Assembly (NCBI GenBank): GCA_965205265.1
Contig: CBDBGH010000003.1
Coordinates: 1,824,001-1,888,000, forward strand
Source of the DNA: Alphaproteobacteria bacterium
GTDB lineage: Bacteria; Pseudomonadota; Alphaproteobacteria; Bin95
Direction: 5' to 3'
Length of the DNA stretch: 64,000 bases
Under the pieces are notes generated by a model that did no database searches, was not told the DNA's origin, and saw nothing but the letters and a program-made list of their open reading frames with translations. The translations under genes were made by a program, and so were the position numbers. Position 1 is the first letter of the stretch, and each line of letters starts with the position of its first letter. This document shows, piece by piece, positions 1 to 64,000 of this stretch.

Positions 1-5
1 ATTCC

Positions 6-533
6 ATGAAACTCAAGATCATCGTCATCGCCGGCGGGCTGGGCCTGGCAAGCCTGGGCGCGGTCGGCGCCTATGCGCTGTCCAGCGACGTGCGCCAGGG
101 CGTGAAAGCCGGCGAGGCCGCGATCACGCTGGTCGGCCACCGCCACGGCTGGGGGCATCGCGGCCACCGGGGCGGCATGGCGCAGAAGCTGTGCAGCGAC
201 GCCCGCACCGACCATATCGAGGCCGCAATCGCCTTCGCCGAGACCTTCATGGCGTTCACCCCGGAGCAGCGCGCGGCCTGGGACAAGCTGACCGGCGCTG
301 TGCGGACCGGCGGCGAGAAGATCGGCGAGACCTGCGCGGAGACCGAAGCGCTCCGGGCCGAGAAGACGATGCCGGCGAAGCTCGCCCTGGCCGAAGCCGC
401 CACCAAGACGGCGGCTACCGTGCTCGGCGATGTCCGGCCCGCCTTCGACGCCTGGTACGGCACGCTGAGCGACGAGCAGCGCAAAGCCCTCGACGACCTT
501 CTGAAGCACCGGCGCGGAGGCCGCAAAGGGTAA
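6..533 (+). CDS. Spy/CpxP-family periplasmic protein (LTXXQ-type)
   Basis: Signal-peptide-like N-terminus, His/Gly-rich linker (GHRHGWGHRGHRGG), FTPEQRAAW and LSDEQRKALD motifs. Confidence 0.7.
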   Translation: MKLKIIVIAGGLGLASLGAVGAYALSSDVRQGVKAGEAAITLVGHRHGWGHRGHRGGMAQKLCSDARTDHIEAAIAFAETFMAFTPEQRAAWDKLTGAVRTGGEKIGETCAETEALRAEKTMPAKLALAEAATKTAATVLGDVRPAFDAWYGTLSDEQRKALDDLLKHRRGGRKG

Positions 534-539
534 CGCCGG

Positions 540-1085
540 CTACAGGCTGAGCGGCTCCGGCTCGCCCTCCGGGAGTTCGACGCCGGAGACGTTCAGCGCC
601 ATGGAGACCAGGCAGTAATAGCCCATGACGCCGATGGTCTCGACGACGCCCTTCTCGCCTATGGCCGACACCGCGCGGCCATAGGTGGCGTCGCTCACGC
701 GCTTTGTCGCATAGAGTTCGGTGGCGAGGTCGTGGACCGCGGCCTCGTCCGCCGCCATGCCTTCCGGCCGCCGGCGGGCCTCGACCGCTTCGATAATGCC
801 CTCGTCCAGACCCGCCTCCCGGGCCAGCCGCGCGTGGGCATACCACTCATACTGGGCGGTCCACTCCCGCGCCGTCACCAGGATTGCGAGCTCCGAGAGG
901 CGCGGCCCAAGGCTCGTGCCGAAGCGGCAGAAGGCGCCCAGCAATTGGGCGCGCTCGCACAGCTCCGGGCTGCGCAGCAGGGCCGCGAACGGCCCCCGCG
1001 CGCCGCCCCGCGGGCCGGCGGCGATGGCGTCGAGGACTTCCTGCTGGCGTTCGGTCAGGGTTTCGGGCATGGGCAGGCGCGCCAT
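540..1085 (-). CDS. Carboxymuconolactone decarboxylase (CMD/AhpD-like) family protein
   Basis: GPFAALLRSP, RLSELAIL, YEWYAH motifs; no CxxC. Confidence 0.8.
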   Translation of the reverse strand: MARLPMPETLTERQQEVLDAIAAGPRGGARGPFAALLRSPELCERAQLLGAFCRFGTSLGPRLSELAILVTAREWTAQYEWYAHARLAREAGLDEGIIEAVEARRRPEGMAADEAAVHDLATELYATKRVSDATYGRAVSAIGEKGVVETIGVMGYYCLVSMALNVSGVELPEGEPEPLSL

Positions 1086-1129
1086 GGCGGTCTTCTCCTT
1101 TTCGGGATTCGGATCGTGCGGCGCCGGGC

Positions 1130-1837
1130 CTAGCTGGCGGCGCCGATTTGCGGCGGACGGTCCTCGCCGCGGCCTTCGCCGCCGCGCTCGCCCAGTTCGC
1201 GCTCCAGTTCGGCCACCCGCGCCTCCAGCCGCTTCACCGTCTCGGCAAGCGTGCGGATCGAGCGGCTGTCGGGGTTGGTCACGCCCTCCGGCGTGCCGTA
1301 GGCGACGAAGCTTTCCGGCTGCTTGCGGCTGCGCGGCTGCGCCATCTTCGCCGGAATGCCCGTCATGGTCGCGCCGGCGGGCACGGCCTTGAGAACCACC
1401 GCATTGGCGCCGATCCGGGCGCCCTCGCCCACCGTGAACGGCCCCAGGATTTGAGCCCCCGACCCGACGATCACGCTGTCGGCGAGCGTCGGATGGCGCT
1501 TGCCCTTCGCCGTCGAAGTGGTGCCCAGCGTAACCCCCTGGTAGAGCGTGACATCGTCGCCGATCTCGGCCGTCTCGCCGATGACGACGCCCATGCCGTG
1601 GTCGATGAAGAGCCGCTTGCCGATGGTCGCGCCCGGATGGATCTCGATGCCGCTGAACCCGCGGCCGAGATGGCTGACGAACCGGCCGACCAGATAGAGC
1701 CGCTTGCGCCAGAGCCAGTTGGCGATACGGTAGAAGACGAGCGCGTGGAAACCCGGATAGGCCAGAACCACTTCAAGGCGCGAGCGCAGCGCCGGGTCGC
1801 GGTCCATATAGCTGTCGATTTCCTTCAACAGGCCCAT
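1130..1837 (-). CDS. cysE: Serine O-acetyltransferase
   Basis: [42 protein letters not shown] hexapeptide motifs; start trimmed to ATG at 1837. Confidence 0.93.
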
Positions 1838-1870
1838 CCGCGCGCGCCCTTCCTCGCCGCCGATAATCCG

Positions 1871-1900
1871 CTTATATGACTTGCACTTGGCGCGCGGCAA
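1871..1900 (-). promoter_or_regulatory. Putative sigma70 promoter of cysE
   Basis: TTGCCG-N18-TATAAG on minus strand in the cysE/cysK divergent gap. Confidence 0.35.
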
Positions 1901-1913
1901 GGGTTGGACGGTT

Positions 1914-2912
1914 ATGAACATTCGCGACGGGTTTATCGATACCATCGGGAACACGCCGCTGGTGCGCCTCCGGAAGGCCTCCGAGCTGACGGGCTGCGAT
2001 GTGCTCGTCAAGCTCGAGTTCCTCAATCCCGGCGGGTCGGTGAAGGACCGCGCGGCGCTTGGCATCATCCGCGACGCGGAGCACAAGGGACAGCTCGAGC
2101 CCGGCGGGGTCATCGTGGAAGGCACCGCCGGCAATACCGGCATCGGGCTCGCCCTGGTCGGCAATGCGCGCGGCTACAGGACCGTCATCGTGATCCCGGA
2201 AACGCAGTCGGAAGAGAAGAAGCAGATGCTGCGGCTCTGCGGGGCGGACCTGCGCGAGGTGCCGGCCGTGCCCTACCGGGACCCGAACAACTATGTGCGC
2301 GTCTCCGGCCGGCTGGCCGAGGAGCTGGCCGCAACGCACAAGCAGGGCGCCATCTGGGCCAACCAGTTCGACAATGTCGCAAACCGCGAGATTCACATCG
2401 CAACCACCGCGCCCGAAATCTGGTCCCAGACCGGCGGCAAGGTGGACGCCTTCGTTTCCGCCGTCGGCACCGGCGGCACGCTCGCCGGCACCGCCATGGG
2501 CCTCAGGGAGCGCAACCCGGACATCAAGATCGGCCTCGCCGACCCCGAGGGCGCCGCGCTCTACGAGTGGTATGCGAACGGCGAGCTCAAGTCCGAGGGC
2601 AGCTCGATCAGCGAGGGCATCGGGCAGGGGCGCGTGACGGCCAACCTGGAGGGCCTGGAGGTCGATTTCCCCTATCTGATACCCGATTCCGAGGCGCTCC
2701 CCATCGTGTTCGACCTGCTGAAGGAAGAGGGGTTCTGCGTAGGCCTCTCCAGCGGCATCAATGTGGCCGGCGCCATCCGCGCGGCGAAGGAGCTCGGCCC
2801 CGGCCACACCGTCGTCACCCTGCTCTGCGATCTCGGGCAGCGCTATGCCGCCAAGATCTGGAACCCGGCCTTCCTGAAGGAGGCCGGCCTGCCCGCCCCC
2901 GACTGGCTCTGA
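1914..2912 (+). CDS. cysK: Cysteine synthase (O-acetylserine sulfhydrylase)
   Basis: [16 protein letters not shown] (PLP Lys), [13 protein letters not shown]; divergent from cysE. Confidence 0.9.
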
Positions 2913-2924
2913 CCGGCGGCGCGC

Positions 2925-5054
<2,130 letters not shown>

Positions 5055-5064
5055 CGAACCGCCG

Positions 5065-5517
5065 ATGGGCGAGCTTCGACTCCGTCCCGCCGCCGCCGGG
5101 GACGCCGCGGGGATCGCCCGATGCGTGGAGGCCGCTTACTCCCGCTATATCGAGCGCATTGGCGAGCCGCCGGGGCCGATGCTGGACGACTACCCGCAGG
5201 TTGTCCGCGACCACCGGGTCTTCGTGGTCGAAGGCGGAGGCGAAATCGCCGGCGCGGTCGTCCTGATCGAAAAGGGAGGAACGATCCTGCTCGACAATGT
5301 CGCCGTCCTGCCGTCGCGCCAGGGCGAGGGCATCGGCCGCCGCCTCATGCTGCACGCCGAGGACGAGGCGCGCCGGCTGGGCTACGGCGTCATCGACCTC
5401 TACACGCATGAGCAGATGACCGAGAATTTCGCCCTGTATGCCCGCAACGGCTATGAGGAGGTCGAGCGCCGCACGGAGCGCGGTTTCCCGCGCATCTACA
5501 TGAGAAAGCGCCTGTAA
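5065..5517 (+). CDS. GNAT family N-acetyltransferase
   Basis: VAVLPSRQGEGIG acetyl-CoA motif A; N..LY..GY. Confidence 0.85.
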   Translation: MGELRLRPAAAGDAAGIARCVEAAYSRYIERIGEPPGPMLDDYPQVVRDHRVFVVEGGGEIAGAVVLIEKGGTILLDNVAVLPSRQGEGIGRRLMLHAEDEARRLGYGVIDLYTHEQMTENFALYARNGYEEVERRTERGFPRIYMRKRL

Positions 5518-5559
5518 TTACCTGTAACTATTGAGAGGGCCGGACAGGGCGTGCCGCCC

Positions 5560-6753
5560 TCAGGAAAACGCCTGCAGGCCCGTCTGGGCGCGGCCGAGGA
5601 TGAGCGCGTGGACGTCGTGTGTGCCCTCATAGGTGTTGACGGCCTCGAGGTTCATGGAGTGGCGCACGACATGGTATTCGTCGCTCACGCCGTTGCCGCC
5701 ATGCATGTCGCGGGCGGTGCGGGCGATGTCGAGCGCCTTGCCGCAATTGTTGCGCTTGACCAGCGAGATCATCTCCGGGGCGGCGCGGCCCTCGTCCATC
5801 AGCCGGCCGACGCGCAGCGCGCCTTGGAGCCCGAGCGCAATCTCGGTCTGCATGTCGGCGAGCTTCTTCTGGATGAGCTGCGTGTGCGCCAGCGGGCGGC
5901 CGAAGGCGTGCCGGTCGAGCGTGTATTGCCGGGCCGCGTGCCAGCAGAACTCTGCCGAGCCCATCGACCCCCAGGCGATGCCGTAGCGCGCCTTGTTGAG
6001 GCAGCCGAACGGGCCGCCGAGGCCGCGCGCATGCGGAAAGCGGTTCTCCTCCGGCACGAACACGTCGTCCATCGCGATCTCGCCCGTGGGCCAGGCGCGC
6101 AGCGAGAACTTGCCCTCGATCTTCGCGGTGGTGAGGCCTTCCATGCCGCGCTCCAGCACGAAGCCGCGAATGACATCCTCCTCGTCCTTGGCCCAGACGA
6201 CGAAGACATCGGCGATATTGGCCTGCGTGATCCACATTTTTGCGCCGGTGAGGCGGTAGCCGCCGGGCACCTTGCGCGCCCGCGTGGTCAGCCCGCCGGC
6301 GTCGGAGCCGTGGTCCGGCTCCGTGAGGCCGAACGCGCCGACCCACTCCCCGGACGCCAGCTTCGGGAGATACTTCTCCTTCTGCGCTTCCGTGCCGTAG
6401 CTGTGGATCGGGAACATCACCAGCGAGGTCTGCACGCTCATCGCCGAGCGGTAGGAGCTGTCGCAGCGCTCCACCTCGCGCGCAATGAGCCCGTACATCA
6501 CCGAACTGCCGCCGGGGCAGCCATAGCCGTCGAGGCCGACGCCGAGGAACCCGGCCTCTCCGTAAGCCCTCATCATGGCCGGGTCGTAGGTCTCGTGCCG
6601 GTGGGCGTCGCGCACGCCGGGAGCCAGCGCGTCGGCGACGAAGCGCCGGGCGGTCTCGCTCACCAGCCGCTCGTCCTCGTCCAGCTGGTCTGCGAGCAGG
6701 AACGGGTCCTCCCACACGAAGGCGGCGCGCTTCTGTTTCATGGAATCGGGCAT
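5560..6753 (-). CDS. gcdH: Glutaryl-CoA dehydrogenase-type acyl-CoA dehydrogenase
   Basis: [48 protein letters not shown]. Confidence 0.85.
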
Positions 6754-6805
6754 CGGATGCTCTTCCGGTAAGGGGTTGGGACGGACGAGAGGCGCCAGCG
6801 GAACG

Positions 6806-8716
6806 CTACGGCGACGCCGCGCCGCCGGCATAGCCGACCTGCTTCAGCGCGGCCTCGATCTCGGCCATGATCTCCGGGTCGTCGATGGTCGCCGGCATGC
6901 GCCAGGTCTCCCGGTCGGCAACCTTCTGCATCGTGCCGCGCAGGATCTTGCCGGAGCGCGTCTTCGGCAGGCGCTCCACCACGACGGCAGTCTTGAACGC
7001 CGCGACCGGGCCGATCCGCCGGCGGACAAGGGCGACGACCTCCGACTCGATCTCGCCGAACGGCCGGTTGACGCCCGCCTTGAGCACGAGGAAGCCCACG
7101 GGAATCTGCCCCTTCAACTGGTCCGCGACGCCGATCACGGCGCATTCCGCGACATCGTGGTGGGCGGCCAGCACCTCTTCCATGGCACCGGTCGAAAGCC
7201 GGTGGCCGGCGACATTGATGATGTCGTCGGTCCGGGCCATGATGTAGGCGTAGCCGTCCTCGTCGATATAGCCGGCGTCAGCCGTCTTGTAGTAGCCGGG
7301 GAACTCGGTGAAGTAGGTGTCCAGATAGCGCTCATGCGCGTTCCAGAGCGTCGGGAAGGAACCCGGAGGCATGGGCGTCCTGACCACCAGCGCCCCGATG
7401 GTCCCGGCAGGCACTTCCTCGTTGCTGTCGTCCACCACGCGCAAGTCCCAGCCCGGCACGGGGCGCGTGGGCGAGCCGTGTTTCACGGGCAGAAGCTCGA
7501 TACCGACGCAATTGGCGCACATCGGCCAGCCGGTCTCGGTCTGCCACCAGTGGTCGATCACCGGGCGGTCCAGCACGTCCTCCGCCCATTTCAGCGTGTC
7601 CGGGTCGCTGCGTTCGCCTGCCAGGAACAGCGTGCGGAAATGCGAGAGGTCGCGTCCTTTGAGCAATTTCGCCTCGGGATCGTCCCGGCGGATGGCCCGA
7701 AAGGCCGTGGGCGCGGTGAACAGCGCGGCCACCTTGTGCTGCTCGATGATGCGCCAATAGACGCCGGCGTCCGGGGTGCCCACGGGCTTGCCCTCGAACA
7801 GGATGGCCGTGTTGCCGGCCAGCAGCGGCGCATAGACGATGTAGGAATGGCCGACGACCCAGCCGACATCGGAGGCGGCCCAGAAGACCTCTCCCGGTTC
7901 CACGCCATAGACGTTTTTCATGGTCCAGTGCAGCACCACCATGTGGCCGCCATTGTCCCGCACCACGCCCTTCGGCTGGCCCGTCGTGCCGGAGGTGTAG
8001 AGGATGTAGAGGGGGTCGAGCGCGCTGACCGGGACGCACTCCGCCGGCTCCGCGCCGGCAACCGCCTCCAGCCAGTCGACATCGCGCCCTTCGACCATCG
8101 AGGCTTCGCATTCCGGCCGCTGAAAGACGACGCAGAACTCGGGCTTGTGCGCCGCCAGATCGATGGCCCCGTCGAGCAGCGGCTTGTATTCCACCACCCG
8201 TCCCGGCTCGATGCCGCAGGAGGCGGCGATGACGGCCTTGCAGGCGCTGTCGTCGATGCGCACCGCCAGCTCGTTGGAAGCGAACCCGCCGAAGACCACG
8301 GAATGCACCGCGCCGAGCCGGGCGCAGGCGAGCATAGCGATTGCCGTTTCCGGGATCATCGGCATGTAGATGACGACCCGGTCGCCCTTGCCGATGCCGC
8401 GGCTCTTGAGAGCGCCGGCAAAGACCGCCACGGCGTCCCGCAATTCGCGGTAGGTGAAGGAGCGGACCGTGTCGGTCACCGGGCTGTCGTAGATCATCGC
8501 GGCCTGCTCGCCCCGCCCCGCCTCGACATGCCGGTCGAGGGCGTTGAAGCAGGTGTTGGTCACGCCGTCCACGAACCAGCGCCCGGCAGGCGTGGACTCC
8601 GTTTCCAGGATTTGCGTCGGCGCCTTGTACCAGTGCAGGTCGGCGGCGGCTTCCGCCCAGAACGCCTCGCGCTCGTCGAGCGAGCGGCGGAACGCGGTCT
8701 CATATGCTCCGGCCAT
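6806..8716 (-). CDS. prpE: Propionyl-CoA synthetase (acetate/propionate-CoA ligase)
   Basis: [35 protein letters not shown]; ATG at 8716 after GGAGG; the ORF-track extension to 9565 is spurious. Confidence 0.88.
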
Positions 8717-8869
8717 GACGGTCCCTCCCCTTCCGCTGGGGCCGGATGGATAGCACCTCGACGGCAGGGGAGGAAGCCGGCGCGGAACTGCCGGGATGAG
8801 GAAGACCCACCCCCAGCCCGCACCGCAAGCGGTATGACGGGCAAGAGCAAGGTGGCGCGGAAAATCTGT

Positions 8870-9367
8870 TTGTTCAAAAAAATCTGCTATTAATCCTAAA
8901 TAAAACTTGAAATTCTTCGCGCCAGCTGTAATATGGAGCGGAGAAGGGAAGCGGCATCCGCGGGCTGTATCCCTTCTTCGCGCCGGCGCCGGCGCAAAAA
9001 AGCCCCTGATTCGGCCAACGGGCGAAGTGCGCCCCGCGTCTGGCTCGCGCGCACGGGCGCAGGCGCAATCAGGCGCGCAAACCGCGCCGCCGCGAAACGC
9101 GCGGGGGCGGGCGCGCGGGCGCCGGTGCGCATTACGCGCGAAAAAGGGTCCCGCCGCGTTCGGCGCGGCGGCGCGGAGAAGGGAACGAAGACGGATGGAA
9201 AGGAGAGACCTATGCCGAAGACACAAAGCAGGAAGAACCGGCCGGCATACCCGGAGCTCCCGCCCGAAACGACGGCTCCATGCCCGAAAAGAACAGTCCC
9301 TATGCGCCGTGCGCATACAAATCATGACATCGCATGACATGCCACAACGGCCCAGGATGCAGGCGCG
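8870..9367 (+). repeat. Dispersed ~500-bp element, copy A (homologous to 22450-22917, opposite strand); candidate ncRNA/leader or non-autonomous element
   Basis: Colinear blocks shared with copy B: TTGTTCA.AAAAT, GGCATCCG, GGCGAAGTGCG, GCAATCAGGCGCGC, AACCGCGCCGCCGCGAAACGCGCG, CATTACGCGCGAA, AGGGTCCCGCCGC, GAAAGGA..GACCTATGCCGA, TATGCGCCGTGCGCAT, ATCATGACATC.CATGACA. Confidence 0.85.
8907..8934 (+). promoter_or_regulatory. Putative sigma70 promoter at head of element copy A
   Basis: TTGAAA-N16-TAATAT preceded by AT-rich tract. Confidence 0.45.
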
Positions 9368-9504
9368 TCGCCCCGGCCTGCCCTCGCGAAAGCGGGGGAC
9401 CCCGATCCGGGGCCTCATGCAACAGGGTGGGCCTTCGTCCGGAGCCCCCGGCCCGGCGCTGGCGCGCCGTCCCCCGCTTTCGCGAGGGCAGGCCGGGGTG
9501 ACGC
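9365..9504. repeat. REP/MITE-like palindromic element with 36-bp inverted arms
   Basis: 9365-9400 GCGTCGCCCCGGCCTGCCCTCGCGAAAGCGGGGGAC matches the reverse complement of 9469-9504 with one mismatch. Confidence 0.85.
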
Positions 9505-9674
9505 AAGAGGGGGGCGGACATCCTGGGGAGTTACGACGAAACATGACATTCCATGACACTCGCAAGGGCGCTCCCGCGACAGCGCGGGCGAAGCCGGCTC
9601 CGGGAATTGAATTCCGGGCGGCAACCGCCTAGAGCGTATCCTTGCCGACGCGAAACGAAGAAGGAGCCGGCCCG

Positions 9675-10910
9675 ATGGAACTCTGCGCTTTGGGCGAACA
9701 GCCGCCGCTCGGCGAGGTACCCGAGACGATGCACGCCTTCCTTGTGCGCCAGGACCGGTTCGGGGAACCGAAGGACGCCTGGCAGCATGAGGTCATTCCG
9801 GTTCCGGCCCTCAAGCCGGACGAGGTGCTCGTCTATGTCATGGCGACCGGCATCAACTACAACAATGTCTGGGCGGCGCTCGGCTACCCGATCGACGTGA
9901 TCGGCGAGCGGATGCGCAAGGGCGAACCGGAGGACTTCCATGCCGGCGGCAGCGACTGTTCCGGCATCGTCCAGGCTGTCGGCTCGGAAGTCACGAATGT
10001 CAGGCCCGGCGACGAAGTGGTGATCCATTCCGGCTGGTGGGAGCCGGACGACCCCTGGGTGCTGTCGGGCAAGGACCCCATGCTGGCGACCTCGACCCGG
10101 ATCTGGGGCTACCAGACCAATTACGGCTCCTATTGCCAGTTCGCGAAAGCTCAGGCGCACCAGTGCCAGCCGCGCCCGAAGCACCTGACCTGGGAGCAGT
10201 CGGGCTGCTACCTGCTCTGCGCCTCGACCGCCTACCGGATGCTGATGGGCTGGCCGCCGCACACGGTCGAGCCGGGCGATGCGGTGCTTGTCTGGGGCGC
10301 ATCGGGCGGCCTCGGCGCGATGGCGCTGCAGATCACCGCCGCGCTCGGCGGCCGGCCGGTCGCCGTCATCTCCGACGACGCCAAGCGCGACTGGTGCATG
10401 GAGATGGGCGCAGTCGGCGTCATCAACCGCACCGCCTTCGACCATTGGGGGCCGATGCCCGACACGACCGACGGCGCCGCCTACGGCGCCTGGGCCAAGG
10501 GAGCCCGGGCCTTCGGCGGCGCGATCTGGGAAGCGCTCGGCGAACGGGCGAGCCCGAAGATCGTGTTCGAGCATCCGGGCGAAGCCACCCTGCCGACCTC
10601 GGAGTTCGTCTGCGACACCGGCGGCATGATCGTCATTTGCGCCGGCACCACCGGCTACAATGTGACCCTCGACCTGCGCTACCATTGGATGCGGCAGAAG
10701 CGCTTCCAGGGCAGCCACCTTTCCAATGACGAGCAGGCGGCGGCAGTGAACAGGCTGGTCATCGACGGCAAGATCGACCCCTGCCTTTCGGAGGTGTTCG
10801 ATTTCGACGATCTCGGCCACGCCCACCAGCTGATGCACGAGAACCGCCACGCCGCCGGGCAGATGGCCGTGCTGGTCAACGCGACGGAACGCGGCCAAGG
10901 CGCTTCATGA
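9675..10910 (+). CDS. ccrA: Crotonyl-CoA carboxylase/reductase family enzyme
   Basis: GINYNNVWA, GSDCSG, IWGYQTNYGS, VFEHPG, CAGTTGYN, WMRQKRFQGSH; AAGGAG RBS. Confidence 0.82.
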   Translation: MELCALGEQPPLGEVPETMHAFLVRQDRFGEPKDAWQHEVIPVPALKPDEVLVYVMATGINYNNVWAALGYPIDVIGERMRKGEPEDFHAGGSDCSGIVQAVGSEVTNVRPGDEVVIHSGWWEPDDPWVLSGKDPMLATSTRIWGYQTNYGSYCQFAKAQAHQCQPRPKHLTWEQSGCYLLCASTAYRMLMGWPPHTVEPGDAVLVWGASGGLGAMALQITAALGGRPVAVISDDAKRDWCMEMGAVGVINRTAFDHWGPMPDTTDGAAYGAWAKGARAFGGAIWEALGERASPKIVFEHPGEATLPTSEFVCDTGGMIVICAGTTGYNVTLDLRYHWMRQKRFQGSHLSNDEQAAAVNRLVIDGKIDPCLSEVFDFDDLGHAHQLMHENRHAAGQMAVLVNATERGQGAS

Positions 10911-11053
10911 TAATCGAGGCGCTGGTCGTCTTCGGCGCGCTGGCGCTGGTCGCGGGCCTCAAGCTGTGGATGACATGGCGGCGCATCAAGGCGGCGAAGC
11001 CGATGAAGGAACTGCCGCCCGACGACGAGGAGGCCCCGCTTCAGCGCCGATAG
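10907..11053 (+). CDS. Small membrane protein (48 aa) coupled to ccr
   Basis: ATGA overlap with ccr stop; MIIEALVVFGALALVAGLKLWMTWRRIK hydrophobic helix followed by basic residues. Confidence 0.55.
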   Translation: MIIEALVVFGALALVAGLKLWMTWRRIKAAKPMKELPPDDEEAPLQRR

Positions 11054-11667
11054 ACGAAGAATGTCGCTGCGTGCCGGATGGCTGCCTGCGGCAGGGCCGT
11101 AACAGGTCCCGCCGTGTCGGTCAGGGTCCAGAGGCCGGCCCCGGTCAAGGCGTCGATCTTCGCCTGGAAACCGCCTTCCGAAAGCGCGGCTTCCGTGCAG
11201 CAGAAGATCAGCGCGCCGCCCTTCGCCGTCACGCGAACGAGTTCGTCGAGCGATTCCGGCGGCGCATGGCCGGGAGTAAAGACGCCGGTGCAGACGACCG
11301 CCTGGAAGGCGCCGTCGTCGAAGTCGAGCGGTTCGCCCAGGACCCTCTGCCGCAGGTCGCGATAGACGCCCTTGCGCCCGGCGGCCCGCAGCATGCCGTC
11401 GGAAAGGTCTATGCCTGTGAGATTCGCGTAACCGAGGCGCGCCAGGGCCGCCCCGATGATGCCGCTGCCGCAGCCTGCGTCCAGCACCGGCATTTCGCCC
11501 GGCGCCACATGGCGCCCGAACAGGCCCGCCGCCATCGGCGCATAGGCGTAGCCGCCCGACGACACATCCGCGTCGTAGCTGTCCGCCCAGTCGTCGTAGA
11601 TGCTCCGGTTCTCCTCCGTCGTTGCGGCGCCATAGACCCGTTCGAGCCACTGGTTGAGATCGCTCAC
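11041..11667 (-). CDS. Class I SAM-dependent methyltransferase
   Basis: YDDWADSYD, VLDAGCGSG, GIDLS..ML; GTG start after purine-rich RBS. Confidence 0.85.
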   Translation of the reverse strand: MSDLNQWLERVYGAATTEENRSIYDDWADSYDADVSSGGYAYAPMAAGLFGRHVAPGEMPVLDAGCGSGIIGAALARLGYANLTGIDLSDGMLRAAGRKGVYRDLRQRVLGEPLDFDDGAFQAVVCTGVFTPGHAPPESLDELVRVTAKGGALIFCCTEAALSEGGFQAKIDALTGAGLWTLTDTAGPVTALPQAAIRHAATFFVYRR

Positions 11668-11735
11668 TGTCTTTCCCTCTTCCGTTACCCGGGGGCCAGC
11701 ATACACTGCGCCGCCGGAACAGGAACGAAGCCCGC

Positions 11736-12476
11736 ATGGCCGATACAGACATCCTCCTCCAGGAAGACCGCGGCAGCACCCGCATTCTCACCCTCAACAG
11801 GCCGTGCCGCCTAAATGCGCTGAACGGCGCCCTGGTCGATGCAATCTGCGCCGCGGTCAGGCGCGCGCATGGCGATGAAACGGTGGCGTGCATCCTGCTG
11901 CAGGGCAATGAGCGCGCGTTTTCCGCCGGCGCCGACATGAAGGAAGCCGCGGACCATGCCGGCGAAGGCCTGCGCGCCGCCCGCAACCGGGCGGAGGCCG
12001 GGGCGACGATCTACGAGCTCGGCCGGCTGACCGACAAGCCGCTGATTGCGGCGGTGCGCGGCTACGCGCTCGGCGGCGGCTGCAATCTCGCCATCGCCTG
12101 CGACCTCGCGGTCGCGGGCGCAAGCGCCGTGTTCGGCTATCCGGAGGTCCGCCGCGGGCTGGCCGCGACCATGGTCACGCCCGGCCTCGCGCACCGCATC
12201 GGGCCGAAGGCGGCGTTCGAACTGCTGACCCTCGCAGAGGACGTGTCCGCCAACCGGGCGCTGGAACTCGGAATGGTCAACCGGGTCGTGCCGGACGACA
12301 AGGTTCTCGACGAAGCGCTCTCGATGGCGGAGGCCCTGGCGGCTTTCGACCGGGAAGCGGTGCGCGCGACCAAGCGGGTGCTCCAACGCTCCCTCGACCT
12401 CCCGGTCGCGGACGCGCTGTCCGCTGCCCGCGAAACCATGCTTTCCATGCGCCGGGGGATGGTGCCGCCGGAGTGA
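11736..12476 (+). CDS. Enoyl-CoA hydratase/isomerase family protein
   Basis: LNRP..LNAL, AFSAGAD, GYALGGG, FGYPE; stop lies inside the antisense tRNA. Confidence 0.85.
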   Translation: MADTDILLQEDRGSTRILTLNRPCRLNALNGALVDAICAAVRRAHGDETVACILLQGNERAFSAGADMKEAADHAGEGLRAARNRAEAGATIYELGRLTDKPLIAAVRGYALGGGCNLAIACDLAVAGASAVFGYPEVRRGLAATMVTPGLAHRIGPKAAFELLTLAEDVSANRALELGMVNRVVPDDKVLDEALSMAEALAAFDREAVRATKRVLQRSLDLPVADALSAARETMLSMRRGMVPPE

Positions 12477-12534
12477 TTTGAACACTCGACCCCACCCTTA
12501 CCAAGGGTGTGCTCTACCCCTGAGCTACGGCGGC
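12460..12534 (-). tRNA. tRNA-Thr(GGT)
   Basis: Reverse complement GCCGCCGTAGCTCAGGGGTAGAGCACACCCTTGGTAAGGGTGGGGTCGAGTGTTCAAATCACTCCGGCGGCACCA: cloverleaf, GGT anticodon, TTCAAAT T-loop, CCA end. Confidence 0.97.
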
Positions 12535-12582
12535 CCGCCGGGCGCGTCTATGCCACAGGGAACGACGGGAGGGCAAGCGGAG

Positions 12583-12738
12583 ATGGCCGCCTCCGAAGAC
12601 CGGGAGACGAAGGAACAGAAACAACGGCGTCTCGCCGAGGCGCTCCGGCAGAACCTGCGCCGCCGCAAGGCGCGCCAGCGCGGCGAAGGCGACGAGGATA
12701 CCGAAGCGCCCGGCGACATTGCCGAACGGGACTGCTAA
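12583..12738 (+). CDS. Small conserved hypothetical protein upstream of murA
   Basis: RLAEALRQNLRRRKARQR motif typical of the small alphaproteobacterial ORF between tRNA-Thr and murA. Confidence 0.65.
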   Translation: MAASEDRETKEQKQRRLAEALRQNLRRRKARQRGEGDEDTEAPGDIAERDC

Positions 12739-12804
12739 AGCTACAAGCCGGCCGCAAACGCCGCGCCGGCCGGGAGAACGGCCGCTATCGCGGCGCGATT
12801 CAGG

Positions 12805-14166
12805 ATGAGGGCTCGACTCGTGCTCGAAACCGGTGCCAGAGCCTATCGCATTCGCGGCGGCAGGCCGTTGACCGGGGCGATCCGCGCCCAGACGGCCAAG
12901 AATGCCGTGAGCAAGCAGCTGGTCGCCTCCCTGCTGACCGCCGAGCCCTGCCGCCTGCTGGACGTGCCGGACATTTCAGAGATCGACCTCGCGCTCGGCA
13001 TGCTGGCGGAGATCGGCGCGACCGTGTCCCGCGACAACTCCGGGGCGGTGAACATCCAAACCGCCGCCATCGCCTCGACTGCCGTCGGGCAGCGCTATTC
13101 CGGCGTCAACCGCCTGCCTGTGCTGCTGATCGCCCCGCTTCTGCACCGGGCGGGCATGGCGCGCGTTCCGGTCGTCGGCGGCGACCATATCGGCGAGCGC
13201 CCCATAGATTTCCACATCGCGCTGCTGGAGCAGATGGGCGCGCGCATCGATGCCGACCGGGACGGCTATACCGCCAAGGCGGACCGGCTGAAAGGCGCCG
13301 TCGTCCGCCTGCCCTATCCGAGTGTCGGAGCGACGGAAAACGCCATCCAGGCCGCCTGCCTGGCGGACGGCACCACCGTGATCCACAACGCGGCCATCGA
13401 GCCGGAGATCGTCGATACGGTCCTCTTTCTCCAGAAGATGGGGGCGCTCATCCAGATCGAGACCGACCGCAAGATCGTCGTCGAAGGCGTGGAACGGCTT
13501 TCCGGCGCAACCCACCGGCCGATGGCGGACCGCATAGAGGTCGCATCCTTCGCCATGGCAGCGGTCGCGACCGGCGGGCGCGTGCGCATTTCCGGAGCCG
13601 ACCAGCGGGCCATGGTCACGTTCCTCAACGTGCTGCGGAAGGTCGGCGGCGGCTTCGAGATCGTGGACGACGCGATAACCTTCTTCCGCGCCCGCGACAC
13701 ATTGCGCCCGATCCACATCGAGACCGATGTGCATCCGGGGTTCATGACCGACTGGCAACAGCCGATGGCGACCCTGCTGACCCAGGCGGAAGGCGTCTCG
13801 GTCCTGCACGAAACGGTCTATGAGAACCGCTTCGGCTACACCGGCACCCTGAACGACATGGGCGCCAACATTACGCTCACCACCGCCTGCCTCGGCGGCA
13901 AGCCCTGCCGTTTCCTGGAACGCAACTTTCCCCACAGCGCCGTCGTGCAGGGCGCAACGCCGCTTGTCGGCCGGCGAATCGTGGTGCCGGATCTCAGGGC
14001 CGGCTTCGCCTATCTGCTCGCCGCGCTGATTGCCGAAGGGGAAAGCGAAGTCTTGGGAGCCGGCTTCATCGAGCGCGGCTACGCCGATGTTCCGGGACGG
14101 CTGGCGAGCATCGGCGCGGACATCGAGGTCGTTCCTGCATTCGGCGGCGATATGGCAGCTCAATGA
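12805..14166 (+). CDS. murA: UDP-N-acetylglucosamine 1-carboxyvinyltransferase (Asp-type active-site loop)
   Basis: [52 protein letters not shown]. Confidence 0.93.
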
Positions 14167-14597
14167 GCCGGCAGCTCAAATTGCGCGCGACGTCCGTCGA
14201 GGAACTGCAGGTGATTGCGGCATGTATCCAGGACGCGATTGCACCCCTGGCGGACATGACCTGGATGCGGGACCAGAACCGGTTCGCCATCGTGTTCAAC
14301 CGCTTCCGATGGGAGTGCGCCGGCAACAGGCCGCCTTTCGAGCGCACGCACGCCATGCTGTCTTTCCAGAATGTCCGCGCCGTGCAGACCCACAATGTCG
14401 ACCGCGAGCGGCCGGACGGGCTGCTCAGCCTGCTGACCATAGCGCCGGGCGAAGACGCGGCGGTGGATCTGGCCTTTGCGGGCGGCGCCACAGTGCGGGT
14501 GGACAGCGAACCGCTCGACTGCGTCCTCGAAGACCTGGGCGAACCCTGGCCGACGGCGTGGCGGCCGGACCACGGGGCCGACGGGGGCGCGGCATGA
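14163..14597 (+). CDS. DUF2948 family protein
   Basis: [25 protein letters not shown]; murA-hisG synteny. Confidence 0.85.
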
Positions 14598-15256
14598 CCG
14601 GCCCGCTCGTTCTGGCGCTGCCGAAGGGGCGCATCCTCTCGGAAGCGATGCCCCTGGTCCGTGCTGCCGGTATCGAGCCGGAGCCCGGCTTCGACGATCC
14701 GGACGACCGGCGCCTGCACTTCCGGACCAACCTGCCGGACATGTCGATCGTCCGGGTCCGCTCCTTCGACGTCGCCACTTTCGTGGCATTCGGCGCCGCG
14801 GCGATCGGCATTGCGGGCCGGGACGTGATCATGGAGTTCGGGTATGACGAACTCTATGCGCCGCTCGATCTCGATATCGGCCACTGCCGCCTGGCCGTTG
14901 CGGAGCCAGCGGCCATGGTCGCCCATGACAATCCGCGGCGCTGGAGCCAGATCCGCATTGCGACGAAATATCCCGAAGTCACGAAACGGCATTTCGCCGC
15001 GCGCGGCGTGCAGGCGCAGTGCATCAGGCTCAACGGCGCGATGGAGCTCGCGCCTTCCCTCGGGCTCTGCCGCCGCATTGTGGACCTCGTTGCCTCCGGC
15101 GCGACCCTGAAGGCCAACGGCCTGGTCGAAGTCGAGCATATCGCGGACATCACGTCCTGTCTCATCGTCAACCGCACCCTGCTCAAGACGCGCACGGCGG
15201 AGCTTCAGGACTGGATCGAGCGCTTCCGGGAGGTCTCTCTTGCCGAGGCGGCTTGA
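14594..15256 (+). CDS. hisG: ATP phosphoribosyltransferase (short form)
   Basis: [46 protein letters not shown]. Confidence 0.95.
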
Positions 15257-16523
15257 CACGACCGATCCGGATTTTGCCGGAGATTTCGACGCGCTGATAC
15301 GGGCGGACCGGGCCGGGGCGGAAGATGTCGACGCCGCGGTCGCCGCCATTCTCGCCGATGTCCGGGCGCGCGGCGACGCAGCCGTTGCAGAATATACCGA
15401 ACGCTTCGACGGCGTGACCGGCCCGCTGCGCATTCCGGTCGAAACGCTGGACCGGGCGCTTGCGGAAACACCGGCGCCGGCCCGGGACGCGCTCGAACTG
15501 GCGGCATCGCGGATCGAGGCATTCCATCGCGCGCAAATGCCGGCCGACCTCGATTACCGCGATGGGCTCGGCGTGCGGCTCGGCCTGCGCTGGACGCCGA
15601 TAGAGGCGGTCGGCCTGTATGTGCCGGGAGGCTCCGCCGCCTATCCGAGTTCGGTGCTGATGAATGCCGTTCCCGCCCGGGTGGCCGGCGTCGGGCGGCT
15701 CGCGATGACAGTGCCGACTCCGGCGGGCGCGTTCGACCCGCTGGTGCTTGCCGCCGCGCGGCTTGCGGGCATCGAGGAAGTTTACAGGATCGGCGGGGCG
15801 CAGGCCGTAGGCGCGCTCGCATTCGGCACCGGGAGCGTCCCGCCGGTGGACAAGATTGTCGGCCCCGGAAATATCTGGGTCGTGACCGCCAAGCGGCAGG
15901 TTTTCGGGCATGTCGGCATCGACACGATTGCAGGACCGTCGGAGGTGCTCGTCGTCTGGGACGGCTGCTGCCTGCCGTCGTGGATCGCAGCCGATCTGCT
16001 GGCGCAGGCGGAGCACGACGAGGCCGCGCAGAGCGTTCTCATCGCGCTGTCGCACGAGCATGCCGACGCTGTCGAAGCGGAAATCGCCAACCATCTCGAA
16101 ACCCTGCCGCGCGCCGCGACGGCACGCGCGAGCTGGGAGCGCCACGGCGCCTCCATCGTTGTCCGCAACCTGGAAGAAGCGCCGGCGTTGATCGACGCCA
16201 TCGCGCCCGAGCACCTCCAGCTGGCAGTCGCCGATCCGGAACCACTGGCCGGGCGGGTGCGCCATGCCGGCGCCGTATTTCTCGGCGCCCTCACTCCCGA
16301 GGCCATCGGCGATTATGTCGGCGGGCCGAATCATGTGCTGCCGACGTCCCGCGCCGCCCGGTTTGCGTCCGGGCTCGGCGTCACGGACTTCATGAAACGC
16401 ACAACCCTGCTGGGTTGCAGCGCAGATTCGCTGGCCGCCCTGGGCCCGGCCGCCACAGCACTCGCGGCAGCCGAGGGACTGGATGCTCACGGCCTGTCGG
16501 TTGCCCTCCGGCTCGATGGCTGA
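15240..16523 (+). CDS. hisD: Histidinol dehydrogenase
   Basis: [46 protein letters not shown]. Confidence 0.96.
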
Positions 16524-17013
16524 CAAGGCGGACGAGAGCCGGTTCCGGATAGCCTCGGTCAGCCTCGACGAACGCCTTGTCCTGCGGCGCACGCCGGAGA
16601 TCGAGCAGGAACGAGCCGTCGCGATCTTCGATCTGGTGGAAAGGAACCGGTTCCGCCTGCTGGAAGGCCCCGCAGGGCCCTATGCGCTGCATCTGGCCGT
16701 CGTCGAGCGAAGGCTGGCACTGCGGGTAGCGGCTCCGGACGATCCGCCTCCGATGGACATCAGCGTTTCGCTCGGCGGCTTCCGGCGGGTCGTGAAGGAT
16801 TACTTCACCATCTGCGACAGCTATTACGAGGCGATCAAACGCCTGTCGCCCTCCCAGATCGAGGCCATCGACATGGGCCGGCGCGCCCTTCACGACGAAG
16901 GCGCGGACAAACTGCAACAGGCGCTGGCGGCCCATGTCGAGCTCGACCACGATACGGCCCGCCGCCTGTTCACCCTGCTTTGCGTCCTGCATTTCCGGGC
17001 CCGGTCCGAATGA
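16516..17013 (+). CDS. UPF0262 family protein
   Basis: EQERAVAIFDL, KDYF.IC.SYY.AI, IEAIDMGRR.LH.EG, TARRLFTL. Confidence 0.9.
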   Translation: MADKADESRFRIASVSLDERLVLRRTPEIEQERAVAIFDLVERNRFRLLEGPAGPYALHLAVVERRLALRVAAPDDPPPMDISVSLGGFRRVVKDYFTICDSYYEAIKRLSPSQIEAIDMGRRALHDEGADKLQQALAAHVELDHDTARRLFTLLCVLHFRARSE

Positions 17014-17450
17014 GCCGCGCACCCCGCCGCCTGCTCTTTGCCTGCACCCGGAACGCGGTGCGTTCGCCCATGGCGGAGGCGCTGGCCGGACGCCGGCTGA
17101 GCCCGGGAACCTCCATCGACTCGGCAGGCGTGGAACCCGGTCTCGTCAATCCGTTCGCGGTTGCGGTCATGGACGAGATCGGCCTCGACATTCGCGGCCA
17201 CCGGGCGCGGACATTCGAGGAGCTTTCGGATTGCTCTTTCGATCTCGTCGTCGCGCTATCGGAAAACGCCTTCCGGGCCGCGAAACTGTTCGCTGCGGGA
17301 TTGGCAGCGACGGTCGAATATTGGGATGTCACGGATCCGACCCTGAACGAAGGATCGCGGGAACAGCGGCTCGCGGCATTCCGTTCGGTACGCGGCGATC
17401 TGGATGCCCGCATACGCGAACGCTTCCCCAACATGCCCCGCCTGGGCTAA
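17010..17450 (+). CDS. Low-molecular-weight phosphatase / ArsC-like protein
   Basis: FACTRNAVRSPMAE P-loop, SAGV, W...DP. Confidence 0.85.
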   Translation: MSRAPRRLLFACTRNAVRSPMAEALAGRRLSPGTSIDSAGVEPGLVNPFAVAVMDEIGLDIRGHRARTFEELSDCSFDLVVALSENAFRAAKLFAAGLAATVEYWDVTDPTLNEGSREQRLAAFRSVRGDLDARIRERFPNMPRLG

Positions 17451-17460
17451 CACGCTCTCC

Positions 17461-18036
17461 ATGGCTTCGCTTGTGCTTGCCTCCGCTTCGCCCCGCCGGC
17501 TCGAATTGCTCCGCCGTATCGGCATCGAACCGGATTGCGTCGCGCCGATGGAAATCGACGAAACGCCGCGGGCCGGGGAGTTGCCGCGGAACCTCGCCGC
17601 GCGGCTTGCCGGGGAGAAATGCGCGGCAGCGGCGGAACGCTTTCCCGAGAGCCATGTGCTTGCTGCGGATACGGTCGTGGCATGCGGGCGCCGGGTGCTC
17701 GGCAAGGCGCGGGATGCCGGGGAGGCGCGCCGTTTCCTCGCCCTGCTGTCGGGCCGCAGACACCGCGTCTGGGGAGGCATTTCGGTGCAGGCGCCCGACG
17801 GGCGGCGGGCAAGCCGGACGGTCCTGACCCATGTGGCGTTCAAGAGGCTGGAGGCGCGCGAGATCGAAAGCTATCTCGCTTGCGGCGAATGGCGGGACAA
17901 GGCCGGGGCTTACGGTATCCAGGGGCGGGCCGGCGCCTTCGTCAGGACGATCACGGGCTCTTACCCGAATGTCGTCGGCCTGGCCCTCTATGAAGCGCGG
18001 TCGCTGCTCGCCGGCCTCGGCTATCCCGCGCCGTGA
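17461..18036 (+). CDS. maf: Maf family nucleotide pyrophosphatase
   Basis: LASASPRR, ADTVV, DKAGAYGIQG, NVVGL. Confidence 0.93.
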   Translation: MASLVLASASPRRLELLRRIGIEPDCVAPMEIDETPRAGELPRNLAARLAGEKCAAAAERFPESHVLAADTVVACGRRVLGKARDAGEARRFLALLSGRRHRVWGGISVQAPDGRRASRTVLTHVAFKRLEAREIESYLACGEWRDKAGAYGIQGRAGAFVRTITGSYPNVVGLALYEARSLLAGLGYPAP

Positions 18037-19118
18037 ACCGGGCCCTGCTGACGGAAGCGCCCTGGGGCCGGGCGGCGGCGCTGCTGGCGGATGACGGCCC
18101 ATCGGAAATAAGGCTCGAACGGCCTGCCGACGAGATCGGTTCCCTATGGCGGGGCCGTGTGCTGCGCGTGGAGCCGGGACTGGGCGCCTTCGTCGATCTG
18201 GGAGGCGACGCGACGGGGTTGCTGGCCTCCGGCAAGCCGCCCCATGAAGGAGCAGCGGTGCTGGTGCAGGCGACCCGGCCCGCAACGGGAGGGAAAGGCC
18301 CGGCGCTCGGCGCGGTGCCGCGCCTTCCCGGCCGATATCTGGTCTATACGCCCCTGAGGGCGGATATTTCCGCGTCGAGGCGGCTGCCGGACGACGGGAC
18401 ACGAGCCCGGCTGCAAGGCTTTGCACGCCGCCTCCTTCAGCCAGGAGAAGGCGCGGTGGTGCGCGCGGCTGCAGCCGCCGCCGGCGACGCCGCCATTATC
18501 CGGGAGCTGGAGGTGCTGCGGTCCCGCTGGCAGCGCATCGACGCGGCCCGGGATGAAGCGCCGGCTCTCCTGTGGCGGGAACCCGACCCGCTTGCAGCCT
18601 TTCTGCGCGACCGGCTGGCCGCCGGCGGCACCGTTCTGGCGGACCGGTTGTTGCGCGGATATGCCGAACGCGCCGCACCGCCGGACGCGCGAATCGAACT
18701 GCTGGAAGAGCCCGGCTGGCGGGCCTTCGGCCTTGAGGACGCCATCGAACGGGCGCTGGAACCCGTCCTGCCGCTCGACGGCGGCGGCAGCATATCCCTG
18801 GAGGAAACGCGCGCAGGCATCGTCATCGATGTGGACGGCGGCGGGCGGAAGGGCGCGCTGGCGCTCAATCTGGAGGCCGCCGGGACCATCGCGCGGGAAA
18901 TCCGGTTGCGAGGGCTTGGCGGGCTGATCCTGATCGATTTCGTCGATCTCGACAGGGCCGCCGAACGGCGCCGGGTCGAACGCCGCCTGGCCGACGGCTT
19001 CGCCGGCGATCCGGCGGCGCGGCGGCAATTGCCGTTCTCGCCGCTCGGGGTGATAGAAATGACCCGCCAGCGACTCGGAGTCCCGCTTGCCGAACAATGG
19101 GCGCTCCGCCGGAGGTAG
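18033..19118 (+). CDS. Ribonuclease E/G family protein (short)
   Basis: S1-like AFVDLG, IDVDGG, N.EAA..IAREIRLRGLGGLILIDF, EMTRQR. Confidence 0.85.
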   Translation: MNRALLTEAPWGRAAALLADDGPSEIRLERPADEIGSLWRGRVLRVEPGLGAFVDLGGDATGLLASGKPPHEGAAVLVQATRPATGGKGPALGAVPRLPGRYLVYTPLRADISASRRLPDDGTRARLQGFARRLLQPGEGAVVRAAAAAAGDAAIIRELEVLRSRWQRIDAARDEAPALLWREPDPLAAFLRDRLAAGGTVLADRLLRGYAERAAPPDARIELLEEPGWRAFGLEDAIERALEPVLPLDGGGSISLEETRAGIVIDVDGGGRKGALALNLEAAGTIAREIRLRGLGGLILIDFVDLDRAAERRRVERRLADGFAGDPAARRQLPFSPLGVIEMTRQRLGVPLAEQWALRRR

Positions 19119-19120
19119 CC

Positions 19121-19327
19121 ATGGCCGACGACCCCGTGAAACTCCGCCCCTTCGGTTCCTGTCCGATCTGCGGCCGGCCCGCCGTGGAGGCGGTGCGGCC
19201 GTTCTGCTCGCCCGGCTGCCGCCACCGCGACCTCGGCCGCTGGCTGACCGAAGGCTATGTCATCCAGGCAGGCGGCGGCCTCGGAGAAGCCCCGGCGGAG
19301 GACCTTCCGCCCGACGAGGACGGATAG
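19121..19327 (+). CDS. yacG: DNA gyrase inhibitor YacG
   Basis: CPICG...RPFCS..C...DLGRWL zinc finger. Confidence 0.92.
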   Translation: MADDPVKLRPFGSCPICGRPAVEAVRPFCSPGCRHRDLGRWLTEGYVIQAGGGLGEAPAEDLPPDEDG

Positions 19328-19418
19328 CCGCGCCCGGCAGCGAAATGCCGCAAAACCGTGCAAAGCATGGCGCTTGCCGCCTTCTTTCATCACCTCTCCT
19401 GGTCTAGAAAGCGTTTCC

Positions 19419-20807
19419 ATGAGCGCTCCTCCCATCGGCCACAATGCGGCTATCGCCGCGCTGCGCGACGTGTTCGGCGACCGGCTGTCCACGTCCGATG
19501 CCGTTCGCGAGCAACACGGCCGGGGCGAGGACTACTTCCCGATGGCGCCGCCCGACGCGGTCGCGTTTGCGCTGACGACCGAGGAGGTCAGCGCCGCGCA
19601 CCGCATCTGCGCCGAATTCGGCCTGCCGGTCATTCCCTTCGGAACCGGCACGTCCCTCGAAGGGCATGTCAGCGCGGTGCAGGGCGGCCTTTCCATAGAC
19701 CTCAGCCGGATGAACGAGGTGCTCGAGGTCAATAGCGAGGACAGCGACTGCCGCGTGCAGGCGGGCGTCACGCGCAAGCAGCTGAACGAGTATCTGCGCG
19801 ATACCGGCCTGTTCTTCCCCATCGACCCCGGCGCCGATGCCTCGCTCGGCGGCATGGCGGCCACCGGGGCCTCCGGCACCAACGCCGTGCGCTACGGCAC
19901 GATGAGCGAAAACATCCTCGGGCTGACGGTCGTCATGCCCGATGGCGAGATCGTCGAAACCGGCGGCCGGGCGCGCAAGTCCTCCGCCGGCTACGACCTC
20001 ACGCGCCTGTTCATCGGGTCCGAAGGCACGCTCTGCACCATCGCCGAAGTGCGCCTCAGGCTCTACGGCATCCCGGAGAGCATCGCGTCCGCGGTCTGCC
20101 AGTTCCCGGACCTGGAGGCGGCGGTCGATACCGTGACGCTCACCATGCAGTCCGGCGTTCCGGTTGCGCGCATCGAGCTTCTGGACGACACGCAGATGGA
20201 CGCCTGCATCCGCTATTCGGACCTCGAGGACTTCGAGGTCAAGCCCACCCTGTTCTTCGAGTTCCACGGCTCCCCGGCCGGCACGGCGGAGCAGGCGGAG
20301 ACGGTCGAAGCCATCGCCGGAGAGCTCGGCGGCAGCGCCTTCCGCTGGACGCGAAACCAGGAAGAGCGCAACAAGCTCTGGCAGGCCCGCCACGATGTCT
20401 ATTACGCGTGCATGGCGCTGAGGCCCGGCTGCCGGGCCTGGTCCACGGATGTCTGCGTGCCGATCTCCCGGCTGGCGGAGTGCCTGATCGAGACCCGCCG
20501 CGATGTGGACGAGACCGGGCTGGTCGCCCCCATAGTCGGGCATGTCGGCGACGGCAATTTTCATTGCGGCATCGTCCTGGACCCGGACGACCCGGAGGAG
20601 ATGGCGGCCGCGCAGGCTTTCAACAAGCGCCTCGTCGCCCGGGCGCTGGCCATGGGCGGCACCTGCACCGGCGAGCACGGCGTCGGCCAGGGCAAGATCG
20701 ACTCGGTCGAGGCCGAGCGGGGCGAGGCCGTGGACGTGATGCGCGCCCTCAAGAGCGCGCTCGACCCGGAAAACAGGATGAACCCCGGCAAGGTGATACG
20801 GCTATGA
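19419..20807 (+). CDS. FAD-linked oxidase (D-lactate dehydrogenase/GlcD-like)
   Basis: PFGTGTSLEGH, DPGADASLGGM, GSEGTL, GHVGDGNFH, GEHGVG.GK, NPGK. Confidence 0.9.
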   Translation: MSAPPIGHNAAIAALRDVFGDRLSTSDAVREQHGRGEDYFPMAPPDAVAFALTTEEVSAAHRICAEFGLPVIPFGTGTSLEGHVSAVQGGLSIDLSRMNEVLEVNSEDSDCRVQAGVTRKQLNEYLRDTGLFFPIDPGADASLGGMAATGASGTNAVRYGTMSENILGLTVVMPDGEIVETGGRARKSSAGYDLTRLFIGSEGTLCTIAEVRLRLYGIPESIASAVCQFPDLEAAVDTVTLTMQSGVPVARIELLDDTQMDACIRYSDLEDFEVKPTLFFEFHGSPAGTAEQAETVEAIAGELGGSAFRWTRNQEERNKLWQARHDVYYACMALRPGCRAWSTDVCVPISRLAECLIETRRDVDETGLVAPIVGHVGDGNFHCGIVLDPDDPEEMAAAQAFNKRLVARALAMGGTCTGEHGVGQGKIDSVEAERGEAVDVMRALKSALDPENRMNPGKVIRL

Positions 20808-21553
20808 CGCAACTCGCCCATGCCGAAATGCGGGAAGACCTCGCCTGCGCGCTGCGCTGGGCCGTCAGGCTGGACCTGCATGAAGGCGTCGACAACCACT
20901 TCTCCGCAGCCGTGCCGAGCGAGGACGGCGAAATGCGGGGCGACCGCTTCCTCATCAACCCCTACGGGGTCCACTGGTCGGAAATGACCGCCTCCGCGCT
21001 CTGCCTCTGCAACGAGGAGGGCGAGGTGCTGGAAGGCGGCGAGAAGGTCGAGAACACGGCCTTCTACATCCACAGCCGCATCCATGTGAACGTCCCCTCG
21101 GCCAAGGTCGTGCTGCACACCCACCAGCCCTACTCCACGGCGATCACGCTGCTGGAGGGCGGGCGGCTGGAGATGTGCGAGCAGAACGCGCTGATGTTCG
21201 ACGACCGCATCGCCTATGACGACGACTATGACGGCCTTGCCCTCGGCAATGACGAAGGCGACCGCCTGGCCCGCGCCATGGGCAACCGGTCCATCGCCTT
21301 TCTGGCAAGCCACGGCGTGATCGTTTCGGGCGAGACCGTGGGCGAGGCATTCACCGACCTCTTCTACCTGGAGCGCGCCGCCCAGTTCCAGATGATCGCC
21401 AGGGCGACCGGCGGGAAGCTGCGGGCGATTTCGGACGAGGTGCGCCAGTCCGTTCGCCAGCAATTCGCCGAGGAGCGGCCGAAGCTGGCGGAACGCCATT
21501 TCGCGGCGCTGAAGCGCATTCTCGACCGCGAAGAACCCGAATACCGGCTGTAA
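20804..21553 (+). CDS. Class II aldolase/adducin family protein
   Basis: NHFS, FLINP.G.HW.E, IHSRIH, VLHTH, HGV. Confidence 0.88.
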   Translation: MTQLAHAEMREDLACALRWAVRLDLHEGVDNHFSAAVPSEDGEMRGDRFLINPYGVHWSEMTASALCLCNEEGEVLEGGEKVENTAFYIHSRIHVNVPSAKVVLHTHQPYSTAITLLEGGRLEMCEQNALMFDDRIAYDDDYDGLALGNDEGDRLARAMGNRSIAFLASHGVIVSGETVGEAFTDLFYLERAAQFQMIARATGGKLRAISDEVRQSVRQQFAEERPKLAERHFAALKRILDREEPEYRL

Positions 21554-21562
21554 GACGCGGCC

Positions 21563-22432
21563 ATGAGGATCGAACGGGTCGGCGACACCATCGACATGCT
21601 CGGCGAGGGGCCGCTCTGGGACGTGGCCGAGCAGGCGCTCTACTGGGTGGACAGCCGGGGATGCAGGATCCACCGGCTCGACTGGGCGAGCGGCGAACGC
21701 CGGGATTGGGACGTGCCGGCGATGATCGGCTCGATGGCGCTCCGCGAGTCCGGCGGCGCCGTCATCGCGCTCCAGACGGGCGTCCACACATTCGACTTCG
21801 AGACCGGCAAGGCGGTGCTGGTCGCCGACCCGGAGGCGGACGATCCCTCCACCCGCTTCAATGACGGCAAGGTGGACCGGCAGGGCCGTTTCCTCACCGG
21901 CACCATGGCGACCCGGATCGGCGAGGAGGCGCGCGGCTCGATCTACCGCTTGGACACCGACCTTTCCCTGCACCGGCTGAAGGGCGGCGTCATCGTCGCG
22001 AACGGCCCCTGCTTCAGCCCCGACGGCGAGACCTTCTACTTCGCCGACACGCGCCGAAATGCGATTTTCGCCTATGACTACGACACCGCGACCGGCGCTA
22101 TCGGGCCGGAGCGCGTGGCCGTGGACACCGCGCCCCATGACAGCGGCCCGGACGGCGGCACCGTGGACAGCGAAGGCTATCTCTGGACCGCCCTCGTCCA
22201 CGCAAGCCGGATTGCGCGCTTCGCGCCCGACGGCAGCCTCGACCGGCTGATCGACATGCCCTGCACCCGCCCCGCCAGCGTCATGTTCGGCGGACCGGAC
22301 CTGGATATCGTCTTCGTGCCGTCGATCCGCGATTCCGGCAATGTGCGCGGCGACAAGGAAATCGACGGCGCCCTGTTCGCCGTTCACGGCCTCGGCGTTA
22401 CCGGCCTGCCCGAGCCGCGCTTCGCCGGTTAG
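21563..22432 (+). CDS. SMP-30/gluconolactonase family protein
   Basis: LGEGPLW, RFNDGKVD, ANGPCFSPDG, PDG..VDSEG.LW. Confidence 0.9.
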   Translation: MRIERVGDTIDMLGEGPLWDVAEQALYWVDSRGCRIHRLDWASGERRDWDVPAMIGSMALRESGGAVIALQTGVHTFDFETGKAVLVADPEADDPSTRFNDGKVDRQGRFLTGTMATRIGEEARGSIYRLDTDLSLHRLKGGVIVANGPCFSPDGETFYFADTRRNAIFAYDYDTATGAIGPERVAVDTAPHDSGPDGGTVDSEGYLWTALVHASRIARFAPDGSLDRLIDMPCTRPASVMFGGPDLDIVFVPSIRDSGNVRGDKEIDGALFAVHGLGVTGLPEPRFAG

Positions 22433-22449
22433 GGCCCGCATTCCGGCCT

Positions 22450-22917
22450 CGCGCCTGCTGCCTGGGCAGGAACGCTCATCGAACGTGTCATGGGATGTCA
22501 TGATCCGCATGCGCACGGCGCATATGCTGTAACCTGTTCAGGCATGGGTTCCGGGTATTCCATCCGGTTCCGGCAGCTCCCGGTCCTCGGCATAGGTCCT
22601 TCCTTTCGATCCGTCCTCATTCCATTCGCCCGCCGCCGACTCGCTCCTGCGGCGGGACCCTGATTCGCGCGTAATGTGCGCGGGCGCCCCCGCGCCCGTG
22701 GGCGCGCGTTTCGCGGCGGCGCGGTTCGCGCGCCTGATTGCCCGCGCGCGAGGCGGGTGCAGGACGCACTTCGCCTGTCGGCTGAATCGGGGTCGTTCCG
22801 CATGCGGGCCGGCGCGGGCGGGAAGCGGCTCCGGATGCCACTTTCCTCAGACCCATCATAGCATACTTTTTGAAAATGCAAGCTTACAGAGAAATATTAC
22901 ATAAATTTTGTGAACAA
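22450..22917 (-). repeat. Dispersed ~500-bp element, copy B (homologous to 8870-9367)
   Basis: Reverse complement shares the same colinear blocks as copy A, including the promoter-like head, RBS+ATG (22593) and CATGACA tandem. Confidence 0.85.
22855..22881 (-). promoter_or_regulatory. Putative promoter at head of element copy B
   Basis: TTGCAT-N15-TATGAT with TGn extended -10 (TGCTATGAT); AT-rich upstream tract. Confidence 0.45.
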
Positions 22918-22994
22918 CTTGCTGTTCACACCAGCCGGCCGCCGGATTCGCATGTCTCCGTCCGGCGGCGCTGCAGTACCCGCCCCCTGTCCAT

Positions 22995-23031
22995 CACCCC
23001 GGACGGAGCAAAGCGGAAATCCGGGGTCCAG
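22995..23031. repeat. REP-like short palindrome
   Basis: ACCCCGGA..(loop)..TCCGGGGT, similar to the left end of the 9365-9504 palindrome. Confidence 0.5.
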
Positions 23032-23126
23032 TCCCGACTCTCGCGGCAGCCCCGGCAGCCCGGCCTCCTCTCCGCCGGCTGCGAGGGCATCGGAGCCATG
23101 GGCAGGCCCCGCCGGCATACCGGGCC

Positions 23127-23648
23127 TCAGGCGGTGAGCCTGCCTACGATCTCCTCGACGGCGGCATCGGCCAGCGCCTGGATTTCGGCGTCGGTGCGGT
23201 CCTGGATCGGATGGGGCACGAACACCATCGGCGGCTCGTAGCCGAGCGCAGCGGACTGCGCCTGCCACGCCTCCACGAACTCCGTGGTGGCGACGCCCAC
23301 GCCAACGACGCCCCTCGCTTCGAGGTCTGCGATATCATGCGTACAGCACGATGTGCAGGAGCCTCAGTCGGCCAGCCCTTCGACGACGAGGGCGGCCTCC
23401 GACGCGATCTGCTGCTTGACGGCAATCGGCGCCGTGCGCGCAAAGGTCGGCTTCATGTAGCGCTTCACTTCGATGCCCCGCTTGCCCAGGCGCTCATGCA
23501 GGCGGTCCAGAAAGACATCGCCGCGCGCCTTGGAAATGTCGAGCAGGGCCACGGTCCTGCCGTCCAGCGAAGCCGGACGGGCCAGCGGCTCGCGCCGCGC
23601 CGGCTCGACTTCGCCGGTCGGATCGACCAGCACCGGGGTGTTTCTCAC
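23127..23648 (-). CDS. UGSC-motif selenoprotein (173 aa, Sec at codon 95, TGA 23364-23366)
   Basis: Frame continues through TGA as ...VVEGLAD-U-GSCTSCCTHDIADLEARGVVGVGVATTEF...PHPIQDRT...GRLTA*; GTG start with GGAGG RBS; SECIS-like hairpin 11 nt after UGA. Confidence 0.9.
23322..23365 (-). promoter_or_regulatory. Bacterial SECIS element (putative)
   Basis: UGA-GGCUCCUGCAC-[AUCGUGC-UGUAC-GCAUGAU]: 7-bp upper stem (one G-U) starting 11 nt after UGA with G in loop; lower stem GAGG..CUGC / GCAG.CCUC. Confidence 0.75.
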
Positions 23649-25009
23649 GTTCCTACCTCCTTCGTTACAGGAATGCTGCCGACCGGGCCGGTGGCGGCCC
23701 AACCGGGCAGAATGGCGGAGAACATGCCTGCGCCGCCGCCGGCGCGGACGATCAGCAGGCCGCCCTCGCGCAGCTTGGGCATGGCCTGTCCCGGCTCGTC
23801 GAGCGCGGTGCGCAGCGCGGCCTCAAGGTCCTCGCGCGACCAGCCGCCCTCCCGGAACACGCGGTCGTGCTCCGGCGAGACGACAACCACCGCGTCGATA
23901 TTGCGCCGGTTGCGGTTCTCGAGGCCGCGGAACACATCGGCGAAGGTTTCCACAAGGGCCTCGGGCGTGCGCGAATCCTGGTCCACCACGCCCATCACGC
24001 CGTAGCCGGCAAAGAGCGTGACCGCCGAGGCCCCCGCGCCCGCGCCCCGGCTCTCGGAGAGCGGCGGCCAGGCGGAGCCTTCCTCGTCCTCGGGGAAGCA
24101 GAAAGTGTATTTGCCGGGATTGCCGAGCGCGGCCCGGTCCACGCCCTGCGGCTTGCCGCCGCCGACATTGCGCACAACGAGCTGGAGCGCGCGCCCGATG
24201 GTGGCGTTGGCGCGATTGCCCTGCCCGAGGACGTTGCCCTTCGCGTTCATGCCGATGGCGCGTCGCACCGGGCCGTTCACGATCGCGATGGGGCCGATGT
24301 AATAGGTCGTCGCCAGCACGCCGTGCATGCAGAAGGCCTCGTCCAGCGCCGCCTCGACCGCCGCCAGCACGACGGGCATGTATTCGGGCTTGCAGCCGGC
24401 CATCACGGCATTGACCGCGACCTTCTCCACCGTGCAGGGCTGGAGGTTGGGCGGCACGAGGCCCACCACCTCGCCCGGATCGCGCGTCGTGCCGTCCAGC
24501 ATGGCGAGCACGCGCGCCTCGGTCGGCGGCACGACGGGCAGGCCATCCGACCAGCCGCGGTCGTAAGCCGCCTCGATCTCGTCTTCCAGCGGCGCCAGCG
24601 GCACCCGGCGGGAGCTGAGCTGCGCAGAACCGAAGCGCGCCGCCAACGTCTCCGGCATGCCCGGCTCGACATTCTTCGCCCCGCAACCCGGGCGGAAAGG
24701 CGGCAGGTCCGCGCCGAGACCGCCGAGGCCGGTCAGACGCTCCCACTCCGCCCGGTCCCAGCCCCAGGTCCGTTCGACCTCCTCGCCGTCTTCGCGCCGG
24801 ATCAGGGTCGGCACGATCTCGACGCCGAGGCGGAAGGATCGCTCAAGCCCCTCGTCGAGTTCGCCGGACACGCTTTCCGGGAAGGCGGGATCGTCCTGCG
24901 TCCAGACATCCAGCGCGATCCCGGAGGCCGCAAGCTGGGCATAGACCGGCTCCAGCAGGGTGCAGGTCGGGCAGTCGCGCTTCACGACCAGGGTGAGCTG
25001 TTTCGTCAT
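23645..25009 (-). CDS. Thioredoxin-fold (CPTC) domain fused to conserved unknown domain; partner of UGSC selenoprotein
   Basis: VKRDCPTC, EIVPTL cis-Pro motif, RPGCGA, GWSDGLPVVPPT, AVMAGCKPEY, NRANATIGRA; GTGA overlap with selenoprotein start. Confidence 0.8.
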   Translation of the reverse strand: MTKQLTLVVKRDCPTCTLLEPVYAQLAASGIALDVWTQDDPAFPESVSGELDEGLERSFRLGVEIVPTLIRREDGEEVERTWGWDRAEWERLTGLGGLGADLPPFRPGCGAKNVEPGMPETLAARFGSAQLSSRRVPLAPLEDEIEAAYDRGWSDGLPVVPPTEARVLAMLDGTTRDPGEVVGLVPPNLQPCTVEKVAVNAVMAGCKPEYMPVVLAAVEAALDEAFCMHGVLATTYYIGPIAIVNGPVRRAIGMNAKGNVLGQGNRANATIGRALQLVVRNVGGGKPQGVDRAALGNPGKYTFCFPEDEEGSAWPPLSESRGAGAGASAVTLFAGYGVMGVVDQDSRTPEALVETFADVFRGLENRNRRNIDAVVVVSPEHDRVFREGGWSREDLEAALRTALDEPGQAMPKLREGGLLIVRAGGGAGMFSAILPGWAATGPVGSIPVTKEVGT

Positions 25010-25054
25010 GGCAGGGTCACGCTAGCGCATCGTTCTGCGCCTGTCTCGCCGGAA

Positions 25055-26626
25055 TCAGCCGGGAGCGCGGATGGCGGCTTCCCTGGCCCTTTCGGAAACA
25101 TCCGGCTCGAAGCGCTCGAAGTTCTTCTCGAAGTCCCGCGCGAGAGCCGCGGCGCGCGCGTCGTATGCGTCCCTGTCCTGCCAGCTTGTGCAGGGGTCGA
25201 GGGCTTCGGGCGGCACACCGGGGCAGGCGGTCGGCCGGTGCAGGCCGAACACCGGATGCCGGGCGGTCTCCACCCCGTCCAGCGCGCCGCCCAGGGCGGC
25301 ATTGACCATGGCGCGGGTGTACGCAATGGACATGCGCTCGCCCCTGCCGTTCCAGCCGGTGTTCACCAGCCAGCAATCGACCTTGCGCTCCGCGATCCGC
25401 TTGCCCAGCAGCGCCGCATAGACGGACGGCTTGCGGGCCATGAACGGGGCGCCGAAACAGGTCGAGAAGGTGGCGACCGGCTTGCTGCCGAGGCCACGTT
25501 CCGTGCCGGCGACCTTGGCGGTGTAGCCGGAGAGGAAATGATACATCGCCTGCCCGGTCGTCAGCCGGGAGATCGGCGGCAGGACGCCGAACGCATCCGC
25601 CGTCAGCATGACGATGTTCTTGGGCGGCGGCCCGAGCCCGTCCGGGCAGGCATTGGGGATGAACTCCAGCGGATAGCAGGACCGGGTGTTCTCCGTCACG
25701 CGGCGGTCGGCGAGGTCCAGCAGCCGGGTGTCGGGGTCGATGGCGACATTCTCCAGCACCGTTCCGAAGCGGTGGCTCGCGGCATGGATCTCCGGCTCGG
25801 CATTCCGGTCGAGGTCGATGACCTTGGCGTAGCAGCCGCCCTCGAAATTGAAGATGCCGCTGTCGGACCAGCCATGCTCGTCATCGCCGATCAACTGCCG
25901 GCCGGGGTCGGCGGACAGTGTGGTCTTGCCGGTGCCCGACAGGCCGAAAAACACCGCCGAGCCCTCGGGGCCGATATTGGCCGAGCAGTGCATCGGCATG
26001 ACGCCGTCCGGCGGCAGCAGGTAGTTCAGCAGCGTGAAGACGGATTTCTTGATTTCGCCGGCATAGTAGGTCCCCCCGATCAGGATCAGCTTCTCCGAGA
26101 AGCCGATGGCGATGACGGTCGAGGACCGGCAGCCGTCGGTTTCGGGGTTTGCCCGGAAGCTCGGCGCATGGAGGATGGTCCATTCCGGATCGCCGCCGGA
26201 CGGCCCGGAAGGCCGCAGGAAGATGTTGCGGGCGAACAGGCTGTGCCAGGCCTGCTCCGTCACCACGCGCACCGCGAGCCGGTGGGCGGGGTCCGCGCCC
26301 GCATCGCAGTCCTGCACGAAGAGCTCGCGGCCCTGCAGATGGTCCACGATACGGCGGCGGAGCGTCTCGAAGCTCTCCGGCGCCATCTCCCCGTTGACAT
26401 CGCCCCAGTCGATGCCCTTGTCCGTCGCTGCATCGCGGACGAAGAACTTGTCGTCGGGCGACCGGCCCGTGAAGGCGCCCGTCTCGCAGACCAGGGCGCC
26501 GCCGGCCGCCAGCAGGCCCTCGCGACCGCGCACCGCCGACTCGACCAAGGACTCGCGGCCGGGGTTCCAGTGCAGCGTGCCGGGGTCCGTGATGCCGATT
26601 GCGGCCAGACGTTTGTCAGAGGACAA
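25055..26626 (-). CDS. pckA: Phosphoenolpyruvate carboxykinase (ATP)
   Basis: TGRSP.DK, YAGEIKKS, MHCSAN, GLSGTGKTTLS, IGDDEHGW, FNFEGGCYAK; TTG start estimated. Confidence 0.95.
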   Translation of the reverse strand: MSSDKRLAAIGITDPGTLHWNPGRESLVESAVRGREGLLAAGGALVCETGAFTGRSPDDKFFVRDAATDKGIDWGDVNGEMAPESFETLRRRIVDHLQGRELFVQDCDAGADPAHRLAVRVVTEQAWHSLFARNIFLRPSGPSGGDPEWTILHAPSFRANPETDGCRSSTVIAIGFSEKLILIGGTYYAGEIKKSVFTLLNYLLPPDGVMPMHCSANIGPEGSAVFFGLSGTGKTTLSADPGRQLIGDDEHGWSDSGIFNFEGGCYAKVIDLDRNAEPEIHAASHRFGTVLENVAIDPDTRLLDLADRRVTENTRSCYPLEFIPNACPDGLGPPPKNIVMLTADAFGVLPPISRLTTGQAMYHFLSGYTAKVAGTERGLGSKPVATFSTCFGAPFMARKPSVYAALLGKRIAERKVDCWLVNTGWNGRGERMSIAYTRAMVNAALGGALDGVETARHPVFGLHRPTACPGVPPEALDPCTSWQDRDAYDARAAALARDFEKNFERFEPDVSERAREAAIRAPG

Positions 26627-26830
26627 TAAGGGCCTCGAGTCGCGGGTTCGGGGCTCTGGAACGGTTCGCTTGCCTTCTATGCAAGCGGCATGGCCCGCGC
26701 AATGCGCCGTCATGACGCGCCGAGGACAACATTACGCGGATTTCACGCGCCGTTCGCCGGAATTCCGCCATATTGCGACCGGAGGCTTTATACTTCGGAA
26801 AGCGCATGTTCGCGGGAGGGTCCGAAGGTC

Positions 26831-27520
26831 ATGAAATACACGATCGCCCTCGTTGACGACGACCGGAATATCCTCACCTCCGTCACGATGGCCCTGGAGG
26901 CCGAAGGCTTCGACGTCCGGACCTATGTGGACGGCGAACAAGCCTGGCAGGCCTTGCGGAACAACGGCGTCGATCTCGCGGTTCTCGACATCAAGATGCC
27001 TCGCATGGACGGCATGGAACTGCTCCAGCGCCTGCGCGCGAAGTCCGTGCTCCCGGTGATCTTCCTCACCACCAAGGTCGAGGAGCGCGACGAGGAGCTC
27101 GGGCTGAACCTGGGGGCCGACGACTACATCAAGAAACCGTTCTCGCAGCGCCTGCTGATCGCCCGCATCCGCGCCCTGCTGCGCCGAAAGGACCTGGAGC
27201 GGGACGGCGGGGTCCGCGATGTGCTGGTGCGCGGCGACCTCGCCGTCGACCAGGACCGCTATCTCTGCACCTGGAGGGGCGAGGCGGTAAGGCTCACGGT
27301 CACCGAATTGCTGATCCTGCAATCGTTGGCCTACCGGGCGGGCTACGTGAAGACGCGGGACCAGTTGATGACCGCCGCCTATGGCGCCGACGCCATGGCC
27401 AACGACCGGGTCATCGACAGCCATATCAAGCGGATGCGGCGCAAATTCCGTGCTGTGGACCCGGATTTCTCGTCCATCGAGACGCTCTACGGCGGCGGAT
27501 ACCGCTACCGCCCGTCATAG
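26831..27520 (+). CDS. chvI: OmpR-family response regulator ChvI
   Basis: [42 protein letters not shown]; pckA-chvI-chvG synteny. Confidence 0.92.
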
Positions 27521-27527
27521 CCCGGCG

Positions 27528-29156
27528 ATGGCCCGGCGAGGCAGTCGTCAGGCGGTGCGGCGCGGCGCGCGGCGGTGGTACCGCTCGCCGCTGATGCGCC
27601 GCCTTCTGGCGGTGAACCTGCTGGCGCTCGTCATCCTGGCCGCAAGCCTGCTCTATCTCGGCGGCTACAAGCGCGAACTGATCGAAACCGAGCTGCGGCT
27701 GGTGGAAGCCAAGGGCCGGACCATCGCGGTCGCCCTCGGCCACGCTTCCATCGAACTTCTGGCCGACGGCGAGCCGGCCCTCGACGTGAAGAGCGCCGAA
27801 CCCCTGCTGAGGCGGCTCATCGAAGAGTCCAGTCTCCGGGTGCAGATGCGGGTGCGGGTGTTCGGACCGGACGGAACCATCCGGCTGGACAGCCGGCGGT
27901 TTGCCGGCTTCGGGCCCGCGGTGGAGAGCGAACCGCTGCCCCCGGCGGGCGGATCGGACATGTTCCAGGCGGCCCTGCGCTGGCTGCTCGGGCTTTTCGA
28001 CCTGGCTTTCCGGGAAATTGAGACCATCGAGCCCTATCGGGAAAGCGCGGAACAGAAGGCTTCCGACTATCGCGAGGTCGAAGGGGCGCTGCGCGGGGAA
28101 ACGGAGCAGGTGGTCCGTTCGCTCGGCGCGAGAGGCCTGGTGCTGAGCGTCGCCCTGCCGATCCGGGACTTCAAGCGCGTGGTGGGCGCCGCCATGGTCT
28201 CAGCGGACGGCCGCGCCATCGACGAGGCCGTGAGCGAGATCCGCCTGCAGATCCTGTCGGCCGCCGGGGTGGCGCTGGTCGTGACCGTCCTGCTTACCCT
28301 CTACATGGCGCGCGCCATCGCAAGACCGCTCCGGGACCTGGCGGCGACAGCCGAGCGCGTCCGGCCCGGCTACGGACGGGTCGATATCCAGGACCTGAGC
28401 GGGCGCAACGATGAAATCGGCGACCTCTCCGCTGCGCTGCGCCGGATGACGGGCGCGCTGTGGGAAGGAATGGAGGAGACCGAGAAGTTCGCGGCCGATG
28501 TCAGCCATGAGCTCAGGACGCCGCTCGCTTCCACCTACAGCGCAGCCGAAACGGCGATACGCGAGGACGACCCGGCCAAGAGGCGCAAGCTGATGCGCAT
28601 CGTCCTGGACGATGTCAGGCGGTTGAACCGGCTGATCGACAGCGTGGCCGACTTCTCCAGCCTCGGCGCCCAGTTTTCCCGCGCCGAATCGGACCCGGTT
28701 GACATGCGCCGCGCAGTGGAGGCCTGTATCGACGCCGAGTGCCCGCCGCGTCCGGCATTGACGGTTGAAGCGGAAGGTCCGTTCATCGTCCGCGGCCTAG
28801 AAGACCAGCTCGTGCGGGTCATCCGCAACCTGATCGACAACGCCCGGTCCTTCTCTCCGGCGGCAGGGGGTGTGAGGCTGTTTCTCGCGCGGCAGGGGGA
28901 CGAGGTGGTTCTTCGGGTGGACGACGACGGCCCGGGCATCCAGGCGGGCAAGGAGGAGACGATCTTCGACCGCTTCTACACCGACCGGCCCGACGCCGGC
29001 GGACGCGGGGAAAGACATTCGGGCCTCGGCCTCGCCATTTCCCGCGATATCGCCAGGCTCCACGGCGGAAGCATTGCGGCGTCCAACCGGCCGGGCGCGG
29101 ATGGCGGGATTCAGGGCGCGCGCTTCGAACTTCGCGTGCCGGCGGCGGAGGCCTGA
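27528..29156 (+). CDS. chvG: Sensor histidine kinase ChvG/ExoS
   Basis: Two TM segments, HAMP (DEIGDLS), FAADVSHELRTPL, NLIDNA.SFSP, DDGPG, FYTDRP, SGLGL. Confidence 0.88.
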   Translation: MARRGSRQAVRRGARRWYRSPLMRRLLAVNLLALVILAASLLYLGGYKRELIETELRLVEAKGRTIAVALGHASIELLADGEPALDVKSAEPLLRRLIEESSLRVQMRVRVFGPDGTIRLDSRRFAGFGPAVESEPLPPAGGSDMFQAALRWLLGLFDLAFREIETIEPYRESAEQKASDYREVEGALRGETEQVVRSLGARGLVLSVALPIRDFKRVVGAAMVSADGRAIDEAVSEIRLQILSAAGVALVVTVLLTLYMARAIARPLRDLAATAERVRPGYGRVDIQDLSGRNDEIGDLSAALRRMTGALWEGMEETEKFAADVSHELRTPLASTYSAAETAIREDDPAKRRKLMRIVLDDVRRLNRLIDSVADFSSLGAQFSRAESDPVDMRRAVEACIDAECPPRPALTVEAEGPFIVRGLEDQLVRVIRNLIDNARSFSPAAGGVRLFLARQGDEVVLRVDDDGPGIQAGKEETIFDRFYTDRPDAGGRGERHSGLGLAISRDIARLHGGSIAASNRPGADGGIQGARFELRVPAAEA

Positions 29157-29575
29157 TGCAGGTTCACGCGAGCTGCATCGCCTTCGAGGGCCGGGGCGTG
29201 CTGCTGCGCGGGCCTTCCGGGTCGGGGAAATCCGACCTCGCGCTCCGGGCGGTGGAGGCCGGAGCGGAGCTCGTGGCCGACGATCTCGTCATGCTCGGAC
29301 TGCGCGGCGGGCGCGTCTGGGCCAGTCCGTTGCCGCAGGCCGGCGGCAGGCTGGAAGTGCGCGGCGTCGGGATCGTCCGGCTGCCGGCGCTGGGCGGCGC
29401 GCCGCTTGTCCTGTTGGCGGACCTGGCCGCGCCGGAGCGGCTGCCCGAGCCCTGTTTCGAGCCGGTCCTGGGCTTGCCGGTGAGGCGTATCCGGTTGGCG
29501 CCGTTCGAGATTTCCGCGGCGATCAAACTGCGCCTTGCCGCGCATATGGCAACGGAGGATAAAGGCGCGGCATGA
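29156..29575 (+). CDS. hprK: HPr kinase/phosphorylase (short alphaproteobacterial form)
   Basis: VHASC, GPSGSGKSDLAL, LVADD, LEVRGVG. Confidence 0.88.
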   Translation: MQVHASCIAFEGRGVLLRGPSGSGKSDLALRAVEAGAELVADDLVMLGLRGGRVWASPLPQAGGRLEVRGVGIVRLPALGGAPLVLLADLAAPERLPEPCFEPVLGLPVRRIRLAPFEISAAIKLRLAAHMATEDKGAA

Positions 29576-29588
29576 CTGTCGGGCAAAC

Positions 29589-30527
29589 ATGACGACCAGC
29601 GACGAATCCATGCTCAGACGCCTTGTCCTGGTGACCGGCATGTCCGGAGCCGGGCGGTCCGTCGCCTTGAAAGAACTCGAGGATCTCGGGTTCGAGGCGA
29701 TCGACAACATTCCGCTGGCGATGCTGGACGGTATGGACGCCGACCCGTCGGGCCGTGCGCTGGCGGTCGGGATCGACACCCGCGCCCGCGACTTCGCCGT
29801 CGAAGGCGTGCTGGAGCGCATGACGGATGCGGCGGCCCGCTTCGATATCGTGCCGGTATTCCTGCATGCCGACGAGGAGACGCTGACGCGGCGCTACCGC
29901 GAGACGCGCCGGCGCCACCCGATGGCGCCGGACGGCGCTCCCGTCGCCGGCATCGAGCGGGAGCGCCGGCTGCTGGAGCCGCTGCGCCGCGCAGCGGATA
30001 TCGTCATCGACACCTCGCTGTTGACCGCCCACGACCTTCGCCGCCTGCTGCGGGCGCATTTCACGTCCGACCCGCAGGAAGGCATGTCGATCTTCGTCAC
30101 CTCCTTTTCGTTCCGGTCGGGCCTGCCGCGCGAGGCGGATCTTGTGTTCGACATGCGTTTCCTGTCCAACCCCCACTACATAGAAGAGCTGCGGCCGTTG
30201 ACCGGGTGCGACGAAGAAGTCGGCGCCCATATCGCGAAGGACCCGGACTTCACTTCATTTCTCGAAGGCGTCGGCACGCTGCTCGGGATGCTGCTGCCCC
30301 GCTATGCGAAGGAAGGCCGCGCCTATCTGACGATAGCGGTCGGCTGCACCGGCGGTCGCCACCGCTCGGTCTTCACCGCCGAGGAGCTTGCGCGGCTGTT
30401 GCGCGATCGGGGCTGGCGCGCCACGCTGGCCCACCGCGACCTCGAAGCGACGCCGGCATCCGGGCAGGACTATCTGGAGGGGGCGGCGGACCGGGTCGTC
30501 GCGTTGGAAACGGAGAACAGCCCATGA
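29589..30527 (+). CDS. rapZ: RNase adapter RapZ
   Basis: VTGMSGAG, DNIP, ETRRRHP, FDMRFL.NPHY, GCTGGRHRSV. Confidence 0.93.
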   Translation: MTTSDESMLRRLVLVTGMSGAGRSVALKELEDLGFEAIDNIPLAMLDGMDADPSGRALAVGIDTRARDFAVEGVLERMTDAAARFDIVPVFLHADEETLTRRYRETRRRHPMAPDGAPVAGIERERRLLEPLRRAADIVIDTSLLTAHDLRRLLRAHFTSDPQEGMSIFVTSFSFRSGLPREADLVFDMRFLSNPHYIEELRPLTGCDEEVGAHIAKDPDFTSFLEGVGTLLGMLLPRYAKEGRAYLTIAVGCTGGRHRSVFTAEELARLLRDRGWRATLAHRDLEATPASGQDYLEGAADRVVALETENSP

Positions 30528-30940
30528 TCGGCCTGGCGCTCGTTACGCATGGCCGCCTCGCCGCCGAACTGCTCGCGGCGCTCGAGCATGTCGTCGGGCC
30601 TCAGGAGCAGGTAGCGGCCGTGTGCATCGGCCCCGACGACGACATGGAGGACCGCCGCGCCGAAATCGCGCAGGTCGCAAAGACTCTCAATTCGGGAGAA
30701 GGCGTCGTTCTGCTGACGGACATGTTCGGCGGCACGCCTTCCAATCTCGCCATCTCCGTGCTGGGCGCGTCCAACAGGGGCGAGGTCGAAGTGGTCGCCG
30801 GCGTCAACCTGCCGATGCTGGTGAAGCTCGCGACCTGCCGCCAGCACAAGACGCTCGCCGAAGCTGTTGCGGATGCCGAAGAGGCCGGACGGAAATACAT
30901 CCAGATCGCCTCGAAACTGCTCGCTGAGGCGCCCGGCTGA
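30524..30940 (+). CDS. manX: PTS EIIA-Man component
   Basis: LVTHG, LTDMFGGTPSN, GVNLPML. Confidence 0.88.
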   Translation: MIGLALVTHGRLAAELLAALEHVVGPQEQVAAVCIGPDDDMEDRRAEIAQVAKTLNSGEGVVLLTDMFGGTPSNLAISVLGASNRGEVEVVAGVNLPMLVKLATCRQHKTLAEAVADAEEAGRKYIQIASKLLAEAPG

Positions 30941-30941
30941 C

Positions 30942-31208
30942 ATGCCGTCGGCATCGTTGCGGATCGTCAATGAGCGCGGCCTGCATGCGCGCGCCGCGGC
31001 GAAGTTCGTAGCGCTTGCCGGGCGCTTCGATGCGGAGGTCCAGGTGACCCACCACGACATGACCGTGCCAGGCGTCTCGATCATGGGACTGCTGCTGCTG
31101 GGCGCCGGCAAGGGATGCGAAATCGAGGTCGTCTGCGAGGGCGCCGAGGCGGCCGCAGCGCTTGCCGCGCTCCAGGCGCTCGTGGCGGACGGCTTCAGCG
31201 AGACATAG
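30942..31208 (+). CDS. ptsH: HPr phosphocarrier protein
   Basis: NERGLHARAAAKFV (His15), SIMGLL (Ser46). Confidence 0.9.
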   Translation: MPSASLRIVNERGLHARAAAKFVALAGRFDAEVQVTHHDMTVPGVSIMGLLLLGAGKGCEIEVVCEGAEAAAALAALQALVADGFSET

Positions 31209-31217
31209 GCGCTCCGG

Positions 31218-31246
31218 TTGAAGCGGGCGGAGCGGGTTGCTATACG
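31218..31246 (+). promoter_or_regulatory. Putative sigma70 promoter of ahcY
   Basis: TTGAAG-N17-TATACG. Confidence 0.5.
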
Positions 31247-31293
31247 CGGCAGGCTCCGGCCGGAGCTTCCGATAGCCAAGGATCCATCCTCCG

Positions 31294-32580
31294 ATGCCCG
31301 ATTACGAGGTTGCCGACATCTCGCTTGCCGACTGGGGCCGCAAGGAAATCGCCATCGCCGAAACCGAAATGCCGGGGCTGATGGCGATCCGCGAGGAATA
31401 CGGCCCGGCCCGGCCGCTCGAAGGCGCGCGCATTGCGGGCTGCCTGCACATGACCATCCAGACCGCGGTGCTGATCGAGACGCTGCAAACCCTCGGCGCG
31501 GAGGTGCGCTGGTCGTCCTGCAACATTTTCTCGACGCAGGACCAGGCCGCCGCGGCCATGGCGGCGTCCGGCGTACCGGTGTTCGCCTGGAAGGGCGAGA
31601 CGGAAGAGGAATACTGGCAGTGCGTGCGCCGCACGGTCGAGGGCCCGGGGGGCTGGCACCCCAACCTGCTGCTCGACGACGGCGGCGACCTGACCAAGCT
31701 CATGCATGACGACTATCCGGAACTCATGAAAGATGTGCGGGGCGTGTCGGAGGAAACGACGACCGGCGTGCTGCGTCTCTACGAAATGGCGAAGACCGGC
31801 TCGCTCGCCTGCCCGGCCTTCAATGTCAACGACTCGGTGACGAAGTCGAAATTCGACAACCTCTACGGCTGCCGCGAGAGCCTCGTGGACGGGATCAAGC
31901 GCGCCACCGACGTGATGATCGCCGGCAAGTCCGCTCTGGTCTGCGGCTATGGCGATGTCGGCAAGGGCTCGGCGGAAAGCCTGCGCAGCCAGGGCGCCAG
32001 GGTGATGGTCAGCGAGATCGACCCGATCTGCGCGCTGCAGGCCTGCATGGCCGGCTACGAGGTTGTCCGTCTGGACGATGTCGCCGGCCGCGTGGACATC
32101 GTGGTGACCGCAACCGGCAACACCGATGTCGTGACCATCGACCACATGCGCGCCATGAAGGACCGCACGATCGTCTGCAATATCGGCCATTTCGACAATG
32201 AGATTCAGGTGGACGCGCTCCGCAATCTCGCCTGGCATAATGTCAAGCCGCAGGTGGACGAGGTGGAGTTCCCGGACGGCAAGCGGCTGATCCTCCTGGC
32301 GGAAGGCCGGCTGGTGAACCTCGGCTGCGCGACGGGGCATCCGAGCTTCGTGATGTCGGCGAGCTTCTCGAACCAGGTGCTGGCGCAGATCGAGCTCTGG
32401 ACCAATGGAGACCGGTACGACCGGCAGGTGCATGTGCTGCCGAAGCGTCTCGACGAGAAGGTGGCCATGCTGCACCTGGCGAGGCTCGGCGCCCGGCTGA
32501 CCGACTTGCGCCCGGACCAGGCGGACTATATCGGCGTGCCGCAGGCCGGGCCGTTCAAGCCCGACTACTACCGCTACTGA
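31294..32580 (+). CDS. ahcY: Adenosylhomocysteinase
   Basis: [57 protein letters not shown]. Confidence 0.98.
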
Positions 32581-33347
32581 TCGTTGCCGGACGGGCGCAG
32601 CAGCCCCTCCAGAACGGTTGCGAGGAGCGCGAGGTCGGCGGGGCGGCTCAGGCGGTGGTCCCCGTCCTTCACGAAGACCGTGCGCACATCCTCGCTGTCG
32701 AGGCAGCCGGCCAGGCGCAGCGAGTCCCGCCAGGGGACGGCGTCGTCGCGCATGCCGTGAAGCAGGCGCACAGGCGCTCCTATCGGGATCGGGCCGTCCA
32801 GAAGGCAATGGCGCTTGCCGTCCTCGATCAGCGCCTTCGTGATCGTATAGGGCCCGTCCCCGTATTCGCTCGGACGCAGGAAGAAGCCCTGCCGGTCGAG
32901 GTCGCGCCGCTGGTCCGCGGTCAACGCCGTCTCCATGCGCCGCACGAAATCGGGCGCCGACGCAATGCCGATGAGCGCATGGACGCGTTCCGGACGGGCC
33001 AGCGCCGCCAGCAGCATCAGCCAGCCGCCCATGCTGGAGCCGACCAGCACCTGCGGCCCCTCTGTCAGCCGGTCGAGCGCGGCGAGCGTGTCGGCGAGCC
33101 AGTCCGAAATCGCGGCCTCCTCGAACCGCCCGCCGGAGGCGCCGTGGCCGCGATAGTCGAACCGCAGGAAGGCCCTGCCCCGCCGCCGGCAGAAGGCGTC
33201 GAGGGCGCTTGCCTTCTCGCCCGTCATGTCGGACATGAACCCGCCAAGGAACACCACGCCCGGCGCCTCCCCGGCCGCGCGCCGGTAAGCCAGCGGCGGC
33301 CCGTCAGGGCGTGCAAGCATGTCGGGTGCCGGGTCCGTTTCGTCCAT
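32574..33347 (-). CDS. Alpha/beta hydrolase
   Basis: GGFMSDM.G.KA, FDYRGHG.S, GSSMGG nucleophile elbow, GDHRLS. Confidence 0.88.
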
Positions 33348-33472
33348 CGCGGCCGCCTCCGCTCCACCGAAGAAATTCCGTTTGCAGCCTGCAACCGATC
33401 GATGGAAGACGCCAGTCTCAAGCGAACTTGGCCTTCACATTGCTGCCCAGATTGCCGAAGGTCGGATTTGCC

Positions 33473-34597
33473 ATGTCATCACCTCACGCCGAGGCCCCGC
33501 TGAAGGGCAAGACGATCCTGCAGGTGCTGCCCGCGCTGGTGGCGGGGGGCGTCGAGCGGGGCGCGCTGGAGATCGCCGCCGCAATACGCGAGGCCGGGGC
33601 GCGGGCCCTCGTCGTTTCCTCCGGCGGACGGATGGCGGCGGGGCTCGGCGCGGACCACATCGCCCTGCCCGTCCACACAAAGAACCCCGTCGGCCTCTGG
33701 CGCAACGCGGCCTGCCTGCGGGAACTGATCGAACGCGAAGGCGTGGACCTTGTCCATGCCCGGTCGCGCGCGCCGGCCTGGAGCGCCCGGGCCGCGGCCC
33801 GGCGCGCGAGCGTTCCGTTCGTCACCACCTTCCACGGCGCCTACGGAGCCCGCAGCGCCGCCAAACGCGCCTGGAACCGGGTCATGATCCGGGGCGACCT
33901 CGTTATCGCCGTCTCGGATTTCATCGCGGCGCATATCAGAGAGACTTATCGCTGCCCCGAAGCGCGCATCCGGGTCGTGCATCGCGGCATCGACGCGGCG
34001 GCGTTCGATCCCGCCGCAATTCCGCTGCGCGAGAAGACGGCATTGCGCGCGGCCTGGGGCGTTCCGGAAAATGCGCATGTGGTGCTGCTGCCGGGGCGGC
34101 TCACCCGGCTCAAGGGCCATGCCGTGTTGATCGGGGCCATGCGCCTGCTCGCGGACCCGAACCTCGTCGCCGTGTTCGTGGGCTCGGACCGGGACAGGGA
34201 CGCCTACCGGCGCGAACTGGAGGCGGAGGCGCGGGGCCTGGCGGTGCGCTTTGCCGGGCATACCGACGATGTGGCAACCGCCTATGCTGCGAGCGATGTG
34301 GTGATCTCTGCATCGGTTCATCCCGAATCCTTCGGGCGCGTACTGGCGGAGGCCGGCGCGATGGGAATTTCTGTCGTCGCCAGCGACCACGGGGGCGCAC
34401 GCGAGATCGTGCGCCACGGCGAGACCGGGTGGCTGGTTGCGCCCGGCGACCCGGCCGCGCTCGCCGAGGGCATTCGCGATGCGCTTGCCGCTGCCGGACC
34501 GGCCCTCGCCGAACGCGCCCGCGCCCATGTGCTCGCCCACTTTACGCTCGCGCGCATGTGCGCCGGCACGCTCGCGGTTTACGAGGAATTACTGTGA
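33473..34597 (+). CDS. Glycosyltransferase family 4
   Basis: GGVERG, VHARSRAPAW, GRLTRLKG, PESFGRV..EA. Confidence 0.9.
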   Translation: MSSPHAEAPLKGKTILQVLPALVAGGVERGALEIAAAIREAGARALVVSSGGRMAAGLGADHIALPVHTKNPVGLWRNAACLRELIEREGVDLVHARSRAPAWSARAAARRASVPFVTTFHGAYGARSAAKRAWNRVMIRGDLVIAVSDFIAAHIRETYRCPEARIRVVHRGIDAAAFDPAAIPLREKTALRAAWGVPENAHVVLLPGRLTRLKGHAVLIGAMRLLADPNLVAVFVGSDRDRDAYRRELEAEARGLAVRFAGHTDDVATAYAASDVVISASVHPESFGRVLAEAGAMGISVVASDHGGAREIVRHGETGWLVAPGDPAALAEGIRDALAAAGPALAERARAHVLAHFTLARMCAGTLAVYEELL

Positions 34598-35391
34598 CGG
34601 ATTCGCAAAAGCGCCCCCCGATCTCCTGCTATATCCGCACCCTCAACGAAGAGACCCGGATCGGCGCGGCGGTCAGCGCGGCGCTGGCGGTTGCGCGTGA
34701 AGTCGTGGTGGTCGATTCCGGGTCCACGGACGGCACGATTGCCGCGGCCGAAGCCGCCGGCGCGCGGGTGGTCGAACAGCCCTGGCTGGGCGGCGGCCAC
34801 CAGAAGCGCGTCGGCGAGGACGCCTGCCGCCACGACTGGTTGCTCGACCTCGATGCCGACGAGGTCGTCAGCGATGAACTGGCAGGGGAAATCCTCGGCC
34901 TGTTCACCGGCGGCGAGCCGGATGCAGACGCGTTCCAGCTCCCTCTCGTGACCGTCGATCCGTCCGGGCGCATCTGGCGCCGGGCGCGGGCGCCCCGCCG
35001 CGCCAAGCTGTACGACCGGCGCAAGATCCGCATGCCCGCCCACGGCGCATGGGACCAGTTCCGCATCCCCGCCGCGCTCCGGGTGCGCCGCCTTGGCGGC
35101 GCACTGCTGCATCGCGCCTTCGACGATATCGGCCACCTTTCCCGCAAGCAGGGCAGCGCGATGGCGCGGCGCGTCGGCTTCCTCGACGAGGCCGGACGCT
35201 CCGGGACCGCATTGCGCGTCTGGTTCGGCCTGCCGGTCTTCTTCCTCCGGAACTACCTGCTGCGCGGCCAATGGCGGGAAGGCCGCTACGGCTTCCTCTT
35301 CGCACTGACCACCGCATACAACCACTGGCTGCGCTACGCGATGCTGTATGAGCGCCTGCGCGCAGGCGCAAACGGGGACGGCAGCGAGTAA
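34594..35391 (+). CDS. Glycosyltransferase family 2 (LPS-related)
   Basis: TLNEE, VVDSGSTDGT, LDADE. Confidence 0.88.
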   Translation: MTDSQKRPPISCYIRTLNEETRIGAAVSAALAVAREVVVVDSGSTDGTIAAAEAAGARVVEQPWLGGGHQKRVGEDACRHDWLLDLDADEVVSDELAGEILGLFTGGEPDADAFQLPLVTVDPSGRIWRRARAPRRAKLYDRRKIRMPAHGAWDQFRIPAALRVRRLGGALLHRAFDDIGHLSRKQGSAMARRVGFLDEAGRSGTALRVWFGLPVFFLRNYLLRGQWREGRYGFLFALTTAYNHWLRYAMLYERLRAGANGDGSE

Positions 35392-35530
35392 ATGTCGATT
35401 CTATTTCCTTGACGGCTGCGCCGTATGGACGCAGGCTTTCGCCTTCACGGCACTAAAAGCTCGTGCATACCGCCTTGTCAATACGGCGGTTCAGGGCCGA
35501 TGCCGCAGTCAGGAGTGAGGAGGACTTTCG

Positions 35531-36637
35531 ATGACAGGGTTGAAACGAATTACGGTCTGGTGCCTGGCGTTGGTTGCCGGTGCGCTGATCGCAATGGCGC
35601 CGGCGCGGGACGCCTCGGCGCAGGAAATCAAGCTGCAGTTCCAGACGGCGTTCCCGTCTTCGTTCTACACCCACAACAGCTTCCTGTATTTCGCAGACCG
35701 CGTGAACGCGCTGTCGAACGGCCGCGTCGAAATCACGGTGCAGCCGGGCGGCGCGATCGTGCCTTCGTTCGAACTTCTGGACGCCACCGCCCGCAAGGTG
35801 CTGGACGGCGGGTTCTCGGCGTCGGCCTATTATGTCGGCAAGAACCGCGCCGCGGCACTGTTCGGCCCGGCGCCGGGCGGACCGTGGGGCTTCGACTGGA
35901 TCGACTATTGGGGCTGGGTCTATGACGGCGGCGGCCTCGAACTGCACAACCGGCTCTTCCAGGAGATCCTGGACCGCGATGTCGTGGTGTTCCCGATCTC
36001 GCCGGTGGGCAACCAGCCGCTCGGCTGGTTCAACCGCGAGGTGAAGGACTGGGAAGACCTCGCCACGATCAAGTGCCGGGCGACGGGCATCACCGGCGAA
36101 GTGATGTCGAAATCGGGTATGAAGACCGTCAACATGTCCGGCGGCGAAATCCTGCCTGCCGTCGAGCGCGGCATCATCGACTGCGCCGAATGGGCGGGTC
36201 CGGCAGCCGATATCGACATGGGCTTCTACCAGATCCTGAAGCACTACTACCTGCCGTCCGCGCACGAGCCTGCGACGCTGATCGAACTCATCATCAACGG
36301 CGAGGTGTGGCGCTCGCTGCCAAAGGACATCCAGGAGATCATGAAGTCGGTGAGCTGGGAGGCAACGCTCTGGCAGGTGATCCAGACGCACAGGCTGAAT
36401 GCCATCGCGATCAAGAAGCTGAAGGAGGCCGGCGTCAAGTTCCACCGCACGCCGGACAGCATCCTCGACGGCCAGATGAAGGCCTGGGAGGAGATCCGCG
36501 ACAAGGCGATCGAAGAAAATCCCTTCTTCGCCGAGGTGATCGAATCCCAGCGCGTCTATGCCGCGGAGATCGTGCCGGCACGGCAGTTCTCCCAGGTCGA
36601 TTACGACTGGCTGGCGGACTACTACTGGAAAAAGTAG
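35531..36637 (+). CDS. dctP: TRAP transporter substrate-binding protein
   Basis: Signal peptide, LSNGR.EI, PLGWFNREV, GGEI.PA.ERG.ID.AEW.GP..D. Confidence 0.88.
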   Translation: MTGLKRITVWCLALVAGALIAMAPARDASAQEIKLQFQTAFPSSFYTHNSFLYFADRVNALSNGRVEITVQPGGAIVPSFELLDATARKVLDGGFSASAYYVGKNRAAALFGPAPGGPWGFDWIDYWGWVYDGGGLELHNRLFQEILDRDVVVFPISPVGNQPLGWFNREVKDWEDLATIKCRATGITGEVMSKSGMKTVNMSGGEILPAVERGIIDCAEWAGPAADIDMGFYQILKHYYLPSAHEPATLIELIINGEVWRSLPKDIQEIMKSVSWEATLWQVIQTHRLNAIAIKKLKEAGVKFHRTPDSILDGQMKAWEEIRDKAIEENPFFAEVIESQRVYAAEIVPARQFSQVDYDWLADYYWKK

Positions 36638-36654
36638 CGGCGACAGCCTGACAG

Positions 36655-36695
36655 GCCGCCTGTCTCCTGCTCCGGCGGGAGACAGGCGGCTTCTT
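36655..36695 (+). terminator. Stem-loop after dctP (terminator or mRNA stabiliser)
   Basis: GCCGCCTGTCTCCTGC-TCCG-GCGGGAGACAGGCGGC followed by TTCTT. Confidence 0.65.
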
Positions 36696-36743
36696 CCGGT
36701 TCGGCCCGGATATGCGCAGAAGATCCTGCATGGAGGCATACCC

Positions 36744-37787
36744 ATGAAGGCCGTGGTGTTTCTCGGCGACCGCCAGCTCGAATTCATGGAGTTTCCCGAT
36801 CCGGTTCCCGGACCTGGCGAAGCGGTGATCGAAATCAAGGCTTCGGGCATGTGCGGCAGCGATCTCAAAATGTACCGCGCCAAGGGCGGAGCGGCGGCGC
36901 TCGGTCTAGGCGGTCCGGGCGGCCCGGTGATCGCCGGGCACGAGCCCTGCGGCGTGGTGGCGGCCGTCGGCGACGGCGTGCCCGAAGCGCTCGCCAGGGT
37001 CGGCGACCGCGTCATGGACCACCACTATGACGGCTGCGGCGTGTGCAAGCATTGCCGGCAGGGCTGGTCCCAGATGTGCCTCGAAGGCAGCACCGTATTC
37101 GGCGCGACCGGCCACGGCGCGCATGCCGCCTACATGAAGGTGCCGGCGCACACCCTGGTGAAGCTGCCGGACGAACTTTCCTACAAGACCGGCGCCGCGA
37201 TCTCCTGCGGCACCGGAACCGCCTACGGCGCGCTGAAGCGCCTCGCGCTCGCAGGCGACGAAACGATTGCAATTTTCGGCCAAGGCCCGGTGGGCCTGAG
37301 CGCCACGCAGCTCGCCAAGGCGATGGGCGCGCGCGTGATCGCGCTCGACATCGGCGCGGAGCGGCGCGACCTTGCGCTCAGCTTCGGCGCCGACGAAGTT
37401 GTGGATCCGCGCTCCAACGATGTCGTCCAGGCGATTCGCGACCTGACGGACGGCGAAGGCGCGCAGAAATCCCTGGATTGCAGCTCCAGTCCCGAAGCGC
37501 GCCGGGACGCCGTGCGCTGCGTGAGGAGCTGGGGCACGGCCTGCTTCGTCGGCGAAGGCGGCGACGTCACCATAGACGTGTCGAACGACATGCTCAGGCG
37601 GCAGGTGACGGTGGCCGGCTCATGGACCTTTTCCAAGAACGGCCAGGCCGAATGCGCGCGCTTCGTCGCCGAGCGCAAGATCGACGTGGACGCGCTGTTC
37701 ACGCACGAGTTCACGCTCGACCAGGCCGAGGAGGCCTACACGCTCTTCGATACCCAGACGACCGGCAAGGGCGTTTTCCTGATGTAG
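36744..37787 (+). CDS. Zinc-dependent alcohol dehydrogenase (MDR)
   Basis: CGSD, GHE, CGVCKHC..G...C, GQGPVG. Confidence 0.92.
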   Translation: MKAVVFLGDRQLEFMEFPDPVPGPGEAVIEIKASGMCGSDLKMYRAKGGAAALGLGGPGGPVIAGHEPCGVVAAVGDGVPEALARVGDRVMDHHYDGCGVCKHCRQGWSQMCLEGSTVFGATGHGAHAAYMKVPAHTLVKLPDELSYKTGAAISCGTGTAYGALKRLALAGDETIAIFGQGPVGLSATQLAKAMGARVIALDIGAERRDLALSFGADEVVDPRSNDVVQAIRDLTDGEGAQKSLDCSSSPEARRDAVRCVRSWGTACFVGEGGDVTIDVSNDMLRRQVTVAGSWTFSKNGQAECARFVAERKIDVDALFTHEFTLDQAEEAYTLFDTQTTGKGVFLM

Positions 37788-37846
37788 GGACAGGCGCCGG
37801 AGCAGCCGGCGCGGGTTCCGCCGATACGAGAGGGAACGAGGCTGCG

Positions 37847-38413
37847 ATGAACGAAACGGTTGAAAAGTGGATGCGCCGCGTCGTCGGATTCATCGACGCC
37901 GTGAGCGACTGGATCGGCGGCTGGGTTCTGTGTCTCCTGGCGCTGCCGCTGCTGTATGTCGTCTGCCACGAGGTGATCTCGCGCTATGTGTTCAATGCGC
38001 CGACCAATTGGGCGTTCGAACTCACCTTCATGACTTACGGCGCCTTCTTCATGCTGGGCGCCGGCTACACCCTGCTCAAGGGCGGCCATGTCCGCACCGA
38101 CATCTTCTACAACAACTGGTCGTTCCGCACCCGCGGCATCATCGACACGACGCTCTACATCATCGCCTTCTTCCCCGGCATGGTTTTCTTCTTCATCGTC
38201 GGCTGGGAAGAAATGCTCCACGCCTACAACACCGCCGAACGGTCGGACATGACACCGTGGGGGCCGTCTATCGTGCCGTTCAAGGCGACGATACCGGCCT
38301 CGGCGGCGCTGCTGTTGTTCCAGGGCGTCTCGGAACTCTGCAAGAGCTTCTACGCCATGGTGGAAAACAAGCCGCTCCTTGAGGATGCAGAGTTGATAGG
38401 GAGCGAAGTATGA
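37847..38413 (+). CDS. dctQ: TRAP transporter small permease
   Basis: EVISRYVFNAPTNWA.E, GGHVRTD, four TM segments. Confidence 0.88.
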   Translation: MNETVEKWMRRVVGFIDAVSDWIGGWVLCLLALPLLYVVCHEVISRYVFNAPTNWAFELTFMTYGAFFMLGAGYTLLKGGHVRTDIFYNNWSFRTRGIIDTTLYIIAFFPGMVFFFIVGWEEMLHAYNTAERSDMTPWGPSIVPFKATIPASAALLLFQGVSELCKSFYAMVENKPLLEDAELIGSEV

Positions 38414-39729
38414 GCACTGACATTCTCGGCCTGGTCCTGCTTTGCTCGCTCATCGCAGGCATCTTCGTCGGCTTCCCTATCGCCTTCACGCTGATCATCC
38501 TGGCGACCGGTTTCGGCTATGCCGTCTTCGGCGATTCGGTCTTCTACCAGATGTACTTCCAGACCCTGGGCATCATGAAGGCAAGCGAACTCGCCGCGGC
38601 TCCGCTGTTCATCTTCATGGGCCACATTCTGGAACGCGCCGGGTTGATGGCGCGGCTCTTCCGATCGTTCCAATTCATATTGGCCCCGGTGCGGGGCTCG
38701 CTCTATCTGGGCGTGCTCGGCACCGCGACGCTCTTCGCCACGGCGACCGGCATCATCGGCGCGTCGATCACCGTGATGGGCATGATGGCGGCGCCGGCCA
38801 TGAGCCGCGCCGGCTACGATCCGCGCATGTCCGCGGGCGTCATCGCCGCGGGCGGCTGCCTCGGCATCCTCATCCCGCCGAGCGTCATGCTGCTGGTCAT
38901 GGGCCCCATCATCGGCGTCTCGGTGATCGACCTGTTCGCCGCCGCGCTCATTCCGGGCCTGATCCTGGCCGGCCTCTATGTCGGCTACGCGATGATCCGC
39001 TCGTTCCTGAACCCGGAACTCGGGCCGCCGCTGCCGCCCGAGCTGCGGGCGAATTCATTCGGAGAGATCGTTCGCGAGTTCTTCTCCGGCATCGTGCCGC
39101 TTGCGGTCATCATGTTCTCGGCGCTCGGCAGCATCGTCGTCGGCATCGCGACGCCTACGGAGGCCGCCGGCATGGGCGCGCTCGGCGCAACGCTGCTGAC
39201 GGTGGCCTACCGGCGGATCACCTGGCAGATTCTGCTGGACGCCTGCCGGCACACGCTCACCACTACGAGCCTGGTGCTGTTCCTCGCCGTCGCCTCCAAC
39301 ATCTACGGCGCGGTGTTCACCCGGCTCGGCACGGGCAACCTGCTCACCGACTTCATGCTCGGGCTGCCCGTGGACCCGCTCGTGCTGCTCGCCATCCTCA
39401 TGGTGGTCATCTTCATTCTCGGGTGGCCGCTCGAATGGCCGGCGGTGGTGTTCATCTTCCTGCCGGTCTTCGTGCCGGTGGTACAGAAGCTCAACTTCGA
39501 CCTGGTCTGGTTCAGCACGCTCGTGGCCGTCAACCTGCAAACGGCGTTCCTGTCGCCGCCCGTTGCGATGGCCGCATACTATTTACGCGCGGTGGCGCCA
39601 CACTGGTCGCTGGGCGACATCTACCGGGGAATGGCGGCCTTCATGGGGTTGCAGGTGATCGGCCTGGCGATCGTGTTCTTCTTCCCCGGAACCGCGACCT
39701 GGCTGCCGAGCATCCTGTTCGATCGCTAG
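38410..39729 (+). CDS. dctM: TRAP transporter large permease
   Basis: PLFIFMG, ATGIIGAS, LGILIPPS, ATPTEAA, NLQTAFLSPP. Confidence 0.92.
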   Translation: MSTDILGLVLLCSLIAGIFVGFPIAFTLIILATGFGYAVFGDSVFYQMYFQTLGIMKASELAAAPLFIFMGHILERAGLMARLFRSFQFILAPVRGSLYLGVLGTATLFATATGIIGASITVMGMMAAPAMSRAGYDPRMSAGVIAAGGCLGILIPPSVMLLVMGPIIGVSVIDLFAAALIPGLILAGLYVGYAMIRSFLNPELGPPLPPELRANSFGEIVREFFSGIVPLAVIMFSALGSIVVGIATPTEAAGMGALGATLLTVAYRRITWQILLDACRHTLTTTSLVLFLAVASNIYGAVFTRLGTGNLLTDFMLGLPVDPLVLLAILMVVIFILGWPLEWPAVVFIFLPVFVPVVQKLNFDLVWFSTLVAVNLQTAFLSPPVAMAAYYLRAVAPHWSLGDIYRGMAAFMGLQVIGLAIVFFFPGTATWLPSILFDR

Positions 39730-39832
39730 CGTCCTGACCTGTTGACCCTTCGTCCCGCCCCGCGCCGCTTGCGCCGGGGCGGGGTGGCGGCAATACTCGG
39801 CCGCAGACGAGAAGGAAGCGGGAAGGCCCCAT

Positions 39833-41107
39833 ATGAAGCATCTGTGGTTCCACCTCATGCCCTATACCGAGCTGCCGGACGATTTCCGGGAGCAGAACCC
39901 TTCGGTCTGGGTCGATATCCATTCGCGCCTCTTCGACCCCGAGCGCGCGCACTACATGTACAACGACTTCATGGACGAAATGGAGTTCGCGGCGGAGGTG
40001 GGCTTCGACGCGGTGTGCTGCAACGAGCACCACTCCAACGGCTACGGGCTCATGCCCTCGCCCAACCTGATCGCATCGGCTCTGGCGCGCCGCGCCAACC
40101 CCGACACCGCGCTCTGCGTCATAGGCAACAGCCTCGCGCTCTACAACCCGCCGACCCGCGTCGCGGAAGAATTCGCGATGATCGACTGCATCTCGGGCGG
40201 GCGGTTGATCGCGGGCTTCCCTGTGGGCTCGCCGATGGACACCTGCTACGCCTACGGCCAGAACCCGAGCCTGCTCCGCGAGCGCTATCTCGAGGCCCAC
40301 GACCTGGTGATGCGCGCCTGGACGGAGCCCGACACCTTCGCCTTCAACGGCCGTTTCAACCAGCAGCGCTATGTCAACATCTGGCCGCGGCCGGTGCAGA
40401 AGCCGCATCCGCCGGTCTGGATTCCCGGCGGCGGCTCGGTCGAGACGTGGCGGTGGTGCGCCGAGATGGACTATGTGTACTGCTACCTTTCCTATTTCGG
40501 CTACAAGGCCGGCCTGCAAACCATGCAGGGCTTCTGGGAGGAGATGAAGCGGCTCGGCAAGGAGCCGAACCCCTACCGTGCCGGCTTCCTGCAGTTCGTG
40601 GGCGTCGCCGAGACCGAGGCCGAGGCCTATGAGCTTTACCGTGAGCCGGCGGAGTATTTCTACGGACGCTGCCTGCATATCGACCCGCGCTTCGCCGCCC
40701 CGCCCGGCTACACCACCGAGGCGACGCAGCGCGCCGGCATCCAGAGCCAGGTCGCCAGTGCGGCGCTGCAGAACCGCAAGGCGCTGCAGGTCAGCAAGTC
40801 CGCGCGCGAGTTCGACGCCATTCTGGACAACGGCTATGTCATCATCGGCACGCCGGACCAGGTGGCCGAGAAGCTGCGCCAGGTCATCCATGACCTGCGC
40901 TTCGGGCAGCTCATGCTGCTGCTGCAGTTCGGCAATATGGACAAGCAGCTGGCGAAGTACAACTCCCGGCTCTACGCCGAGCAGGTGATGCCGCAGCTTC
41001 AGGATGTCTGGAGCGAATGGGAGAACCACTGGTGGCCGACGCCGATGGCCGCTGCGGACCGGGCTGCGCCCGATCCCATCGCTTATTCTTCGCTCGCCGC
41101 GGAATAG
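39833..41107 (+). CDS. Luciferase-like (LLM) flavin-dependent oxidoreductase
   Basis: GFDAV..NEHH, P.RVAEEFAMID.ISGGR, PRPVQKPHPP.W, GTPDQV. Confidence 0.92.
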   Translation: MKHLWFHLMPYTELPDDFREQNPSVWVDIHSRLFDPERAHYMYNDFMDEMEFAAEVGFDAVCCNEHHSNGYGLMPSPNLIASALARRANPDTALCVIGNSLALYNPPTRVAEEFAMIDCISGGRLIAGFPVGSPMDTCYAYGQNPSLLRERYLEAHDLVMRAWTEPDTFAFNGRFNQQRYVNIWPRPVQKPHPPVWIPGGGSVETWRWCAEMDYVYCYLSYFGYKAGLQTMQGFWEEMKRLGKEPNPYRAGFLQFVGVAETEAEAYELYREPAEYFYGRCLHIDPRFAAPPGYTTEATQRAGIQSQVASAALQNRKALQVSKSAREFDAILDNGYVIIGTPDQVAEKLRQVIHDLRFGQLMLLLQFGNMDKQLAKYNSRLYAEQVMPQLQDVWSEWENHWWPTPMAAADRAAPDPIAYSSLAAE

Positions 41108-41121
41108 GGGCTGCCGAGGCA

Positions 41122-41919
41122 ATGGACTCCGTTTCCGTCCCGCCCGCCATCGACCATGTGGATGTCAATGGCGCCCCCTGCCGCGTCTGGCGCAAGGGGT
41201 CCGGCCGGCCGCTCGCCTTCCTCGCCGGTCATGGCGGCCTGCCGAAATGGCCGGCCTTCCTCGACCGGCTGGCGGAGACGCATGAGGTCGTCGTGCCCTC
41301 TATCCCCGGCTATCCGGGCGGCCTCGGGCACACAAAGCTCGTGAGCCACCTGGACTGGATACTGGCGGTTCGCGACCTGCTGAACGGCTGCGGGCTGGAG
41401 GATGGCGACACCCTTCTGGCCGGCTCCGGCCCCGGCGCCTCCTTCGCGCTGGAGGTCGCCGCGCTCTGGCCGCACAAGGTCGGCCGGCTCGCGCTCATCG
41501 CGCCATGGGGCCTGTTCGACGAAGCCGAGCCGATGACCGACCCCTGGGCGCAGCGCCAGCCGGAACTGCCGGGCATGCTCTGCGCCGATCCTGAGAACTG
41601 GAACGCGCTCAAGGCGGCGCCGGAGGGCGCGAATTCCATCGAATGGCCGATCGAGCAGACGCGCGCGCTGGAGGCGTCGGCGCGGGCTTTCTGGCCGCTC
41701 GGCAACAGCGGGCTGGAAAGGCGCCTCGGCCGGGTCCGCGCCCCTGCCCTGCTGCTCTGGGGCGCGGAGGACCGCATCCTGCCGCGTTCATACGGGGAGC
41801 GCATGGCGGCAGGGCTCGGCGGCCCGGCGCGGCTGGAAGTCATCGAGGGTGCGGGCCACCTTGCCGAGCTCGACAGGCCGGCCGAAGTGGCGCAGGCGGT
41901 CGAGGCGTTCTTCGCCTGA
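41122..41919 (+). CDS. Alpha/beta hydrolase-fold protein with atypical nucleophile elbow
   Basis: PGYPG, LAGSGPG in place of GxSxG, LWGAEDR, GAGHL. Confidence 0.75.
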   Translation: MDSVSVPPAIDHVDVNGAPCRVWRKGSGRPLAFLAGHGGLPKWPAFLDRLAETHEVVVPSIPGYPGGLGHTKLVSHLDWILAVRDLLNGCGLEDGDTLLAGSGPGASFALEVAALWPHKVGRLALIAPWGLFDEAEPMTDPWAQRQPELPGMLCADPENWNALKAAPEGANSIEWPIEQTRALEASARAFWPLGNSGLERRLGRVRAPALLLWGAEDRILPRSYGERMAAGLGGPARLEVIEGAGHLAELDRPAEVAQAVEAFFA

Positions 41920-41952
41920 ACCGCAGCATCCGGCGACAGGGAGGGCGCCCGT

Positions 41953-42546
41953 TTGGTCTTCCCCGAACTCCCGAAGCGGGTCTTCGAGATCGTCTATGCC
42001 GATCCGCCCTGGGACTACAAGGGCCAGTTGCAGCATGCGGGGCCCGGGTCCGGCGATTCCGGCGGCGCGGTCCGCCACTACCCGACCGTCACGCTGAAGG
42101 ACCTGAAGACGTTGCCGGTCGCGCGCATCGCGGCGCAGGATTCGCTGCTGTTCCTCTGGGCCACCAATCCGCATCTGGACCAGGCCATCGAACTCGGCAA
42201 GGCATGGGGCTTCGGCTGGGCAACGGTCGCGTTCGTATGGGACAAGGGGAAGACCAATCCCGGCTTCTACACGCTCAGCCAGTGCGAGCTCTGCCTCGTC
42301 TTCAAGCGCGGCAGGATTCCGCAGCCCAGGGGTGCCAGGAACATCCGCCAGCTCGTGAGCGCGGAGCGCGGTCCGCACTCCGAAAAGCCGGCGGAAGTCC
42401 GGCGGCGCATCGAGGCGATGTTCCCCGGCCAATCGAAAATCGAGTTGTTCTCCCGCAGCCGGGTTCCGGGCTGGACGGCCTGGGGACTGGAGGCCCGGGG
42501 CGCCGGGCCGGATCGCACGGGACTCGAAGGAGCGGGCGATGGGTAG
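41953..42546 (+). CDS. MT-A70 family N6-adenine methyltransferase
   Basis: IVYADPPW, LFLWAT, F.W.K, E.CL..KRG, HSEKP, IELFSR, GWTAWG.E. Confidence 0.88.
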   Translation: MVFPELPKRVFEIVYADPPWDYKGQLQHAGPGSGDSGGAVRHYPTVTLKDLKTLPVARIAAQDSLLFLWATNPHLDQAIELGKAWGFGWATVAFVWDKGKTNPGFYTLSQCELCLVFKRGRIPQPRGARNIRQLVSAERGPHSEKPAEVRRRIEAMFPGQSKIELFSRSRVPGWTAWGLEARGAGPDRTGLEGAGDG

Positions 42547-42958
42547 TGCGAATTTCAAGGTTCGGGCGCTTGGCGAGGTCGTGCTGCGGACGGCGCGGCT
42601 CGACGAGATGAGGTCCTTCTACCGGGACGCGATCGGTCTGGAGGTGATGCGGATTTTCGGAGGCGGCATGACCTTCTTCCGCCTGGCGCCCGGTTTCGAG
42701 GGACACACGGCCGTGCTCGCCCTCTTCCCTCTCGACCGGGGCGAGGGCTGGCAGGGACATGAACCCACGCGGTCCACCCTGCATCACTTCGCGCTAAGCA
42801 TCCCGCATGCCGAACGCCCCGGCGCGCTGGCCGAACTCACCGCCCGGGGCCTCGAGCCCCGGACAGCCTTTCACGAGTGGGTCGGCTGGCATTCCATCTA
42901 TGTCAAGGACCCCGACGGCAACACCGTGGAACTCGTCAGCGCCCCGGAACCGGCATGA
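42539..42958 (+). CDS. VOC/glyoxalase family protein
   Basis: FYRD.IGL, LHHFAL, SIY..DPDGN.VEL. Confidence 0.85.
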   Translation: MGSANFKVRALGEVVLRTARLDEMRSFYRDAIGLEVMRIFGGGMTFFRLAPGFEGHTAVLALFPLDRGEGWQGHEPTRSTLHHFALSIPHAERPGALAELTARGLEPRTAFHEWVGWHSIYVKDPDGNTVELVSAPEPA

Positions 42959-43100
42959 CGGACAGCAACCCCTCGGGGACAAGCCCGCCGCCGGCAGCGG
43001 CCAATTCACTCTAAAGGGGCAATACTCTAGACTGGCTGCGGCTTCGACCTAGCACGGTCTTAGCGAGTTGGCTTGGCTCTCCCGACAATCCGGCATCCGA

Positions 43101-44813
43101 ATGGCGACGAATTTCAACACCAGCAACAGCACTTGGCGCCAGTTGATGGGGAACGGTCTGCTTTACCGGGTGCCGCCGTTCCAGCGGGACTACAGCTGGG
43201 GCGAGGAGGATTGGGACGATCTCTGGCATGACATCCGGGAGGTCGTGCGCCCGGAGGGCGAACCCGCCCATTACATGGGTTATCTCGTCCTGCGGTCGGA
43301 GGACGGCAAGCGGTTCGACATCATTGACGGGCAACAGCGCCTGACAACCCTGAGCATTATCGTGCTCGCCGCCTTGCGGCAATTACAAGCCATGCTGGAC
43401 AAGGGGCAGGATACCGAAAATACCCGCATGAGGCTTGAAAGCCTGCGGCAGGCCTATATCGGATACCTCGATCCGGTGACTCTGGTTTCGCAGCCCAAGC
43501 TGAAATTGAACCGGAACAATGACGACTATTTCCAGACTTACCTGGTTCCGCTGGTGTCGCCCTTGCCGAGACGCGGATTCAGAAGGTCGGAACACGATAT
43601 GCGCAAGGCATTCGAGTGGTTCGACCGCCGTTTTCGGGAATATCTGGAGGAAGAGGACGATCCCGGTTTGGCGGTAGTACGGCTGATCGACGGGATGAGC
43701 GACAAACTGCTCTTTACTGTCATCACGGTTACCGACGAACTGAACGCGTATCGCGTGTTCGAAACGCTGAACGCGCGGGGCGTGCGGCTCTCGGCGACCG
43801 ACCTTCTGAAAAACCATTTGTTCTCGCTTCTTCACCGCGAAGGCGAGCATGAGCATGAGATCGAGACGCTGGAGGACCGCTGGAACGGGATTGTAAGGAG
43901 GCTCGGGGAGGAGAGCTTCCCCGACTTCCTCCGCGTTCACTGGATAGGCCGGAGAACGACCGTCCGGCTGTCCGACCTGTTCAAGACCGTTCGCACCCAG
44001 ATCCGTGACCGAGGCAGCGCATTTTCGCTCCTACAGGATCTGGAGGCCGATATCGACGCCTATCTGTCGCTGACGCAACCGGACGGTTCCGACTGGCCTG
44101 CGGAGTGGAAGCGTCATGCCCGCACCCTTCGCATGTTCAGTGTCCGACAGCCATTCCCGCTGCTGCTTGCCGCGCGGCGGATTCTGGAAGATACCGACTT
44201 CGAGAGGCTGCTGCACTCGGTCGTGATTATCTCCTTTCGCTACAACGTCATTGGTAGTTTTCAAGCAAACGAGCAGGAGCGGGTTTACCACGCAGAAGCC
44301 CAGCGAATTTCAAAAGGCGAGCACTCCTCGATCCGGCAGATCATGGGCAGCCTGCGGCCGGTCTATCCGGACGACGAGCGGTTCCGGCTTAGCTTCAGGG
44401 AAAAATCCATCGGTGTTGCGCAGACGCGCAACAAGCGGGTGGTCCGCTATATCCTGTTCGAACTGGAGCGGCAGGCCTCCGGGAACAGTCACGATTTCGA
44501 GGACAGCCGGATCACCCTTGAGCATGTCTTGCCGTTGAATCCGGAAGACGGCTGGGACGGGTTTAGCGAGGGAGACCTGGACGCCCAAGTCATGCGCCTC
44601 GGAAATATCGCGTTGCTGGAAGCGGGCCCGAACCGGGATGCCGGCAATTCCGGTTACGAAGCGAAGCGAGCGGCGTTCGGTAAGAGCCGATTCCAGACGA
44701 CCCGGGACATTGCCAGCAGGTACGAAAACTGGACGCCGGAGACGATCGATTCGCGCCAGGAAGCAATGGCAAGGAGCGCAGCCGCGATATGGCGGATCGA
44801 TTTTCCCGGTTGA
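43101..44813 (+). CDS. GmrSD-like DUF262 + DUF1524 (HNH) restriction endonuclease
   Basis: VPPFQRDYSW, IIDGQQRLTT, FETLNARG..L...DLLKN; C-terminal TLEHVLP...LGNIALL...N...GN; visibly more AT-rich than flanks. Confidence 0.88.
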   Translation: MATNFNTSNSTWRQLMGNGLLYRVPPFQRDYSWGEEDWDDLWHDIREVVRPEGEPAHYMGYLVLRSEDGKRFDIIDGQQRLTTLSIIVLAALRQLQAMLDKGQDTENTRMRLESLRQAYIGYLDPVTLVSQPKLKLNRNNDDYFQTYLVPLVSPLPRRGFRRSEHDMRKAFEWFDRRFREYLEEEDDPGLAVVRLIDGMSDKLLFTVITVTDELNAYRVFETLNARGVRLSATDLLKNHLFSLLHREGEHEHEIETLEDRWNGIVRRLGEESFPDFLRVHWIGRRTTVRLSDLFKTVRTQIRDRGSAFSLLQDLEADIDAYLSLTQPDGSDWPAEWKRHARTLRMFSVRQPFPLLLAARRILEDTDFERLLHSVVIISFRYNVIGSFQANEQERVYHAEAQRISKGEHSSIRQIMGSLRPVYPDDERFRLSFREKSIGVAQTRNKRVVRYILFELERQASGNSHDFEDSRITLEHVLPLNPEDGWDGFSEGDLDAQVMRLGNIALLEAGPNRDAGNSGYEAKRAAFGKSRFQTTRDIASRYENWTPETIDSRQEAMARSAAAIWRIDFPG

Positions 44814-44863
44814 ATCCCGATTTGCCGCGACCTTCTATCGGTTAAGGCCAAGACCTGTTCGGG

Positions 44864-45310
44864 ATGGCAATCATACCGAAAGACACCCCGGCCGACCCGA
44901 GCCCGCCGCCTGCCGCACATCTCCATCATGTGCATCTTTTCGCGGCGGATATCGATGCGGCCGTGGCGTGGTGGCGGGAGAAGCTTGGGGGCGTTGTCGC
45001 CTTCGACGGCGAGTTCGGCGGGGCGCGCAATGTGTTCATGGAGGTCGGGCGCGGCCGCCTCCACCTTTACGACCAGCCGCCGCGCGGGGCGCCCGGCGGC
45101 GCGGTGCATCATGTCGGCATCCAGACCGACGACCTGCCCGCGCTTCACCGCCGGCTGGCCGCGCTCGGCGTGCCGTTCCGCTCCGGCATCCGCGAGTTCG
45201 GCTCGTGGCGCTACATCATGTGCGAGGCGCCGGACGGCGTGTTGCTGGAGCTGTTCCAGATCGATACGGACAATATGCCCCCTGTCCTCGCCCGCTATTT
45301 CTCGCTTTAG
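44864..45310 (+). CDS. VOC/glyoxalase family protein
   Basis: LHHVHL, VHHVGI, APDGVLLELF. Confidence 0.85.
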   Translation: MAIIPKDTPADPSPPPAAHLHHVHLFAADIDAAVAWWREKLGGVVAFDGEFGGARNVFMEVGRGRLHLYDQPPRGAPGGAVHHVGIQTDDLPALHRRLAALGVPFRSGIREFGSWRYIMCEAPDGVLLELFQIDTDNMPPVLARYFSL

Positions 45311-45353
45311 GCCCGCCTCCGTCACGGGCGGCGGTATCGGGCCCAGGAGCGCC

Positions 45354-46232
45354 TTATTCGAAGGCCTGGTCCCAGCTCTCCGGGAGCAGCCGGTAGTCGC
45401 TTCTGTCGCGCACCAGACGCGAGAAGGCGGGAAAGTGCAGATGCATCCCGGCGATGAGCAGCCGGTCGCTGGCGGCCATGTCGAAGAGCCGCAGGCGCGA
45501 GGCCGCGGCGCGCTCGGGGTCGGTGTCGAAGGCGATGGTGACCTCAGGATGCGCCACCTGGATGTCGGGCACATGCACCGTATCGCCCCAGATCAGCAGG
45601 CTGCGGTCTCCCGACGCGACCAGATAGGCCGTGTGGCCGGGCGTGTGCCCGTGGGCGGGCAAGGCGGTCACGCCGGGGAAGACCTCGCCGGCCCCGAAGA
45701 GCCGCATGGCGCTTTTGTAGGGTGCGATCTGGTCCCGGCCGGCCTGGAAATAGAGCAGCTGTTCGCGCTCGGTCGCGCGGCTCATCGCGGCGTCGTCCGC
45801 CCAGTGGCCGGGCTCGTTCTCATGCATGACGAGCTCGGCGTTGGGAAAGAGGCGCGCGCCCGTCTCCCGGTCCGAGAGGCCGGCCGAATGGTCCGGGTGC
45901 ATGTGGGTCAGGAGGATCGTGTCGATGGCGGACGGCTCGATTCCCGCCGCCTTCAGATTGCTGCCGAGCCAGCCGGCCGTCGGGCCCAGATAGGTGCCGG
46001 AGCCGGTGTCGATCAGGGCGATGCGGCCGGCGGAATGGACGACGAAGGTGTTGACCGAAGTGCGCCGCGCCGGCTGGAACACGGCGGCCATCTCGGCCTC
46101 TCCGGCGGCGGGGTCGATCCCCTGCAGGACGGTGAGGTCGCCGTCGAGATAGCCGTCGCTGAGCGCGGTGACGGTGATGTCGCCGATGCGGCGGTGATAG
46201 ACGCCGGGAATCTGGCCGGTCGGTGCGGACAT
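45354..46232 (-). CDS. Metallo-beta-lactamase-fold hydrolase (MPH/lactonase-like)
   Basis: LIDTG, THMHPDH, GHTPGH, GDTVH, GMHL.FP. Confidence 0.9.
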   Translation of the reverse strand: MSAPTGQIPGVYHRRIGDITVTALSDGYLDGDLTVLQGIDPAAGEAEMAAVFQPARRTSVNTFVVHSAGRIALIDTGSGTYLGPTAGWLGSNLKAAGIEPSAIDTILLTHMHPDHSAGLSDRETGARLFPNAELVMHENEPGHWADDAAMSRATEREQLLYFQAGRDQIAPYKSAMRLFGAGEVFPGVTALPAHGHTPGHTAYLVASGDRSLLIWGDTVHVPDIQVAHPEVTIAFDTDPERAAASRLRLFDMAASDRLLIAGMHLHFPAFSRLVRDRSDYRLLPESWDQAFE

Positions 46233-46308
46233 GGGATTGCTGCTCTTTCTCGCTGCGAGCGGTCGGATACAATCATACCGAATGTGCGCATGAAGAGGGG
46301 GATGCCCG

Positions 46309-46638
46309 ATGGCCACGCAGACACCGCCCGACCGCGATGCGGTCCGCAATTTCGTCCCGAAGATGATCGAGATGACCGAGGAGGTCGTTTATGGCGATGT
46401 CTGGGAACGCGAGGCGCTCTCCAAGCGCGACCGCAGCCTGATCACCGTGGCGACGCTGGTCGCGCTCGGCCGCGAGCGCCAGTTGAAGGGCCATGTCGGG
46501 CGGGCGCTGGACAATGGCGTGACGCCGGAGGAGCTCTCCGAACTCATCACCCACCTTGCGCTCTATGCCGGCTGGCCGGCGGCGATGACGGCCGCCCTGA
46601 TCGCCAAGGACGTGGTTGCCGAGCGCGGGGCAGGATGA
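46309..46638 (+). CDS. Carboxymuconolactone decarboxylase family protein (short)
   Basis: YGDVWER..LS.RDRSLITVA, H...ALDNGVT, HLALYAGWP. Confidence 0.88.
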   Translation: MATQTPPDRDAVRNFVPKMIEMTEEVVYGDVWEREALSKRDRSLITVATLVALGRERQLKGHVGRALDNGVTPEELSELITHLALYAGWPAAMTAALIAKDVVAERGAG

Positions 46639-47585
46639 AGCCGCTGACGGGTCCGCATGTCTGGCGGGCCGCCGACCTCGCCGCCGACAGGTCCTGGCGC
46701 CTCGATCTCGCCCCGGCGGAGATCGCATCGCTGGAGGCGGGCCGCTTCGACCTGCCGCGCCTCGACCGGGTGCGCGCCGGGCTGGAGCGCGGACGCGGCC
46801 TCGCGCTGATCCGCGGCCTGCCGGTCGCACGCTATGGCGAAGAGACGGCTGCAGCCATTTTCAGCGGGCTCGGCGAGGCGCTCGGCGTCGCCGTCTCGCA
46901 GAGCTACAGGGGCGACCGGATCGGCCATGTCCGCGATATCGGGGAAGCCGGGCGCTATTATACGGTGGGCGGCGCGCTCGAAATGCACATGGACCCGGTC
47001 GATATCGTCGGCCTGCTTTGCCTGAAGAAGGCCGTCTGCGGCGGGGAAAGCCGCATCGCAAGCTCGGCCGCGGTGCATAACGCGGTGCTGGCGGAACGGC
47101 CGGACCTCGTTCCGGTGCTGCGCAGAGGCTTCCACTACACCAGCCGCGAGGAGGACAAGGCTGCCGGCGCGCCGCCGGTCACCGCGCACCGGGTGCCGGT
47201 GTTCGGCGAAATCGACGGCCGGTTCGCCGCATTCCTGCTGCCCATCGCCATCCGCAATGCCGAGAAGGCGGGGGCGCCGCTTTCGCCATTGGAGCGCGAG
47301 GCGCTGGAAGCGATCGCCCGGACAGCCGCGCGGCCCGACCTCGCCTTTGAGATGGACCTCGAACCGGGTGACATGCAGTTCCTCAACAACCGGCTCATTC
47401 TTCACGGCCGGGCCGACTACCGGGATTCGCCGGACCCGGAACGCAAGCGCCACATGCTGCGGCTCTGGCTGATGATGCCGGGCTGGCCGCCGCGCCCCGA
47501 AACCATGACCATGCACGCCCGGCACGACCGCGCCGGGGGCGGCATCGCGCCCAAGCCGTCCGTTGCAGCCGGAGACCGTCCATGA
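46635..47585 (+). CDS. TauD/TfdA family Fe/2-oxoglutarate dioxygenase
   Basis: MHMD..D.VGLLC, GGES, PGDMQFLNN..ILHGR, RH.LRLW. Confidence 0.85.
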   Translation: MKPLTGPHVWRAADLAADRSWRLDLAPAEIASLEAGRFDLPRLDRVRAGLERGRGLALIRGLPVARYGEETAAAIFSGLGEALGVAVSQSYRGDRIGHVRDIGEAGRYYTVGGALEMHMDPVDIVGLLCLKKAVCGGESRIASSAAVHNAVLAERPDLVPVLRRGFHYTSREEDKAAGAPPVTAHRVPVFGEIDGRFAAFLLPIAIRNAEKAGAPLSPLEREALEAIARTAARPDLAFEMDLEPGDMQFLNNRLILHGRADYRDSPDPERKRHMLRLWLMMPGWPPRPETMTMHARHDRAGGGIAPKPSVAAGDRP

Positions 47586-48760
47586 CCGAGCGCCGTATAG
47601 CGCCGCTGTCCGTCGAGGAGGCCGTTGCGCGCGGCGGCGAAGTGCGCATCCATCCCGACCTTGCGCGCCTGGAGGTCATGCGCGCGCTGCTGCACCACCC
47701 GCCGCTCGCCAAGGCGATCCAGACGCTGCTCATCATGCTGCTCTACAAGGGCCACATCCTGGACGAGCGGCTGCGCGAACTCCTCATCATGCGCATCGCC
47801 TGGCGGACGGCCTCCCTCTACGAATGGACGCAGCATTGGCGCGTCGCCCGCGACCTCGGCATGGACGAGACCGACATTCTGGGCGTGCGCGACTGGCGCG
47901 GCTTCGCCGGCTACGGCCGGCCGGAACGGGCCGTGCTCGCCGCCGTGGACGAGACGCTCGACACCGGCGCCGTGTCGCCCGCAACGATGGCGGAATGTCT
48001 CGACCTTCTCGGCGGCCCGGCGGAGGCGATCGAACTTCTGGCGGCGATCGGCAATTGGCGCATGTTCTCGCAATTGCTGCGCACGCTCCGCGTTCCGCTG
48101 GAGGACGGCGTGGCCGCCTGGCCGCCGGACGGCGCGACGCCGCCCGAGCCCCGGATCGGCGTCGCGGGCGGCCTGGCGGGCCGGGAGGGCGTGGACGGCG
48201 CTTCCGTTCTGCCGCTGCTCCCGCCCGACGAGTCCGCCCGGCGCGGCAAGGAGCTCGGCCTCGACGACGGACAGGCCCGGCGCGCGCCCTATCGGTTGCT
48301 GCTCCAGCATCCGCCGCTCGCAAGGGCGTTGAACGGCCTGCTCTCGCGCCTTCTCTACAATGGCGTGCTGGATGCCCGCGTGCGCGAACTCGTCATCATG
48401 CGGACCGCATGGCGCACCGGCTCGGCGGTGGAATGGGCGCGTCATGTGCCCTTCTGCCGGCGGATCGGCGTCAGCGACGCAGACCTGCTCGCGGTCCGGG
48501 GACCTCTGGAGGACACGGACTTCAGCGCAGCCGAACGCGCGGCGCTCATGGCGACCGACGACACGCTGGAGACGGGCGCGGTCGGCGACGACGCCTGGGC
48601 GGCCTGCGAGGCGGCGTTCGGGACCCTGCCCGAGCTCCTGGAGCTGGTAGCGGCGATTTCCCACTGGCGCATGTATTCCCAGATCCTGCGCAGCAGCGGC
48701 GCGCCTCACGAGGAGGACGACACGGTCTGGGCGCCGGACGGCCGGTTTCCCGCTGACTGA
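47582..48760 (+). CDS. Tandem (duplicated) CMD/AhpD-like domain protein
   Basis: Two copies of HPPLA...LLY.G.LD.R.REL.IMR.AWRT....EW..H and W.PDG. Confidence 0.85.
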   Translation: MTERRIAPLSVEEAVARGGEVRIHPDLARLEVMRALLHHPPLAKAIQTLLIMLLYKGHILDERLRELLIMRIAWRTASLYEWTQHWRVARDLGMDETDILGVRDWRGFAGYGRPERAVLAAVDETLDTGAVSPATMAECLDLLGGPAEAIELLAAIGNWRMFSQLLRTLRVPLEDGVAAWPPDGATPPEPRIGVAGGLAGREGVDGASVLPLLPPDESARRGKELGLDDGQARRAPYRLLLQHPPLARALNGLLSRLLYNGVLDARVRELVIMRTAWRTGSAVEWARHVPFCRRIGVSDADLLAVRGPLEDTDFSAAERAALMATDDTLETGAVGDDAWAACEAAFGTLPELLELVAAISHWRMYSQILRSSGAPHEEDDTVWAPDGRFPAD

Positions 48761-48780
48761 AACGGAGGGTTGGCAGGCAT

Positions 48781-49419
48781 ATGCACCCATCGCCCCTGTT
48801 CCGGCAGGCCTCGCGGGAGGCCAATCTGGCCTTTGCGAGAGAGCGCGGCTTCGGCGTTCTCGCCGTCGGCGCGGGCGATGCCGGCGGGCCGTTGCTGAGC
48901 CACATTCCGTTCCTGCTGTCGGAGGACGGAAGCGCGGTCCATGCCCATCTCGCCCGGCCCAACCCGATCCTGCGCTGCCTGGAGGACGGGGAGCGGCCGG
49001 CCGTGCTGGCGGTCGGCGGCCCGGACGGCTATGTCTCGCCGGACTGGTACGAGGCCGACCCCGGCCTGGTGCCGACATGGAACTATGTGGCCGTGCATCT
49101 GCGCGGCGTGCTGCGGCTTCGCCCCGGAGAGGCGATCCGGGGCCATCTGGATGAGCTGGCGGCGCAATTCGAGGAACGGCTGTTGCCCAAGCGGCCCTGG
49201 CGGACGACCAAGGTTCCGGACCGCCAATTGCAGGCTCTGATGCGGGCGATCCTGCCGGTCGAGCTCGAGGTGGAACGGGTGGACGGCACCTGGAAGCCGA
49301 ACCAGAACCGGCCCGATGAGGCGCGGCTGGCGGCGGCGGGCCACATGGAGGCCGGCGGCCTCGGCATGGAAACCGCCCTGCTTGCCGGGCTGATGCGGAA
49401 CCTGCCGGAGGCGGACTGA
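48781..49419 (+). CDS. PaiB-like FMN-binding split-barrel protein
   Basis: SHIPF, HLAR.NP, GPDGYVSPDWY, VPTWNY.AVH. Confidence 0.88.
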   Translation: MHPSPLFRQASREANLAFARERGFGVLAVGAGDAGGPLLSHIPFLLSEDGSAVHAHLARPNPILRCLEDGERPAVLAVGGPDGYVSPDWYEADPGLVPTWNYVAVHLRGVLRLRPGEAIRGHLDELAAQFEERLLPKRPWRTTKVPDRQLQALMRAILPVELEVERVDGTWKPNQNRPDEARLAAAGHMEAGGLGMETALLAGLMRNLPEAD

Positions 49420-49422
49420 CCC

Positions 49423-50145
49423 ATGCTGCGGTTCGACGGCCACAGGATATTGGTGACCGGCGGGTCGAGCGGCATTGGAAATGCCATTGCCACTGCGTTC
49501 CGCGATGCCGGCGCGGAGGTGGCGGCCACCGGCACGAAGCCGCGCGAGGCCTATGAGAGCGACCTCGAAGGCATCGAGTTCCACACCGTCGATGTCGGCG
49601 ACGAAGAGCAGCGGCGCGCGCTGGCGGCGCGGTTCGACCGGCTGGACGTGCTGGTCAACAATGCCGGCACGGTCGCCTACCGGCGGGCGGAATACGAGCC
49701 CGAGACCTTCCGCCGGGTGCTGGAGGTCAATCTCGGCGCAGGGCTGCATCTGGCGACCCTGCTGCATGGCCGGCTCGCCGCGCGCCCGGGCTCCGTCGTC
49801 AACCTCTCCTCGATGACGGCCTTTTTCGGCAGCCAGGGCAACCCGGCCTACGGAGCGAGCAAGGCCGGCATCGTGCAGATGACGAAGACGCTGGCCGTGG
49901 CCTGGGGCGGCGACGGCATCCGCGTCAACGCCGTCGCGCCGGGCTATGTCCACACGCAGATGACCGACCGCTTCAAGCGCAGCGAAGAGGCCGACCGCGG
50001 GATCGTCGCGCGCACGCCGCTCGGCCGCTGGGGCCTGCCGGACGACATGGCGAAGGTCGCGCTCTTCCTCGCCTCCGACCTCGCCGGCTTCGTCACCGGC
50101 CAGACCATCTCCGTGGACGGCGGCTTCGGCTGCGCCATCGGGTAA
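49423..50145 (+). CDS. Short-chain dehydrogenase/reductase
   Basis: TGGSSGIG, NNAG, YGASK, VNAVAPG. Confidence 0.92.
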   Translation: MLRFDGHRILVTGGSSGIGNAIATAFRDAGAEVAATGTKPREAYESDLEGIEFHTVDVGDEEQRRALAARFDRLDVLVNNAGTVAYRRAEYEPETFRRVLEVNLGAGLHLATLLHGRLAARPGSVVNLSSMTAFFGSQGNPAYGASKAGIVQMTKTLAVAWGGDGIRVNAVAPGYVHTQMTDRFKRSEEADRGIVARTPLGRWGLPDDMAKVALFLASDLAGFVTGQTISVDGGFGCAIG

Positions 50146-50151
50146 CGGCGT

Positions 50152-52494
50152 TCAGCCGCTCCGCTGCGCGTCCTGAATCGCCCGCCACACGCGCTCCGGC
50201 GTCAGCGGCATTTCGATGTGGCGGACGCCTAACTCCCGCAGCGCGTGGCAGACGGCGTTGACGACGAGTCCGAGCGCGGGCGTGGTGCCGCCTTCGCCGC
50301 CGGGGCGGATGCCGAAGGGATGCGAGCTTGCCGGCACCTCCGTTATCAGCGTGTGGACCGGCGGCACGGTGTCGGCGCGCGGCATGGCGTAGTCCATGAA
50401 GGAGCCGGTGAGAAGCTGGCCGTCCGCCGGCCTGTAGCGCACCGCCTCCATCAGCGCCTGGCCGAGCCCCTGCGCCACCGCGCCCTGCGCCTGCCCGTGC
50501 AGGATCAGCGGATTGACCGCGAGGCCGACATCGTCCAGCGCGGTCCAGGCGGCGACATGCACATGGCCCGTATCGGGATCGACCTCGACCTCGCAGACAT
50601 GCGCGCCGTAGGGATAGCCGCCCGAGCGGTCGGTAATGTCGCCGATGCCTTCCAGCGGCCCGTCGGCAAGAGCGGCAGCTTCGGCCAAGCCGAGGCTGGC
50701 GCCGCTCGCAGCATGGAACGCGCCCTCACGCCAGGCGATGTCGTCGGGCGGGGCCTGCAGCGCATCGGCGGCTATCGCCCTGCCCCGCTCCAGCAGCGCC
50801 CCGACGGCCTTGTCGATGGCGATGCTGGCAAGCCGCATGGAGCGACCGGAATGCGAGCCGCCGCCGACCGACACGCGCTCCGTGTCGTTGCAGACATAGC
50901 GGATGCGCTCGAAAGGCACGCCCAGCCAGTCGGCGGCCAGCTGCGGGAAGCTGGTCTCGTGGCCCTGGCCGCTGCTCATCGTGCCGACGATGAGTTCTAT
51001 CGTGCCGTCCGCGAGTGCCCGGAGTTCCGCCCGCTCGCGGGGTATGCCGCTCGTCACCTCGATATAGTTGGCGACCGCGATACCCCGGAGGAGCCCCCGC
51101 CGGCGGGATGCCGTGCGCCGCGCCTCGAACCCCGCCCAGCCGGCGGCCTCGAGCGCCCCGTCCATGCCGGCGGTATAGTCGCCGCTGTCATAGGTGACGC
51201 CGACGGCGTTGGTGAACGGCATGGCGTCGGCCGCGATCAGGTTCCGCCGGCGCAGTTCCACCCGGTCGAAGCCGTGCTCTTCGGCGGCGAGATCGATCAG
51301 CCGCTCGATCGTGTAGATGGCCTCGGGCCGCCCGGCGCTGCGATAGACGGCCGTGGGAGCCGTGTTGGTGAGCACCGCATGGCCCCGGAAATGAACGGCG
51401 GGTATCCGGTAGGTCCCCTGCATCATCGAGAGGCCCTTGCGCAGCGGCCAGAAATAGACCGTGCAGGCGCCGAGATTGAGCGTGTTCACCCCCCGGAGCG
51501 CCAGGAAATTGCCGTCCCCGTCGAGCGCCAGCGCCGCCTTGGACCGGAGGTCGCGGGCCTGGTAGTCGGTCAGGAAGCATTCGCGCCTGTCCGCCGTCCA
51601 CTTCACCGGCCGCCCGATGCGCCGCGCCGCCCAGGGCATGAGCGCGAACTCCGGCGAGAAGGCGTTCCTGGTGCCGAAATTGCCGCCCATGTCGCCGAAG
51701 ACGGCCCGGCAGTTCTCCGGCGGCACGCCGAGCGTGACCGCAAGCCGCTCGCGCGTCTGCACGGCGCCGCGCCCGGAGGCCGCGCGTAGCGTGTAGAAGT
51801 CGGTTTCAGCGTCGTATTCGCCGACCACGGCGCGCGGCTCCATGGGCACGCCGTTGACGCGGTGGATATGGCTGTCGAGCGTCACGACATGGGCAGCCTC
51901 GGCGAAGGCCGCATCCGCCGCCTCGCGGTCGCCGACCTCGCAGGTGAGCGCCAGGTTTTGCGGGCAATCGGGCCAGAGCTGCGGCGCGGCCTCGCTCATC
52001 GCCGCCCGCGCATCCGTCACGGCCGGCAGGGGCTCGTAGTCCACCGCGACCAGTTCCGCCGCATCGGCCGCGAGCGCCGCGGTTTCGGCCACGACCAGCG
52101 CCACGGCCTCGCCGCAATAGCGCACGGTATCGACCGGCAGGGGCGGGTTCGGGGTCAGCGCAACCTCGAACCCTTCCGGCAGGCGCAGTTCGACATCGGG
52201 CCCGCCCTGCCAGTCCGGGTTGTGCGGGATCGGCCCCATCCCGTCGGCGGCCGCGTCGGCTCCTGTCAGCACGGCGAGCACGCCCGGCAGGGCCGCAGCG
52301 CGCGAGGCGTCGATTCCGCCTATGCGGGCATGGGCATGGGGGCTCCGGACGAGAGCGGCATATGCCGCCCCTTCGGGCGTGAAATCGTCGGCGTAGCGGC
52401 CCCGGCCCGTCACCAGCCGCCGGTCTTCCACCCGTCTTCTCGGCTTGCCGATTTCGCCCAACGCCCCGCCTCCCCCGCGCATGGATGGGGCCAT
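50152..52494 (-). CDS. Xanthine dehydrogenase/CoxL-like molybdopterin-binding subunit
   Basis: RRVEDRRLVTG, RSPHAHA, PMEPR, GGNFG, VYRSAGRPEA, GQGHET, GSFMDYAMPRA, GEGG; start uncertain. Confidence 0.88.
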   Translation of the reverse strand: MAPSMRGGGGALGEIGKPRRRVEDRRLVTGRGRYADDFTPEGAAYAALVRSPHAHARIGGIDASRAAALPGVLAVLTGADAAADGMGPIPHNPDWQGGPDVELRLPEGFEVALTPNPPLPVDTVRYCGEAVALVVAETAALAADAAELVAVDYEPLPAVTDARAAMSEAAPQLWPDCPQNLALTCEVGDREAADAAFAEAAHVVTLDSHIHRVNGVPMEPRAVVGEYDAETDFYTLRAASGRGAVQTRERLAVTLGVPPENCRAVFGDMGGNFGTRNAFSPEFALMPWAARRIGRPVKWTADRRECFLTDYQARDLRSKAALALDGDGNFLALRGVNTLNLGACTVYFWPLRKGLSMMQGTYRIPAVHFRGHAVLTNTAPTAVYRSAGRPEAIYTIERLIDLAAEEHGFDRVELRRRNLIAADAMPFTNAVGVTYDSGDYTAGMDGALEAAGWAGFEARRTASRRRGLLRGIAVANYIEVTSGIPRERAELRALADGTIELIVGTMSSGQGHETSFPQLAADWLGVPFERIRYVCNDTERVSVGGGSHSGRSMRLASIAIDKAVGALLERGRAIAADALQAPPDDIAWREGAFHAASGASLGLAEAAALADGPLEGIGDITDRSGGYPYGAHVCEVEVDPDTGHVHVAAWTALDDVGLAVNPLILHGQAQGAVAQGLGQALMEAVRYRPADGQLLTGSFMDYAMPRADTVPPVHTLITEVPASSHPFGIRPGGEGGTTPALGLVVNAVCHALRELGVRHIEMPLTPERVWRAIQDAQRSG

Positions 52495-52559
52495 TCTTGG
52501 CATTGCGGGGCGCTCCGGCAATGATGCGCTTCGTCCCGATTCACGAACGGAGTGTCCCG

Positions 52560-53540
52560 GTGAAGGTCATCGACTCGCATGCCCATTACGTTCCCCAGAC
52601 TGTGTTCGACAGGCTCGCAAGGGGTGCGGCCCGCTTCGACGGGGTCGAATGCCTGCATGAGGAGGGGCGCTTCCGCCTGGCCTTTGGGGGACGGGACCCG
52701 ACCCGGCCGGTCAACCCGAAGCTGCGCGAAGCCGAAGAACGCCTTGCCTGGATGGACGAACAGGGCCTCGACCGGCAGGTGGTCGCGCCCTGGACCGACA
52801 GCTTCGGCTACGAACTGGAAGGCGGAACCGGGGCGGACTGGAACCGCTTCTGCAACGAGGCGCTATGGCGGGCCTGCGAGAGCGAGGAACGCCTGATCCC
52901 GCTGGCCGGCGTGCCGCTGCAGGACGGCGAGGCGGCTGCGGAGGTGCTCTGCGAGGCGCTCGACCACGGCTTTCGCGGCTTCATGATCGGCACGCAGCCC
53001 CATGGCGATTCGGGCGTGCTCGACGACCCGTCGCTCGAGCCCTTCTGGGCGGCGGCGCATGAGCGCGGGGCCGTGCTCTATGTCCACCCGATGTATGTAA
53101 CCGGCGACCCGCGCGTCTTGGACTACGACATGGTCAACGCGGTCGGCAGGCTGGCGGACACCACGGTGGCCGTGGCGCGGATCCTGTTTTCGGGCCATGT
53201 GCTGAAATATTCCGGCGCGAAACTGATCCTGAGCCATGGCGGCGCGGCGCTGCCTTTCGCGCTCGGCCGGCTGGTGCGAAACGTCAAGGCCCATCCGGGG
53301 CAGTATGCCGACCCGGCGGAGGGCCTCTCGCGGCTCTATGCGGACAGCTGCGTGTTCCGGCCGGACGCGCTCCGTTTCCTGGTGGACCTGATGGGCGCGG
53401 AGCGCGTGATGCTCGGCTCCGACTATCCCTTCCCGATCGGCGACCCCGCGCCGCGCAAGGTCGTGGACGACACGCCCCTCACGGATGCCGAGCGGGCCGA
53501 AATCCTGTCCAATTCGACGGCGCGTCTGCTGGGGTTGTGA
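52560..53540 (+). CDS. Amidohydrolase-2 family (decarboxylase/hydratase-like) protein
   Basis: IDSHAH, YVHP, SHGGA, GSDYPF. Confidence 0.88.
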   Translation: MKVIDSHAHYVPQTVFDRLARGAARFDGVECLHEEGRFRLAFGGRDPTRPVNPKLREAEERLAWMDEQGLDRQVVAPWTDSFGYELEGGTGADWNRFCNEALWRACESEERLIPLAGVPLQDGEAAAEVLCEALDHGFRGFMIGTQPHGDSGVLDDPSLEPFWAAAHERGAVLYVHPMYVTGDPRVLDYDMVNAVGRLADTTVAVARILFSGHVLKYSGAKLILSHGGAALPFALGRLVRNVKAHPGQYADPAEGLSRLYADSCVFRPDALRFLVDLMGAERVMLGSDYPFPIGDPAPRKVVDDTPLTDAERAEILSNSTARLLGL

Positions 53541-53599
53541 GGTGACATTCCGGCAAACCGCACTAATTTCGGGAAGACAGCCATCGGGGAGGCGCGGCG

Positions 53600-55183
53600 A
53601 TGCAACAGGGCTGGGTCAGGGCCGTCGGCGTCGAGGAACTCCGGCGGAAGGGGCGCACGGTCTTCCGGCTCGACGGCCGCCAGATCGCTCTCTTCGACAC
53701 GCCCAAAGGCATCCGCGCCTGCAACAACCGCTGCCCGCATGAGGGCTATCCGTTGCGCGAAGGCACGCTCGACGGCGACTGCCTGCTCACCTGCAACTGG
53801 CACAACTGGAAGTTCGACCTGGAAACGGGCGAGAACCAGCGCGACGGCGACAGGCTGCGCGTCTATCCGGTCGAGGTCCGCGACGGCGATGTGTGGGTCG
53901 AGATCGTCGATCCGCCCGTCGAGGAGCGGCTCGCGAAATCGCTCGACGACCTGAAGCAGGGATTCCGCGACCACGACTACGAACGGCTGGCGCGCGAGAT
54001 CGCCCGGATCGCGCAGCTCGGCGTCGATCCCGCACGCGCCATCAGGGACGCGATCCATTGGTCGCATGACAGGCTGGAATTCGGCTGGACGCACGCCTAT
54101 GCCGGCGCGGCGGACTGGCTGGCGCTTTACGACAGCCGCGCAGACAGGCCCGAGGACCGCCTCATCTGCCTTCTGGAGTCCCTCGGCCACATGGCCGAGG
54201 ACACGCTGCGGGAGCGGCGCTACCCCTATGCAGAAGGCGTCGAGACATGGGACGAGGAGGCTTTCTACCGAGCGGTCGAGGAAGAAGACGAAGCGCGCGC
54301 CCTTCGCCTGACACGCGGCGCGGTCGCCACCGGCGATGCCTGGCGCGCGATGGAGCGCGGACTGGCCCGCGCCGCGTTGGCGCACTATTCGGATTTCGGC
54401 CACTCCGCCATCTATGTGACGAAGGCCGGCGCACTGATCCGCCGGCTTGGCGAGGACGTTGCCGAGCCGGTCCTGCTTTCGCTGGTAAGGGGGCTGGTGT
54501 CGGCCTTCCGCGAGGACCTGATCCCCGAATTCCGCAGCTACGGCGCGGCGCTGGAGACATTCGGAGCGGAACCGAACGGAGCGGCGCCCGCCGCGGCGGA
54601 CTATGCCGGCCTGAACGCCAACAGCGCGATGGCTTTCACCGCCCGGCACGGCGCCGCGCCGGCGCTCGACCTGTTCCGCAGCCTGCTGGGGGCCAATGCG
54701 CTCAACATGGTGCGCTTCGACATCAGGCACCTGAACGACCTCGACCAGCCCTATGGAAGCGATTTCGGCTGGCTCGACCTGACCCACGGGCTGACCTTTG
54801 CCGAAGCGGTGCTGGGGCTCTGCTCCAGATTTCCGGAGCTGTGGCCGTCGGGACTGTTGCAGATGGCCTGTTTCTCCGGCCGCAATATCGGGCACCAGGA
54901 CGGGAAGGTGGACCCGGACGACTGGACGGTTGCGGACCCGGACGCCTTTTTCGCCGAGGCCGAGCGCATGCTCCTCGACCACGGCCACGACCGCTACATC
55001 GTCTCCGTCCATCTGGTGAAAACGGCGTCATCGGTGCGCAGCCTGCTGGCTTCGGGCGAAGCGGGCCGGTCCGGCGAACTGGCGCTTGCGGCGCTCAACC
55101 GCCTGCTGCATTCGCCCGTGCGCCGCAAGATGGTGCGCCGCACGGCCCGCCAGGCCATGCGCTTCGTCGAGACCGACATTTAG
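53600..55183 (+). CDS. Rieske [2Fe-2S] domain fused to large helical His-motif domain
   Basis: NRCPHEG...CNWHNWKFDL Rieske ligands; C-terminal ~420 aa with WTHA, FGHSAI, LTHGL, VHLVK motifs. Confidence 0.8.
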   Translation: MQQGWVRAVGVEELRRKGRTVFRLDGRQIALFDTPKGIRACNNRCPHEGYPLREGTLDGDCLLTCNWHNWKFDLETGENQRDGDRLRVYPVEVRDGDVWVEIVDPPVEERLAKSLDDLKQGFRDHDYERLAREIARIAQLGVDPARAIRDAIHWSHDRLEFGWTHAYAGAADWLALYDSRADRPEDRLICLLESLGHMAEDTLRERRYPYAEGVETWDEEAFYRAVEEEDEARALRLTRGAVATGDAWRAMERGLARAALAHYSDFGHSAIYVTKAGALIRRLGEDVAEPVLLSLVRGLVSAFREDLIPEFRSYGAALETFGAEPNGAAPAAADYAGLNANSAMAFTARHGAAPALDLFRSLLGANALNMVRFDIRHLNDLDQPYGSDFGWLDLTHGLTFAEAVLGLCSRFPELWPSGLLQMACFSGRNIGHQDGKVDPDDWTVADPDAFFAEAERMLLDHGHDRYIVSVHLVKTASSVRSLLASGEAGRSGELALAALNRLLHSPVRRKMVRRTARQAMRFVETDI

Positions 55184-55337
55184 GCGCTGCCGAACCGCTC
55201 CCCGCCGCGCAACCGACTCGGACGGATTGCGGATGCCCGGGTTCCGGCGTGTAATGCTCCGGGAGGATGCCGCGGCCGCGGCGATGGCCGAGCGGTGCGC
55301 GGCGGACTCCAGGCACAACCCGGAAGGAGACACGATC

Positions 55338-56933
55338 ATGCCGAACCCACCTCGCAACTGGCTGGCCCGAAGGGCGCGGGGCATCGTGCCGGCGGCGGCG
55401 CTCAGCCTCGCTGTCGCCTTCCCGGCGGCGGGTCAGACCGAACTCAATGTGGCCATTCACGCGGACCTGAAGAACATCGACCCGATCTGGACCACCGCGC
55501 TCATCACCAGCAATCACGGCTATGCGATCTACGACACGCTGTTCGCCACGGATGCGGATTTCAACGTCCAGCCGCAGATGGCCGAAGGCTATACCCTGAG
55601 CGATGATGGGCTCGTTTACACCATCACGCTCCGCGACGGCCTCAACTGGCATGACGGGACGCCGGTGACCGCGAAGGACTGCGTGGCTTCCATCAAGCGC
55701 TGGGGCCAGCGCGACGTGTTCGGACAGCTCCTCATGGAGCGGGTCGATACCATGGTGGCGGCGGACGACCGCACCATCGTGATGACGCTCAAGAATCCCT
55801 GGGCCCTGGCCATCGCCGCGCTTGGCAAGAAGAACGCGAACGTTCCCTTCATGATGCCGGAGCGGGTCGCGATGACCGATCCGCACGAGCAGATCAAGGA
55901 GATGGTCGGCTCGGGGCCCTTCAGGATTCTGGAGGACGAATGGGTGCCCGGCAGCAAGGTCGTTTACGAGAAGAACGCGGACTATGTGCCGCGCGCGGAA
56001 CCCGCAAGCGAGACGGCGGGCGGCAAGGTCGTCCATTTCGACCGCCTCGTCTGGCAGTACATTCCGGATTCGCAGACCACCGCGAACGCTCTCGTCGCGG
56101 GCGAGATCGACCTCATCGAGAACGTCCCGGCGGACCTCGTGCCGCAACTCAACGCCGCCGAGGGCGTCACCGTGGAGCCGACGGACGGGCTCGGCTGGCA
56201 GCCCTGGCTCGTCATCAACCACCTGCACCCGCCCTTCGACAATGTGAAGGCCCGCCAGGCCCTCCAGCTCATGGCGGACCAGGCCACCTACCAGCTGGCG
56301 AACAGCTCGCTGGAAGGCTCTTGGCGCACCTGTCCGGCGATGTTCATCTGCGACACGCCCCATGCCAGCGACCTCGGCTCGGAACGGCTCATGCAACAGG
56401 ACATCGAGGCGGCGAAGAAGCTGCTCGCCGAGTCCGGTTACAACGGGGAGCCTGTCGTTCTCCTGCACCCGACAGACATCCCGCAGCTCCACTCGGCGAG
56501 CCTGGTGAGCGCCGCGCTGCTGCGCGAGATCGGCGTCAATGTGGACGACCAGGCGATGGACTGGTCCACCCTCACCTCGCGCCGGGCCGAGAAGAAGGCC
56601 CCGGCCGATGGCGGCTGGAACCTGTTCCACACGGCCTGGCCGGCGAACATGCTGCTCAACCCGATGATGCACAACGGCGTCTCGGGCGCCTGCGACGCGG
56701 CATGGTTCGGCTGGCCCTGCGACGAGGAACTCCAGGAGCTCAGGGCGAAATTCTCCAATGAAGCCGACCCGGAAACGCTGGTCACGCTCTCCCGGCGGAT
56801 GCAGGAGCGGGCAATGGAATATGTCACCTACATTCCTCTGGGGCAGTATTTCTTCTACCGCGCCTACCGGAACGAGGTGAGCGGGGTCATCCCCTCCACC
56901 GACGCCTTCTTCTGGAACATCCGCAAGAACTAG
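55338..56933 (+). CDS. ABC transporter substrate-binding protein, family 5 (peptide/opine-like)
   Basis: Signal peptide, IYDTLFA, TLRDGL.WHDG, GSGPF, HPPFDN.KARQA. Confidence 0.9.
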   Translation: MPNPPRNWLARRARGIVPAAALSLAVAFPAAGQTELNVAIHADLKNIDPIWTTALITSNHGYAIYDTLFATDADFNVQPQMAEGYTLSDDGLVYTITLRDGLNWHDGTPVTAKDCVASIKRWGQRDVFGQLLMERVDTMVAADDRTIVMTLKNPWALAIAALGKKNANVPFMMPERVAMTDPHEQIKEMVGSGPFRILEDEWVPGSKVVYEKNADYVPRAEPASETAGGKVVHFDRLVWQYIPDSQTTANALVAGEIDLIENVPADLVPQLNAAEGVTVEPTDGLGWQPWLVINHLHPPFDNVKARQALQLMADQATYQLANSSLEGSWRTCPAMFICDTPHASDLGSERLMQQDIEAAKKLLAESGYNGEPVVLLHPTDIPQLHSASLVSAALLREIGVNVDDQAMDWSTLTSRRAEKKAPADGGWNLFHTAWPANMLLNPMMHNGVSGACDAAWFGWPCDEELQELRAKFSNEADPETLVTLSRRMQERAMEYVTYIPLGQYFFYRAYRNEVSGVIPSTDAFFWNIRKN

Positions 56934-56948
56934 GCAGCCGCTCAACCT

Positions 56949-56983
56949 GCCCGCCCGCCGCGCAAACCGGGCGGCGGGCGGGC
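56949..56983 (+). terminator. GC-rich intergenic stem-loop between SBP and amidase
   Basis: GCCCGCCCGCCG ... CGGCGGGCGGGC inverted repeat, no U-tract. Confidence 0.45.
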
Positions 56984-57010
56984 GGCATACCGACCCGGGA
57001 GACCCGCGCC

Positions 57011-58423
57011 ATGCAGGACGAGGACCTCTGTTTCCGCTCCGCGACCGATCTCGCCGCCGACATCCGCGCCCGCCGCCTCTCGCCCGTGGAGCTTGCCCGG
57101 GCGGTAATCGCGCGCATCGAGGCGCTCAATCCGGCCCTCAACTGCTTTTGCACGCCGACGCCGGAGATCGCGCTGGAGCAGGCGAAGGCGGCGGAAGAGG
57201 CGGTCATGCGCGGCCGGCCCCTCGGCCTGCTGCACGGCATGCCCTATTCGATCAAGGACCTTCAGCCGACCAGGGGCGTGCGCACCATGCGCGGCTCGAA
57301 GATCTTCGAGCACAACATCCCCGAAGACGACACGCCGCTTGAGCGGCGCCTCCGGGACGCCGGCGGTGTCTTCCTCGGCAAGACGACGAGTCCCGAGTTC
57401 GGCTGGAAGGGCGCGACCGACAGCCCCGTCACCGGCATTACCCGCAACCCCTGGAACCTGGAGCGCACGCCCGGCGGTTCGAGCGGCGGCGCTTCGGCCC
57501 AGGTCGCGGCGGGGCTCGGGCCGCTCGCCTAGGGCGGCGACGGCGGCGGCTCGATCCGCATACCGTCTTCCTTCGCGGGCATTTTCGGCATCAAGCCGAC
57601 CATCGGCCTCGTGCCCTATGTGCCGATGCCGCATAACGGCCTCCTGTCCCATCTCGGGCCGATGACCCGCACCGTGTCCGACGCAGCCCTCATGCTGAGC
57701 GCGCTTTCCGGCTACGACCCGGCCGACCGCTTCAGCCAGCCGGGGTCGCCGCAGGACTTCCTTGCCGGCCTCCATGACGGGGTCGCCGGCCTCAGGGTGT
57801 TCTGGAGTCCGACCCTCGGCTATGCGGAGGTGGACCCGGAGGTCGCGGAAGCGACCGCGCGCGCGGCCGCCCGCTTTGCGGAACTCGGCGCCGAGGTGGA
57901 GGAAGGCGACCCCGGCCTCGGCAATGCGACGGACTTCTTCATCGTGCTCTACCAGAGCGCCGTCGCCGGCGGCCTGGTCCAGTATCTCGACGAATGGGAA
58001 ACGGAGATGGACCCCGGCCTCGTGCATATGGTGCGCCGGGGCATGGAATACAGCGCGGTGGACTACGTGCAGGCCCGGATCGAGCGGCTCGCCTTTTGCG
58101 ACCGGCTGGCCCGGTTCTTCGAGACCTACGACCTGCTGCTCACGCCTGCGACCGCCGTCCCGGCATTCCCGGTGGGCCGGGTGGCGCCGGAGCCCGGCCG
58201 GTTCGAGGCGGAGGACCTGTTTGCGTGGACGCCGTTCAGCTTCCCGTTCAACGCAAGCGGCAATCCGGCCGCGAGCGTGCCTTGCGGCTTCACCCGGGAC
58301 GGTCTCCCCATCGGGCTCCAAATTGTGGGCCGGCTCCATGAGGACCGGCGGGTGCTGCAGGCCGCCGCCGCCTTCGAACGCATTGCACCCTGGGCCGACC
58401 GCCGCCCCAAACTACCGGCCTAG
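57011..58423 (+). pseudogene. Amidase-signature family gene interrupted by one in-frame TAG (57530-57532)
   Basis: One continuous frame: YSIKDL...GGSSGG...GLGPLA*GGDGGGSIRIP...GLPIGLQIVG. Confidence 0.8.
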
Positions 58424-59046
58424 TAGATCGTCTTCTCCAGCTCGGCCGAATAGGCGCGGTCCCAGGATTTCGCCTCGAACTCGCCCTCGGTATCGAGCGC
58501 TTCCATGATCTCGCCGAGGGTCGGCAGGGAGTCGCGGGGCACGCGGGTTTCCGGGCGCCAGAGGCGGGAGCGGACGAGCGCCTTCGGGCACTGGATATAG
58601 ACCCGGTCCACCGCGACCGAGAGCACGCTGCGCGGCAGCTGCCCCCTGATCTCGAAACGCGCCAGCAGGTCGGGGTCGGTGCCGATGCGCCCGCGCCCGT
58701 TGATACGCAGCGTCTCGCCGACGCCGGGAATGAGGAAGAGCAGCGAGAGGCGCGGGTCGCGAACGATGTTGCGCAGGCTGTCGAGCCGGTTGTTGCCGCG
58801 CCGGTCGGGCAGCAGCACGGTCTTCGGGTCCTGCACCTGCACGAACCCCGCCGGGTCGCCGCGCGGGCTGCAATCGAGCCCTTCCGGCCCGACCGTCGCG
58901 AGCACGACGAAGGGTGCTGCGTCGATGAAGGCGCGGTAGTGGTCGGAGATGTGGTCGATCTCCTTGAGGATCGCGCGCCGCCGGGGCGGCATCTCGTAGA
59001 GCGCCTCCAGCTCGGCTTCGCTCCCGATCCATCCGTTCGACTGCAT
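58420..59046 (-). CDS. Pyridoxamine 5'-phosphate oxidase-like FMN-binding protein
   Basis: DCSPRGD..GFV, PDRRGNNRLDSL.N, GETLRINGR, QCPKALVRS.LW. Confidence 0.88.
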   Translation of the reverse strand: MQSNGWIGSEAELEALYEMPPRRRAILKEIDHISDHYRAFIDAAPFVVLATVGPEGLDCSPRGDPAGFVQVQDPKTVLLPDRRGNNRLDSLRNIVRDPRLSLLFLIPGVGETLRINGRGRIGTDPDLLARFEIRGQLPRSVLSVAVDRVYIQCPKALVRSRLWRPETRVPRDSLPTLGEIMEALDTEGEFEAKSWDRAYSAELEKTIY

Positions 59047-59078
59047 GGCGTTTCCTCCTTTGTGCGGCGCGCCGGCGG

Positions 59079-59999
59079 TCACGCCATCGGCATTCCCGCA
59101 TGGACGCTGCGGGAGTTCGCGATTTCGAAAAACTGGCCCGAAAGCGACGGCATGGCGACCTCGGCGATGCTCTCCGGCGTCCAGTTGCCGTTGCGGTGAA
59201 CCGTGCGCACGGGGCGCGAATGGCCGTAAAGCGTAAGCTCGCCCGCGCGCTGGTGGAACACCTGGCCGCTGACATAGCCCGCCTCCTCCGAGGCGAGGAA
59301 GGTGCAGAGCGGGGCAATGGCGTCCGCCCGGCTGAGCCTCAGCCGCTCGTCCCGGATCGCCGCCGCCTTCGGGTCCTTGGGCGTTGGCACGCTGCGGGTC
59401 ATGCGGGTGTCGGCCGAGGGCGCGATGACATTGGCGGTCACGTTCTTCGAGGCGTTCTCCATCGCCACGATGCGCGCCAGCGCCACGATGCCGAGCTTCG
59501 CCGCGCCGTAATTGGCCTGGCCGATATTGCCGAGCAGGCCGGAGGTCGAGGAGACCATGATGATGCGCCCGTATTCCTGCTCGCGGAACAGGTTGATCGC
59601 CGCGCGGTTGACGTTGAAATGCCCGGTCAGGTGGACGTCGATGACCGCCTGCCAGTCCTCCGGCGACATCTTGTGGAACATGCGGTCGCGCAGGATGCCG
59701 GCGGGGTTGAAGACGATATGCAGCCCGCCGAACTCGTCGCGGGCCTGCTGGACCATGTCGAGGCAGTCCTCGAAGCTGGCGACGGAGCCGAAATTCGCGG
59801 CCGCCTCGCCGCCCGCCGCCCTGATCTCATCGGCGATTTCCTGGGCCGGCGTCCGGTCGCCGCCCTCGCCGCCGCCGCCGACGCCGGGATCGTTGACCAC
59901 CACGCGCGCGCCGTTCGCGGCCATCATCTTCGCCACTTCGGCGCCGACGCCGCGCCCCGAGCCGGTGCAGATCGCAACCCGTCCTTCCAGCATTCCCAT
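59079..59999 (-). CDS. Short-chain dehydrogenase/reductase (3-hydroxyacyl-CoA dehydrogenase-like)
   Basis: TGSGRGVG, VVVND.G, AGILRD, GQANYGAAK. Confidence 0.9.
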   Translation of the reverse strand: MGMLEGRVAICTGSGRGVGAEVAKMMAANGARVVVNDPGVGGGGEGGDRTPAQEIADEIRAAGGEAAANFGSVASFEDCLDMVQQARDEFGGLHIVFNPAGILRDRMFHKMSPEDWQAVIDVHLTGHFNVNRAAINLFREQEYGRIIMVSSTSGLLGNIGQANYGAAKLGIVALARIVAMENASKNVTANVIAPSADTRMTRSVPTPKDPKAAAIRDERLRLSRADAIAPLCTFLASEEAGYVSGQVFHQRAGELTLYGHSRPVRTVHRNGNWTPESIAEVAMPSLSGQFFEIANSRSVHAGMPMA

Positions 60000-60088
60000 C
60001 GAACCGTCTCCCCTCCTTGGTCCCGGCAGCCCAATGCCCCGCCGCGAATGTGCGGGCTATCGCGCCGCCTGTCAAAACCGGCTGCGCC

Positions 60089-61255
60089 CTACCGCAGCGA
60101 ACTGCCGAACAGGTCGCGGGCGACGATGTGGCGCTGGACCTCGTTCGGGCCCTCGCCGATGCGGCGGATGCGCATTTCGCGGTACCAGCGCTCGAACGGC
60201 AGGTCCTTCGTGACGCCGTAGCCGCCATGGATTTGCATCGCGCGGTCCACCACCCGGCCGGACGCCTCCGTCGCCACGATCTTGGCGAGCGCGGAGTCGG
60301 TGCGGAACGGCTCGCCGCGCCGCGCCTTGTCGGCGGCCGCCATCGTGATCCAGTGGGCCTGGCGTATGTCGATCTCGTTCTCCACCACCATCCACTGGAT
60401 GCCCTGGCGGTGCGCCAGCCTGTCGCCGAAGGTCTCCCTTATCTTCGCGTATTCGACCGCCAGTTCCTGCGCCTTGATGGCGACGCCGATGCAGGTGGCG
60501 GCATAGGGGATGCGCTGGCGCGACACGCGGTCGTTGGCGATGGCGAAACCGCCGTTCACCGCGCCCAGCACATTGGCGTGCGGCACGCGCATGTCCTCGA
60601 ACTGCAGCTCGGTCGCGTAGCGGGCCGCGCGCAGCGTGTGGACGATGCGCCGCACATGGAAGCCCGGCGTGTCCGTCTCGACGATGAAGCAGGTGACGCC
60701 GGCCCGCCCCTTGCCCGGGTCGGTGCGGGCGAAGACGAGGCCGAAATCCGCCCGGTCGGCGCCGGAGATGAACATCTTGGCGCCGTTGATGACCCAGTCG
60801 TCGCCGTCGCGGACCGCGCGGGTCTGGATGGCGCGGGCCGGGTCCGAGCCGCCGGAGGGCTCCGTCAGGCCGAAGAAGGTCTTCTTCTCGCCCCTCAGCA
60901 TCGGAAACAGGAAGCGCTGCTTCTGGTCGTCATTGGCCTCGAACATCTGCGCCAGGCCCGCGCCGCCGAACACGTTGTAGCAGGGCGCGTAGAGGCCCGC
61001 CCGGTGCTGCGACATCTCGATGGCGAGCAGGGTGCGGGTCACGATATCCACGTCCGGCCCGCCGAATTCGGGCGGGATGTCGAGGCCGTAGAGACCCATC
61101 TCGGCCACCCGGCCGGCAAGGCGCTCATGGTCTTCCGGCGGCAGGCTGTCGGCGTCGGGGTCGAGGCCGTCCTCCAGCGGCACGATCTCCTCGCGCACGA
61201 AGCGGCGCACCTGGTCCACGATCAGTTTCTGCTCGTCGGTAAGCGACAGGTCCAT
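60089..61255 (-). CDS. Acyl-CoA dehydrogenase
   Basis: FGLTEPSGGSD, NGAKMFIS, QIHGGYG, RIGEGPNEVQR. Confidence 0.92.
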   Translation of the reverse strand: MDLSLTDEQKLIVDQVRRFVREEIVPLEDGLDPDADSLPPEDHERLAGRVAEMGLYGLDIPPEFGGPDVDIVTRTLLAIEMSQHRAGLYAPCYNVFGGAGLAQMFEANDDQKQRFLFPMLRGEKKTFFGLTEPSGGSDPARAIQTRAVRDGDDWVINGAKMFISGADRADFGLVFARTDPGKGRAGVTCFIVETDTPGFHVRRIVHTLRAARYATELQFEDMRVPHANVLGAVNGGFAIANDRVSRQRIPYAATCIGVAIKAQELAVEYAKIRETFGDRLAHRQGIQWMVVENEIDIRQAHWITMAAADKARRGEPFRTDSALAKIVATEASGRVVDRAMQIHGGYGVTKDLPFERWYREMRIRRIGEGPNEVQRHIVARDLFGSSLR

Positions 61256-61301
61256 GAGCTCGATGCTCTCCTGATTCCGGGAATTCTCCGGCCGCAGCCC
61301 T

Positions 61302-61637
61302 TCAGGCCGGGCTGAGCCGCCCGAGGCCGCGCGCATCCTCCGGCGGGTTCCACGCCGGCAGCCCGCCATGGTCGGCGCGGTGGGCCATCATCAACTCCAG
61401 CCAGCGCGTGCGCGGCTGGTGGTTGACCTCCAGGCGGAAGAACAGCCCCTCGCCGCGCTCTTCCAGCTCGCGCCCGAGCTCGCCGCGCAGGCCGAACAGC
61501 GAGCGGGCATCGACCCTGACGATGGCCCGCACCGCAGCCCCGTCGTCGGAGAGCTGATAGACGCCGAGCTGGCCGCTGAGCCCGGCCACGGCCTCCGCAT
61601 CCAGCCGCCGCCAGGGCTTGTCGAGTCTGACGGCCAT
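61302..61637 (-). CDS. Small conserved hypothetical protein (possible GIY-YIG-like fold)
   Basis: RLDKPW, GQLGVYQL, RSLFGLRGEL; operonic between ECH and ACAD. Confidence 0.65.
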   Translation of the reverse strand: MAVRLDKPWRRLDAEAVAGLSGQLGVYQLSDDGAAVRAIVRVDARSLFGLRGELGRELEERGEGLFFRLEVNHQPRTRWLELMMAHRADHGGLPAWNPPEDARGLGRLSPA

Positions 61638-62393
61638 CTATGCCCCCGTGAAGTTGGCCGGGCGCTTCTCCAGCCGCGCCGCGATGCCTTCCTGCGCGTC
61701 TCCGGAAAGGCGGGCGGCGCGCAGCATGGGCAGCAGGTCTTCATGCGGCGTCGCGTCGCGAAAGGCCATCTGCCGGAGCATGACGGCCTTCATCGCCTTC
61801 ATCGCGAGCGGCGCATTGGCGGCGAGCCGCCGGGTGACGGCCTCGACCGCCGCTTCCAGCCCGGCGTCGGGCACGGCCTTGTAGATCATGCCGAGCGCGT
61901 GCATCCGCGCAGCCGGCAGCGGGTCGCCGAGCAGCAGCATTTCGCGCGCCGCGACGGGTCCGCCGGTCTCGACGATCTTCTTGGCGAGGAACCAGGTCGG
62001 CACCAGCCCGATCTGGGCGAGCGACATGCCGAAGCGCGCGCTCTCGGCCGCCACCACCAGGTCGCAATGCAGCGCCAGCTCGTTGCCGCCCGCAATCGCA
62101 TCGCCGTGCACGACCCCGACCACGGGCAGGGGATAGTGCTGCACGGCGTCCAGAACCGCCTCGATCGGGCTTTCGGTATCGAGCGTGCCCGCCCGCTCGC
62201 GGAGGTCCATCCCGGCGCAGAAGGCCGGCCCCTCGGCGCGCAGCACGGTCAGCCGCTCCTCCCGGTCCGGCTCGCTCCGGAAGGCGGCGAGCAGCGCGTC
62301 GAGCATCTCGCGATTGAGCGCGTTGCGCTTTTCCGGGCGGTTCAGGCGCACGGTGCGCACCGGGCCCTCGCGTTCGATCGGGACAATCGCCAT
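61638..62393 (-). CDS. Enoyl-CoA hydratase/isomerase family protein
   Basis: LNRPEKRNAL, FCAGMDL, AIAGG.ELAL.CD, EKRPANF. Confidence 0.9.
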   Translation of the reverse strand: MAIVPIEREGPVRTVRLNRPEKRNALNREMLDALLAAFRSEPDREERLTVLRAEGPAFCAGMDLRERAGTLDTESPIEAVLDAVQHYPLPVVGVVHGDAIAGGNELALHCDLVVAAESARFGMSLAQIGLVPTWFLAKKIVETGGPVAAREMLLLGDPLPAARMHALGMIYKAVPDAGLEAAVEAVTRRLAANAPLAMKAMKAVMLRQMAFRDATPHEDLLPMLRAARLSGDAQEGIAARLEKRPANFTGA

Positions 62394-62492
62394 CGATTCC
62401 TCGAATTGTCATTTTTTCGGCGGGAAAGTCTTGCACGGGCGCGCGCGCTATCCAACCATGCCCGGCCTTGGGGAAACGCAGGGGAACATGGC

Positions 62493-62909
62493 ATGCAACC
62501 ATCGCTCGCGCCCGACCTGAAAAGCGTCCGCCGTTTCGATGTCACCGCGGACCAGACCATCGATTTCATGGGCGAGGACCTGCGGGTGCTGGCGACGCCG
62601 TTCATGCTGGCGCGGGTGGAGCAGACCTGCCGCGACCTTGTGGTGTCCCATCTCGACGACGGCGAGGACACGGTCGGCATGCGGGTGGAGATCGACCATC
62701 TGGGGCCGACGCTCGCCGGCATGTGGATCGAGGTTTCGGCCCGCGTGGTGTCTCTGGACGGCCAGCGCATCGAGCTGGCGGCGGACATTTGCGACGCGCT
62801 CGGCCAGGTGGGCCGCGCCCGCCATACCCGCTTCGTCATCGACAAGGTCCGCCAGCGCGAACGCCTCGCCGCGCGCCGGGCCAAGGCGGAGGCCGCCGGC
62901 GCGCTTTAG
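62493..62909 (+). CDS. Hotdog-fold thioesterase (FlK-like)
   Basis: VLATP, E..C, TVG....HLGPT. Confidence 0.82.
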   Translation: MQPSLAPDLKSVRRFDVTADQTIDFMGEDLRVLATPFMLARVEQTCRDLVVSHLDDGEDTVGMRVEIDHLGPTLAGMWIEVSARVVSLDGQRIELAADICDALGQVGRARHTRFVIDKVRQRERLAARRAKAEAAGAL

Positions 62910-63214
62910 CGGTCGAGGACCGACTCGAACCCTTCGAATTGCGGGTGGCCGAGATAGAGGTCGCGCCGGCCGCCGGCGCCCGCATGCGCCTTCCGGAACG
63001 CTTCCGAGCGCGTCCAGTCAGCGAAGGCGTCCCGGTCGCGCCAGACCGAGTGGGAGGCGTAGAGCGTGTGGTCTTCCTCCTCCGGCCCCCTGAGGAGGCG
63101 GAATTCGACAAATCCCGGCACCCCGTCGAGATGGGAGTTGCGCTCCGACCAGAGCTGCTCGAAATCCGCCTCGCGCCCGCGCACGATGCGAAAGCGGTTC
63201 ATTGCAATGAACAT
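62906..63214 (-). CDS. Antibiotic biosynthesis monooxygenase / heme-degrading family protein
   Basis: MFIAMNRF, VPGFVEF.LL, W..SEAFRKAH, GHPQFEGF. Confidence 0.88.
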   Translation of the reverse strand: MFIAMNRFRIVRGREADFEQLWSERNSHLDGVPGFVEFRLLRGPEEEDHTLYASHSVWRDRDAFADWTRSEAFRKAHAGAGGRRDLYLGHPQFEGFESVLDR

Positions 63215-63347
63215 CGCCTGCCCGTCCTTCCCCGCCGCCATCGGCTTCGGGGCAAGAATACCCGGCCGCACCGGCAGGGGAAGCCGCGTTGCGGGCCTGT
63301 CGGCAGCTGCCTATGATGCGCAGCTTCCCGCTCAACGGCCCGTTCCC

Positions 63348-64000
63348 ATGCTGACCTCGCTCCGAAAAGGCGCCGCTTCCTGGCTCGCCAAAATCCTTTT
63401 TGCCCTGCTCATCCTGAGCTTCGCCGCGTGGGGCGTCGGGGACTATCTTTCGCCGGAAGTGGACGACGCGGTGGCCCAGGTCGGCGAGTCCGAGATCGGC
63501 GCCGAGGAGTTCAGGCGCGAATACTCCCGCCAGTTCAATGAATGGCGCCGGCGCCTCGGCGGCAATATGACCCCGGAAATCGCCGCGCAGATCGGCCTGC
63601 CCCAGGAGGTGCTCCGGGCGGCGGTCCGCCGCCGGCTGGTGGAGCTCGAGGCGGGCCGGCTGGGCCTTGCAGTCGGAGACGGCCAGGTCCGCCGCGCCAT
63701 CGAGGAGGACCCGAATTTCGGCGGCCGCCTCGGCGGCTTCGACCGCGCGCTGTTCGAGCGGGTCCTGCTCACCAACGGGCTGACCGAGGGCGAGTTCGTC
63801 GCCATGCTCCGCCGCGATATAACGAGGCGCCAGGTTGACCGGTCGGTCGAGCGCAATGTCCGCGCCTCGCGGAGCATGGCCGAAGCGGTGCACCGCTACC
63901 GGAACGAGACCCGCAAGGCCGTGCTGATCCGGGTGCCGGAGGCCGCGGCCTTTCCGGAAGACCCGGGCGAGGCGGAATTGCGCGCCTGGCACGAAGCCAA
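63348..64000 (+). CDS. ppiD: PpiD-like peptidyl-prolyl isomerase/chaperone (SurA N-terminal domain), partial
   Basis: MLTSLRKGAASWLAKILFALLILSFAAWGVGD, VAQVG..EI, A.RLGL.V.D; runs off window end. Confidence 0.8.
   Translation, partial: MLTSLRKGAASWLAKILFALLILSFAAWGVGDYLSPEVDDAVAQVGESEIGAEEFRREYSRQFNEWRRRLGGNMTPEIAAQIGLPQEVLRAAVRRRLVELEAGRLGLAVGDGQVRRAIEEDPNFGGRLGGFDRALFERVLLTNGLTEGEFVAMLRRDITRRQVDRSVERNVRASRSMAEAVHRYRNETRKAVLIRVPEAAAFPEDPGEAELRAWHEA

Follow-up and report, generated by a model that had tools for sequence, protein, structure and literature searches.

The two cargo-less elements in the window (the whole stretch of 64,000 nucleotides analyzed here) belong to a genus-wide dispersed repeat family. 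The explanation that we favor, at a probability of about 0.55, is that they are non-coding derivatives of a selfish cassette encoding a small-terminase-like protein and that their CATGACA heptamers are probable binding sites of this protein. Copy A lies at 8870-9367 on the forward strand and copy B at 22917-22450 on the reverse strand. As the original prediction had noted, the two copies share colinear blocks with indels in between. Their alignment had a mean column identity of 79% over 674 columns, flanks included. This likeness far exceeded chance, since the same query gave 55 genome matches in a BLAST-type search and 92 to 111 matches by nhmmer. Inspection of the sequences located all of the predicted features in both copies.

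Copy A (all features on the forward strand) was delimited with the help of the sequence, a promoter scan, and 74 aligned 5' ends of the family. Its 5' module (8870 to 8940 in its first part) starts with the family boundary motif TTGTTC (8870-8875), where an AT-rich tract also begins. It contains a promoter-like sequence, TTGAAA-16-TAATAT (8907-8934), with the -35 hexamer TTGAAA at 8907-8912 and an extended -10 element, TGtTAATAT (8927-8934), in which TG lies one base upstream of the -10 hexamer. This was the sole such site between 8700 and 9700, versus 0.1 expected from shuffled sequences. The GC-rich leader of about 270 nt (8941 to 9211), defined by family alignments, RNAalifold helices, and pair counts, includes a degenerate 5' hairpin (8947-8973) and a near-invariant core, GCAATCAGGCGCGC..CGCGAAACGCGCG (9065-9103). 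An RBS-like sequence, GGAAAGGAG (9197-9205), precedes an ATG at 9212-9214; the ATG had been correctly recognized before, and its position, given as about 9213, is corrected here to 9212. It opens a micro-ORF of 41 codons plus a stop (9212 to 9337), the stop lying inside the second heptamer. The 3' module (9280 to 9339) begins with ATGCC at 9280, exactly 43 nt before the first heptamer, and contains the palindrome ATGCGC-CGT-GCGCAT (9302-9316) and CATGACA heptamers 1 and 2 (9323-9329 and 9333-9339) with a 10-nt period. The heptamer array of copy A is split by a secondary insertion of about 200 bp (9340 to 9541), a palindromic MITE-like repeat that lies outside the family unit. Heptamers 3 and 4 (9542-9548 and 9552-9558), recorded as orphan cluster 1833542, have been pushed away by it, and the orthologue of copy A in the congeneric genome G005 has four contiguous heptamers without the insertion. 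Partial relatives of this insertion adjoin other family copies. Other small elements, too, have frequently inserted into the family copies.

Copy B, on the reverse strand, has the same layout. In its 5' module (22855 to 22917), TTGTTC (22917-22912) is followed by the AT-rich tract and sits within an inverted repeat, GTGAACA-N6-TGTTCAC; a hairpin was reported at 22930-22909. The promoter consists of TTGCAT (22881-22876) and an extended -10 element, TGcTATGAT (22863-22855), a pair that the scanner did not call because the spacer is 15 nt. The leader (22594 to 22854) belongs to a subfamily that also heads copies of the small-terminase-like gene; copy B was 84.5% identical to full-length copy F5 over 304 nt, the match stopping at the leader. 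The ATG (22593-22591) opens a micro-ORF of 31 codons plus a stop (22498 to 22593), which crosses the 3' module in a different frame from that of the copy A ORF. The 3' module (22486 to 22545) again has ATGCC, at 22545, 43 nt before the first heptamer, followed by the palindrome (22523-22509) and heptamers at 22502-22496 and 22492-22486. The predicted hairpin at the palindrome is thus present in both window copies, but it does not extend to the family, in which the perfect palindrome is found only in these two; elsewhere, conservation at this site is limited to the outer ATG...CAT and the fixed spacing.

The suggestion that two copies in one window pointed to a genome-wide family was borne out. 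The source genome had 75 loci with the 5' module (about 73 after subtraction of assembly duplicates), all of them between host genes. The mean gap between copies along the chromosome was 73 kb and the median was 50 kb. Fourteen of the 16 other genomes of the genus contained the family, compared with none of 24 genomes outside the genus; in the congener search, G001 had just two weak matches, and G003 and G013 had none. With about 75 copies per genome, the repeats cause breaks in the assemblies of these metagenome-assembled genomes (MAGs) and mark points of rearrangement. The unit is modular. A sigma-70 promoter carrying an extended -10 element is followed by the ~270-nt leader, a middle part that varies between copies, and a 3' module closed by a row of CATGACA heptamers with a 10-nt period. 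Homology among the 74 aligned 5' ends starts at TTGTTC, upstream of which the flanks are unrelated. The promoter hexamers and the TG are conserved across copies, and the spacers are variable. The 43-nt distance from ATGCC to the first heptamer is kept in 55 of 63 unique copies. The short copies are only 70 to 80% alike, and therefore many of them may be old and inert.

When complete, the unit is a cassette of 1.25 kb. It comprises the AT-rich motif region, promoter, leader, RBS and ATG, a gene for a 303-amino-acid (303-aa) protein, and two to four CATGACA heptamers that lie one helical turn apart and overlap the last codons and stop of the gene. A search for full-length ORF-bearing copies, which had been proposed along with the original prediction, identified seven copies that run on from the shared ATG into the 303-aa gene. 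These seven units of about 1.25 kb are 93 to 98% identical from TTGTTC to the last heptamer, with no other gene inside. The RBS and ATG of the window copies are explained by this form, because full-length copies start the 303-aa gene at the same ATG, which is also that of the copy A micro-ORF. The two window copies align with the full-length unit over its 5' part, leader included, and once more at the heptamers. Intermediates that have lost an internal part still carry the first ~62 nt of the gene, together with its last ~270 nt in two cases. As for cargo, 7 copies have the 303-aa gene, about 10 have an unrelated 197-aa ORF, and most, both window copies included, are empty. The 7 coding copies with the small-terminase-like gene thus compare with about 66 non-coding ones. 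The two cargo proteins showed no homology to each other (hhalign probability, 0.2). Assignment of the 197-aa protein to a family failed, with nothing usable from Pfam, NCBIfam, or the ESM Atlas; it had a weak match to phrog_31793 (function unassigned) at 2.9e-5.

The N terminus of the 303-aa protein is a helix-turn-helix (HTH) domain of the Terminase_2/SF6 G1P type. It matched PF03592 with an E value of 3.7e-13 (50.7 bits; cutoff, 26.1) and phrog_51 at 1e-13, and its profile matched PDB entries 2cmp, 4zc3, and 3zqp, the first two at an E value of 1.6e-4. The predicted HTH superposed on 4zc3 with a Foldseek TM score of 0.90, normalized to the target, and an RMSD of 1.2 Å. The rest of the protein is helical and acidic and had no structural match. 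The whole model is all-helical without a catalytic fold, with about a third of it below a pLDDT of 50 and central helices (residues 69 to 106) at a pLDDT of 64 to 74. At least 365 clusters of full-length homologues were found. Over all 21 pairings of the seven paralogues, codon differences added up to 286 synonymous versus 114 nonsynonymous, which places the small-terminase-like gene under purifying selection. Searches by tblastn of 50,697 phage records and 72,556 plasmids gave no match to the protein; in IMG/VR, there were only four distant matches. The 1.25-kb unit contains no second gene and hence no adjacent large terminase, portal, or capsid gene. In the source genome (99% complete), searches covering three phage families, Terminase_6N, TerL_ATPase, and HK97 capsid, gave no match, with controls detected for each.

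The heptamers are tied both to the family and to the gene. There are 117 tandem clusters in the genome, of which 81 lie at family 3' ends, and 136 of 151 spacings genome-wide are 10 nt. The pairing of gene and heptamers is conserved in other MAG species: of 45 small-terminase-like loci in which the end of the gene was complete, 36 had at least two phased heptamers at the stop. In more distant bins, CCTGACA takes the place of CATGACA, and more distant relatives have the gene and the heptamers without the leader. Neither the heptamer nor its complement was enriched at the 5' end, which argues against hidden inverted repeats formed by that route. In the SPP1 pac region, direct repeats are present, and the region spans the promoters and gene start of the small terminase, according to PMC4737164. 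The heptamers are probable binding sites of the small-terminase-like protein; against this counts the little preference of the isolated DNA-binding domain of SF6 for the pac repeats, which is described in PMC4737164.

We propose that this protein, probably in oligomeric form, binds to the phased heptamers, both in cis and in trans, and perhaps to the 5' module as well. Such binding would resemble the recognition by small terminases of a pac region that spans their own promoter and gene start. The short copies would be derivatives that retain only the cis-acting promoter, leader, and heptamer array. They are likely to be still transcribed from their own promoters, with the micro-ORFs being relics rather than genes. 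The family may persist and spread as selfish DNA by a route outside the coding capacity of the unit and may need a helper.

The original prediction had also considered a non-autonomous mobile element, which the family may be. It is dispersed and polymorphic between species, but no mobilizing enzyme, inverted end, or target duplication was found. As already noted in that prediction, the unit has no transposase and no terminal inverted repeats; none of the latter were present in the aligned ends of the 7 full-length and 74 other copies. The lack of a mobilizing enzyme and of terminal inverted repeats in the unit counts against a selfish cassette. No target-site duplication was shared in the flanks of seven young copies, and copy A has a possible 9-bp repeat, which is weak. 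The orthologous site in G009 lacks copy A, and G014 lacks unit F1. The empty sites whose comparison had been suggested were not clean: the G009 and G014 spacers are replaced and otherwise unalignable, and as these are not clean junctions, no target duplication is readable in them. The matches to copy B in G007 and G005 were not used as orthologues, being only 81% and 74% alike, respectively, and lying at rearranged flanks. As for an autonomous partner, the 1.25-kb form has one gene, with the Terminase_2 HTH and without an enzyme fold. A 551-aa DDE transposase nearby was rejected as the mobilizer; it belongs to a separate 1.9-kb insertion sequence that has its own inverted ends and is inserted into copies. 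IS91-type rolling-circle elements insert next to GTTC, and the GTTC at the 5' edge of the family led us to consider rolling-circle (HUH) mobilization. This was rejected, as the genome lacks both an intact Y2 and a Y1 transposase. The single Y2 HUH match was a fragment of 40 positions interrupted by a stop codon, and Y1 (RAYT-type) PF01797 had no match in the genome, with the control detected in 6 of 14 genomes.

A different view is that RNA is the selected product, each copy giving a regulatory or structural RNA of about 270 to 400 nt from its own strong promoter. The promoter is indeed conserved, and the random orientation relative to neighboring genes is what a free-standing unit would show. 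The leader of copy A, a figure from this one locus and two species, was about 94% identical to its G005 and G007 orthologues, compared with 84 to 86% in the adjacent non-element spacer. Conservation among copies could reflect a few master copies instead of selection on each copy. Sponge metatranscriptome contigs piled up on copy A at 9033-9114, and leader-core contigs were abundant, their depth being that of contigs summed over many copies, without strand or end information. No contig covered 8787-8990 of copy A in four metatranscriptome runs, and in runs X2 and X3 cover was found only on the flanking gene. The earlier suggestion of a structured RNA is in keeping with the high pairing potential of the leader and with its conservation in copy A, but covariation was weak against shifted controls. 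The 5' hairpin was paired in 87% of cells, versus 44 to 54% in shifted controls, and four of its pairs had changed on both sides, versus two to four in the controls. The other leader helices were 78 to 98% paired with zero to two double changes, and the MAFFT alignment gave a double-sided change in only 1 of 15 predicted pairs. The core is kept as sequence, not as pairs. The statement that the element matches no known ncRNA family was confirmed: at the Rfam gathering threshold, the single match in the window was a tRNA (12463-12534), and at E values up to 10, the region 8800-9650 gave only chance-level matches, the best being a plant miRNA model with 22.7 bits against a cutoff of 200. The unit is not followed by a terminator. 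Taken with the distant relatives that keep gene and heptamers but dispense with the leader, these results make an RNA product unlikely. Far less credit, close to none, can be given to the predicted leader-plus-micropeptide unit, in which the product would be the short ORF after the RBS or a 15-codon ORF of the 3' module. An ATG or GTG is present at the shared start in 46 of 57 copies, 31- and 41-residue peptides recur, the frame from ATGCC to the TGA in the first heptamer has a constant length of 15 codons in 55 of 63 copies, and the 41-codon copy A ORF remains uninterrupted in three species. Nevertheless, this ORF, unlike the small-terminase-like gene, is not under purifying selection; its codon changes were nonsynonymous rather than synonymous by 15:1 and 12:2 against two sister-species orthologues and by 7:1 in a third comparison. 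Furthermore, ORFs from the shared start range from 4 to 369 codons in several frames across the family, the 31- and 41-residue types differ in the frame in which they cross the 3' module, and column entropy in the 3' module shows no three-base period. The micropeptide was rejected on the codon changes and the inconsistent frames, and the copy A micro-ORF probably encodes no functional peptide.

Alternatively, the copies might be distributed packaging signals, belonging either to a satellite reduced to terS and pac or to a host-level gene-exchange device. The seven genes would then provide the recognition protein, and about 70 modules, roughly one per 73 kb, would be pac-like entry sites from which the large terminase of a helper phage would package chromosome segments. 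It fits that the only recognizable protein domain is that of a small terminase, that copies are spread along the chromosome, and that cargo-less copies retain exactly the promoter/gene-start module and the phased heptamers; phased repeats at the gene and a module over the promoter and gene start also recall the organization of the SPP1 pac region (PMC4737164). This explanation is nonetheless improbable given the absence of the three phage families from a 99% complete genome and the near lack of relatives of the protein in phage and plasmid records, and it leaves the arrival of copies at new loci unexplained. Orientation, at 34/75, showed no bias with respect to replication strand, a count that is uninformative because GC skew gives no clear origin and the contig has duplicated segments. 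We also regard as rather improbable a genome-wide system built on a domesticated small terminase, in which a few copies would make a ring-forming DNA-binding protein and some 70 modules every 50 to 70 kb would be its loading sites, either seeding headful packaging of the entire chromosome by a passing helper phage or having a part, independent of terminase, in the copying of the cassette to new sites. A mobile promoter or leader that drives or regulates a downstream host gene is less probable still. The element has a strong outward-facing promoter, and next to copy A, the gene at 9675-10910 is co-oriented, 312 bp past the end of the element match. Against this, the gene that copy B faces is convergent, with its 3' end toward the copy, and the downstream neighbor was co-oriented at 42 of 75 loci, which include the small-terminase-like genes of the element itself, and convergent at 33; we rejected this function because the orientation of neighbors is random.

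Small terminases are known as parts of phage packaging machinery. Here, a gene of this type stands alone, with seven copies per genome that have a promoter, a leader, and phased repeats of their own and are outnumbered about 10 times by non-coding derivatives, in a genome in which the three phage families searched for were not found. The host belongs to an uncultured alphaproteobacterial genus, apparently sponge associated. If the protein binds the heptamers, the two would form a compact and experimentally tractable protein-site pair, with a bearing on how chromosomal DNA enters phage particles and on how repeat families spread without a recombinase.

The cassette and its derivatives share features with several known systems. 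As with MITEs, short non-coding intergenic copies exist beside gene-bearing copies and deletion intermediates, and their presence varies between species. Unlike MITEs, the family has no terminal inverted repeats, no readable target duplication, and no transposase in the long form, and its copies carry a conserved promoter and are 70 to 80% alike instead of near-identical. BOX, REP/BIME, Correia, and RIME repeats are modular intergenic mosaics that are often transcribed, restricted to a genus, mostly shorter than 200 bp, and without a coding master. The present family is likewise an intergenic, genus-restricted mosaic of conserved blocks and variable middles; it differs from REP/BIME in that this genome has no REP-associated Y1 transposase, and none of these repeats is known to be linked to a gene of the small-terminase type. 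Phage-inducible chromosomal islands and other satellites have their own small-terminase-type protein without a large terminase and need a helper. The cassette is similarly chromosomal and encodes such a protein but no large terminase, and it too would depend on a helper. The islands are several kilobases or longer, carry integrase, regulator, and replication genes, and occupy one or a few att sites, whereas the cassette is 1.25 kb with a single gene and no integrase, at about 75 unrelated intergenic sites. In comparison with the terS-pac systems of SPP1 and SF6, the cassette has no large terminase, portal, or capsid gene alongside, forms a family of coding and non-coding copies, and has its repeats at the 3' end of the gene; its protein has twice the length and an acidic C-terminal part without a match, and no BLAST-level relative was found in phage records. 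What it has in common with them is a homologous N-terminal HTH DNA-binding domain, direct repeats beside or inside the gene, and a conserved stretch over the promoter, RBS, and start codon, the latter two features being described for SPP1 and SF6 in PMC4737164.

The window held two diverged copies of the element, as claimed. Copy A (8870-9367, + strand) and copy B (22917-22450, - strand) aligned colinearly with a mean column identity of 79%, and the order of parts was identical in both. Each opened with TTGTTC and an AT-rich tract, followed by a sigma-70-like promoter with a TG one base 5' of the -10 element. The promoter of copy A (TTGAAA-16-TAATAT, 8907-8934) was the sole such site in a promoter scan of 1 kb, versus 0.1 expected; that of copy B (TTGCAT-15-TATGAT) was not called by the scanner. 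GC-rich blocks spanning about 270 nt in all lay 3' of the promoter and were followed by GGAAAGGA..ATG (ATG at 9212 in copy A and 22593 in copy B), the palindrome ATGCGC-CGT-GCGCAT and two CATGACA heptamers 10 nt apart. Scanning also gave terminator-like hairpins on the - strand at 9151-9171, antisense inside the copy A leader, and at 22909-22930, the latter being an inverted repeat (GTGAACA-N6-TGTTCAC) at the 5' edge of copy B. Related GAACA..TGTTC pairs occurred at some other 5' ends of the family and could be a candidate operator.

The proposal that two copies in 64 kb reflect a genome-wide family was borne out. Copy A had 55 matches in the genome by a BLAST-type search, 92 by nhmmer and 111 with a profile built from those 92. 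The 5' module (TTGTTC, AT-rich tract and promoter) was present in 75 hits, and 75 reached the 3' module (ATGCC to the heptamers), all on the 5.46-Mb contig. Because two pairs sit in segments present twice in the assembly, these represent about 73 distinct copies. All lay between host genes, and the ORFs called inside them were their own cargo only, except in one 4-kb copy that contained inserted genes. The downstream neighbor was co-oriented for 42 copies and convergent for 33; the upstream neighbor was co-oriented for 45 and divergent for 29. With the same query, the family was recovered from 14 of the 16 congeneric genomes searched; the 8 genomes representing two sister genera and the 16 from other families gave none. 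Full-text literature searches gave no description of such a family. On the source genome's large contig (G000:C3), long segments occurred twice at 99.9-100% identity (positions 1-60000 versus 4632568-4659093 and 5407582-5431059), possibly through redundancy in the assembly. A stretch of 781 kb (C3:4.64-5.41 Mb) had a lower G+C content (67.1% versus 68.4%) and no family copy versus about 10 expected, and may be a different replicon, a different strain or a bin contaminant.

Three classes of copies were distinguished. Class a comprised short copies of about 450 bp, like both window copies. Full-length copies carrying an ORF, which the original prediction had suggested looking for, were found as class b: in 7 copies the shared ATG opened a gene of 300-311 codons, and these units shared 93-98% identity along some 1.25 kb, TTGTTC through the final heptamer, with nothing else inside. 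In class c (about 10 copies), a 197-aa ORF began at the leader end and was followed by the usual 3' module. Copy B was 84.5% identical to a full-length unit over 304 nt, through the leader, and copy A matched such a unit through the leader and then again at the heptamers. Four intermediates retained the first ~62 nt of the gene, two of them also its last ~270 nt. Since the window copies match the full-length leader and deletion intermediates exist, the ribosome-binding site and ATG seen initially are the start of the cargo gene. We conclude that both window copies belong to a modular repeat family and lack its cargo; the complete form of the family is an orphan small-terminase-like cassette. 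The alternative 197-aa cargo (locus L031:2291-2884, G000:C3:3308975-3309568, and about 9 more copies) was acidic and had two YDGSED..Y.G...TP.F..W...QERR repeats; its own family comprised at least 154 clusters from MAGs of this kind, and it was assigned to no known family.

As for a micropeptide, the shared start was kept as ATG or GTG in 46 of 57 copies, and micro-ORF lengths ranged from 4 to 369 codons across the family. Recurrent 31- and 41-residue peptides were the 3' module read in different frames. The 41 codons of copy A were open in three species, with ratios of non-synonymous to synonymous codon changes of 15:1, 12:2 and 7:1. No three-base rhythm was evident in the entropy of the 15-codon frame within the 3' module.

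The aligned 5' ends became similar precisely from TTGTTC, which lies some 37-40 nt 5' of the -35 element, and the flanks beyond it were unrelated between copies. The kept 5' motifs were TTGTTC, AATATTTCT, the -35 element and TGnTATGAT, separated by spacers that differed even among units otherwise 98% identical. In family alignments, the leader included a 5' hairpin and a near-invariant core around GCAATCAGGCGCGC..CGCGAAACGCG. In the 3' module, ATGCC preceded the first heptamer by a constant 43 nt in 55 of the 63 unique copies. The genome had 117 tandem CATGAC clusters with a spacing of exactly 10 nt in 136 of 151 cases, and 81 clusters were no more than 150 nt away from a 3' module of the family. 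The remaining 36 included pieces of insertion-split arrays and some arrays at the ends of small-terminase-like genes; 20 of the 36 were inside coding sequence.

An Rfam search of the element gave no match, in line with the view that it belongs to no known noncoding RNA family; the only gathering-level match in the window was a tRNA gene at 12463-12534 (- strand). RNAalifold analysis of 100 unique leaders predicted the 5' hairpin (10 bp, 87% paired versus 44-54% in shifted controls) and several other GC helices. Leader pairs changed on both sides were equally frequent in shifted controls, and when the leaders were simply aligned with MAFFT, such a change was seen in just 1 of 15 predicted pairs. 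At a single locus, that of copy A, with gap columns set aside, the leader was about 94% identical to its orthologues in two sister species (G005 and G007), compared with 84-86% for the adjacent non-element spacer, 72-86% for the promoter tract and 76-83% for the 3' module. Sponge metatranscriptome contigs of 90-99% identity stacked on the leader core at 9033-9114 with a summed depth of 160-330, versus 10-40 for flanking genes, and none covered 8787-8990. The contig cover gives no more than a hint that family members are transcribed. In the G007 orthologue (locus L137), a 27-nt insertion lengthened the terminal GC helix of the leader, and one metatranscriptome contig had a similar extra block at 9156/9173.

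The site of copy A was occupied in G005 and G007 and empty in another genome, G009. The full-length unit F1 was absent from G014, where 89 bp stood in place of 1,480 bp. At both empty sites, no junction or duplication was readable because the remaining spacer was unalignable. As originally noted, the family units had no inverted ends. The genome had no intact Y2 and no Y1 transposase. A 551-aa DDE transposase near some copies was rejected as the mobilizer, as it belongs to a separate insertion sequence (IS) inserted into copies. This 1,921-bp IS (DDE_Tnp_1 transposase, inverted ends TCCTGACTTCGACGG) adjoined two full-length units as 99.9% identical copies, at locus L038:6304-7959 (G000:C3:2360303-2361958) and near C3:1923744. 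In one truncated family member, an IS copy interrupted the leader; another IS end abutted a heptamer array at C3:3856207. A MITE-like, palindromic insert some 200 bp long split the copy A array itself at 9340-9541. The G005 orthologue had four contiguous heptamers and lacked it, a different insert, some 1.46 kb long, occupied that site in G007, and partial relatives of the 200-bp insert adjoined other family copies (e.g., near C3:2926897, 4504287 and 3032099). A second small element, with ends GGGGCTTATATGGATAGGTTGAC..., was repeatedly inserted after CATGA within arrays at family 3' ends (G000:C3:980264-980499, 1205635, 1589170, 840591 and 2146006); other mobile DNA thus seems to insert preferentially into heptamer arrays. 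In both G005 and G010, over 0.5 Mb separated the two flanks of copy B (window 21400-24000), and the breakpoint fell in or beside a family copy, which suggests that the repeats mediate rearrangements.

Residues 11-87 of the 303-aa cargo protein matched Pfam Terminase_2 (E = 3.7e-13, 50.7 bits versus a cut-off of 26.1) and PHROG 51, "terminase small subunit". All 7 Terminase_2 matches in the genome were class b units. A 53-sequence profile detected the SF6 small-terminase DNA-binding domain in the PDB (2cmp and 4zc3, E = 1.6e-4; 3zqp, 9e-4). The AlphaFold model (mean pLDDT of 61.6) was all-helical, with a helix-turn-helix (HTH; residues 11-64, pLDDT of 84-89), disorder at residues 114-145 and most of 198-246, and no enzyme-like domain. 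By Foldseek, the HTH superposed on 4zc3 (target-normalized TM of 0.90, rmsd of 1.2 Å), with no other match at an E value of ≤0.001. Summed over 21 non-independent pairs, the 7 paralogues had 286 synonymous versus 114 non-synonymous codon differences. Full-length relatives formed at least 365 clusters; among the 120 clusters listed, identity was 62-97%, nearly all came from metagenome assemblies, and the only name was "terminase small subunit." tblastn searches of 50,697 phage records and 72,556 plasmids gave no match, and IMG/VR yielded only 4 distant ones (28-36% identical over residues 9-92).

The boldest reading of this protein and its repeats, in which pac-like entry sites are distributed over the whole chromosome and a few terS genes serve them, is unlikely. 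Terminase_6N, TerL_ATPase and HK97 capsid had no match in the genome (99% complete, 7% contamination by marker genes), and control genomes matched each; this and the absence of phage relatives of the protein argue against a resident helper.

The pairing of gene and repeat was conserved in other MAGs (titled Alphaproteobacteria or Rhodospirillaceae bacterium, including several sponge bins), where the gene was also multicopy. Of the 45 loci where the gene end was complete, 36 had at least two phased heptamers at the stop codon, with the array usually beginning 12 nt ahead of it, and a genus-type 5' module preceded the gene in many of these MAGs. In more distant bins, an AT-rich promoter was directly 5' of the gene, the GC-rich leader was absent from the gene loci, and the repeat was CCTGACA instead of CATGACA. 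The small-terminase-like protein may bind the heptamers, judging from three sequence features: the repeats are phased at one helical turn, their pairing with the gene is conserved, and their sequence shifts in distant relatives. In the SF6 system, however, the isolated small-terminase domain is reported to show little preference for the pac repeats (PMC4737164).
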